Source of the DNA: Verrucomicrobiota bacterium
Lineage (GTDB): Bacteria > Verrucomicrobiota > Verrucomicrobiia > Limisphaerales > UBA9464
Assembly (NCBI GenBank): GCA_046090125.1
Contig: JBJSZF010000520.1
Span: 1 to 43,890 of the forward strand
Length of the DNA stretch: 43,890 nt
Direction: 5' to 3'
The stretch's first letter is position 1, and the number at the start of each line of letters is the position of its first letter. The notes below the pieces were generated by a model. That model did no database searches, was not told the DNA's origin, and saw only the letters and a list, made by a program, of their open reading frames with translations. Positions 1-43,890 of this stretch are shown piece after piece. Position numbers and translations under genes: made by a program.

Positions 1-445
1 TGGTCTCGCGGATGACCTTGGCGAGGCGCGCGACTTGGTTGTCGCTAGTAATGTTCTTGGAATCGCGGATGCCCACACCCTTCCAGGCGGCGAGGACGTC
101 CTTGTTGAGGTACACGCCGGCGATGCACATGGGGCCGAAGAAGTCGCCCTTGCCGGACTCGTCCACGCCGAGGCGGGGATCTAGGCGGGTGGGATCGAGG
201 TCGTCCTCGTAGCCTTGGCGGGCGGAAAGGAGGACCTGGGGCTCGAGGGTGAACTCGACGAACTCCTGGGTGCCCTTGCCTTGGACCACGAGCTTGCCGG
301 ACTGATACCACGTGACGCTGACGTCGGGCTTGACCGCGCAAACGTGGGCATGGGGCACGGAGCGAAGCTGGAACGTCCCATCTCGGACAATCGCCTCCAA
401 GCGCCGCCCTTCCTTTTCTGAAAGCCTGGCCGTGTATGTGGTCAC
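1..445 (-). CDS. rnhC: Ribonuclease HIII, 5' part only (gene runs off the left edge of the window)
   Basis: Absent from the ORF track because there is no stop in the window. My minus-strand translation from GTG at 445-443 reads VTTYTARLSEKEGRRLEAIVRDGTFQLRSVPHAHVCAVKPDVSVTWYQSGKLVVQGKGTQEFVEFTLEPQ...RLGVDESGKGDFFGPMCIAGVYLNKDVLAAWKGVGIRDSKNI. An in-frame TAG lies 4 codons upstream of the GTG. An N-terminal substrate-binding domain followed by the G-x-DESGKGD-F/Y-FGP catalytic motif is characteristic of RNase HIII. Confidence 0.8.
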   Translation of the reverse strand, partial: MTTYTARLSEKEGRRLEAIVRDGTFQLRSVPHAHVCAVKPDVSVTWYQSGKLVVQGKGTQEFVEFTLEPQVLLSARQGYEDDLDPTRLDPRLGVDESGKGDFFGPMCIAGVYLNKDVLAAWKGVGIRDSKNITSDNQVARLAKVIRET

Positions 446-664
446 CGCGCAGCTCTAGCCAATACATGGTCCGTGGGTTGTCGAGGGGGAATTTTCGGCA
501 ATGGGCTCGATCATCCCCTTGGGGGCGGGTGGGTTTCTGGTTGTTGCGACCGGGCAAAGACCCAAGGATGGCGAGGTTGGTGAACGGTCGTTGTCAGGAG
601 GAGTCCCATGGATGGGAGCCGCGTCGATCCTCGTGGTCCCATTTCGGCATGAAGTTGGCTTCCC

Positions 665-3373
665 ATGGAGCCGAAACGGGTTGCCGCAGGCGAACGGGAC
701 GCCTCTGGGCAACGGCCGTGGGGACGGGACATGAATGCAGCAACGTTCGGTGGGGACTTCAAATGGGCCTCGCGCCCATGGGTGGGCTGGTGGGCGGGTA
801 TGGCCTTGGCATTGGCATGGTTGCAGGGGGCGGTTGGGGGCATTCCCCCACGACTCCAGCACGCGATGCCCACAAACCTGCCTCTGGGATCCTGGCGGAT
901 CCAGTCGCTGGGCATCGAAAGCGAGCACGTCATCACGTCGGTGGCGGCACCGCCGGATGGCTCGGGACGATTGATGTACGCCGACCGCGGAGGGACGGTG
1001 CGGTACATCCATCGGGCATCGGGTTCCTCGGGCCTCTTCCTCGACCTGACGTCCAAGGTCGTCGTGGGCGTCGAGTCGGGACTGTGCTCCATGGTCTTCC
1101 ATCCCGGATACGCGACCAACCGGCAGTTCTTCGTTTCCTACCTGGCGCGGATCCCGGGTGCGCCCGGGGCGTACATGCGGCTTTCACGGTTTGAGGCGGA
1201 CCCTGTGGATCCCTTGCGGGTCCTTCCAGACTCTGAGTTGCCGCTGATCAGCCAGTTGCACCGGGGCGACTATCATTTTGCCGGGGACCTGAGGTTCGGC
1301 CCGGACGGCTACCTCTACATGTCGTTGGGTGACGAGGGCTACGCACATCAGTGGGACAATGCCGGGCGCTGGGACCGCAATTTTTTCTCGGCCATCCTGC
1401 GCATGGACCCGGACCAACGCGTGGGTGGTCTTTTGCCCAACGTGCATCCTGCCGTTCACCCGGGCACGTACTTGGTTCCACCCGACAACCCCTTCATCGG
1501 TCGAACCAACTATGTGATCGGCGAGACCGACTTGAACCTGCCGATGCCCTTGGAGTCGTTGCGGACCGAGTTCTGGGCGGTGGGATTTCGCAATCCGTGG
1601 CGCATGTCCTTCCGTCCGGGCACCTCCGAGCTGTATGCCAACGACGTCGGCGTGGGTCAACGCGAGGAAGTCAACCGGGTCGCCCGGGGCGGCCACCACG
1701 GATGGCCTTGGAAGGAGGGCACGCAGCCATGGCCCTTTGACTTCCCGAAGTCGGGCTTGGTCGATCCCATCCTGGAGTACGAGCACAGCGAGGGCCGCGT
1801 GGCGATCACCGCTAGTTGGTTTCATGACGATCCCCGAAACCCCTACCTCCAGGATTGCTACTTGTTCGCGGACTGGTCCGGGCCCATCTACGCGACCCGA
1901 CGCCTGGCCGACGGCCGCCATGCGCCACCGGAACTTCTCGGGTTCCAACCCGGCATTGCCACGATGGCGCAGGACCCTGCGGACGGGGCAGTCATCTTGG
2001 CAGGCAATGGGTTGCACGTCCTCGTGCGGGAAGCGCGTGCCGCCCTCGTCCCACCCACCCTCTCTGCCACCGGGCTCTTTGAGTCCGTCCGGACCCTCCA
2101 GCCCGCACCGGAATTGATCGCCTACGACGTCAACCAGCCGTTTTGGTCCGACCGCGCGATCAAGAGGCGTTGGTTCGTGCTGCCCCTTGGGGAGGAGCGG
2201 GTGCGCTTCGACCCGCAACGGCCGTGGAAGGCACCGCCGGGAACCGCATGGATCAAGCACTTTGACTTCCCCATCCATGACGGCGACCCCGGGCGTCTTC
2301 GCCGACTCGAAACCCGGGTTCTCGTCCGGACCGCGCAGGACGTGTACGGCGTGACCTACCGGTGGAACGACGCGCAGGACGAGGCCCTCTTGGTTCCCGA
2401 GGAGGGACACGAGGAAGACGTGCCGGTGGAGGCAGCGGGCGGGGGCACTCGAAGCCAACGGTGGCGGTATCCCTCCCGGACCGAGTGCCGGACGTGCCAT
2501 TCGGACGTCGGCGGCCCCGCCCTGTCGTTCAACACGGCCCAGATCAATCGGGCGGGCCCCGGCGGCACGAACCAGGTCGAGCGCCTCGCCCGCATGGGTT
2601 GCTTCGAGGGCCAGCCCGATGTCCGTCCCAACCTGCTCCGGGCCCATCCCGCGCTGGACGACGAGGCGGCGTCGCTGGAGCACCGGGTTCGTTCCTACTT
2701 CGAGGTCAACTGTGGATCCTGCCATCAACCAGGCACGGCCAATCGGTCGCCCTGGAACGCCTTCGCCTCCGTTCCCCTCGCCCAGGCAGGCCTCCTCCGA
2801 ACCCAGGCCATCCATGCCAACGGCAGCCTCTACGAGGTCTTCGCCACCAACATCGTCGAGCCCGGATCGCCGTCGGCCTCCGTCCTCTTTCGCCGCGTGA
2901 GCGAGCCCGGCCCCTTGCACATGCCGCCGCTGGGAACCTTCGTCCTCAACACCAACGCCGTCGCGTTGCTCAGCGCATGGATCAACGGCCTCACCAACCG
3001 CCCGGACTATGCCGAATGGGCGCGCCGCCTCATGCCCGACGTCGAGCCCAACGACGCCCTGCCGGGGGCTGACGCCGACGGCGACGGCGACCCCAACGAG
3101 TTCGAGTTCGGGGCGGGGACGAACCCGAACGACCCCACCGACCGCCTGCGTCTGGCCGTGGTACGGTTGTCCGGCGGCGGCCTGGAGGCCCGGTTTCTCC
3201 GCAAGGCCCATCATGAGTATCGCCTCGAGACGGCGCCCGAATGCACCGGCCCTTGGTCGGCCGTTGACCATCCAGAGAATCGCCCACGCCGGCTCGCAAG
3301 GGACGGGCCTGCCGCCGTCCCGTTGCCCCAAGGCGCCGAGGTCTTTGTGCGTCTAACCATCGCGACCCCGTAA
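665..3373 (+). CDS. Secreted PQQ-dependent sugar (glucose/sorbosone) dehydrogenase-like beta-propeller fused to a di-haem cytochrome c region
   Basis: ORF track 902 aa. The N-terminal half has sGDH-family hallmarks (FHPGYATNRQFFVSY, GDLRFGPDGYLYMSLGDEG, FWAVGFRNPWRMSF, GGHHGWPWKEG). The C-terminal half has two CXXCH motifs (CRTCH nt 2486-2500, CGSCH nt 2711-2725) and an Asp-rich DADGDGDPNEFEFGAGTNPNDPTD calcium-binding-type repeat. The in-frame ATG at 731 (MNAATFGG...WWAGMALALAWLQGAVGG) gives a better signal peptide and may be the real start. Confidence 0.85.
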   Translation: MEPKRVAAGERDASGQRPWGRDMNAATFGGDFKWASRPWVGWWAGMALALAWLQGAVGGIPPRLQHAMPTNLPLGSWRIQSLGIESEHVITSVAAPPDGSGRLMYADRGGTVRYIHRASGSSGLFLDLTSKVVVGVESGLCSMVFHPGYATNRQFFVSYLARIPGAPGAYMRLSRFEADPVDPLRVLPDSELPLISQLHRGDYHFAGDLRFGPDGYLYMSLGDEGYAHQWDNAGRWDRNFFSAILRMDPDQRVGGLLPNVHPAVHPGTYLVPPDNPFIGRTNYVIGETDLNLPMPLESLRTEFWAVGFRNPWRMSFRPGTSELYANDVGVGQREEVNRVARGGHHGWPWKEGTQPWPFDFPKSGLVDPILEYEHSEGRVAITASWFHDDPRNPYLQDCYLFADWSGPIYATRRLADGRHAPPELLGFQPGIATMAQDPADGAVILAGNGLHVLVREARAALVPPTLSATGLFESVRTLQPAPELIAYDVNQPFWSDRAIKRRWFVLPLGEERVRFDPQRPWKAPPGTAWIKHFDFPIHDGDPGRLRRLETRVLVRTAQDVYGVTYRWNDAQDEALLVPEEGHEEDVPVEAAGGGTRSQRWRYPSRTECRTCHSDVGGPALSFNTAQINRAGPGGTNQVERLARMGCFEGQPDVRPNLLRAHPALDDEAASLEHRVRSYFEVNCGSCHQPGTANRSPWNAFASVPLAQAGLLRTQAIHANGSLYEVFATNIVEPGSPSASVLFRRVSEPGPLHMPPLGTFVLNTNAVALLSAWINGLTNRPDYAEWARRLMPDVEPNDALPGADADGDGDPNEFEFGAGTNPNDPTDRLRLAVVRLSGGGLEARFLRKAHHEYRLETAPECTGPWSAVDHPENRPRRLARDGPAAVPLPQGAEVFVRLTIATP

Positions 3374-3593
3374 CTCGCCCGGCCCCGCGTCCAAGGGACC
3401 TGCGACGCCAGCTCCCCTGCCGGCCAACCTCGTTGAAGGCCAAGGTGGGGCTTCGTCGTGCGGTCCTGCGGAATCCTCGCCCGCAGAATGGTGTGGGAAC
3501 GTCCCGGGGGAACGGCCATCGTGCGCCGGGCCAATTCGAGATGAACGAGGTCGGGCAACGAGTCGGGGCGAGGATCGCGGGCGCGCGGCTTGC

Positions 3594-5423
3594 ATGGGAG
3601 GGCGGGCGCCGATGATGGAGTTCCTGCGCCGCTTCCTGCCCTACGTGCGGCCCTTTCGCGGCCGCGTGATGCTGGGCATTGCCAGCGGGGTCTTGTTCGC
3701 CGCGACCAACGCCCTGCTCCTGACCGTCGTGCGTCTGGTGGTGGACCTGGTCTTCCCCACGGCCGGCAAGGCCCCGGGCGCCGGGATGACGGATGCCTTG
3801 CCAGGGTTCGTGTCCGCATGGGCCAAGGGTCTTGTGGAGCGCGTTGCCGCCATGGAGCGCCCCGGGGCCATGGTCTGGGGCATCGCCCTGATTCCCGTCG
3901 TGATGTTGCTTCGGGGCCTGTTCGAGTACGTGGGGGCCTACTCCATGAACTGGGCCGCGACCCAGACGATGGCCGCCGTTCAACAGGCCGTGTTCCGGCA
4001 CCTGCACGGGCTCTCCATGGGCTTCTTTGGCACGAGCCGGACCGGCGAGCTGATGTCCCGCATCTCCAACGACCCGCTCGTGCTGCGCCATGCCGTGTCG
4101 CATGGGTTCTCCGTGGCCGTGCGGGACCCCGTCCAGGTGGTGGTGTTGGCCGCGTTGCTGGCCACGCAGCAGCCCCGTCTCATGGCGCTGTCCCTGTCCC
4201 TCCTCCCGGTGTGCGTCGTGCCCGTCGTCGTGTATGGCCGCAAGGTTCGCAAGGCCGCGCAGGCCTCCCAGGCCCACGTCGCCGAGCAGGCCTCCACCAT
4301 GAACGAGAGCTTCTCGGGCCAGCGCGTGGTAAAGGCCTACGGCCTCGAAGGCTTCATGGTCGAGCGGTTCGCCCGCGCCTCCCGCCGCTTCGTCTCCGAG
4401 ACCATGCGGTCGGTGCGCGGCGTCGAGTTGCCCGGCCCCATGATCGAGTTCGCCGGCTCCATCGGCATGGCGGGCGTGTTCGCCTACGTCGCCTTGAACC
4501 CGGCCACGGGCGTCACGGCCGGCGACTTCCTCCAGTTCGTCCTGGGCCTGTTCATGCTCTACAAGCCCATCAAGGAACTCAGCCGACTCCAGGCCCTCCT
4601 CCAACAGGCGCGCGCCGCCAGCCAACGCGTCTTCGACCTCCTCGCCACCCAGCCCGACCTCGTGGACCCACCCCATCCCGTCCCCGTGGATGCACGCGGC
4701 CAGGACATCGTTCTCGACCACGTCACCTTTGCCTACGAGGACCGCCCCGTCCTGCGCGACGTCTCGCTTTCCATACCAGCCGGGAGCTTCGTCGCCGTCG
4801 TCGGCCCCAGCGGCTCCGGCAAGAGCACGCTTGCCGCCTTGCTCCTCCGCCTCCACGACCCCCAGCAGGGAGCCCTCCGCATCGGTGGAACCGACCTCCG
4901 CCACGCCCGCATGGCCGACGTCCGGGCGCAGTTCGCCGTCGTCACGCAGGATCCCGTCCTCTTCTCCGAGTCCATCGCCACCAACATTGGCCTGGGCCGC
5001 CCGGGAGCCTCGCGCGAGGACATCGAGCGCGCCGCGCGCATGGCCAACGCGCACGTCTTCATCATGGAACGTCCCGGCGGCTACGATGCCCCCGTGGGCG
5101 ACCGTGGGTCCGCATTGTCCGGCGGCCAGCGCCAACGCATCGCCATCGCCCGCGCCATCCTCCGCGACGCCCCCGTGCTCGTCCTCGACGAGGCCACCAG
5201 CGCCCTGGACTCCGAATCCGAGAAGGCCGTCCAGGACGCCCTCGAGCGCCTCATGCAGGGCCGCACCACGCTGTGCATTGCCCACCGGCTTTCCACGGTG
5301 CAAAAGGCGGATTCCATCGTGGTCATGGAGGACGGCCGCATCGTCGAGCAAGGCTCCCATCCCGTCCTTGTCGCCCGCGGAGGCCTCTACGCCCGCCTCC
5401 ACCAACTCCAGTCCGGCGCCTAG
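3594..5423 (+). CDS. ABC exporter half-transporter (TMD-NBD), MsbA-like
   Basis: ORF track 609 aa. Membrane domain followed by an NBD with Walker A GPSGSGKST, signature LSGGQRQRIAIAR and Walker B VLVLDEATSALD. The N-terminus MMEFLRRFLPYVRPF is typical of MsbA-type exporters. ATG ATG at 3612/3615 are likelier starts than 3594. Confidence 0.9.
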   Translation: MGGRAPMMEFLRRFLPYVRPFRGRVMLGIASGVLFAATNALLLTVVRLVVDLVFPTAGKAPGAGMTDALPGFVSAWAKGLVERVAAMERPGAMVWGIALIPVVMLLRGLFEYVGAYSMNWAATQTMAAVQQAVFRHLHGLSMGFFGTSRTGELMSRISNDPLVLRHAVSHGFSVAVRDPVQVVVLAALLATQQPRLMALSLSLLPVCVVPVVVYGRKVRKAAQASQAHVAEQASTMNESFSGQRVVKAYGLEGFMVERFARASRRFVSETMRSVRGVELPGPMIEFAGSIGMAGVFAYVALNPATGVTAGDFLQFVLGLFMLYKPIKELSRLQALLQQARAASQRVFDLLATQPDLVDPPHPVPVDARGQDIVLDHVTFAYEDRPVLRDVSLSIPAGSFVAVVGPSGSGKSTLAALLLRLHDPQQGALRIGGTDLRHARMADVRAQFAVVTQDPVLFSESIATNIGLGRPGASREDIERAARMANAHVFIMERPGGYDAPVGDRGSALSGGQRQRIAIARAILRDAPVLVLDEATSALDSESEKAVQDALERLMQGRTTLCIAHRLSTVQKADSIVVMEDGRIVEQGSHPVLVARGGLYARLHQLQSGA

Positions 5424-7132
5424 CCCGGATCCATCCGGACGACGCGGTCCGCAATGGCCAGCGTGTTCTCCCGATGGGCGACCATGAGGATGGTGCGGCG
5501 TCCTCGTTGCGTCCGGAGTGCGTCCAGGACGCGTCGCTCGTTGTCCGCGTCGAGGGCGCTGGTGGGCTCGTCCAGCAACAGGACGCGGGCCTTGCGCGCG
5601 AACGCTCGCGCCAGGTTCAGCCGCTGCTTCTCGCCCACGCTCATCCGGATCGCACCGTCGCCGACGACGGTGTCATACCCCCTTGGCAAGGACCGGATGA
5701 AGTCATGGACGCCCGCGTCCCGCGCCGCCGCCTCCAGCCCCGCGCGATCCGTCCCGGGGCGACCCAGGGCGAGGTTTTCCGCGACGGTTCCCGGCATCAA
5801 CACCGGCTCCTGCGGCACCCAGGCGATCTCGCGCCGAAGCTCGGCCAGGCCCACTCGGCCCAGTGCCACGCCGTCCAGGCGCACCTCGCCGTCGTCGGGG
5901 TCCAAAAAACGCGGCACCATCGCCAGCAACGTGGACTTGCCCGACCCGCTTGGCCCGACAATCGCCACGAATTCCCCCGGCTCGATGCTCCAGCGAACGC
6001 GGTTCAGGACGGGGTGCCCGGGGCGATAGGCGAAGGAGACGTCCACGAACTCCAACCGTCGCCCGGACTCGGCGGGCGGGGGCAGCGACTCTGGACGGGC
6101 GGCCTCGGGCGGGCCCGGGGGCGAGTCGATCAACTCGAGCACCCGCCTCGCGCCCGCGCCGGCGTTGCTGATCGTGGTTCCCACGTGGGCGAGTTGCTGC
6201 AAGGGCTCGTAGAACTGCGCAAGGTACGCGAGGAAGACCAGGAAGGTCCCCGCCGACAATCGCCCCGCTTCCACCTCGCGCGCCCCAAGCCACACCAGTG
6301 CGGCCGCGCCCGCTGCGAAGATCGTCCCCACCGACGCGAGGTAACCCACCTCAAACTGATGCTGCCCGCCCCGGGCCCGGCGCGCGGACGTCGCGTCGGC
6401 GGCAAAGGCCTCGCCCTCGTGCGCCTCGCCTTGGAAGGCCTGCAACACGGGCAGGTGAGCCAACGCCTGCTGGGTCCGCTCGGCCAGGCGCGCGTCGGCC
6501 GCCTGGGCCGCCGTGGCGCGCCCGCCCACGCCCTTGGCAAAGCCGCGCATCACCACCAGCAACGGCGGCACCGTGGCCAGCGCCGCCCCGGTCATCCCGG
6601 GGTGCACGCGCCACATCACCGCCGTCATGGCCACCAACGCCCCCGCCGACGTCAGCAGCGTGAACAACCCTTGGTGGAACAACGTTTGGAAGGCGAAGGC
6701 GTCCCACGTGGACCGGTAGAGAAGGTCGCCCGGCTTGGACTCCAACAGGCGGCGAAGGGACAAGCCCAGCATCCACTTGTGCAGGGCGAGGCGAACACGC
6801 TGGAGCCCGCCCAGCCCGGTTCGCACCAGCACCATGCTCAGGAGGGACCCCAGCAACGCGTGCGCCGCATAGACCGCAAACAAGGCCCCGGCCGCCCGCG
6901 CCACCTCCATGCCGCGGCCCCCATCGCCCCGCGCCCATCCGTCCACCAAGGCCGCCAAGGGCCACGGCTTCGCCAGGCCGGCCGCCGTGGCCAAGGCCGA
7001 CAACAGCAACGCCAGCGCCACGCGCGGGCCATCCCCGCGATAGAATCGAGCCAGTGCCCTCAACGAGTCCACGCGGCCCCAGCGTATCCATCGCCCAACC
7101 TGAGCCAAGGATTCGCGTGGTTGGCATGGCAA
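5420..7132 (-). CDS. ABC exporter half-transporter (TMD-NBD) with a non-canonical signature motif
   Basis: ORF track 570 aa. Walker A GPSGSGKST, Walker B VLLLDEPTSALD, H-loop MVAHR; the signature reads MSVGEKQR instead of LSGGQ. The track start at 7132 is a TTG. The in-frame GTG at 7072 (VDSLRALARFY...) is an alternative start. Confidence 0.85.
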   Translation of the reverse strand: MPCQPRESLAQVGRWIRWGRVDSLRALARFYRGDGPRVALALLLSALATAAGLAKPWPLAALVDGWARGDGGRGMEVARAAGALFAVYAAHALLGSLLSMVLVRTGLGGLQRVRLALHKWMLGLSLRRLLESKPGDLLYRSTWDAFAFQTLFHQGLFTLLTSAGALVAMTAVMWRVHPGMTGAALATVPPLLVVMRGFAKGVGGRATAAQAADARLAERTQQALAHLPVLQAFQGEAHEGEAFAADATSARRARGGQHQFEVGYLASVGTIFAAGAAALVWLGAREVEAGRLSAGTFLVFLAYLAQFYEPLQQLAHVGTTISNAGAGARRVLELIDSPPGPPEAARPESLPPPAESGRRLEFVDVSFAYRPGHPVLNRVRWSIEPGEFVAIVGPSGSGKSTLLAMVPRFLDPDDGEVRLDGVALGRVGLAELRREIAWVPQEPVLMPGTVAENLALGRPGTDRAGLEAAARDAGVHDFIRSLPRGYDTVVGDGAIRMSVGEKQRLNLARAFARKARVLLLDEPTSALDADNERRVLDALRTQRGRRTILMVAHRENTLAIADRVVRMDPG

Positions 7133-7182
7133 CCACGCGGGCTTTGCGTCCCGGAACCACCGCCCTGGCCGTGGCCTCGCCT

Positions 7183-10100
7183 TCAGGGCGACGTGACTTG
7201 GAAGAACCGCGCGGCGGAGCCTGCCGGAATCTCGATTGCCAACCTTCCCGTCGTCAGCCCCGAGGTCAGCCTGTCAAACGCCATGGTCAGCGAGGGGGCA
7301 GACCACACCGAGTACGTCGCCCCGGGAGTCGTCGGCCATGTGACCTCCAGCAGGCCACCAGCGCCCAAGGTCGCCCGCGCCAGCACCGGCACGGGCGTGG
7401 CGTCCAGGGGACGCATGTCGGCCCAGCGCGTGACCAGGAGTTGGTAGCCGCCGGCTCGGGGATCCGCGTTGTCGAACTGGCCCAGGACGCCGTCGATTGT
7501 GACCGGCCCCGTGGGCTTGGATTGCCCCACCACGTCGAGAACCCGGGCGTCGATGCGCAGCACGAACGTGCGCGTGGGATCCGTAGCATCCGTGATCGTC
7601 ACGTTGGATCCTGCCGCAAACGCCGCTCCCGACGAGCCGTCCACGAGCACGTTGCGCGCGCGGATCCGGCGGCCCTCGGCGGCCTCGGCGGCGGCGACCC
7701 CGGGAGACGTCGCCGTCACGCCGCTCGTGCCCGCAGGCCATGCGAAGTCGAGGTCGATGGGCTCGGGCAACGGGACGCCGGCTTCGAGGACTTCGACGAC
7801 GTGCTTGGGGTTGCTGGCGGAAAGGTTGAACTGGAGCAGGCCGTTGAAGTGCGACACCGGCCCCACGATCCGCACGCGGGCCCCGGCCGGCGGCGCCTCG
7901 GCACCCGAGCGGCCCGACACGAAGACGCCAATGCCGGCCGTGGCGTCCTGCGCGTAGAACAACATGTTGGCGGACGTCGTGAGGTTCACGTGCGTGGTGA
8001 CAACGGCCTCCACCTCGAAGAGTTGCGTGGTGTCCACCGGGCGCAGGTGCACGGGGTCCACCGTGGACCGGACGTGCGCGAGGTGGGTGCGAAGGATCTC
8101 GGGCGGCGGAACGGTCACGCGAAGCAAAACCGGGGCGCTGGTGACGGACCCCGCGCGGTTGGAGACGACGACGCGGAACGCGGCCCCGTCGTCGGCAAGC
8201 GTCGTGGTGGCGACGACCCATGCGGCGTTGATGGCGCCCGGCAGGTTCGTCCCGTCGCGTTGCCATTGGTACGTGGGCGCCGGTTGCCCGGTGGCCGTGA
8301 CGGTGAACGTGGCGGGAGCGCCGGCCGGAACCGTTGCGGGCAAGGGCCCGGCAACGATCGCCGGCGCCTGGTCGTTGGACGGTTGCGGCTCCAACCAAGC
8401 TAGCCCCGAGGGCTGGGTACCGGGTGTCCCGTGGGACCCGGCGACCGAGCGCGAGGGCGCAAAGCCGTCGGCGTCCGTGGGGAACCGCGCCATGGACCCG
8501 TTGGTGCTGGTCTGGGCCTGGGAATACACGACGCGCGCGACCACGTTTGACTGGGCGTTGCGCAGGATGATCGCATCCCCGCCGTCGTTCAGAGCGAGGC
8601 CGGCGGTGCTGAAGGGATCCCCGGGCCCCACCTCGGCGGCCAACGCGGGCACCGCAAGCTGCGGCGCGTACCCAAACGCCGGCCCGCCGTACACGACGAT
8701 CGCGTTCGATGGCGCCACCATGTTGGCGGCCGAGCCCGGGTAGATGTACGCGCGGCGCAGCAACGAGTCCGAGACCATCCAGCCCGTCATGTCGATGGGC
8801 TCCGACGAAAGGTTCACGACCTCGATGTACTCGTCGCGATTGGACGGGCTGGTGTCGGTGCCGCCGGGCAAGGGCTCCACGCGCTTGAGCAGGTTGAACC
8901 ACGGCAGGGCGTTGGTGGACGCCGGGTTGGCCATGTACTCGGTGATGACCACCCGTTGCTCGGCCGCGGTGGGCACGTAGATGCGCACGCGCTGCGTGAA
9001 CGAGGCCGACCCATTGTCGGCGCGCACCTCGACGTCGTGCGCCTTGCCGGCGTCGGCCGACGTCGCCTCGAAATGGTAGAAGCCCACGACGTTCGTTCCT
9101 TGCCGGACCGGGAAGTCCCAGCGGCCCGAGGCCGGGACGTTCGCGCCCAACGTCACGGTCACCGGGCGCCCCTCCGGATCCTCGACGTCGAAGCGAACCG
9201 CGATGGCCTCGCCGGGCCGCAGCGCATGGTCCGGGAAGGTGTTCGTCAGGGCGTCCCCGGGCCGCACGAGGCGCGAGAGCACGTTGGTGAAGCGGATGGA
9301 CGGGGCCTTGAACGCGCTGGCGATGTCGGCAAAGCGGCTCGGGATGAACTGGTACCCGGAGGTGAATGGAGCCGACGAATCAAACTGCCCCAGGACGCCC
9401 ACCACCGTGGAGGTGCCCACCGGGATGACCTTCCCGACCAGGTCCGTGCCGGCGTTCGCATACAGCGGGAACGTTTGGCCCGCCGAATCCGTCATGGCGA
9501 TGCCAGCCGAGATCGAGGTGAAGACGCCCCCCGTGGCGACGGGATCGATCACGACGTCGCGAGCCACCACAAGGCTCCCCTCCAACGCCTCCAGCGCGGC
9601 GGCGTCCGTGGTGAACGGCAACGGCAACGGCGTCGGCAACGGCTGGTTCGTGGCGACGACCGTCACCACGTGCGCCGGGTTCGACTCGACGGGCGCCATC
9701 TCCAGCAGTCCGCGGAAGTGGGTGACGGGAGCCTTAACCCGGACGCGCGCGCCGGCCGGAGGCAGGGGCCGCCCGCCAGATTGGCCACCCGCCCAAAACA
9801 CGGCCATGCCCGCCGTGTCATCCTGCAGGTAGAACAAGTAGTTCGCGGTGCCCGAGGTCAGGTTGGCGTGGGTGGTGACCACGCCCTCGACCGTGAAGAG
9901 GCTTGTGGTGTCCAAGGGCGCTCCCTGCGCGGGATCCTGCGCCGCACGCAACGAGGCCACCGTCACGACGCGATTCGAGGGATCCTCCACCACGGCCAGC
10001 GTCGCCGGGTCGCTGGTGACGGTCCCATGGGCGTTGCGGACGACCACGCGGTAGCGGCCGCCGTCGGACGCCTGGACGTTGCCCAGGCTCAGCACGGGGC

Positions 10101-10857
10101 CCGAGGCACCCGGGATCACGTCCCATGAGCCACCGGCCGACTCGCGTTGCCACTCGAAGGACAAGGGCTCGCTGCCGCCCGCAGAGGTCGCCAGCGTCGC
10201 CGTCGTGCCGAGGAAGGCCGTTTGCCCCACGGGTTGCATGGAAAGGAACGGCGGACGAGCCGCCGCGCCGTCGCCCTCGACGGTCACCATGTCGAACCGC
10301 GCCGTGCCATTCGGGCTGTAGGTTCCGGAGATCGGCGCGAACACGCCGCCGTCGGCTGCGGCCACGATCCGGAACCGAAACTGCGGGTTGTTGCTGGCGG
10401 CCGCGACGGCGGACAGGTCGAGCACCAGCCGGTTCGTGAACGCCCCGGCCGTGGCGATCGTCAGGACGGAGCCCTCGGAAAAGGCGACGCCATCGACGCT
10501 GTAGAGGACGGCGATGCGGCGGCTGGACGTGCTGGAGCCGCGGTAGTCGAACAGGACCCGAATGTTGCCATACCCGGCCGTGCTGACGGCCACCTCGATG
10601 CCCGCCTTGCGGTCGCCCTCGGCCGTCGCCGGGTAGCCCGTCGTTTGGAACGCGAAGTTGGGCGTGGCCGTGTCGGAGGAACCCGCTCCCGTCGTGGCGG
10701 CCGGGACCGTGATGCCGCCGATGGGAGACAAGGTCCCCGCCCCGGACGAGGGCAACGCCGGGTTGTTGGTGTTGTTGAAGTTCCACAGGGCGATGGTGTC
10801 GGCCCGGAGGCCCAGCGCGGCCAGCCACGCAAGGGCAAGGATGGAGAGGGCTTTCAT
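7183..10857 (-). CDS. Large secreted multidomain surface protein: two (Ig-like + OB/DUF5689-like) modules flanking a lamin-tail domain (LTD)
   Basis: ORF track 1224 aa, ATG at 10857. Signal peptide MKALSILALAWLAALGLRAD. Ig I-set-like segments (SFEWQRESAGGSW...GRYRVVVRNAHGTVTS and TYQWQRDGTNL...AFRVVVSNRAGSVTS). LTD signature RVVITEYMANPAS...DEYIEVVNLSSEPIDMTGWMVSD...GDAIILRN. Two paralogous ~220-aa modules (LFTVEGVVTTHANLT...LGQFDSSAPFTSGYQFIP and LFEVEAVVTTHVNLT...LGQFDNADPRAGGYQLLV). Confidence 0.85.
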   Translation of the reverse strand: MKALSILALAWLAALGLRADTIALWNFNNTNNPALPSSGAGTLSPIGGITVPAATTGAGSSDTATPNFAFQTTGYPATAEGDRKAGIEVAVSTAGYGNIRVLFDYRGSSTSSRRIAVLYSVDGVAFSEGSVLTIATAGAFTNRLVLDLSAVAAASNNPQFRFRIVAAADGGVFAPISGTYSPNGTARFDMVTVEGDGAAARPPFLSMQPVGQTAFLGTTATLATSAGGSEPLSFEWQRESAGGSWDVIPGASGPVLSLGNVQASDGGRYRVVVRNAHGTVTSDPATLAVVEDPSNRVVTVASLRAAQDPAQGAPLDTTSLFTVEGVVTTHANLTSGTANYLFYLQDDTAGMAVFWAGGQSGGRPLPPAGARVRVKAPVTHFRGLLEMAPVESNPAHVVTVVATNQPLPTPLPLPFTTDAAALEALEGSLVVARDVVIDPVATGGVFTSISAGIAMTDSAGQTFPLYANAGTDLVGKVIPVGTSTVVGVLGQFDSSAPFTSGYQFIPSRFADIASAFKAPSIRFTNVLSRLVRPGDALTNTFPDHALRPGEAIAVRFDVEDPEGRPVTVTLGANVPASGRWDFPVRQGTNVVGFYHFEATSADAGKAHDVEVRADNGSASFTQRVRIYVPTAAEQRVVITEYMANPASTNALPWFNLLKRVEPLPGGTDTSPSNRDEYIEVVNLSSEPIDMTGWMVSDSLLRRAYIYPGSAANMVAPSNAIVVYGGPAFGYAPQLAVPALAAEVGPGDPFSTAGLALNDGGDAIILRNAQSNVVARVVYSQAQTSTNGSMARFPTDADGFAPSRSVAGSHGTPGTQPSGLAWLEPQPSNDQAPAIVAGPLPATVPAGAPATFTVTATGQPAPTYQWQRDGTNLPGAINAAWVVATTTLADDGAAFRVVVSNRAGSVTSAPVLLRVTVPPPEILRTHLAHVRSTVDPVHLRPVDTTQLFEVEAVVTTHVNLTTSANMLFYAQDATAGIGVFVSGRSGAEAPPAGARVRIVGPVSHFNGLLQFNLSASNPKHVVEVLEAGVPLPEPIDLDFAWPAGTSGVTATSPGVAAAEAAEGRRIRARNVLVDGSSGAAFAAGSNVTITDATDPTRTFVLRIDARVLDVVGQSKPTGPVTIDGVLGQFDNADPRAGGYQLLVTRWADMRPLDATPVPVLARATLGAGGLLEVTWPTTPGATYSVWSAPSLTMAFDRLTSGLTTGRLAIEIPAGSAARFFQVTSP

Positions 10858-10914
10858 GCGGGGACAAGAAGGGAGGCGTGATGAAAGAACGGGGGCACCA
10901 TGGAGACGCAGGCG

Positions 10915-11853
10915 TCAGGGCACGTCGCGATTCGGGTTCCAGACCAGGTCTGGCGAGAACCGCTCCTCGCGGCCGGTGCCGCCGTTGGTGACGGACGCCC
11001 GCTTGAAGAACGCGGCATGGCCGTCGATGAACATGATGTTGCCGCCCCCGGACGCCCCGGGCCCGCCATGACGGGCGGCGAAGCGATTGTGCCGGGCAGC
11101 CGGCATGACCCCGATGGCGGCCGTGGAGGTGTCGCCGAAGGCCTCCGTCACCGGGTTCAGGACGGCGTCCAAGAGCATGACCGTCGCGGACGGGGCCCGC
11201 AGGTCGGCGAGGCGGGGCATGCCCGGGTAGGGATGGTCGTTGCCAGCCACGCCGTTGCGCACGGACGTGCGGAGCTTGAGGTCGAGGTTCATGGCGTAGC
11301 TGAAGAACCCGAAGCTCCCGCGTGCCGGCATCGCGGGGATCTCGGAGTCCTTGATCCGCGCGCTGTTGCAATGCCACATCCGGCCCTTTGCCCCGGGGAA
11401 TGGAAGGAATTCCTTGGCCACCTTGCCCTGCGCCTCGGCCCAGTAGTTTGAGAGGGGACGCTCCCCGGCGCCCTTGGGCAGGAGGTTGAACCACGCGAAG
11501 GGGTCATTGGGGCTTCCAGGCCCCGCCGTCCTGCCCGTGAAGGCCCCGTACTGCCCGCCGTCGTCCGTCCCGTCCCGGGGGATGCCGTCGTTGTTGTCCG
11601 ACGCATACACCAGCAGCGCCACGCCCCATTGGCGGAGGTTGCTCAGGCATTGGATGGATTGCGCCCTCGCCTTGGCGCGCGACAACGCCGGCAGAAGCAT
11701 CCCGGCAAGGATCGCGATGATGGCGATGACGACGAGCAACTCAATCAACGTGAAGGCATCGCGCCCCGGCATCGGCCGCGTCCCGTAACCGGTGCGGGCA
11801 GCACGGCGTCCATCAAGCAACATGGCAGCCTGGGCCACGGGGTTTGGTTTCAT
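10915..11853 (-). CDS. Prepilin-type N-terminal cleavage/methylation domain protein (DUF1559 / H-X9-DG-like pseudopilin family)
   Basis: Leader plus methylation motif [49 protein letters not shown]-terminal [12 protein letters not shown] motif. ATG verified at 11853-11851 (MKPNPVAQ...). The track start at 12006 adds 51 non-coding-looking residues. Confidence 0.85.
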
Positions 11854-11968
11854 GCGGCTCCAGCGCGATCGGCAGCGGATGTCCCGGCACAGAGGGATGC
11901 CTCCGCCATCAATCTTGGGTTGCGAGTGGAAGGGACAGCCCGCCAAACATGGCCAGGGCCGGCGGCCC

Positions 11969-12760
11969 TCATCGACGCCGCGAGGCCCATCCCAGAACCA
12001 CGACACCCGCGATGGCCAGCGCCCAGGTGCTGGGCTCCGGGATCACCGTGGTCTGGTGCACGACGGTGAGGTTGTCCACTTGGAGGCCCGAGTAGTTGCC
12101 CGTCGAGGTGGCATTGCCGCCCTGGCGGAGCGCGATGCTGGAGACGCCTGCGATGGCAGCGCCCGCCACGGTGTCTTCCGCCGTGGCCGGCCCCGTCACG
12201 GGGGTGTTCACCCAAAGACGCGAGGTCCCCAACCCAAGGTCGTAGGCCACCGTCACCTGGTGGGGCGCCGTCCGGTCCAGGTTGCCCGAGTAGGACACCG
12301 TCGCCGCGCCGTCGCTGCCATCGTTCTCAATCCCAAGGCGGAACAGGTCCGCGTCCGCCACGGTGGCGGACCCGACAAAGACACGGCCACGGAACCCCGT
12401 GCTGGCGTCCTTGAAGTGCAGGAAGTACGTGCTCACCCCCGTGGCAGCCAAGGTTCCCGAGCTGAAGTCCACGGTGAAAGAAGCGTATAGGGTGCCGGCC
12501 GTGAGGAGGGCCGGGCCCAGGGGGCGATTCACGTCCTCGGCACTGCCCCCGCGCAGCACCGCCGCGCCCGCGCCGTTGACCTGAACGGGATTGGAGTTCG
12601 TCCCGCTGTGGGCGACCCACGTGCCGCCGCTCACGGACGTCAGGCTGCCTGCGGCGTAGGAGAACGACTCGGCCAACAGCGTCGTCTCTTGGGCGAACGC
12701 GTCTGACGAAACGGCTGCCGCGCTGGCAGCGACCACGAGGAGGTGGAGAGCTTTGCTCAT
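11969..12760 (-). CDS. PEP-CTERM sorting-domain secreted protein
   Basis: ATG verified at 12760-12758 ([24 protein letters not shown] signal peptide). The C-terminus [25 protein letters not shown] has the PEP motif, a TM helix and a basic tail. The body is Gly/Thr/Ser-rich and looks beta-sandwich-like. Confidence 0.8.
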
Positions 12761-12910
12761 GACAACGGGATCGAACGCCCGAAACCGCCTTTCCGCAACC
12801 CGCGAACCGTTCCGTGGAATGAAACTTTCCGAGGCTTTTCGGCGACGCCCGGACGTTTCGGGCGCGCGCCCCAGGCCCCGGCCACCCACAGCGAAACCAC
12901 GGCCGTGCCG

Positions 12911-14200
12911 CTACCGAGCCTCCGTCGCCAGCGTTCCCCGCGCCATCCGCACCAACCGGCTCCACGCCACCAATCCGGTCGCCACGGCCAGCATCCCGCA
13001 GAGGCAGTACGGCCATGCGGGATGCCGGTCGAACAACAACCCCGCAAACGGGGGGCCAAAGACACGGGCCAAGGCCCCGGCGCTTTGCGCGACGCCCAGC
13101 GTGGCCCCTTGCTCTTCCGCAGGCGTCAGGCGGGACAACAATCCGAACAACGGCGGCCGCGTGAGCCCGCTGCCGACCGCCAAGCCGCCCACGACCACCA
13201 AAAGCAACGTCCAACGCCATCCGGCCGGCTCCAGGAAAACCCCCCACGACAACGGCGCATCCCCGTGCAGGAAGGGCAGAGGCAGCATCGAAAGCCCAAA
13301 CACCACCAGGCTGCCCGCCACCAGGTGCGCCTCGCCCAGCTTCTTCAGCAACCGTCCCACGGGCCCCGCCTGCACCACCGCCCCAATCAGCCCCGCATAG
13401 CAAAACAACACCGCGTTCGTCCGGGCCGCCGCCTGGTCCACCAACCCGAAGTTCCGCTGGATGAGCAGCCCCAGCGTGCTTTCAAAGCAAGTGAACCCAA
13501 ACGTCGCCAGGAAGAACGTCAGGATCAAAAACGCGATCGCCGGCCGCGACAACGTCCGGCTGAGGTGTTCCCAGCGCGTCCGCCGCGCCGCCGTCGAGCT
13601 TCCCGGCCGCCAACTCTCCGGAAGGCGCACGAACGCCGCCACGAAGTTGCCCAGGCACAGGAACGCCGCCATCACGCCCGGGGCCGCCGCCACCCACGGC
13701 CCCGGGGCGTTCATCCACTGGGCCGCCTGCTGCGCCCCCACCGCCAGCGCGGGTCCCACGATGAACCCCAGGCCAAACGCCATTCCAATTAAGCCCATCC
13801 GCCGCGAGCGATCCTCCGGCGGCGTGATGTCCGCGATGTACGCCTGCGCCACCGTGATGTTGGCACCGCAAATGCCCGCCACCACCCGCGACGCCAGCAA
13901 AACCCCCAGCGCCGCCCGGCCTGTCATCGTCGAACCCACCGCGAACGTCGCATACGACAGCATCGCCACGAACGTGCTCGCCAGCAGCACCGGCCGACGT
14001 CCCACGCGGTCCGACAACGCGCCCCATGCCGGCGCGAAGAGGAACTGCATGAGCGAGTAGGACGCCATGATTAGCCCCACCTCCAGTCCGCTGGCACCCA
14101 GGGCACGCGAGTAGTTCGGTAGCAACGGCAGCACGAGCCCGAACCCCACCAGGTCCACGAACACGGTCAGAAAAAGTGTTCCCAAAGACGGCGCACGCAC
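12911..14200 (-). CDS. MFS transporter, TetA/TCR-like drug:H+ antiporter family
   Basis: ORF track 429 aa (GTG start at 14200). N-terminus LFLTVFVDLVGFGLVLPLLPNY...LMQFLFAPAWGALSDRVGRRPVLL matches MFS motif A (GxLSDRxGRR). About 12 hydrophobic segments. Confidence 0.85.
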   Translation of the reverse strand: MRAPSLGTLFLTVFVDLVGFGLVLPLLPNYSRALGASGLEVGLIMASYSLMQFLFAPAWGALSDRVGRRPVLLASTFVAMLSYATFAVGSTMTGRAALGVLLASRVVAGICGANITVAQAYIADITPPEDRSRRMGLIGMAFGLGFIVGPALAVGAQQAAQWMNAPGPWVAAAPGVMAAFLCLGNFVAAFVRLPESWRPGSSTAARRTRWEHLSRTLSRPAIAFLILTFFLATFGFTCFESTLGLLIQRNFGLVDQAAARTNAVLFCYAGLIGAVVQAGPVGRLLKKLGEAHLVAGSLVVFGLSMLPLPFLHGDAPLSWGVFLEPAGWRWTLLLVVVGGLAVGSGLTRPPLFGLLSRLTPAEEQGATLGVAQSAGALARVFGPPFAGLLFDRHPAWPYCLCGMLAVATGLVAWSRLVRMARGTLATEAR

Positions 14201-14457
14201 GTCCCAACGTTGAACCCGCCCCCGGCCGGTAGGGAAGCACGCAGTCCCGCTGTGCCGGACGGGTGACGGGAAAGCTCATCCCGCTTGGCTCGCGCAGCGA
14301 CGCAGGAGCCGCCTTGGGCCCGACCCTCGCGGCTCCGTCGGTCCATGGAGCGGTTGTGGGGCTTCACCCAGGCAACCCCGCCGACTTGCATTCCCAGAAA
14401 TCGACGCTTGCAGGCCAACCTCGCCGCCATAACCTCCAGCCAACTTTCACGAGCATT

Positions 14458-14883
14458 ATGCGCATCGGACTGAAGCAGATCTCCTTCTTGGTTGGCATTG
14501 CAGCCGTCGCCGCTGGCTGCGCCAGCGCCGAGCGCAAGCTCGGTCGCGGCCTCAACAACCTCACTGAACCTCTCCGCCTCGGTGAATTCGGCCGGGCCTA
14601 CGAGCAGGCCTACCTCTGGGACGGCGCGGACGGAGCCACCAGCGTCGGCGTCTTCAAGGGCCTGAATCGCACGATCGGCCGCACCCTCGTGGGAGCCGTT
14701 GAGGTGGCCACGTTCCCCATCCCAACAGACCCCTATTTCAAGCCCACCCATCCCGTCTATCCGGACGTGTACAAGCCAGGGGTGCTCGACTCCGGCTCCA
14801 TCCAGGCGGACACCGCCGTCGGGTTTGACTCCGGGGACGTTGCCCCGTTCCTCCCCGGCAGCCGTTTCAAGATCTTCGAGTGA
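14458..14883 (+). CDS. Small lipoprotein, exosortase system-associated TIGR04073-like
   Basis: ATG at 14458 gives MRIGLKQISFLVGIAAVAAGC (lipobox). The mature part KLGRGLNNLTEPLRLGEF...GLNRTIGRTLVGAVEVATFPIP resembles my recollection of the TIGR04073 family pattern. The upstream 65 codons in the track ORF look non-coding. Confidence 0.65.
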   Translation: MRIGLKQISFLVGIAAVAAGCASAERKLGRGLNNLTEPLRLGEFGRAYEQAYLWDGADGATSVGVFKGLNRTIGRTLVGAVEVATFPIPTDPYFKPTHPVYPDVYKPGVLDSGSIQADTAVGFDSGDVAPFLPGSRFKIFE

Positions 14884-14884
14884 A

Positions 14885-14947
14885 CGTCAGGAACTCGGAT
14901 TCCTGACGACGCGCCAACGCCCCCCCGTTGGCGCGTTTTTGCTTTTT
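14885..14947 (+). terminator. Tandem hairpins; the second is a canonical Rho-independent terminator
   Basis: Hairpin 1: cgtcaggaa(14885-14893)/ttcctgacg(14900-14908). Hairpin 2: gcgccaacg(14911-14919)/cgttggcgc(14926-14934) with a C-rich loop, followed by GTTTTTGCTTTTT (to 14947). Confidence 0.75.
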
Positions 14948-14950
14948 CCC

Positions 14951-15823
14951 ATGCCCCTCGAACGCGTTTCGCCCTGCAAGGTCAACCTGATCCTGAACAT
15001 CCTGGGCCGACGGCCCGATGGCTACCACGACCTGGAAACCGTGTTCCTGCATGTTCCCCTGCATGACACGTTGTCCTTCGATGAGGCCCCCCAAGGCATC
15101 CGGCTCACGTGCAACCGGCCCGACCTGCCTGTGGACGCGTCCAACCTCGTTCATCGTGCCGCGACCCAGTTCCTTGCGGCGGCGGGCATTGCGTCGGGCG
15201 TTACCATCCACCTCGGGAAGCACCTGCCGTTGGCGGCAGGCCTCGGCGGTGGCAGCAGCAATGCGGCCCACACCCTTCTGGGCCTCAACGATCTCTTCGG
15301 ACAACCCCTGACCATCGAAGCCCTTCACCGGATCGCCGCCACCCTCGGATCCGACGTCAACTTCTTCCTCCAAGGCCAGCCTGCCTTGGCCACCGGCCGC
15401 GGCGAACAGATCGAGTCCCTCGCCCCGTTTGGCGTTCTCTCGGGCATGGGAATGCTGCTTTACCACCCGGGCTTCGGCATTTCCACGCCATGGGCCTACC
15501 GGGAACTGGGACGCTTTCCATCCTCGCTGAACGGCACCCCGGGCCGCGCGCGCGTCTTGGCCCAGCAACTCGCCGGCGGCGACCTGCTGGGCGGCATGGC
15601 CTCCCTGTACAACTCGCTGGAGGCCCCCGCCCTCGACAAATACCCGGTCCTCTCCCTTTACCAGGAGTTCCTCCGGGCACGCGGCGCGTTTGGCACGCTC
15701 ATGTCCGGGAGTGGATCAACGACGTTCGCCCTGTTCCCCGACGCCGAAGCCGCGCGTGCGGCCATCGTCCCCTTTGAGTCCCGGTTCGGATCGGCCGGAT
15801 GGCTCCGTGTGGTCACCTTGTAG
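14951..15823 (+). CDS. ispE: 4-diphosphocytidyl-2-C-methyl-D-erythritol kinase
   Basis: ATG at 14951 gives MPLERVSPCKVNLILNILGRRPDGYHDLETVFLHVPLHDTLSF...HLGKHLPLAAGLGGGSSNAA (GHMP kinase motif)...MSGSGSTTFALF. The track ORF start at 14699 overlaps the upstream gene. Confidence 0.9.
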   Translation: MPLERVSPCKVNLILNILGRRPDGYHDLETVFLHVPLHDTLSFDEAPQGIRLTCNRPDLPVDASNLVHRAATQFLAAAGIASGVTIHLGKHLPLAAGLGGGSSNAAHTLLGLNDLFGQPLTIEALHRIAATLGSDVNFFLQGQPALATGRGEQIESLAPFGVLSGMGMLLYHPGFGISTPWAYRELGRFPSSLNGTPGRARVLAQQLAGGDLLGGMASLYNSLEAPALDKYPVLSLYQEFLRARGAFGTLMSGSGSTTFALFPDAEAARAAIVPFESRFGSAGWLRVVTL

Positions 15824-15829
15824 GCCACG

Positions 15830-16252
15830 TCACGACGTTTCCCCCAGCGGCACCACGCGCTTCCATATCGGCACCACCCGCTTCATCTCGTCGATGATCC
15901 ATTGGCAGGCGGCGAAGGCCTCCGACCGGTGGGGGGCCGCCACTTCGACCCACAGCGAAGGCTCCCCGGCGCGCACCCTGCCCAGCCGGTGGTGAATCCG
16001 AACCGATGCAACCGGCCAACGCCGGCCTGCCGCATCCACCAGCAATTCAAACTGCCGCCGCGCCATCCGCTCAAACGACGAGTAATCGAGTCCCCAAATC
16101 GTAACGCCCTCCTCCATGCCGCGCACGATGCCCACGAAATGGACCAACGCGCCATGGTCGGCATCCCCCGTGCGTCCGGATGCGAGCGCCGCGACATCCA
16201 GCGCTGCCTCGCCCAACACCACCTCCGACACAACCCGCCGCTCGCCATGCAT
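15830..16252 (-). CDS. moaE: Molybdopterin synthase catalytic subunit
   Basis: ORF track 140 aa, ATG verified. GALVHFVGIVRG...HHRLGRVRAGEPSLWVEVAAPHRSEAFAACQWIIDEMKRVVPIWK is typical MoaE. Confidence 0.85.
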   Translation of the reverse strand: MHGERRVVSEVVLGEAALDVAALASGRTGDADHGALVHFVGIVRGMEEGVTIWGLDYSSFERMARRQFELLVDAAGRRWPVASVRIHHRLGRVRAGEPSLWVEVAAPHRSEAFAACQWIIDEMKRVVPIWKRVVPLGETS

Positions 16253-16255
16253 GCC

Positions 16256-16501
16256 TCAGCCTCCCTGCACCGGCGGAAACAACGAGACCTCCTCGCCCGG
16301 CGCGAGCACCCGGCCGGGATCCGCGTAATCCACGTCCACGGCCACCAGCGTGGAGCCCCGCAGCCGCCCAAGGTCCGGCCAGCGCCGCCATGCTGCCTCC
16401 AGCACCTCCGCCACCGTTGCCCCCTCCCCCACGTCCACCTCGGCCTCGGCGGCGCCGGCAAGGTCCTGGAAGTACGACCAAAAATGGATGCGGACTCGCA
16501 T
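16256..16501 (-). CDS. moaD: MoaD/ThiS-family sulfur carrier (molybdopterin synthase small subunit)
   Basis: 81 aa ending in ...EVSLFPPVQGG (C-terminal Gly-Gly). Lies 3 nt upstream of moaE. ATG verified at 16501. Confidence 0.8.
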   Translation of the reverse strand: MRVRIHFWSYFQDLAGAAEAEVDVGEGATVAEVLEAAWRRWPDLGRLRGSTLVAVDVDYADPGRVLAPGEEVSLFPPVQGG

Positions 16502-16550
16502 GGATTCGAGGCGTGTGTCGTTCGTGGCACGGAAGCCGGCGCGCCCGCGA

Positions 16551-16931
16551 CTAGATGTGGGCAGAGTCGCCTTGGTCCTTGGTGGCGTATCCGGTGTCCT
16601 GCCGCCGCAGGTTGACCTCGTTCTTCTTCACGTAGGCCTGGAACACGTCGTCGGCAGACATTCCCAGCACCTGCGCCATGCTGACCAGGAAGTGCAGCAA
16701 GTCCACGACCTCCACCCGTGCGTTCTGCTCGTCGAACTTCTGGTATTTCGCCCACCACTTCCAAGGGACCGAGTCCGTCAGCTCGGCCAGCTCCTGGGAC
16801 ATCGCACGGCAGTAGTTGAGGATCCAGCGCGTCTTCTCGGCCTCGTCCATCGCCGACGTGTCCACGCCGATCCTGCGATTGAGCGCGGCCTGCATCCGGA
16901 ACAACTCGCGCCATTGGTCCTGCGTCTCCAT
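16551..16931 (-). CDS. Dimeric all-alpha dUTPase-like / MazG-like nucleotide pyrophosphohydrolase
   Basis: ATG verified at 16931 gives METQDQWRELFRMQAALNRRIG...WILNYCRAMSQELAELTDSVPWKWWAKYQKFDEQNARVEVVDLLHFLVSMAQVLG, which matches the dimeric dUTPase (dUTPase_2) pattern E..E...WKWW....E.vD.lHF. Alternative ATG at 16985. Confidence 0.7.
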   Translation of the reverse strand: METQDQWRELFRMQAALNRRIGVDTSAMDEAEKTRWILNYCRAMSQELAELTDSVPWKWWAKYQKFDEQNARVEVVDLLHFLVSMAQVLGMSADDVFQAYVKKNEVNLRRQDTGYATKDQGDSAHI

Positions 16932-17194
16932 GGGCGGATGCTGCCCGCCCTGCCGTCCCCGCGCGAGCCTCTTGTCCGACGACATCCCCCAGGCCCAAGC
17001 CCCGCCACGCAGCGAACCCTTCGCGGCTCCCGCACGACTGGCTGAACGCCCGCATCTTGCCCCGGTCGAAATCCGCGCAATCAGATCGGTAACCGCATGA
17101 CGCCTCGGATGTAGCGCCCCGTTGACCTCCACGCGTCCAGCTTGCAACCACGCCAGCCAAGGACGTCCGAAGGAGGATCAAAGGAAGGATACAC

Positions 17195-18295
17195 ATGAAG
17201 GAATCAAGCCGTACCTCACCCCGTCCCCAACCCGCATCCCCCAAGGCCGTGCAGGCGCCGCCCACTCGCGTGGGAGGGACGCCCGCCGATCCGAGCCCCG
17301 AGCCCGACAGCAAGCCCTCCACCAGGTCCCGTGCCTCGCTGCTCCGTCGTCCCACGACCCAGCGTCACCCGGGCGCTCCCAGGCCGAGGCCCGTCCAGGT
17401 GCACAGGGATCCCGAGGCCCGGGTCGTTCCCTCCGAGGAACGCCCCGTCCGCAGCCCATGGGACGAGAATTCCTCGTTCCGCCTCTATATCCGCGAGGCC
17501 GTCGAAACACCCCTCCTCACCCCCGCCGAGGAAATCGTCCTCGCGGCCCGCATCCACGCCGGCGACGAGTCCGCACGCGAGCACATGATCAAGGCCAACC
17601 TTCGCCTCGTCGTGAAGATCGCCCGGGAATACGAGGATTACGGGCTGCCCCTCCTCGACCTCATCAACGAGGGCAACATCGGGCTCATGCGGGCCGTCGA
17701 ACGCTTTGACCCCGCCAAGGGTGCCAAGCTCAGCACCTACGCCGCCTGGTGGATCAAGCAGGCCATCAAGCGTGCCCTCTCCAGCCAGTCCAAGGCCATC
17801 CGGCTCCCCATCCACGTCGTCCAGGAACTTGCACGCATGCGAAAGGCCGAGGCCCGCCTTGAGGCGGACATCGGCCGCCCTCCCACCGAGGCGGAATTGG
17901 CCGCCTTCATGCTGGTCGATATCGAGGACATCCAACGCTGGCGCGAGGCCGCCGCCATTGGAGCCACCTCCCTCGAAGCCCCCCTCGGCAACGATCCCGA
18001 GGCCGGCCGCGTCGCCGACATCATCCCCGACGAAAACGCCCCGATGCCCTACGAGGCCGTCGAGAACGGCACCAACGCGGACCTTGTTCGCCAGCTCATC
18101 GCCACCCTCAACGCCCGCGAGCAACGGATCCTTCGGGATCGCTTTGCCCTTGATGGCGGCGAGCCCCGCACCCTCGAGGAAATCGGCACCGAATTTGGCC
18201 TCACGCGCGAACGCATCCGCCAACTCGAGGCCGCCGCCCTCAGGAAGCTCCGGGCACGCATCCGGGCACGCGACGCCCTCCAGTTCGCCGCCTGA
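17195..18295 (+). CDS. RNA polymerase sigma factor, sigma-70 (RpoD/group 1-2) family
   Basis: Region 1.2 FRLYIREAVETPLLTPAEE, region 2 NLRLVVKIAREYEDYGLPLLDLINEGNIGLMRAVERFDPAKGAKLSTYAAWWIKQAIKRAL, region 4 TLEEIGTEFGLTRERIRQLEAAALRKLR. The ATG at 17195 is preceded by AGGAGGATCAAAGGAAGG. Confidence 0.9.
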   Translation: MKESSRTSPRPQPASPKAVQAPPTRVGGTPADPSPEPDSKPSTRSRASLLRRPTTQRHPGAPRPRPVQVHRDPEARVVPSEERPVRSPWDENSSFRLYIREAVETPLLTPAEEIVLAARIHAGDESAREHMIKANLRLVVKIAREYEDYGLPLLDLINEGNIGLMRAVERFDPAKGAKLSTYAAWWIKQAIKRALSSQSKAIRLPIHVVQELARMRKAEARLEADIGRPPTEAELAAFMLVDIEDIQRWREAAAIGATSLEAPLGNDPEAGRVADIIPDENAPMPYEAVENGTNADLVRQLIATLNAREQRILRDRFALDGGEPRTLEEIGTEFGLTRERIRQLEAAALRKLRARIRARDALQFAA

Positions 18296-18346
18296 CCCCG
18301 GCCTCGCGATGCGGCAGCAACCATGCCGCAATCCGCCGTGTCACCC

Positions 18347-18376
18347 GACCGCGCTCCCCCAGGGGCGCGGTCTTTT
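18347..18376 (+). terminator. GC-rich hairpin + T4 between convergent sigma-factor and yraN genes
   Basis: gaccgcgctcc-ccca-ggggcgcggtc forms an 11-bp stem (one G-U pair) at 18347-18372, followed by TTTT. It lies 52 nt after the sigma-factor stop and abuts the yraN stop. Confidence 0.65.
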
Positions 18377-18804
18377 CACGGGTAGGTCCTGCCCCCTTCC
18401 ATGCGGAATGCATCCTCCAGGTGACGTACCTCCGCCACGTCGTCCCCGCTCAGGAGGACCTCCACGATGTCGAAACGAATCCGGACCAACGGGGTCCCGG
18501 CCGCCCGCAGGTAGTGCATCGCCGCCGCCGTCACACGACGCCTCTTCTCACGGTCCACGGCGTCGGCCGGGCGTCCCCATGAGCCGGAGGACCGCGCCTT
18601 GACCTCGACGAACGCCATGCATTCCCCGTTCCACGCCACCAAGTCCAGCTCGCCGAGGGCCGTCGTGTAGTTCCTCGCAAGGATCTTCCAGCCAACCCCG
18701 GCCAAGTAACGTGCCGCCGCATCCTCACCCGCCCGCCCGCGCCTCAGGTTTGCCGGCTGCGGCGCCGTGCGTGCCTCCCACCACCTTCGGAGCCACGCGA
18801 TCAT
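18376..18804 (-). CDS. yraN: YraN-family (UPF0102) endonuclease-like protein
   Basis: ATG verified at 18804-18802 gives MIAWLRRWW...GEDAAARYLAGVGWKILARNYTTALGELDLVAWNGECMAFVEVKARS...RFDIVEV. The start overlaps the rnhB stop (ATGA). Confidence 0.85.
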   Translation of the reverse strand: MIAWLRRWWEARTAPQPANLRRGRAGEDAAARYLAGVGWKILARNYTTALGELDLVAWNGECMAFVEVKARSSGSWGRPADAVDREKRRRVTAAAMHYLRAAGTPLVRIRFDIVEVLLSGDDVAEVRHLEDAFRMEGGRTYP

Positions 18805-19478
18805 GCCCCGAACAACCCAAGCTGCCGTGCGCTCACGGGCGCGAAGGATCGCCGGTGCAGCTCGCAGGGACCCAGCCTCGAAAGCGCCGCGAGATGCTCG
18901 GGTGTCGGATACCCCTTGTGCCGCGCAAATCCATACCCCGGATGCCTCGCCTCTGCCTCCGCCATGATTCGGTCCCGCGTCACCTTGGCGAGCACGCTGG
19001 CCGCCGCGATCGAGTAGCTCCGCCCGTCGCCGCCCACGATGGCCGTCTGCGGCCAACGGAGCGACGGCACCTTCAACCCATCCACGAGGACATGGGAGGG
19101 GCCCGGGGCCAGCAGCCCAACAGCCTCGTTCATCGCCTGGTGCGTCGCCGCGAGGATGTTGATCCTGTCAATCACCTGCGCCGAGGCCTCCACGATCGCA
19201 AAACGCAGGCGCGGGTCCGAGGTCAACAAGCCGAAGAACCCGTCCCGCGCCCGGGCGGACAGCTTCTTCGAGTCGTCCAGGCCCGCATATTCCTCCGGGA
19301 TCCCATCACGCCCCCATTCCCATGGAAGCACCACGGCTGCCGCCACGACCGGCCCCGCCAAGGGACCTCGTCCGGCCTCGTCCACGCCCGCCACCACGAG
19401 GCATCCGGATTCCCACAGTACCCTCTCCCATTCGAGGCGGTCCGAGACCTGTGCTGGCGGCCGGGCTCTTCGTGTCAT
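18801..19478 (-). CDS. rnhB: Ribonuclease HII
   Basis: VVAGVDEAGRGPLAGPVVAAAVVLP...DDSKKLS...ASVLAKVTRD...GYPT is typical RNase HII. ATG at 19478 (MTRRARPP...). The track start at 19505 is a GTG alternative. Confidence 0.9.
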   Translation of the reverse strand: MTRRARPPAQVSDRLEWERVLWESGCLVVAGVDEAGRGPLAGPVVAAAVVLPWEWGRDGIPEEYAGLDDSKKLSARARDGFFGLLTSDPRLRFAIVEASAQVIDRINILAATHQAMNEAVGLLAPGPSHVLVDGLKVPSLRWPQTAIVGGDGRSYSIAAASVLAKVTRDRIMAEAEARHPGYGFARHKGYPTPEHLAALSRLGPCELHRRSFAPVSARQLGLFGA

Positions 19479-19521
19479 GCTCCACCTTGGTCCCCTTCCG
19501 GCCACCCGGCCAAGCCGGTCT

Positions 19522-20151
19522 TTATGCAGGCGGGATCGGGCGTGTGGGCGGTGCCTTCACAAACGCCGCCTCGCGCAGGTACACGGGGGCCAGCGCCTCC
19601 GGCCGTTGCTCCGCCAAGCCAGCTCCAAGAACCGCCGCAAGCGCCGCCGTCGGATGCAGCACGATGGCCCCGGGCAGACCCTCGTCCGGTGTCACCACGC
19701 AACGTCCCGCCGCAATGTCCGCCCGAAGCTCCTCCAAGCCCCGCAACCGAAGCTCCGTCGTCACGATTCCTCCTTCCATCTCCGCGCACGCCCATTCCCC
19801 GCGCTGCGCATCCGCCGCTACCTCGCACGCATGCCCAAGGCGCTCATGCGCGATCCGGGCCAGCAACTCCATGCTGCCCACGGCGGCCAACGGCGTCCCC
19901 AATGCCAGGTGCCAGCCCTGCAACGTCGAGATCGCCCGTCGGATCCCCGTGTAGCTGCCCGGCCCGATGCCCACCACCAGCCGCCCGATTTCTGTGGGAC
20001 GCACGCCCGACTTTCCCAACGCCTCCGCGATCAACCGCGGAGCGGACGTTGCGGGCCCACCGATCACACAGGCCTCGCCCAGCAAGACCCCGTCCCGCGC
20101 AATCGCCGCCGAGCGACGTTGGCTGGAGAACTCAAGCGCAAGGCATGTCAC
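19522..20151 (-). CDS. tsaB: tRNA t6A37 biosynthesis protein TsaB (YeaZ)
   Basis: LALEFSSQRRSAAIA...RLVVGIGPGSYTGIRRAISTLQGWHLALGTPLAAVGSMELLA. GTG start at 20151, overlapping tsaE by 20 nt. Confidence 0.85.
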   Translation of the reverse strand: MTCLALEFSSQRRSAAIARDGVLLGEACVIGGPATSAPRLIAEALGKSGVRPTEIGRLVVGIGPGSYTGIRRAISTLQGWHLALGTPLAAVGSMELLARIAHERLGHACEVAADAQRGEWACAEMEGGIVTTELRLRGLEELRADIAAGRCVVTPDEGLPGAIVLHPTAALAAVLGAGLAEQRPEALAPVYLREAAFVKAPPTRPIPPA

Positions 20152-20557
20152 AGATCACCTCCCGTGTCCCGTCGTCCACCCATGTGAAATGCAACCTCCC
20201 CAATCCAGGCAACGGCTCGTCCCAACGTTCAATCCATTCCACCGCCACGATGCCCTGCGGATGCGCCAGATACTCGTCCAGCCCGGCCGCCCGAACGTCT
20301 GCCGCCCCTGACAACCGGTACAGGTCCAGGTGATGCACCACGCATCGCCCTCCCCGGTATTCGTTGAGCAGGGCGAACGTCGGCGAATGAACACGGGCTT
20401 CGGAACCCACCCCACGCACCAATCCTCGCACGAAGGCCGTCTTGCCCGTGCCGAGGTCCCCGCTCAGGCCCAGCACCGTCCCCGGCGCCATCGTGCGCCC
20501 CATGGACGCCCCCAGCGCCTCCATCTCCGCCACAGAATGCACGACGTGCCGGCTCAT
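20132..20557 (-). CDS. tsaE: tRNA t6A37 biosynthesis ATPase TsaE (YjeE)
   Basis: VLGLSGDLGTGKTAFVRGLVRGVG...VHSPTFALLNEY...HLDLYRL. The ATG at 20557 overlaps the thiL stop (ATGA). Confidence 0.85.
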   Translation of the reverse strand: MSRHVVHSVAEMEALGASMGRTMAPGTVLGLSGDLGTGKTAFVRGLVRGVGSEARVHSPTFALLNEYRGGRCVVHHLDLYRLSGAADVRAAGLDEYLAHPQGIVAVEWIERWDEPLPGLGRLHFTWVDDGTREVICDMPCA

Positions 20558-21489
20558 CCCAGGTGCTCGTATCCGCCGGACGGCAGCGGGCGAAGCCCCC
20601 GGCTATCCCGAAGCCATGCCCCCGGCCCCGACGTCACCTTGCCAACGCAATGGATGGGCGTGCCGGGAAACGCCTGCCGCCAACCGTCCATGACGCGGAC
20701 CGCATCTCCCGGCGCCACCGCGAAGAGCAACTCGAAGTCCTCCCCGTCCGTCAGTGCAGCCAGCACGGCTGGCCGAGCCAGGTCTCCTTCCCGTGCACGT
20801 GCCCGGGCCGCCGCCCGGATCGGCAGGGCCTTCGCCAAGATCTCCGCCCCCAACCCGCCCGAAGCCGCCAGCACGTGCCTTAAATCGCCCGCCAGCCCGT
20901 CGCTCAGGTCGATCATCGCGTGCACGTCATGATGAGCGGCCAGCCAGGCCGCCTCGCGCAACCTCGGCTCAAACTCCAGGTGATGCCCCGCGATGGAGCC
21001 ACCCAGCTCCCCGCTCACCATCAACGCGTCCCCTGCCCGCGCCCCGGAACGCATCACGGCCTTGCCCCGCTCCACGCGTCCCAACAGCGCCACGGACAAC
21101 CACGCATGGCCCGGGTTCGTCACGGTCTCGCCGCCCACGACGGCGACCTGCCATCGCGCCGCCGTCCGGCACAATCCCCTGTAAACCGCCTCGGCCCATG
21201 CCGCATCCTGGCCCGCGGGCAACGCCAACGTCACCACCGCTGCCACGGGCAGCCCAGCCATGGCCGCCACGTCGCTCAATGCCCGTGCCATCGCCTTGTG
21301 CCCCACCTTCTCCGGGTCGGCCTCGGCCTCAAAGTGCACCCCCTGGACGATGGCATCCGTCTTGAACAGCGTGTGGCACGCCGGGTCGCCCAGGTCCAAC
21401 ACGGCGCAATCATCCCCGGCGCCCGCGACGACGAAGTCGTTCCGGGGCAGCAACGGCACCAGGCGGGAGATTAGCTCGAACTCGCGCAT
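20554..21489 (-). CDS. thiL: Thiamine-monophosphate kinase
   Basis: ATG verified at 21489 gives MREFELISRLVPLL...AGAGDDCAVLDLG...LFKTDAIVQGVHF...VGHKAMARALSDVAAMAG...VVGGETV...VSGELGGS. The track start at 21636 adds 49 implausible residues. Confidence 0.9.
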   Translation of the reverse strand: MREFELISRLVPLLPRNDFVVAGAGDDCAVLDLGDPACHTLFKTDAIVQGVHFEAEADPEKVGHKAMARALSDVAAMAGLPVAAVVTLALPAGQDAAWAEAVYRGLCRTAARWQVAVVGGETVTNPGHAWLSVALLGRVERGKAVMRSGARAGDALMVSGELGGSIAGHHLEFEPRLREAAWLAAHHDVHAMIDLSDGLAGDLRHVLAASGGLGAEILAKALPIRAAARARAREGDLARPAVLAALTDGEDFELLFAVAPGDAVRVMDGWRQAFPGTPIHCVGKVTSGPGAWLRDSRGLRPLPSGGYEHLG

Positions 21490-21574
21490 CCCTGCGCATC
21501 TTGCTCCAACGGCGCAGGCTTTCCCAGCATGGAACACCTCCGTGACATGCCCCCGGAGTGGACCCGCATTGGTG

Positions 21575-21931
21575 TCAGCCCTTTCCGGGCCCGTTCGTTG
21601 AGGGAATGGCCCGGCTGTTCCGACGTGCCCACGCATCCAGCAAGCTCACGCGCCCCCGCAACCCCAGCCGACGCAGCAGCGACGCCCGCCGGTATCTCGG
21701 ATGGCACAGGTAGCCCCGCACCCACGCGACTCGGTCCGGATCGGGGCCAGCCGCCAGCCGATGGAACACCCTGAGGTCCTCCGCGAAAAGGTTGGCTCGC
21801 ACCGGCCACAGCAGAAACGCGGCCATTCTCGCCACGGGCGGCAGCGTCGTCAGGAACAAACGCCATGACGAGGGCCGGTTGCGATTCCCTCCCGACGCCA
21901 CGGCTTCCACCCATGCGGTCCTTGAATCCAT
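21575..21931 (-). CDS. Hypothetical small basic protein (118 aa)
   Basis: ATG verified at 21931. Codon third positions are strongly G/C as in neighbouring genes. Co-directional, 74 nt downstream of the GT-C-like gene and 85 nt upstream of thiL. I do not recognise a family. Confidence 0.4.
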   Translation of the reverse strand: MDSRTAWVEAVASGGNRNRPSSWRLFLTTLPPVARMAAFLLWPVRANLFAEDLRVFHRLAAGPDPDRVAWVRGYLCHPRYRRASLLRRLGLRGRVSLLDAWARRNSRAIPSTNGPGKG

Positions 21932-22005
21932 GTCAACTGGATCATCGGACCCTGACGCGGAGGAAACCTCTCAAACATCGGTGCCGGCGCTTTCAACCCG
22001 GCCCA

Positions 22006-23826
22006 TTACCAGCGCCTGCGGTCGGCCAGGAACAGGTGGCCGCGCTCGGCCGAGCCTTGGTACGCGTCCAGCAAGGGGAATCCCCTCGGGAGGTTCCGGT
22101 TCACCACGGCATCGAGGTAAAACCGACCCCACACAAACTCGGCCGTGCCGACCCGCCGCAAGGGTTCCTCGCTGGTGAACGGCGACAGGTACATGGCCGC
22201 CACGTGGCGCTCGAAGTCGGTCACGGAAAGGAAGTCCTCGCCATCCACCTTGCCGTCCTTGTCCTTCATGCTCGCCACCTTGTGGGGCAGCCAGAGGCAT
22301 TCCCGGTCGCCGTACCAGGCCACCGCCCACGGGACGTCGCTGGCCATCAGCTCGTTGGGCCGAACGTATCCCGATACCTCCTGGATGATGTCCGGCCGGT
22401 ACGCGGGTAGCACCATGGGGAAGCTGGGGGGCGGCAGCAGCGACGTCAGCAACGGCAGGCTGAACACCAGCCATGCCCCGCCCGCGAACACCCCCCGAAG
22501 CAAGGGATGCCCAAACTCCGTCGATCCCAGCAGGCTGAAGAAGAAGCTCACGGCGAACAGGAACACCAACGGCGTCAACAACACCATCTGGCAGGACTCG
22601 TTCGCCTCCGGCACCAGCGTGCTCCAGTGCGTCCGCATCAGCGCCTCCACCACGAAGAAGATCCCAAGCGTTGCCAACGTGAACCATCGAAGCCGCCGCA
22701 GCCGTTCCGTCCGGAACGGCAACATCAACCCCGACACGAACAGGAAGAACGCCCAGTTGCCCGTCAGCTTCGGCACCGAGTTTCGCAGCAGGTCCGCCGC
22801 GTTCACCGAGAACTTCACCCGCACCTCCGTCAGGAGGTTGGGCGGCTCCGGAGGCTTGCGCAGGTGCCTTTCCAGCCACGACTCCGGGAAGCTCTCCGTC
22901 CCGGCCAACATCGCGCTTCCCGCCGTGCCCAGCAGCCGGCCGCTCACGAGGTAGTTGCGGGCAAGCCATGGCGACGCCACCACTGCAAACGCCAGCAGGC
23001 ACGCTGGCACCACCGCCCATCGACGCACGTGGGTCATCAGCATCCACGCAACGGCGGGGATGAGCACAAAGCCGAAGGCGTACCGTGTCAGGAACCCCAC
23101 CCCGATGACCACGCCCGCCGTGGCGGCCAATCGCAACGGGCGACCCAGCGGCGGCAGCAGCCCCGGCGCCAGCTCCGCCCCCGTCTCGTCCAGCCGCACC
23201 AACACGTCCGCCAACACCAGCACCAGGACCATGAGGAATGGCGCCGGCAGGCCGTTGCTCGACATCCGCCACAACAGCTCCGTCCCCGCGTACACCGCCG
23301 CCGACATGAGCCCCACTTCCCAGTCGAACCAGCGCCTTCCCAGCCGCCACACCAACCACGTGCCCAGTCCCAGCCAACCTAGGTTGAACAACGTGATGAA
23401 CGTCTCCGGCCATGGGCGCTGGCGAAACGGATCCTGCGTCAGGCTCGTCCACAGCCGCTCCGGCAGCACCTTGAACAATCCTGCCAACATCACGGGATAC
23501 ACCGGCGGGTTGTGAAGGTCCGGATGCGGCTTCTGCAAGAGCCCCGCCTGCGGTTGGCCCGTCTCCTTCGCCCGTTCCTGGAGCAGGTGAAAGCTCAGCG
23601 GCCGCACCAGCCGCGTCGTGTAGCCCCGCCCCGCCGCCAGGTTGCGCCCCAGTTGCCCCAGGTCCATCGCCTCCGGGTTCGAGAAGTTCTTCGCCTCCCG
23701 CATCAGGTAGATGCCCCCCACCGCCAAGACCGCCATGATGACCAGCCAACGCTGCATCCATCGACGCCCAGCCCCCATTTCCATCGCGTGGACCAAGTCC
23801 TGCGCGCCCCTCGGCCCTTGGTTCAT
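22006..23826 (-). CDS. Polytopic membrane protein, GT-C fold glycosyltransferase-like (ArnT/PMT family 39-like)
   Basis: ATG verified at 23826 (MNQGPRG...). More than 10 hydrophobic segments. The first loop motif EAMDLGQLGRNLAAGRGYTT and the overall layout resemble family-39/ArnT-type transferases. Soluble C-terminal domain of ~150 aa. The start overlaps the stop of the activator gene (ATGA). Confidence 0.7.
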   Translation of the reverse strand: MNQGPRGAQDLVHAMEMGAGRRWMQRWLVIMAVLAVGGIYLMREAKNFSNPEAMDLGQLGRNLAAGRGYTTRLVRPLSFHLLQERAKETGQPQAGLLQKPHPDLHNPPVYPVMLAGLFKVLPERLWTSLTQDPFRQRPWPETFITLFNLGWLGLGTWLVWRLGRRWFDWEVGLMSAAVYAGTELLWRMSSNGLPAPFLMVLVLVLADVLVRLDETGAELAPGLLPPLGRPLRLAATAGVVIGVGFLTRYAFGFVLIPAVAWMLMTHVRRWAVVPACLLAFAVVASPWLARNYLVSGRLLGTAGSAMLAGTESFPESWLERHLRKPPEPPNLLTEVRVKFSVNAADLLRNSVPKLTGNWAFFLFVSGLMLPFRTERLRRLRWFTLATLGIFFVVEALMRTHWSTLVPEANESCQMVLLTPLVFLFAVSFFFSLLGSTEFGHPLLRGVFAGGAWLVFSLPLLTSLLPPPSFPMVLPAYRPDIIQEVSGYVRPNELMASDVPWAVAWYGDRECLWLPHKVASMKDKDGKVDGEDFLSVTDFERHVAAMYLSPFTSEEPLRRVGTAEFVWGRFYLDAVVNRNLPRGFPLLDAYQGSAERGHLFLADRRRW

Positions 23827-25268
23827 TTCATGTCCTCCAACCCAAACTGATGAATCTTCCGGTGCAACGTTCGACGGCTGATCCCGAGCTTCTTCGCGGC
23901 CTCCGTCCGGTTGCCATCGCACGCCTCCAGCGCATGGATCACCAACTGCCGCTCCGCCTCCTTCCACGACAGCCCTCCTGCCGCGATCTTCTCCCGGGCC
24001 TCGTGGACCACGGCCTCCCCCGGGGCCGCACGCAGGGCCGTTGGAAGGTCCTTGACCCCAACCGTCTCGCCCCGGCACAGCACCACCGCGTGCTCCATCG
24101 CCGTCCGCAGCTCCCGCACGTTCCCCGGCCACCGATGCCGCAGCAGCGCCTCCATCGCCGCCGTCTCCAACCCCTTTACCTTCTTCCCGTTCTCACGCGC
24201 GTACTCCTGCACGAACGCCATCGCCAACGCCGGGATGTCCGACACCCGTTCGCGCAGGGGCGGCAGGTGGATCGGCACCACCGCCAGCCGGAAGTAGAGG
24301 TCCTCTCGGAACGTCCCCGCCTTCACCATCGCCGCGAGGTCCTTGTTCGTCGCCGCCACCAGCCGCACGTCCGCCGTCAAGGTCTTCCCCGACCCCAGCC
24401 GCTCAAACGTCCGCTCGCCCAGGAAGCGCAGGAGCTTCACCTGCGTCGTCGCGTCAATCTCCCCGATCTCGTCGAGGAACAACGTCCCGCCCTGCGCCAG
24501 CTCCACGCGTCCCGGGCGACGCTCATGCGCCCCGGTGAACGCGCCCTTTTCATGCCCAAACAACTCGCTCTCCAGCAACGCCGCCGGAAGCCCCGCGCAA
24601 TGCACCGCCACCCACGGTCCCCGCGACCGCGTGCTCAATTGGTGGATCGTCTTCGCCACCACCTCCTTGCCCGTCCCGCTTTCCCCCGTGATCAACACCG
24701 TTGTCCGCGTCGGTGCCACCTGACGGATTACCTCCATCACTTCGCCCAACGCCGGCGACGACCCCACCAGCCCCGGCATCCCGTACTTCTGGTCCAGCCG
24801 CTCGTGCAACTGCCGGTTCTCGGACTCCAGCCCCCGCCGCTTCAGCGCCCTCTGGATGCGCAGCTCCAGCTCCTCGAACTTCAGCCGCCCCTTTGCAATG
24901 TAGTCGTCCGCCCCGCGCTTCATCGCCTCCACCGCCACGTCCTCCGACCCGTAGGCCGTCATCAGGATGCAAACGGGCGGCTTCGGCAGCGCCCGCGCGC
25001 GGTCTATCAACTGGAACCCATCCTCTCCCGTCATCCGCAGGTCCGTCAGCATCACGTCGAAGGCCTCCTTTTCCATCAAGCCACGCGCGGCCTCCGCGGA
25101 TTCCGCCAAGTATACGTCAAAGCGGTCCTCCAACGCCGCGCGCAACCCCTCGCGCGTCGTCTTCTCGTCATCCACGATCAACAACGTCGGACTCACGCGT
25201 CGCAGCGTACCCCAACCCGCCCCCCGGTGGCGATGCCGAGTTCTCAAGCCCGGACGCACCCGTTGCAT
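23823..25268 (-). CDS. Sigma-54-dependent response regulator (NtrC family: REC - AAA+ - Fis HTH)
   Basis: Receiver domain LLIVDDEK...VMLTDLRM...LMTAYG...YIAKG. AAA+ domain VLITGESGTGKEVVA, ESELFGHEKGAFTGA (GAFTGA sigma-54 contact loop). C-terminal NRTEAAKKLGISRRTLHRKI. ATG at 25268; GTG at 25196 (VSPTLLIVDD) is an alternative start. Confidence 0.9.
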   Translation of the reverse strand: MQRVRPGLRTRHRHRGAGWGTLRRVSPTLLIVDDEKTTREGLRAALEDRFDVYLAESAEAARGLMEKEAFDVMLTDLRMTGEDGFQLIDRARALPKPPVCILMTAYGSEDVAVEAMKRGADDYIAKGRLKFEELELRIQRALKRRGLESENRQLHERLDQKYGMPGLVGSSPALGEVMEVIRQVAPTRTTVLITGESGTGKEVVAKTIHQLSTRSRGPWVAVHCAGLPAALLESELFGHEKGAFTGAHERRPGRVELAQGGTLFLDEIGEIDATTQVKLLRFLGERTFERLGSGKTLTADVRLVAATNKDLAAMVKAGTFREDLYFRLAVVPIHLPPLRERVSDIPALAMAFVQEYARENGKKVKGLETAAMEALLRHRWPGNVRELRTAMEHAVVLCRGETVGVKDLPTALRAAPGEAVVHEAREKIAAGGLSWKEAERQLVIHALEACDGNRTEAAKKLGISRRTLHRKIHQFGLEDMK

Positions 25269-25305
25269 CCCGATGGTGTCAGCCTAGAAACGGCAGTGGG
25301 TCCGT

Positions 25306-25382
25306 CTGTAGGCCGCGTGCCCTCACGCGGCGGCGGTGATGCCTCGTGCCCGGTGCGCCGGGTCAGGGGACCCGGCCTACAG
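25306..25382. promoter_or_regulatory. 77-nt inverted-repeat-closed three-helix element just upstream of the activator gene
   Basis: Perfect 10-bp inverted repeat ctgtaggccg (25306-25315) / cggcctacag (25373-25382). It encloses local hairpins gcgtg-ccct-cacgc (about 25315-25328) and cccgg-tgcg-ccggg (25349-25362). Function unknown. Confidence 0.4.
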
Positions 25383-25478
25383 CCGAACCGGGCCTGCCTC
25401 GACCTCACCCGCAGGGGGAGCCCCTGGGTTCCTGTCCATGAGCCCATCCGACCCGATGGGAAGGGCGTTTCCTCGTCT

Positions 25479-25493
25479 TGGCACCCTCTTTGA
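25479..25493 (+). promoter_or_regulatory. Near-consensus sigma-54 (-24/-12) promoter-like motif
   Basis: TGGCAC-cctct-TTGA versus consensus TGGCAC-N5-TTGC. The spacing is correct, but the conserved C of the -12 GC is an A. It points away from the activator gene towards repeat copy A. Confidence 0.25.
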
Positions 25494-25544
25494 CTGCCGA
25501 TTTCAGGGTCCGTGTTCCCAAGAACATCGTGGCTCGCTCAACCC

Positions 25545-25657
25545 CTGGAGCGCGGCCGTCCCCGGCCGCCTCTTTGTCCTCCCCCTTTCGGTGCCGGTTC
25601 GCTCCCCGCATCGCCCGCCCATGTCACCAACCCCTTCGGGATGCACGGTGATGCACC
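25545..25657. repeat. Structured intergenic repeat, copy A (candidate ncRNA / cis-regulatory element; minus strand favoured)
   Basis: Aligns with 28202-28307 in the same orientation. Exact blocks: cggccgtccccggccg, cgctccccgcatc, cccatgtcaccaacc, cttcgggatgcac. The hairpin pattern is conserved (see findings). Confidence 0.7.
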
Positions 25658-25921
25658 CAAGCGATGGCGGTCGAGGCAGGTTTCAGGGCCGGGAAGGTGC
25701 CCTTCCCAACAGGACGGATCGGTGCGCACGTCGGAATCCGAGGTCCTCAACCTGCGGGTCAATTCATGGTGGACGACAGGGGACGGGTTGCGGCGTCCCC
25801 TGAACGGGCGTGGCTGTGCCACGACGGATGCGGCCGTCGCGACGTGGGAAGTCCGCCCCGGAACCCGTGCAATCCCTCGTGAGGAAGAGGCCACAAGGGC
25901 GTTCGCCAAACGTCCCGTGGC

Positions 25922-26692
25922 CTAGCGCACACGGATCATCAGCGCGTGCCCGTTCAGGTTGTGAATGACGTGTCGGTCATCGAGACGGCGATATTCCTCC
26001 ACGAGCTTCGCCACCCCGGTGCAGTAATGAAATCCATAGTCATCAAACACCACGACGCCCCCGGGGATCAGCCGCGGCCAAACCCAGTCCAGCACGCCTT
26101 TCGCGGAGTCGTACACGTCCACGTCGATGTGGCACAGGCTGAACTTCTGACCGGCGTGGATGAGGCCCCCGGTTTCGTCTGGGAAGATGCCCTTGAGCAC
26201 GCGGGTGGACGGATAGGCGCTCGTCCTTTTGATGAGCCCTTCCACCGTGTCCTGGCTCGTGTCGTGGTGTTCCCCACCGGTGTAGAAGGCGTCATTCGCC
26301 CCGGCTTTGGCCACGCCAGCGAACGTGTCGGCCAGGTAGAGGGTCGCCGGGCTTTTCAGATCCAAAAGTCGCCTCGCCATGACGGCGGCGGTTCCACCCC
26401 GCCAGACGCCCACTTCCAGGATGGCGGCTGCGGGGTCCAACTGCTGGACCTTTTCCACGAGCTGCCACAGCTCATGGCATCGATAGACATCCACCAAGGT
26501 GTGGCCCCGTATCTCACGGTGTATCGATTGAAAGGCCACGTCGCCCTCCCATGGGGCGTAGTTCGACTGGGGCAGGGTGAAGCCGTAGTGCAGGCCATCG
26601 ATGCTAAAGCTCGCCCTGCCGTTGTGCCGCGGCCGCTTGTAGAGGATGACGCCCGTGTGGTCGAAGAGGGTGCGGAGGATTCGCCGGATCAT
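25922..26692 (-). CDS. TylF/MycF-family (macrocin O-methyltransferase-like) class I SAM-dependent methyltransferase
   Basis: ORF track 256 aa, ATG verified. ILEVGVWRGGTAAVMA (SAM motif I)...YLADTFAG...CHIDVDVYDSAKGVLDWVWPRLIPGGVVVFDDYG is typical of the TylF family. Confidence 0.85.
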   Translation of the reverse strand: MIRRILRTLFDHTGVILYKRPRHNGRASFSIDGLHYGFTLPQSNYAPWEGDVAFQSIHREIRGHTLVDVYRCHELWQLVEKVQQLDPAAAILEVGVWRGGTAAVMARRLLDLKSPATLYLADTFAGVAKAGANDAFYTGGEHHDTSQDTVEGLIKRTSAYPSTRVLKGIFPDETGGLIHAGQKFSLCHIDVDVYDSAKGVLDWVWPRLIPGGVVVFDDYGFHYCTGVAKLVEEYRRLDDRHVIHNLNGHALMIRVR

Positions 26693-27000
26693 TTTGGAAG
26701 GGTGGTCATGGTCAACGGGGGGCGATCAAATCGTCGAAGGCTGCTGGGTGCCGGTGTCGGGCGGGGAGGCTTGGGAAATCGCAAGGACGTGCGGGCGATG
26801 GGAATGAGACGCGACGGACCGCTTCCTTTCATGGTGACGACGCCCTCCTCTCTCGGCCCTCCTGTTTGCTGACTCGAAGCTGCCTCACACTGGAAGGCAG
26901 TTACCACGATTCAGCGGGGCGTCGCAAGGAACGAGGTTCCTTCCTGGTCCCCACGCAACAAGTCAGCGAGGGGGTTTCGACCCGTGAGGGGGCCGTTTCC

Positions 27001-28083
27001 TCAGAGCCCGATGGCGGCCATGACGGCCTCGCGGGACGCGGCGCAGGTGAGGGGCTCGAAGCCAGCGACCTTGAGGGCCGTGTCGGGGTCCTTGAGGCCA
27101 TGGCCCGTCATGGTGGCGGTGACGAGGCTTCCCTCGGGGATTTCGTCGGCGGCTACGGCCTTGATGAGGCCGGCAATGGGCGCGGCGCACGCGGGCTCGA
27201 CCATCACGCCCTCGGTGCGTGCAAGGAGCTTGTAGGCATGGAGGATCTCGTCGTCGGTGACGGACCGGATGGATCCCTGCGAGTCGCGGGCGGCGTCGAT
27301 GGCCCCTTGCCACGAGGCGGGGTTCCCGATGCGGATGGCGGTGGCGACGGTCTCGGGGTGCTCGACGGGGTGGCCGAGGACGAGGGGGGCGGCCCCGGCG
27401 GCCTGCCAGCCCATCATGCGGGGGAGGGTGTCGGAGCGGCCGGCCTCGGCGTATTCCCGGAAGCCCTTCCAGTAGGCGGTGATGTTGCCGGCGTTGCCAA
27501 CGGGGAGGAAATGAAAGTCGGGCGCGTCGCCGAGCACGTCGCAGATCTCGAAGGCGGCGGTCTTCTGGCCCTCGATGCGGACGGGGTTGATGGAGTTGAC
27601 GACCTCGACGAGGCCGGTCTCGCCGAGCTCGCGCACGACGCGGAGGGCATCGTCGAAGTTGCCCTCGATGGAGACGGTGGTGGCTCCGTAGAGGAGGGCT
27701 TGGGCGAGCTTGCCGAGGGCGATCTTGCCCTTGGGGAGGAGCACGACGCACTTCATGCCGGCCCGCGCGGCATAGGCGGCGGCGGACGCGGAGGTGTTGC
27801 CGGTGGAGGCGCAGACGACGACCTGTGCCCCGCGTTCCTTGGCCTTGGTGATGGCCATCGTCATGCCGCGGTCCTTGAACGAGCAGGTGGGATTGAGGGC
27901 CTCGTACTTCAGGTAAAGGTCAAAGCGGCCACCGATGGCCTCGACCAGCGCGGGGGCAGGGATCAATGGCGTGTTGCCCTCCAGCAACGTCACGACCGGC
28001 GTCTCGGCGGTCACGGGCAGCAGGTCGGCGTAACGCCGGATCACGCCGGGCCACGGATAGGCGGGCTTCGGTGCCATGTTCAT
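27001..28083 (-). CDS. thrC: Threonine synthase
   Basis: ATG at 28083 (second ATG at 28077) gives [44 protein letters not shown]...[15 protein letters not shown] (PLP lysine motif)...[12 protein letters not shown]. The track ORF extends 233 codons upstream through non-coding DNA. Confidence 0.9.
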
Positions 28084-28104
28084 GTCATGTCGTGTCGTGT
28101 CGTG
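28080..28104. repeat. Pentanucleotide tandem tract (TCRTG)5 = minus-strand (CAYGA)5 overlapping the thrC start
   Basis: Plus strand tcatg tcatg tcgtg tcgtg tcgtg. Read directly from the sequence. Confidence 0.8.
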
Positions 28105-28201
28105 TGCTTCCCATGGACGCGCGCTCAGCCCCATTGGACGGCGGAGGCTGGAAAACCCGGGCGTGAACGACAAGCCATTTGATGGCGTGGATGGCCCGAC
28201 G

Positions 28202-28307
28202 CTGGGAGCACGGCCGTCCCCGGCCGACTCTCCACGCTCCCGCCTTGCGGGATCCGTCCGCTCCCCGCATCCCGTTCCCATGTCACCAACCACTTCGGGA
28301 TGCACCC
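28202..28307. repeat. Structured intergenic repeat, copy B (in the thrC / coaB-like divergent spacer)
   Basis: See copy A. Here the gcatcccg/cgggatgc stem is a perfect 8 bp (28267-28274 / 28296-28303). Confidence 0.7.
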
Positions 28308-28401
28308 GGGCTCGGGGCGCGTCCCTGGGCATGGGTTGGCGCGTGGTGCGGGGCGCGGCGGCGATTGTCGGGCGGGCGTTGCCAGGATAGCCTGCGCAGA
28401 C

Positions 28402-29103
28402 GTGAACCGACCGTCCCCACTCCGTTGCCTCATCAGTGCCGGGCCGACCTCCGAGCCGATCGACGCCGTGCGGCGGATGACGAACTTCTCGACGGGGTCG
28501 CTGGGCACCCTGCTGGCAAACGCGCTGTCGATGGCCGGGCATGAGGTGGTGTTGATGCGGTCGCGGGCCGCCGTCGCGCCGCCGCCGGTATTCGCGGTGG
28601 AGGTGCAGCCATTCTCGACCGCCGAGGAGCTTCGCGGCCTGTTCGAGCGACGGGCGACGACGGAGCCGGTGTGGGTGTTGCACGCGGCCGCCGTGGGAGA
28701 CTTCCGGTGCGACGGCATTCATGCACGCGAGGCGGACGGGACGTTTCGGGCCGTGGTGGAGCCAAAGGTCTCGACGGGGCACGGCGAGCTTTGGATGCGG
28801 CTAAGCCCGACGCCGAAGGTGCTCTCGTTGATGCGGGGTTGGTTTCCGAACGGGCGCCTGGTGGGGTGGAAGTACGAGGCGAACGGGTCCCGAGCGGATG
28901 CGTTGGCGCGGGGCAGGGACCAACTGGTGTCCAACCGCACCGATGCGTGCGTGGTCAACGGTCCGGCGCACGGCCCGGGCTACACGGTCCTGCGGCCGGG
29001 CGAGGGGGACGCGTTGGTGCCCGACGCGTCGGCGTTGGCGGGGTGGCTGGCGGATTGGATGGCGAGGGACGGGCGGTCGGCGGCGGGAAATTCCCCATCT
29101 TAG
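28402..29103 (+). CDS. coaB: Stand-alone phosphopantothenate-cysteine ligase (CoaB / DFP C-terminal domain)-like protein
   Basis: GTG at 28402 gives [35 protein letters not shown]...HAAAVGDF...LVGWKYE...ACVVNG. This is collinear with the CoaB half of CoaBC (ITAGPTREPIDPVR-x-ISN-x-SSG...AAVADY...VGFAAE). No CoaC (flavoprotein decarboxylase) half is present. The track ATG at 28300 would run through repeat copy B. Confidence 0.75.
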
Positions 29104-29141
29104 CCTTCCCTTTTGGGGCCGGGCCATGGGATAGGCACGGC

Positions 29142-30770
29142 GTGACTTCCCTCTTCTGGCAGAATATCGCGAAGACCCGCGTCGCCTGGGCGACGGGCGC
29201 TGGACTCGTTGGCATGGCCATGGCCTTCGTCCTTGGGTGTGGCGTGCCGGCCGCGTGCGCGGCCGACATCACGTGGCGGTTGCAGACGCGGGACCCGGCT
29301 ACGGGTGCAGTGCGGGTGCGGACCGAGACGGTGGACGCGCGGCGCGTGGGGGTGATCGCGGTGGACGTGTGGAACTATCATTGGTGCAAGACGGCGACGA
29401 TGCGGGTGGATGCGTTCGTGCCGCGAATCGACCAGGCGCTGGAGGCCGCGCGGGCGATGGGCATGACGGTGATGCTGTGTCCCAGCGACGTCGTGGAGAA
29501 CTACGCGGGCCATCCCCAGCGCGAGAAGGTGCTGGCCCTGCCCAAGGTCACCGTGCCGAGGCTGGTGGACGCCACCTGTCCGCCCGTGCCCGACGCCGGC
29601 GGGTGCGCCTGCGGACGCGAGCGCTGCGCCGGAAACTACGGGTGGGATGGGATGCACCCTGGGCTTCGCATCGGATCCGAGGACTGGATGCCAGACACGC
29701 AGGCGGAGGTGTATGCGATCTGCCAGCAACGGGGGCTCACGCATCTCCTGTATGTTGGTTTTCACACGCAGGTGTGCCTGCTCGGCAAGCCCATGGGCCT
29801 CCGTGCGATGAAGACCGCCGGGCTCCAGTGCGTGCTGGCGCGCGACATGACCGACGCCCACCCGGGCTATGACCCGTCGCGCGGATTCACGCCGGACCTG
29901 AACACGGAGCAGGTTGTCGAGCACTTCGAGAAGCACCTGGCGCCCACGATCCACCTGGCCGAAGAACTGGCCCGCGCCGGCCACTGGGACGGCAAGCGCT
30001 TGCTGGATCCGGTTCGCATCGCCCCTTGGGGAACGGCCATGCGCCCGCACCTCTTTGAGCAGCCCATCACCGTCACCCTGACCGCGCCGCTCCAGCCCGG
30101 GGCGCGGATCCATTACACGCTCGATGGCAGCGAGCCCACGCCTCGGTCGCCCGTGTACGAGACACCGTTCGTGGTTGCCGAGACCACCCGTGTCCGTGCC
30201 GTCGCCTTCAAGGGCCGGAAGCAGGTCGGGCTGGAGTCGGAAGGATCCTTTGCGCGGCTCGGGCCGGTGCCGCCCGTGCCGGACGTGCACGTGGCGGACC
30301 TCGTGCCCGTTCGCAACGTGGGCTTTGGGCACACCTACGGCGGCGTCGTGCGTTACTCGTCGGGCGCGCAGCCGCCGCAGAAGGATCGGTCGAACGAGGG
30401 CAAGCCATTGAAGATGGGACGCAAGGTGCACGCACGCGGGCTGGGGATGCGGGCCCCCAGCGCGGTGGCCTACGAGGTCCGGCCCGGGTACCAGCGGTTC
30501 GTGGGCCTTGCGGGCGTGGACGACAACGTCGTGGACGTCAGCAACGGGTCGAACCTGGCGCGACATCCCAGCGTGGTGTTCAAGGTGTTCATCGACGGCA
30601 AGGAGGCGGCGTCGAGCCCGGTGATGCGGGTGTTGTCCCTGGCGTGGCGCTTCGACGTCCCCATTCCCGACGGCGCGCGCGTCGTGACATTGGCCGTGAC
30701 CGACGCCGGGGATGGCTCCCGAGAGGACTTGGCCAACTGGGCCGACGCCGGGTTTGTGGTGCGGCGGTGA
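29142..30770 (+). CDS. Secreted isochorismatase-like cysteine hydrolase fused to a chitobiase/Fn3-associated domain and an NPCBM carbohydrate-binding module
   Basis: GTG at 29142 gives VTSLFWQ...GLVGMAMAFVLGCGVPAACA (signal/lipobox). VIAVDVWNYHWC...THLLYVGFHTQVCLLGKPMG...ARDMTDA is isochorismatase-like. ITVTLTAPLQPGARIHYTLDGSEPT is the Fn3-associated domain. The C-terminal ...KMGRKVHARGLGMRAPSAVAYEV...GVDDNV...VVFKVFIDG...LANWADAGF is NPCBM-like. Confidence 0.8.
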   Translation: MTSLFWQNIAKTRVAWATGAGLVGMAMAFVLGCGVPAACAADITWRLQTRDPATGAVRVRTETVDARRVGVIAVDVWNYHWCKTATMRVDAFVPRIDQALEAARAMGMTVMLCPSDVVENYAGHPQREKVLALPKVTVPRLVDATCPPVPDAGGCACGRERCAGNYGWDGMHPGLRIGSEDWMPDTQAEVYAICQQRGLTHLLYVGFHTQVCLLGKPMGLRAMKTAGLQCVLARDMTDAHPGYDPSRGFTPDLNTEQVVEHFEKHLAPTIHLAEELARAGHWDGKRLLDPVRIAPWGTAMRPHLFEQPITVTLTAPLQPGARIHYTLDGSEPTPRSPVYETPFVVAETTRVRAVAFKGRKQVGLESEGSFARLGPVPPVPDVHVADLVPVRNVGFGHTYGGVVRYSSGAQPPQKDRSNEGKPLKMGRKVHARGLGMRAPSAVAYEVRPGYQRFVGLAGVDDNVVDVSNGSNLARHPSVVFKVFIDGKEAASSPVMRVLSLAWRFDVPIPDGARVVTLAVTDAGDGSREDLANWADAGFVVRR

Positions 30771-30841
30771 CGCGCGGCGGCGGCGCATCATTCGCCTTGC
30801 CAGCCCCCGTTGGCGGGCTGCTCCACTTTGGGGCGTTGCAC

Positions 30842-33043
30842 ATGAACTCCTCGAAGCTCCCCCTTGCCCGCCTTGGCGCCCGCGTCGCCCGACTGGCGAC
30901 CGGCCTCCTGCTGGCCCTCTCAACAGCCCATGCTCGCGCGGCCGACGACCTCGTCGTGGCCGACTTCGAGGGCGATTCCTACGGGTCTTGGACGGCGACG
31001 GGCGATGCATTCGGGACCGCGCCCGCGCGGGGGGCGTTGCCTGGGCAGATGTCCGTGGGCGGCTTCCAGGGCAAGGGCTTGGTGAACTCGTTCCGTAACG
31101 GCGACGACGCCACCGGCGTGCTGACGTCGCCGCCCTTCGTCCTTCAGCGCCGCCATATCGCCTTCCTCATTGGCGGCGGTGCCAACCCCGACAAGCTTGC
31201 CTTGCAACTCCTCGTGGACGGCCGTGTCGTGCGTTCCGCCACCGGGGGCAACACGCACTCCGGCGGCAGCGAGGAACTGGCGCCCGAGTCCTGGGACGTC
31301 GCCGAGCTGTCGGGCAAGACCGCCGTCCTCCGCATCGTGGACGAAGCCAAGGGCGGATGGGGCCACCTCAACGTGGACCACGTCGTCCAAACGGATCGCA
31401 AGCCCCCGGGGCTCCGGCGCGACGCCTCCCGTGACGTGACGGCTGCGCATCGGTACCTGCTCTTCCCCATCAAGACCGGTGCCGCCAAGCGCGTGGTGAC
31501 GATCTCCGCGGGCGACCACGTGATCGTGCGCAACGACGTCGAGCTCGCCGCCGGCCCGGCCGAGTGGTGGGGCGTGATGGACGTCGGCCCGTGGCAGGGC
31601 CAGTCGCTGCGCGTGACGGTGGACCGCCTGCCGGAGGATTCCGGCGGGCTGTTGGCGATCCGGACCTCGGACACGTTGCCGGACGCGGCCACGCTCTATC
31701 GCGAGCCCTTGCGGGGGCAGTTGCACTTCTCGCCGCAACGTGGCTGGAACAACGACCCCAACGGCATGGTGTTCTTCAACGGCGAATACCACCTCTTCTT
31801 CCAGCACAACCCCTACGGCTGGGCCTGGGGCAACATGCACTGGGGCCACGCCGTCAGCCGCGACCTCGTCCGCTGGACCGAGCTGGGCGACGTCCTGATG
31901 CCCGATGTGTACGGGCCGATGTTCTCCGGGAGCGCCGTCGTGGACTGGAAGAACACCAGCGGCTTGGGCAAGGACGGCAAGCCGCCCCTCGTCCTCATCT
32001 ACACGGCGGCCGGCAACCCTACCGTCCAGTGCATCGCCTCCAGCACCGACGGCCGCACCTTCGCCAAGTACCCCGGCAACCCCATCCTCCCGCAGGTCAC
32101 CGGCGGCAACCGCGACCCCAAGGTCCTGTGGCACGCGCCCACCGGGAAATGGGTCATGGTCCTCTATGTCGAGCTTCCCGGGCGCGGCCACACGGTCCAC
32201 TTCTACACCTCGCCCAACCTCAAGGACTGGACCCTCGCCTCCGTGACCGATGGCGTCCGCGGCAGCAACTACCTCTACGAATGTCCCGACTTCTTCGAGC
32301 TGCCCGTCGATGGCAACCCGAGGAACAAGAAGTGGGTCCTCGCCGGGGCCAACACCGAGTACGCCGTCGGCACCTTCGATGGCACCCGCTTTACCCCCGA
32401 GCACTCGCGCCTGCCCGGCCAGCGTGGCAAGGGCTTCTACGCGCCCCAGACCTTCAGCGACATCCCCGCCCGCGACGGCCGCCGCATCCAGGTGGGCTGG
32501 TTCCAGACCGAGACCAAGGGCATGTCCTTCAACCAGGCCATGACCCTCCCGCTCGTCCTCACGCTCGTGTCCACGCCCGACGGCCCACGCCTCGCCTACA
32601 ACCCGGCCAAGGAGGTCCAGTCCCTCCGTCAACGCGGCCGCGTCCTGCGTAAGGTCGCCCTCGGCAGCAAGGGCTCCGACGCCACCCTGGCCCTCGGCGA
32701 GGCCGAGCTCGCCGAGGTGTCCGTCGAGTTCGAGCCCGGGCCGCACCCGGTTGTCCTCCAGGTGCGCGGCGCGGAGATCCGCTACGACGGCGCCCGGCAG
32801 GAGCTGTCCGTCCAAGGCCACAAGGCCCCCGCGCCCCTCCGCGGCAAGCGCCAGCGCATCATCGTCTTCTCCGACCGCACCGGCCTTGAGGTCTTCGCCA
32901 GCGACGGCCTGTGCTACGTGCCCATGCCCTTCCAGCCCAAGCCCGACGACCGCCGGGTCCTCGTCACGTCGCCCGAGGGGCCCGCACGCCTCGACCGCGT
33001 CGAGTTCCATCCCCTGAAATCGATCTGGCATCCGGCCCGCTGA
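30842..33043 (+). CDS. Glycoside hydrolase family 32 (levanase / beta-fructofuranosidase-type) with N-terminal beta-sandwich domains
   Basis: ATG at 30842 ([33 protein letters not shown] signal peptide). GH32 catalytic motifs: [54 protein letters not shown]. Confidence 0.9.
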
Positions 33044-33077
33044 GCCCCTTCGCATCCCTCCCGCCCAAGGCCCGCCC

Positions 33078-34682
33078 ATGAAGTCCATGAAGCCACACGC
33101 TCCCACCCCGTTCCCCGGACGCGGTCTCGTCGCGTTGCTAGCGGTCGCATGGATGGCCTCGTGGGCACCCATCGTTGCCCGCGCCGCCGAGGCCCGATTT
33201 GAGAAGGACATCCAGGCGTTCGTCGCCGCCGACAAGGCCCGGCCGCCCGCGCGCGGCGGCATCCTGTTCGTGGGAAGCAGCGTCTTCCGCGAATGGACGA
33301 ACGTGGCCGTCGCCATGGCCCCGTGGCCCGTCGTCAACCGCGCCTTCGGGGGCTCCCGCACCGGCGACCAACTCGACCGATTCGAGCAGGTCGTGCTGCC
33401 CCATGCGCCGCGCGTGGTCGTCTATTACTGCGGCAGCAACGACCTCAAGGCCTGCGACGAGCCGGAGGCCATCTTCGCGCGCTTCAAGGCCTTCTCCGAC
33501 CGCCTGGGGCGCGAGCTTCCCGGCACGCGCCTGCTCTACGTCACCGCCACGCGCTCGCCTGACCGCGTCCCGTTGTGGGGTCGCGTGGACCATTACAACG
33601 CCCTCGTGCGCGCCCATTGCGTGGCCACGCCGGGTCATCGCTTCATCGACATCAACCCGGCCCTCGTGGACGCCCGCGGCACCCCCCGCGCGGACCTGTA
33701 CCGTGCCGACAACCTCCACTTCCACCCGCACGCCTACGACGTGTTCGCGTCGGTCATCCGGCCCGTGCTGGAGGTGGCGTGGAACGAGGCCAAGGCTGCG
33801 GCGCCCGCGCCGTCCAACGCGGCGACGGCTCCTTCGGCCAACGGCCTGCTCGACATCGAGGCCCATGTGACACATGGCTTCGCGACGAACGCCGGCGTTC
33901 GGATTCATTACGCGCGCATGGGCTCGGGTCCGCTCGCGGTCCTGATCCATGGCTTCCCGGATTGCTGGCTCGGTTGGCGGCATCAACTGCCCGCGTTGGC
34001 CCGGACGCATGAGGTCGTGGCCATCGACCAACGCGGCTACAACCTGAGCGACCAGCCCCGTGGGGCGGAGTCCTACGACATGGCGCGGCTCGTCGGCGAC
34101 GTGGAGGCCGTGATCCGCGCCCGGGGACGCGAGCGCGCCGTCGTCGTGGGCCATGACTGGGGCGGCGCGGTGGCGTGGAGCTTCGCGATGGCCCGCCCGG
34201 AGATGACGGAACGGCTGGTGGTGGTGAACCTGCCGCATCCGCGCTGGCTGCGGCGCGAGCTCGCGCGAAACCCCGAGCAGCAACGCAATAGCGCCTATGC
34301 CCGGCGCTTCCAGGAACCCGGCTCGCACGCGTCCCTCACGCCCGAGGGCCTGGCGGGCTGGGTACAGGACCCGCAGGTGCGTGCCCGCTATGTCGAGGCG
34401 TTCCGTCGTTCCAGCACCGAGGCCATGATGGCCTTCTACCAGCGCAACTATCCCCGCGAACCCTACACGGAGGACGCGTCGGAACCCGTTCCCGTCACGT
34501 GTCCCGTGCTGGTGTTCCATGGGTTGAAGGACCCGTACCTGCTGGCCGCCGGGCTGGACCGAACGTGGGAGCTGGTGCGCCAGCCGCTGACGCTGGTGAC
34601 GATCCCCGGGGCCTCGCATTGGGCGCACCACGACGCCGCCGAGCTGGTCACACGTTCCATGGTCGATTGGCTGGCGCGCTGA
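33078..34682 (+). CDS. Secreted fusion protein: SGNH/GDSL-type esterase + alpha/beta hydrolase (epoxide-hydrolase/haloalkane-dehalogenase-like fold)
   Basis: Signal peptide. SGNH blocks FVGSSV, FGGSRTG, YCGSNDL, DNLHFH. Ala/Pro/Ser linker. Then [19 protein letters not shown], ...GASHWAHHD. Confidence 0.85.
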
Positions 34683-34719
34683 GGCGCGCCCGGTTCCCCA
34701 ACCACGAGCCCCATCCACC

Positions 34720-36000
34720 ATGCAGAAGCGTTTCGCAGCCCTCTTCCCCCACGTCGTCGCCGCGTTGCTCGCGTCGGCGGCCTCGGTTCAAGCCGTCGCC
34801 GACGAGCCCAAGAACCACGACCATGACGTGGTGCGGGAGGAATCGAAGGTGCCGCCCTATCACTTGCCCCCCTTGCTGGTGACGTCCGAGGGCACGCCCG
34901 TGACAACCGCCGCGCAATGGATGAACCAGCGACGCCCGCAGATCATGGGGTTGTTCGCCAACCTCGTGTACGGGGTCGTGCCCGAGCCGTCGTCGCCGCT
35001 GCGAGTCACCCGCGACGTGGTGCGCGTGGACGGGGCGTTCATGGGCGGCCAGGCCACGCGCAAGGACGTGCGGATCCGGTTCGAGAACGCACGCGGATCG
35101 GCCGAGATGCTCGTGCTGGTGTGGACGCCGAACGACCGGGTCAACCCGGCGCGGCCCGCGCCCATGTTCCTGTTGCTCAGCTTTGGCAACACCCGTGACG
35201 ACGGGCACGACGCGGACCCCTCCAGGCCGGGCCAGCTTCGCAACGGCATCCCCCTGGGCCTGTTGCTCGAGCGGGGTTTTGGCTTCGTCGTCGTGCACCA
35301 GGGCGACCTCGTCCGGCACAATGAGGTGGAGTTCCAGAGGGGCATCCACCCGCTCTTTTACCGCGAGGGCCAAAGCTTCCCCAAGGCCAACGAGTGGGGC
35401 GTGATCGGGGCCGTCGCATGGGGCGGGTCGCGGACGTTGGACTACCTGGAGACAGACCCCGACGTGGACGCTTCCCGCGTGGTGGTGATGGGGCACTCGA
35501 AGATGGGCAAGGCGGCGTTGTGGACGGCGGCGCAGGACACGCGGTTTGCGATGGCGGTGGCGGCGCAGTCGGGGTGCGCGGGCGCCGCGCTGTGGAAGCG
35601 GCAGTTCGGCGAGACCCTGGAAAAGATGGTGACGCGCTTCCCGTATTGGCTTTGTCGCAACGCCCGGGCGTTCGCGCGGAACGAGGACGACCTCCCCGTG
35701 GACCAGCACATGCTCATCGCGTGCATCGCCCCCCGTCCGGTGTACGTGGCCAGCGGCAGCGAGGACCTGTGGGCGGACCCGCGCGGCGAATACCTCGGGG
35801 CCTACCATGCGGGCCCGGCGTATCGCCTGCTCGGGAAGGATCCGTTGCCGTCCGAGGCGTCGCCGCCGGTGGGCACGGCCATCCTCCAGTCCCACGTGGG
35901 CTACCACAACCGCGCGGGCGGCCACTCGGTGGAACGGGAGGATTGGCGACACTTCATCGACTTCGCCACCCGCCACCTCCGCGTCGAAAAGGGGCCGTAG
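34720..36000 (+). CDS. Carbohydrate esterase family 15 (glucuronoyl esterase)-like
   Basis: Signal peptide MQKRFAALFPHVVAALLASAASVQA. Nucleophile motif VVMGHSKMGKAALW, SGCAGAALWKR, PRPVYVASGSEDLWADP, GYHNRAGGHS. The layout matches bacterial CE15 as I remember it. Confidence 0.75.
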   Translation: MQKRFAALFPHVVAALLASAASVQAVADEPKNHDHDVVREESKVPPYHLPPLLVTSEGTPVTTAAQWMNQRRPQIMGLFANLVYGVVPEPSSPLRVTRDVVRVDGAFMGGQATRKDVRIRFENARGSAEMLVLVWTPNDRVNPARPAPMFLLLSFGNTRDDGHDADPSRPGQLRNGIPLGLLLERGFGFVVVHQGDLVRHNEVEFQRGIHPLFYREGQSFPKANEWGVIGAVAWGGSRTLDYLETDPDVDASRVVVMGHSKMGKAALWTAAQDTRFAMAVAAQSGCAGAALWKRQFGETLEKMVTRFPYWLCRNARAFARNEDDLPVDQHMLIACIAPRPVYVASGSEDLWADPRGEYLGAYHAGPAYRLLGKDPLPSEASPPVGTAILQSHVGYHNRAGGHSVEREDWRHFIDFATRHLRVEKGP

Positions 36001-36087
36001 CCCTGGCGGTCACGCCCAGGAGTTGGCAAGGCCGTCTCGGACGTGTCTGCCGTCCTCGCCGCCGCGCAAGCCATCCGCACGCCCAAT

Positions 36088-36578
36088 TCATGGATAACCC
36101 CGATGTGGCTGGATGCGGCCCTCGATGCCGGGGCTCACGGGCGAAGCGCCATCCCTCATGGGACGTGAACGGCCCGGAATCCTGGGTCTGCCGGAACGCT
36201 TCCAGTAGCCGGGATGGCGGGCGTGCCGCTGGCGGACGCGCTCGGCGTTGGCGGAGCCCTTGCAGGAGTCGGCGTTGGCGAGTTGGCTGAGCCGCTGGGT
36301 CGTGCTGTGACGCTGGCAGGCCTGCCGGCAATCGGGCTTCGCGCACAAGGACCGCCGGCCGCGATGACGCGGATCGGGATGGAAGAGCCCGTTGCCATGG
36401 AGGCCCTTGGAGGGGGTGGAGACGCCGGCCCCAGGCGAGAAGAAGACGCCTTGGCTACCGGGAAGGGCAGGCCGGAAGCCGGGGATGCGGGGGCAGGGAA
36501 GAAGACGGGAAGAAGGAAGAAGGGCAGGCACCTGGGTCGGAAGAAGACGCCGCCAAGACCCCGCCGCCATACCGACAT
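36088..36578 (-). pseudogene. Probable frameshifted remnant of a small secreted Cys-rich protein gene
   Basis: The ATG at 36578 opens a signal-peptide-like frame (MSVWRRGLGGVFFRPRCLPFFLLPVFFPAPASPASGLPFPVAK...). From about 36450 downstream a different frame carries the high-GC3 coding signal (GVFFSPGAGVSTPSKGLHGNGLFHPDPRHRGRRSLCAKPDCRQACQRH...SCKGSANAERV...). The complementary plus-strand frame is W/R-rich with stops. No family recognised. Confidence 0.3.
36439..36549. repeat. Three exact copies of the 10-mer GAAGAAGACG in a purine-rich tract
   Basis: Copies at 36439-36448, 36498-36507 and 36540-36549 (spacings 59 and 42 nt). On the minus strand each encodes Val-Phe-Phe. Confidence 0.6.
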
Positions 36579-36609
36579 TTCAGATCGGCGGAATCAACCC
36601 AATTAGGAA

Positions 36610-37064
36610 GTGGCACTGACCATGAACTTCACGGCGCGGGAAGCGCGGCGGCCCGCCAGTGGGTCAAGCCCCTTGCTCCGACAGGTGAGGGAAGACCGGA
36701 CTCCGGCGGTGATCGCTGAGTTGAGGAAGCTTCTGCCCACCCTGACCGAGGTGCAGGCCAAGAAGGTCCGCACCACGGTGGAGTACCAAACAAACAATCT
36801 CCATTGCATGAAGTACGCGGAGGGGGAGCGGCGCCATGAGCCGGTGGATCCGGCGCGATCGGGTCGACGTGCCGGCAGCTCCCGTGCCGGATGAGGCGGT
36901 GCGGCCAGTTCCGGACCCAGCCCGGGAACGAGGCCTTGCTGACGCTCGGCACCTAGTGGAGGAACGGATACTGGGAGAAGCTTTTCCCGCACGCCGAACG
37001 GACCAGCGTCCCAGGAAATGGATCCTTTGCGCCCAGCCTTCTGACAGAACTCCGCGGGGAGTGA
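36610..37064 (+). mobile_element. Degenerate IS transposase gene fragment (C-terminal ~150 codons; frameshift plus in-frame stop), ISKra4-like by motif
   Basis: Frame 1 reads ...TEVQAKKVRTTVEYQTNNLHCMKYAEGERRHEP. It continues after a 1-nt shift near 36845 as (V)GSGAIGSTCRQLPCRMRRCGQFRTQPGNEALLTLGT-TAG(36954)-WRNGYWEKLFPH. This Y-x-NN-x-x-M-x-Y ... GSGxxESxCRQ ... R-x-K/R-x-x-G-x-x-W ... W-x-N pattern is the conserved C-terminus of ISKra4-type DDE transposases as I recall them. No N-terminal half and no terminal inverted repeats were found. The region is visibly more A/T-rich than its flanks. Confidence 0.6.
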
Positions 37065-37149
37065 GATGCGCCCCCGCAAAATGCCGCGAGCGGTTCCTTG
37101 ACGGACACGAATTGAATTGGGGAGCCTGTTCCCAGTCATTTCCCACGTC

Positions 37150-38454
37150 ATGAGCACATCACACGAGAATCCCACCCGTCGCGACTTCATCCGGTCCGGC
37201 TCCGCCGTCGCGGCGGTCGCCATGGCCGCCCCCGCCATCATCGTCCGCGAGTCCGCCTTCGCGCAGAACGCCGACACCCTGAAGATCGGGTTGGTGGGCT
37301 GCGGCGGCCGCGGCAGCGGCGCGGCGGGCAACGCGCTGACGGCGGATGCCAACCTCGTCCTGTGGGCCGTGGGCGACGCCTTCCCCGAGCCCGTCAAGGG
37401 ATCGGTCAAGGGCCTCAAGGAACAGTTCGGGGCGCGCGTCCAGGTCGCCGAGGACCGCCAGTTCGTCGGGCTCGACGCCTTCAAGAAGGTCATCGACTCC
37501 GGCGTGGACATCGTCCTGCTGGCGTCGCCTCCCGGCTTCCGCCCGGAGCACCTCCGCTACGCCGTCGAGAAGGGGAAGCACATCTTCTGCGAGAAGCCGA
37601 TGGCCACGGACGCCCCGGGTGTGCGCCACGTGATGGAGTCGGTCCGCATGTCGAAGGACAAGAAGCTGTGCCTCGTGGCCGGCTACTGCTGGCGCTACGA
37701 CCTGCCGCGCCAGGCCTTCTACCAGCAAATCCACGACGGCGCGCTGGGCGAGGTGGGCGCGGTGTACGGCACGTACCTCACCGGCCCCGTGAAGCCCATG
37801 CCCCCCGCCAACTCCCGTCCGGCGGGCATGAACGACCTCGAGTGGCAGCTCCGCAACTGGATGAACTTCACCTGGCTTTCCGGCGACGGCCTCGTCGAGC
37901 AATGCATCCACACGGTGGACAAGGTCCTCTGGGCGTTCCGCGACGAGGCCCCGGTCAAGTGCGTCGCCAACGGCGGCCGCGTCCATCCCAACGGCGAGGG
38001 CAACATCTTCGACCACGTCACCGTGGTCTATGAGTGGGCCAACGGCGCCCGCGGCATCGTGGCCCAGCGCCAGATCGCCGGCTGCTACTCCGACAACAGC
38101 GACTACGTCATCGGCTCCGCCGGCAAGGGCTGGTCCGGCTGGAACAGCCCGTACATCAAGTCCGGCAGCGAGATCAAGTGGCGCTACAAGGGCGACAAGC
38201 CGGACATGTACGTGGTCGAGCACCAGGTCCTCTACAAGGCCATCCGCGAGGGCCGCGTCCACAACGACGGCGACCGCATGGCCCGGTCCACCATGGCGGG
38301 CATCATGGGCCGCATGGCGGGCTACACCGGCCTCGAGGTCACGTGGGAGCAGGCGTTGAACTCCGGCAAGAAGCTCGTCCCGGACACCGTCTCCTGGGAC
38401 ATGTCCCTCCCCATCGAGCCGTTGGCCCAGCCCGGCAAGACCAAGACCGTCTAG
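37150..38454 (+). CDS. TAT-exported Gfo/Idh/MocA-family NAD(P)-dependent oxidoreductase
   Basis: ATG at 37150 gives MSTSHENPTRRDFIRSGSAVAAVAMAAPAII (twin-arginine signal). Rossmann motif KIGLVGCGGRGSGAAGNAL. EKPMATD motif. The track start at 37117 is a TTG. Confidence 0.9.
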   Translation: MSTSHENPTRRDFIRSGSAVAAVAMAAPAIIVRESAFAQNADTLKIGLVGCGGRGSGAAGNALTADANLVLWAVGDAFPEPVKGSVKGLKEQFGARVQVAEDRQFVGLDAFKKVIDSGVDIVLLASPPGFRPEHLRYAVEKGKHIFCEKPMATDAPGVRHVMESVRMSKDKKLCLVAGYCWRYDLPRQAFYQQIHDGALGEVGAVYGTYLTGPVKPMPPANSRPAGMNDLEWQLRNWMNFTWLSGDGLVEQCIHTVDKVLWAFRDEAPVKCVANGGRVHPNGEGNIFDHVTVVYEWANGARGIVAQRQIAGCYSDNSDYVIGSAGKGWSGWNSPYIKSGSEIKWRYKGDKPDMYVVEHQVLYKAIREGRVHNDGDRMARSTMAGIMGRMAGYTGLEVTWEQALNSGKKLVPDTVSWDMSLPIEPLAQPGKTKTV

Positions 38455-38515
38455 GTCGTCGCATCCAGGCCCTTCACGCCCCTCGCGCCCTTCACGCCGT
38501 CCAAGAACCCCCCGC

Positions 38516-39400
38516 ATGAATCGTCGATCCTTCCTCAAGGCAGGCACGGCCTCCCTCGTGATGGCCGGCCCGCTCGCCACGTTGCAGGCCGCGCCCACCA
38601 GTCGGCGCATCCGCAAGGGCATCATGTGGGGCACCGTGGGCGTGAAGGGCTCCGTGATGGAGAAGATGCAGGCCATCAAGGAGGCTGGGTTCGAGGGCGT
38701 GGAGCCCATGGGCGGCATGAACCAGGACGAGGTCGTGAAGGCCTTGGAAGCCACCGGCATGAAGGCCGGGTCCGTGTGTTGCCACACCCATTGGGCCAAG
38801 CCCCTCTCGGATCCCAACCCGGCCGTCCGCGAGGCCGGCCTCGAGGGCCTCCGCATCTCCCTGCGGGACGCCAAGCGCTACGGCGCGCCCGCCGTGCTCC
38901 TCGTCCCCGCCGTGGTCAACTCCCAGATCACATACGCCGACGCCTACCGTCGTTCCCAGGAGCAGATCAAGAAGGTCGTCCCCCTCGCCGAGGATCTCGG
39001 CGTCCGCATCGCCATCGAGAACGTCTGGAACAACTTCCTCCTCAGCCCGCTCGAGGCCGCCCGCTACGTGGACGAGCTGCAATCCCCCAGCGTCGGCTGG
39101 CACCTCGATTGCGGGAACATCATCCACTACGGCTGGGCGCAGCACTGGGTCCAGGCCCTCGGCAAGCGCATCGCCACGCTGCACATCAAGGAATACTCCC
39201 GCAGCAAGGCCGACAAGCAGGGCAAGTGGGCCGGGTTCGACGCCGAGTTCCTCAAGGGCGACAACGAATGGCCCGCCATCATGAAGGCCCTCGATGACAT
39301 CGGCTACGACGGCTGGGGCATCGCCGAGCAACCCGGAGCCGGCTCCCCCGAGGGCCTCCAGAAGCTCAGCAAGGAGATGGACCAGATCTTCGCCCTCTAG
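38516..39400 (+). CDS. TAT-exported sugar phosphate isomerase/epimerase (xylose isomerase-like TIM barrel) family protein
   Basis: MNRRSFLKAGTASLVMAGPLATLQA (twin-arginine signal). ...AIKEAGFEGVEP...AKRYGAPAVLLVP...RIAIENVWNNFL...GWHLDCGN...HIKEYS is typical of the AP endonuclease 2 / xylose isomerase-like TIM family. Confidence 0.9.
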   Translation: MNRRSFLKAGTASLVMAGPLATLQAAPTSRRIRKGIMWGTVGVKGSVMEKMQAIKEAGFEGVEPMGGMNQDEVVKALEATGMKAGSVCCHTHWAKPLSDPNPAVREAGLEGLRISLRDAKRYGAPAVLLVPAVVNSQITYADAYRRSQEQIKKVVPLAEDLGVRIAIENVWNNFLLSPLEAARYVDELQSPSVGWHLDCGNIIHYGWAQHWVQALGKRIATLHIKEYSRSKADKQGKWAGFDAEFLKGDNEWPAIMKALDDIGYDGWGIAEQPGAGSPEGLQKLSKEMDQIFAL

Positions 39401-39499
39401 CCTTCGCACGGCCCAGCCGCCGCCCTGCCTTCACCACCGGGGCCGCTCCGGCCCCGCTAGCCCAAGGCGTCCCCGATCCAAGCCTGACCTCGCCTCGCC

Positions 39500-39808
39500 A
39501 TGTCTCGCCCCTTCTACGCCTCCGAAATCATCGAGTCCTCCAAGGCCGACTCGGGCGACGTCGAGGTGGTGGCCACCATCGACGCCCAGCACGACCCCGC
39601 CGACGGGCGGCTCCATGCCCGCCTCGACGCCTTCGTCCGGCAGGTGCACATGGACGGACCCGACGCCATCACGCGACCGGAGTGGCTGCCCAAGCCCCAG
39701 GAAGCCATCGAGGGCGTGGACCCTGCCGAGGCCACGGACCTCGCCCGGGAGCTATTCCATCGTTGGGTCGGCAAGGTCCGCGCGGCCCTCGCCCAACGTC
39801 AGGGGTGA
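39500..39808 (+). CDS. Hypothetical small acidic protein (102 aa)
   Basis: ATG verified. Strong G/C third-position bias throughout (gac, gcc, atc, ctc codons). No family recognised. Convergent with the WYL regulator, 23 nt between stops. Confidence 0.6.
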   Translation: MSRPFYASEIIESSKADSGDVEVVATIDAQHDPADGRLHARLDAFVRQVHMDGPDAITRPEWLPKPQEAIEGVDPAEATDLARELFHRWVGKVRAALAQRQG

Positions 39809-39831
39809 CAAGGCCGGGGGCCGTCTGCCGC

Positions 39832-40866
39832 CTAGCGGTACCCCTCGCCCATGCGTTGGATGGCGTCCTGCATCCGGGCGACGAGCTCCGGGGGGGCCGC
39901 GACGCGTGCGTCCGGGCCCCAGCCGAGGATCCAGCGTTGCACCTCCACGAGGCTTCCCAAATGCAGGCGCAACTCGACGCCGCCGTCGGGCAGGTCCACG
40001 AGGGATTGGGAAGGATGCCACCGCTTCTCGCGAATGTAGCCGGCGACGGCCGGGGTGAAGCGGACGACCACGTCGAAGTCCCCCTCGCGCGAGAAGATGC
40101 CGAAGCTGTCGCCCAGGTAGCGGTCGATGTCGAAGTCGGCGGGGCGCTCGAATGAACGGCCGGTGGTCTCGGAGCCGACGACGCGGGTTCCTGCGAAGGT
40201 TCGGATGCCGCCGCGGTCGGTGTCGTGGGCGAAGAGGTACCATTCGCCATTGACGTTGGCGACGTGGAGGGGATGGACGACGCGCGGTGCGGCCTGCTTG
40301 GAGCCGGGCTTGCGGTAGAGGATGCGGAGTTCCTCGCGCTCGGCGGCAGCCTGGGCGAGGGCGCCGATCAGGGGCACGTCCTCCATCGGCTCCGTGCTGC
40401 TGCGGAACGAGATGGTCTGGTCCCAGTCGCGCAGGTTGAGGGAGACGGTGTCGGGGAGGCTGCGCTCGAGCTTGCGCAGGGCGGCAAGGAGGGGTTTCTC
40501 GAACGGGGTGCCGCGGTGCTGGTGCAGGGCCTTCTCTGCCACCAGCAACGCCACTAGCTCGCCCTCGCTGATCTGCATCGTCGGGAAGGCATCGACGGGC
40601 GCCGTGTAGTGAAAGCCGAACCGCGACGGGTGGTACTCGATGGGCAGGCCGAGCCGGTCGCGCATGAACTCGATGTCGCGCAGGACGGTCTTCTGGCTGA
40701 CCTCGAGTTCCTCGGCGAGGGACCGGGCGTTGGGGAAGCGTCCGGCGGCGAACAACCCATGGAGCCGCATCATGCGCTCGAGGGGCGGCCGCGATTGGGG
40801 CAGGGCATCCGCAGCCCGGCGGCGTTGGGCTGGGGCCTTGCGTCGTTGCTTCCTCGGGGCAGGCAT
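39832..40866 (-). CDS. WYL-domain transcriptional regulator (HTH - WYL - WCX architecture)
   Basis: ATG verified at 40866 (MPAPRKQRRK...). DeoR/HTH_11-like RSLAEELEVSQKTVLRDIEFMRDRLGLPIEY. WYL domain LRILYRKPGS...VHPLHVANVNGEWYLFAHDTDRGGIRTFAGTRV. C-terminal extension ...VVRFTPAVAGYIREKRWHPSQ...VEVQRWILGWGPDARVAAPPEL. Confidence 0.85.
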   Translation of the reverse strand: MPAPRKQRRKAPAQRRRAADALPQSRPPLERMMRLHGLFAAGRFPNARSLAEELEVSQKTVLRDIEFMRDRLGLPIEYHPSRFGFHYTAPVDAFPTMQISEGELVALLVAEKALHQHRGTPFEKPLLAALRKLERSLPDTVSLNLRDWDQTISFRSSTEPMEDVPLIGALAQAAAEREELRILYRKPGSKQAAPRVVHPLHVANVNGEWYLFAHDTDRGGIRTFAGTRVVGSETTGRSFERPADFDIDRYLGDSFGIFSREGDFDVVVRFTPAVAGYIREKRWHPSQSLVDLPDGGVELRLHLGSLVEVQRWILGWGPDARVAAPPELVARMQDAIQRMGEGYR

Positions 40867-40880
40867 GGGGAGGGAGGGGA

Positions 40881-41411
40881 TCAGCGCCGGAAGTAGGCGA
40901 GCGTGGTGAACACGGCGACGGCGAAGCCATAGGAGCAAAGGCCGACGCCGATGCCGAAGCTGATGACATGGAGGGGGCCGAGGACGACCAAGGCGAGGCC
41001 GAGCACGCCCGTGAGCAGGGCCTCGCCCCAATGGCATCCCAGGAAGAGGAGCCGGGGGGTGGCGTGCATCCAGCCCCCGAACCAGTCCCGGTAGGCGTCC
41101 TCGCCCATCATGCGCATGAGCCAGACGGTGTGGAGGTTGCGCGCTGCGACCATGGCGCTGGTCGTGGCCAGGGAGACGGCAATCATGGGCCAGCAGGCGG
41201 CGAGGGGCACCACGAGGACGTTGAGGAGGATACCCTTCCGCCACCCGAGCCACCGGGCGAAGGGATTGCCCTCGTTGCGCAGGCCGGGGGTTCCAATCCA
41301 CGTGGAGAACATGTCGGCCGTGCGGCCCATGCCCACGGCGAGGAGGCTCCACCACCACGCGACGTCGCCCGGCCTCACCCAATCCTCCAATGCCGGCATC
41401 GACGCGGCCAT
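40881..41411 (-). CDS. Polytopic membrane protein (about 5 TM helices), DUF5658-like motif
   Basis: ORF track 176 aa, ATG verified. Hydrophobic segments. ADMFSTWIGTPGLRNEGNPFARWLG resembles the D..T...G..E.NP motif of DUF5658-type proteins (from memory, unverified). 14 nt upstream of the WYL gene and 12 nt downstream of hisI. Confidence 0.7.
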   Translation of the reverse strand: MAASMPALEDWVRPGDVAWWWSLLAVGMGRTADMFSTWIGTPGLRNEGNPFARWLGWRKGILLNVLVVPLAACWPMIAVSLATTSAMVAARNLHTVWLMRMMGEDAYRDWFGGWMHATPRLLFLGCHWGEALLTGVLGLALVVLGPLHVISFGIGVGLCSYGFAVAVFTTLAYFRR

Positions 41412-41423
41412 GGCTTCAGTCCC

Positions 41424-41813
41424 TCACTGGGGCGGCTTGCCGTACATGGCCTCGGGGGTGACGAGCCGCGGCTCCGTCTCGGCCCACGCGACATCCTGCA
41501 AGGAACGGAAGAAGCAGGAGCGAAAGCCCTCGTGGCAGGCGGGCCCTACGGGCTCCACCTGGATGAGCAAGGTGTCGCCGTCGCAGTCGAGGGCGACGTC
41601 CTTGACCACCTGCACGTGGCCGCTGCTTTCGCCCTTCATCCAGAACTTGCGGCGGGAGCGGCTCCAGAACCACGTGCGGCGGGTCTCGAGGGTCTTTTCG
41701 AGCGAGGCCTGGTTCATCCACGCCATCATCAGGACGCGGCCGTCGCGGCAGTCCTGGACGATGGCCGGGACGAGGCCGTCTTCGTTCCACTTCACCTTGT
41801 CGAGGTAGCTCAT
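41424..41813 (-). CDS. hisI: Phosphoribosyl-AMP cyclohydrolase
   Basis: ATG verified at 41813 gives [96 protein letters not shown]. Confidence 0.9.
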
Positions 41814-41847
41814 GCGGGGGGGGCGGTCGCGCGCGGGGCAACCGGGC

Positions 41848-42201
41848 CTATCGCGCGCGTCCGGGCAGCAGCGTGAACAGGACGGCGGCCAAGATGCAAC
41901 CGAAGGCCGCGAGATGGTTCCACTGGGGGCGGACGCCGAAGTAGAAGAGGGCAAAGCCGATGAAGACGAGGAGGGTGATGACCTCCTGGAGGATCTTGAG
42001 CTGGTAGGGCTCGTAGGTGGCGCTGCCCCAGCGGTTCGCGGGCACCATGAGGCAGTACTCGAGGAAGGCGATGCCCCAGCTCACGAGGATGGCCCTCCAC
42101 AGGGGCGCGCCCTTGTCCTTGAGGTGGCCGTACCAGGCGTAGGTCATGAAGACGTTGCTCACGGCGAGCATGACGATGGGCAACCAGGCGTTGCGATTCA
42201 T
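41848..42201 (-). CDS. DMT-superfamily small membrane protein (DUF486 family)
   Basis: 117 aa, ATG verified. [18 protein letters not shown]...[18 protein letters not shown]...[14 protein letters not shown] matches the DUF486 pattern. Confidence 0.8.
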
Positions 42202-42225
42202 GCCGGGGCTCCTGGTTGCGGGGCG

Positions 42226-43002
42226 TCAGGACAGGCGGACGGGCAACCCCCGGGACGCGAGGTATTCCTTGGCCTGCCGGACGGTGTAGGTGCCGAAGTG
42301 GAAGATGCTGGCGGCCAGCACGGCGTCGGCCTTGCCTTGCTCCAGCACGTCGGCCATGTGCGCCAGCGTGCCCGCCCCGCCGCTGGCCACCACGGGCACG
42401 CCCACGGCCTCGCTCACGCGGCGCGTCACCTCGATGTCGTAGCCCTCGCGCGTGCCGTCGGCATCGATGGAGTTGAGCACGATCTCGCCCGCGCCCAGGG
42501 CCACGGCCTCGCGCGCCCATGCGACGGCATCCTTGCCCGTGGGGCGCCGGCCGCCCGCCACGAACACCTCCCATTGTTCCGGGCCGGTGCGCTTGCAGTC
42601 GATGGAGACGACGATGCACTGGCTGCCGTACTTCTCGGCCCCCGCGCGCACGAGGCCCGGGTCCGCGATCGCCGACGAGTTGTTGCTCACCTTGTCGGCG
42701 CCTGCCCGGAGCATGACGCCCATGTCGGCGACGGTGCGGATGCCGCCGCCCACGGTCAGGGGCATGAAGCAACGGTCGGCCGCGCGCTCGATGACCTCCA
42801 CCATGGATGCCCTGCCGTGGGCCGTGGCGGTGATGTCGAAGAAGACCATCTCGTCGGCGCCCTGGTCGTTGTAGCGCAGGGCGAGCTCGACGGGGTCGCC
42901 GACGTTGCGCAGGCCGCCTTCCTCGGCGCGGCCGAACTGGAGCCCTCGGGTGACGTGTCCGTCATGGACGTCCAGGCAGGGGATGATGCGACGTGCGAGC
43001 AC
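42226..43002 (-). CDS. hisF: Imidazole glycerol phosphate synthase, cyclase subunit
   Basis: GTG verified in frame at 43002 gives [23 protein letters not shown]...[12 protein letters not shown]...PLTVGGGIR...[11 protein letters not shown]...IVVSIDCKR...[20 protein letters not shown]...[10 protein letters not shown]...AASIFHFG. The track start (GTG 43275) adds 91 low-complexity residues. Confidence 0.9.
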
Positions 43003-43066
43003 GGGGGACGAATGGGGTTGGAATGCGGCGCGGGCGCGGGGGGGGCGGAGGCTGGAGCGTTGGCGG

Positions 43067-43537
43067 TCAGGCCGGGCTGAAGCGGCCGCCGACGTTCTTG
43101 ATGGACTTGTCCGTGTAGAGGAATGCGCTGAGGGAATTGAGCGGGTTCTTGGCGCGGAAGCGGTAGCCGTGCGTGACGACGGCCTTGAGGATCTCGTGGC
43201 GGGTGAGGGGCTTGATGCGAACGGCGGCAAGGACGGCGTCGCGCAGGGAGATGCCATTGGGGTGTTTGCGTGCACGCGTGGCTGGTCCGGGCGGGGAGGC
43301 CTTGGCGGGAACGCCGCGCGCGGGCTTCCGTGACGAGGCCGGGGCCTTGGCTACTGGAGAGGCCTCAGCTTTGGGGCCGGAGCGGTGGCGTGCTTCGGCC
43401 CCGGCTACGGAACCGGGCAACGCACCGAGCGCCGCATGAATCTCGGCGAGGCGTTGCTCCAGCGATTCCTTCTCGCGGGTCAACTGGGCGCGCAACGCAA
43501 CGAACTGCTTCAGGGGGTCCGTCTTCATGGATGGCAT
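43067..43537 (-). CDS. Hypothetical protein: N-terminal coiled coil, basic Pro/Ala-rich linker, C-terminal winged-helix (HARE-HTH-like) domain
   Basis: ATGs verified at 43537 (MPSMKTD) and 43528 (MKTD); the track start at 43564 is a [31 protein letters not shown] (heptad-like). The C-terminus [59 protein letters not shown] resembles the HARE-HTH pattern. Confidence 0.6.
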
Positions 43538-43596
43538 CCTATGGCCGACCGCGATCCGGCGCACGCCTCAATCCCGGCGGGAACCGTGAGTCAGGT

Positions 43597-43890
43597 TCAC
43601 CGGCGGGGGCTCGGCGCGCGGGACTTGGGCGCGGGTGGCGTCGGCGACGCCCCGCCCGGGATGGCGCCCCGACGGAGGACGGCGCGTTGCACGGTGCGGA
43701 CGGGCACGGTGACGACCTCGGGCGCGCCGTTGTTGCCGCCGGTAGAATGGGCGTCCTCGACCCGGGCATTGGTCATCTCGACGATCAACTCGTCGATGCC
43801 GGGCAGGACGCGGCGGAGGTATCGGATTTGAACCCGGGAGCCGGCGACATCGAAGTGCGAGTAGAGGGCATTGTCGATCCACGATGCGTC
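43597..43890 (-). CDS. Hypothetical protein, 3' end only (gene enters from the right edge)
   Basis: The minus frame is open from 43890 to the TGA at 43599-43597: DASWIDNALYSHFDVAGSRVQIRYLRRVLPGIDELIVEMTNARVEDAHSTGGNNGAPEVVTVPVRTVQRAVL... Coding-like G/C third positions. Family not recognised. Confidence 0.5.
   Translation of the reverse strand, partial: DASWIDNALYSHFDVAGSRVQIRYLRRVLPGIDELIVEMTNARVEDAHSTGGNNGAPEVVTVPVRTVQRAVLRRGAIPGGASPTPPAPKSRAPSPRR

Follow-up and report, generated by a model that had tools for sequence, protein, structure and literature searches.

Genes and Repeated Stretches at the Locus

The window, that is, the whole stretch of 43,890 nucleotides of verrucomicrobial DNA analyzed here, carries on its minus strand genes for an NtrC-type sigma-54 response regulator, a TylF-like methyltransferase and a PLP-dependent threonine synthase (thrC), followed on the plus strand by a DFP/CoaB-like gene (Table 1). 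Two similar stretches, referred to as copy A and copy B, lie among these genes. Alignment with MAFFT of positions 25528–25650 (copy A) and 28186–28305 (copy B) gives about 82% identity, with both copies oriented alike and one 1-nt indel between them, which bears out the original prediction of two co-oriented copies at these places and reproduces the four exact blocks that it had listed (CGGCCGTCCCCGGCCG, CGCTCCCCGCATC, CCCATGTCACCAACC and CTTCGGGATGCAC). A repeat search finds the same pair, as 66 nt at 82% and 61 nt at 74% identity. The starts had been set at 25545 and 28202; the copies stand and these starts do not, as the similarity begins at 25528 and 28186. In the case of copy A, the stretch first described makes up no more than the larger part of an element spanning 25261–25648. 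The earlier distances of the copies from thrC and the sigma-54 regulator gene are confirmed. No third copy is found within the window, either by pattern or by a covariance model. The family had been described as unrecognized, and this agrees with Rfam 15, which has no match at the gathering score for the window or at E ≤ 10 for the element.

Table 1. Predicted features of the window, with the target-site duplications of five further copies (L numbers denote contigs; fractions are matching positions).
Feature	Position	Strand	Remarks
NtrC-type sigma-54 response regulator gene	23823–25268	minus	
Copy A, left target-site duplication GGACGCACC	25252–25260		7/9 with 25649–25657; register fixed on five other copies
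Copy A, detached end with one terminal inverted repeat CGTTGCATCCCGATGGTGTCAG	25261–25282		Aligns with the end of the full-length copies
Nested insertion	25283–25507		15-nt inverted ends CCTAGAAACGGCAGT / ACTGCCGATTTCAGG; unrelated second repeat
Copy A, main body	25508–25648		Covariance-model match 25495–25649, 135 bits, E = 4e-28
Copy A, right target-site duplication TGATGCACC	25649–25657		7/9 with GGACGCACC
TylF-like methyltransferase gene	25922–26692	minus	
PLP-dependent threonine synthase gene (thrC)	27001–28083	minus	
Native thrC upstream region, outside the element	28085–28176	minus	Aligns with the thrC upstream region of L030
Copy B, truncated	28186–28307		Keeps terminal repeat 28284–28307; covariance-model match 28150–28308, 147 bits
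DFP/CoaB-like gene	28300–29103 (ORF)	plus	Start probably GTG at 28402
L027 target-site duplication			CAGGAGTCC / CAGGCGTCC, 8/9
L006 target-site duplication			CCCGATGGA / CCCAATGGA, 8/9
L012 target-site duplication			CGCGCCCAC / CGTGCCCCC, 7/9
L108 target-site duplication			TGAAGTTCC / CGACGTTCC, 7/9
L001 target-site duplication			CGGTGGCAC / AAGGGGCGC, 5/9

Further Copies and Their Distribution

Exact-pattern scans covered 185,579 species genomes, JGI metagenomes and viral contigs. True matches occur in one species genome only, the MAG CAYSGH01, on four contigs (L001, L002, L006 and L012); its record is labeled 'uncultured Akkermansia sp.', and G+C content over the element loci is 62–69%. The 13 other genome matches and three JGI metagenome matches are due to chance, with no similarity outside the pattern, and the viral, plasmid and phage collections contain no match to the element. 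Every DNA scan required CCCATGTCACC exactly, so that the copy numbers are lower bounds and the invariance of CCCATGTCACC is partly an ascertainment artefact.

Because the element lies in high-G+C DNA with spurious ORF calls, its translations were also searched for in a large protein collection, and five extra copies were recovered: L027 and L108, on two contigs of ENA assembly ERZ4209337; L109 (ENA ERZ4205204); L110 (ENA ERZ27232222); and P0002, a JGI sequence known as a protein alone. In this search, a six-frame concatenated query was swamped by low-complexity candidates and gave two matches, a single-frame profile added two, and a two-frame profile added one. Nine further copies are thus known: four in the MAG, four on ENA metagenome contigs and one in protein form only. 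A covariance model built from seven copies scores every DNA copy at 76–180 bits and nothing else above 20 bits in 242 kb of related loci. Several copies are present per genome or assembly, at unrelated loci (four contigs in CAYSGH01, two copies in the window and two contigs in ERZ4209337).

Judged by its ThrC, the organism of the window belongs among uncultured Verrucomicrobia. The best matches of this ThrC are UBA6176 and Ja1_bin-3224, at 88% amino-acid identity, and the next best are mislabeled 'Akkermansia' MAGs, followed by Pedosphaera and Limisphaerales MAGs. The Akkermansia labels (L001, L002, L006, L012, L029 and L031, including one 'Akkermansia muciniphila') look wrong, as the loci concerned have 62–69% G+C or a ThrC nearest to that of soil/freshwater Verrucomicrobia MAGs.

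Structure of the Element and Its Target-Site Duplications

An intact element is 160 bp in length (e.g., L027 745–904) and has no conserved reading frame. In L001, L006, L012, L027 and L108, similarity runs about 45 bp past the block originally described, and this additional arm terminates in CTTCGGGATGCACCG, the reverse complement of the opposite end. The element is thus bounded by 24-bp terminal inverted repeats, CGGTGCATCCCGAAGTTGTCGGTG ... CACCGACAACTTCGGGATGCACCG. The terminal inverted repeats of L027 are 24 nt and 96% complementary (CGGTGCATCCCGAAGTTGTCGGTG / CACCGACAACTTCGCGATGCACCG), and those of L001 are 22 nt and 82% complementary. Among the 110 loci fetched, the end motif is found in known copies only. 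The helices drawn in the original prediction are real inverted repeats: in an alignment of nine copies, 93% of their cells pair, compared with 37–51% when the partner is slid. In helix P1, one terminal repeat pairs with a third copy of its GCATCCCG core that lies inside the element, and P3 and P4 are internal palindromes.

Directly outside both ends are 9-bp direct repeats, in one fixed register and with a different sequence at each locus, which is the behavior expected of duplicated targets (Table 1). In five copies, these repeats match at 35/45 positions (binomial P = 4.6e-10 against non-cognate flanks); in the controls, comparing the left flank of one copy with the right flank of another gives 2.9/9 matching positions on average, and off-register comparisons give about 13/45. 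In addition, the left flank of L002/L109, at the site equivalent to that of L108, is exactly CGACGTTCC. Bacterial MITEs are 70–300 bp long, have terminal inverted repeats of 15–30 bp and lack coding capacity (PMC3733652). The element was checked for these traits and agrees with MITEs in its length, its non-coding nature, its terminal repeats of the 15–30-bp type, its target duplication and its dispersed copies.

Copy A and Its Nested Insertion

Copy A is a whole element that is split by a 225-bp nested repeat (Table 1). The segment 25261–25275 matches the terminal-repeat consensus with two mismatches and in the correct orientation, about 235 bp too distant, and the fragment 25261–25282 pairs with 25630–25645, so that the outer ends of copy A form a 16-nt inverted repeat with 88% complementarity. 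Excision of 25283–25507 restores a colinear alignment with the full-length copies, and the junctions of the nested insertion read GTCAG and GTCCG where intact copies show a single GTCGG. The split-element model of copy A predicted both an outer end and a 9-bp duplication, and both were subsequently found.

The nested insertion encloses a doublet of GTAG-tagged palindromes (25299–25389; palindromes at 25306–25382), which are the only GTAG-tagged palindromes in the window. The palindrome GTAGGCCGCGTG-CCCT-CACGCGGC and its inverted partner GTAGGCCGGGTC-CCCT-GACCCGGC resemble a REPIN doublet. This second repeat family is also seen at L006 4846–4947, L001 6453–6528, L108 564–620 and L030 2375–2442, and in these four contigs the left 100 nt alone of the nested repeat recur.

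The terminal inverted repeat of copy A contains the first ATG of the sigma-54 regulator ORF (25266–25268, minus strand); in the encoded protein, the receiver domain does not begin before residue 30. Translation probably starts further downstream, unless the insertion has supplied a new start. Five Logan contigs that carry the methyltransferase gene (L022–L026, from five sequencing runs) stop at one base, at about 25480, exactly 442 nt past the methyltransferase stop codon and within the right end of the nested repeat. This end point is an assembly-graph branch inside the repeat end.

Copy B and the thrC Upstream Region

Copy B lacks about 45 bp, including one end, and its similarity to the full-length copies stops at CCACG, at about 28186. 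The relative L030 has no element, and its similarity to the window upstream of thrC breaks off no more than about 10 nt from the element edge. Because the sequence from 28176 to thrC aligns with that of element-free L030, copy B is regarded as a one-ended relic that abuts the native thrC upstream region. The twelve nearest thrC loci covered by the search (L028–L039), which are not syntenic there, have no element in front of the gene, and a role as a thrC leader, considered as a candidate, was rejected on account of these element-free loci.

The native upstream region itself includes a segment, 28120–28176, that resembles L030 5917–5975 and contains the conserved block GGCTTGTC.TTC.C.C..GGGTTTTCCAGCCT; the ThrC of L030 is 88% identical, and the remaining intergenic region is not conserved. 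This block may be the native thrC promoter or leader. At 28078–28110, a pentanucleotide tract overlaps the thrC start (on the minus strand, CACGA CACGA CACGA CATGA CATGA ACATG) and is possibly prone to slippage at the start codon.

The two copies had also been said to bracket, as direct repeats, the pair of thrC and the methyltransferase gene. Bracketing of the pair as a unit has no support, as copy A is flanked by a duplication of its own and copy B is what remains of a truncated element. A composite transposon around the two genes was considered and rejected as well, given that each copy has its own ends and that relatives show no synteny.

Decay, Probable Conversion and Interruption of Copies

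L002 783–937 and L109 4354–4513 represent the same locus in two samples and are 99.3% identical across 4.7 kb. Inside the element, a patch of about 70 nt contains many differences between the two, and in this patch L109 resembles L108; the pattern suggests gene conversion between repeat copies. Both are truncated exactly where the internal CACGACGT meets the CGACGTTCC target repeat of L108, and L108 is full-length at the equivalent site. A microhomology deletion fits this truncation.

In L110 (105–813), a diverged copy is interrupted right after the P4 hairpin and GCTCC by a sequence that starts with GTGCG. The interruption has colinear sub-threshold matches to the Rfam models of group II intron domains D1–D4, its coding part matches the N-terminal portion of group II reverse transcriptase/maturase proteins (TIGR04416, E = 5.7e-4), and it is probably a group II intron. 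Class C introns home to terminator-like stem-loops, and we take the placement of the L110 intron to recall that of this class.

Three of the four copies of MAG CAYSGH01 lie near contig ends. Short-read assemblies of this lineage will systematically break at these repeats.

A Non-Autonomous Transposable Element as the Best Explanation

Both stretches very probably derive from a MITE, a non-autonomous transposable element, of which they are resident and partly decayed copies. This assignment is made because the element is about 160 bp long and non-coding and combines terminal inverted repeats with locus-specific duplications, the signature of cut-and-paste or copy-and-paste transposition. The anatomy, the duplications, the dispersal to unrelated loci, the nesting and the truncation are seen in the copies themselves, and we infer mobilization in trans by a putative DDE-type transposase. 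The original prediction had named a MITE- or REP-like selfish repeat as the outcome that would speak against its own reading, and the terminal inverted repeats and 9-bp duplications point to that outcome. Counted against a MITE are the small known copy number, which is a lower bound, the 5/9 duplication of L001, and the compensatory change and shared gene direction described below. In addition, the fetched loci yielded no autonomous insertion sequence or transposase with matching ends, and no true empty site was seen, the closest relatives not being syntenic around thrC.

In the proposed mechanism, a putative transposase encoded elsewhere in the genome would bind both ends of the element and excise or copy it. 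Insertion would take place via a 9-bp staggered cut, the repair of which would leave a 9-bp direct repeat on each side. After insertion, the copies would be subject to mutational decay, to gene-conversion patching from one another and to hits by other mobile DNA; copy A is a complete insertion into which a second small repeat later inserted, and copy B is a one-ended relic beside the thrC promoter region. A 9-bp duplication fits several DDE insertion-sequence families (IS1, IS4, the IS903 group of IS5, and IS256).

Alternative Readings of the Element

In the original prediction, the stretches were a minus-strand cis-regulatory or small RNA whose hairpins and GGUGACAUGGG loop are functional and control the downstream gene. 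Such an RNA is now highly improbable, given that covariation does not exceed controls, folding is symmetric, loops are variable and neighbors are unrelated. The helices are paired in 93% of cells in the nine-copy alignment, as noted above, but among 500 shuffles the observed values are reached by 46 for cells paired, 102 for the covariation score (0.078) and 346 for both-side changes. Against one compensatory event, a change in P4 from C-G to A-U in L108 and L109 with C.U in L027 as the intermediate, the stems show seven G.U, four A.C and 13 other mismatches. On the minus strand, the segments first described have folding z-scores of only −1.2 and −1.5, and for copy B it is the plus strand that gives the more stable fold (z = −3.0). 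The full element folds through its terminal repeats into a hairpin on both strands alike (z = −6.1 and −5.9), and P1 is absent from this structure. With regard to the loops, GNRA tetraloops are not conserved: the GAAA of the central hairpin occurs in copy A only, the other copies having AAG, UAG, ACG, AGG or AAU triloops, and the GGGA loop is UGGA in two copies. The invariance of GGTGACATGGG is discounted as a sign of function because this motif was a required part of the DNA patterns and overlaps with the terminal repeat, and because a variant occurs in P0002.

The genomic context of the copies bears on the same question. A gene start is located downstream on the minus-form strand at every locus that can be judged, and the probable group II intron of L110 lies in the same sense just after hairpin P4. 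However, the downstream genes have no common function, the neighbors of the element being a sigma-54 regulator, thrC, an SDF-family (dicarboxylate-family) symporter, an XRE regulator beside GmrSD, macA–macB, a DEAD/MZB helicase and an ECF sigma factor. In the case of copy B and L001, the genes on the two sides diverge and either orientation fits, and the informative tandem contexts are three (copy A, L002/L109 and L027), all of which are co-directional (one-sided P = 0.125); L006, L012, L110 and P0002 can be judged on one side only, and discovery via ORF calls biases this orientation count. An initial count, in which seven out of seven cases lay upstream of a co-directional gene, came down to these three contexts, and the strand bias is not significant. 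The element is absent at the closest thrC loci searched, Rfam gives no match even at E ≤ 10, and terminal repeats and target duplications are foreign to an RNA gene. A promoter scan found no sigma-70-like promoter in or beside the element, and a terminator-like call was obtained on the plus strand of copy A only, where a T-rich tail follows P4. Candidate ECF-type and sigma-54-type promoters noted by eye (GGGAAC..., GGCAC...) were rejected, as the spacing and the second element vary among copies.

More improbable still is a REP/REPIN-type repeat that a RAYT tyrosine transposase mobilizes, with single-stranded hairpins as intermediates. GTAG-tagged REP doublets abound in Verrucomicrobia such as Opitutus terrae (PMC3733652). 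The present genome also carries such doublets, one of them nested in copy A, so that the element and REP/REPIN sequences coexist in it, and both are short, GC-rich, palindromic, intergenic and repeated. However, the ends of the element, which read CGGTGCATCC..., have no GTAG or CGTC tag, and at 160 bp with long terminal repeats of 24 bp it is 4–5 times longer than a REP, which is a palindrome of 20–40 bp. It is also flanked by 9-bp duplications, whereas HUH/IS200-type transposition is not known to yield such duplications. As for a small protein-coding gene or domain, the frame concerned is open in 7/9 copies, and gene callers predicted proteins P0001–P0004 that contain it, but the probability of this reading is negligible. 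This sole open frame is shifted by 1-nt indels in copies A and L012, in accordance with the earlier statement that conservation is at the nucleotide level and not at the protein level, and most of the differences between copies alter an amino acid. At a G+C content of 68%, chance alone is expected to leave frames open, and each of the six is close to being so. No Pfam domain is present in P0001, P0003 or P0004, and the sole domain of P0002 is that of the downstream sigma factor.

Relation to Known Repeat and RNA Families

In its size and non-coding nature, the element is like the MITEs Correia/NEMIS (Neisseria), RUP (Streptococcus pneumoniae), ERIC/IRU (enterobacteria) and Nezha (cyanobacteria). 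It shares with MITEs the terminal inverted repeats, the target duplication, the intergenic, dispersed and multi-copy occurrence and the ability to form a hairpin on either strand, as well as the presence of truncated and nested copies. It has no sequence similarity to Correia/NEMIS, RUP, ERIC/IRU or Nezha, and it differs from these MITEs in having an internal third copy of the end motif and two GC-rich internal hairpins. Correia and RUP elements duplicate TA, in contrast to the 9 bp duplicated here. Also in contrast to the named MITEs, the element is so far seen in one uncultured verrucomicrobial lineage, with a low observed copy number. Its likeness to the orphan riboswitch-like or leader RNA motifs of PVC bacteria consists in a multi-hairpin block, a 5′ intergenic position and a GNRA-like loop in some copies. 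Unlike those motifs, it has no covariation, no constant gene partner, near-uniform nucleotide conservation outside the stems as well, and transposon ends with duplications. The element is a new family of an ordinary kind, a bacterial MITE, and not a new regulatory RNA.

Implications for Verrucomicrobial Genomes

The compensatory change in P4 and the co-directional orientation in the three tandem contexts leave room for a secondary function. Some copies may have such a function for the host, although nothing yet supports it statistically. It is unlikely that resident copies have in some cases been co-opted by the host as a mobile regulatory cassette that rewires expression in the lineage. One possible route to co-option is that the element supplies the 5′ leader or the start codon of the adjoining gene; the predicted ATG of the sigma-54 regulator falls within the terminal repeat of copy A, and in P0002, the open frame continues from the element into an ECF sigma factor. 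Another possible route is the use of the GC-rich P4 hairpin as a terminator-like stem-loop, which would fit both the L110 intron just 3′ of P4 and the compensatory change that preserves P4.

Although no new mechanism is opened by the element, it matters for annotation: it accounts for two conserved non-coding blocks that might otherwise have been annotated as a candidate riboswitch and for the breaks of short-read assemblies of this lineage at this place, and it casts doubt on the start codon predicted for the sigma-54 regulator. For the poorly studied uncultured Verrucomicrobia, a MITE family with nested insertions and apparent gene conversion is added, and the element may be of use in strain typing and in tracing its partner transposase.
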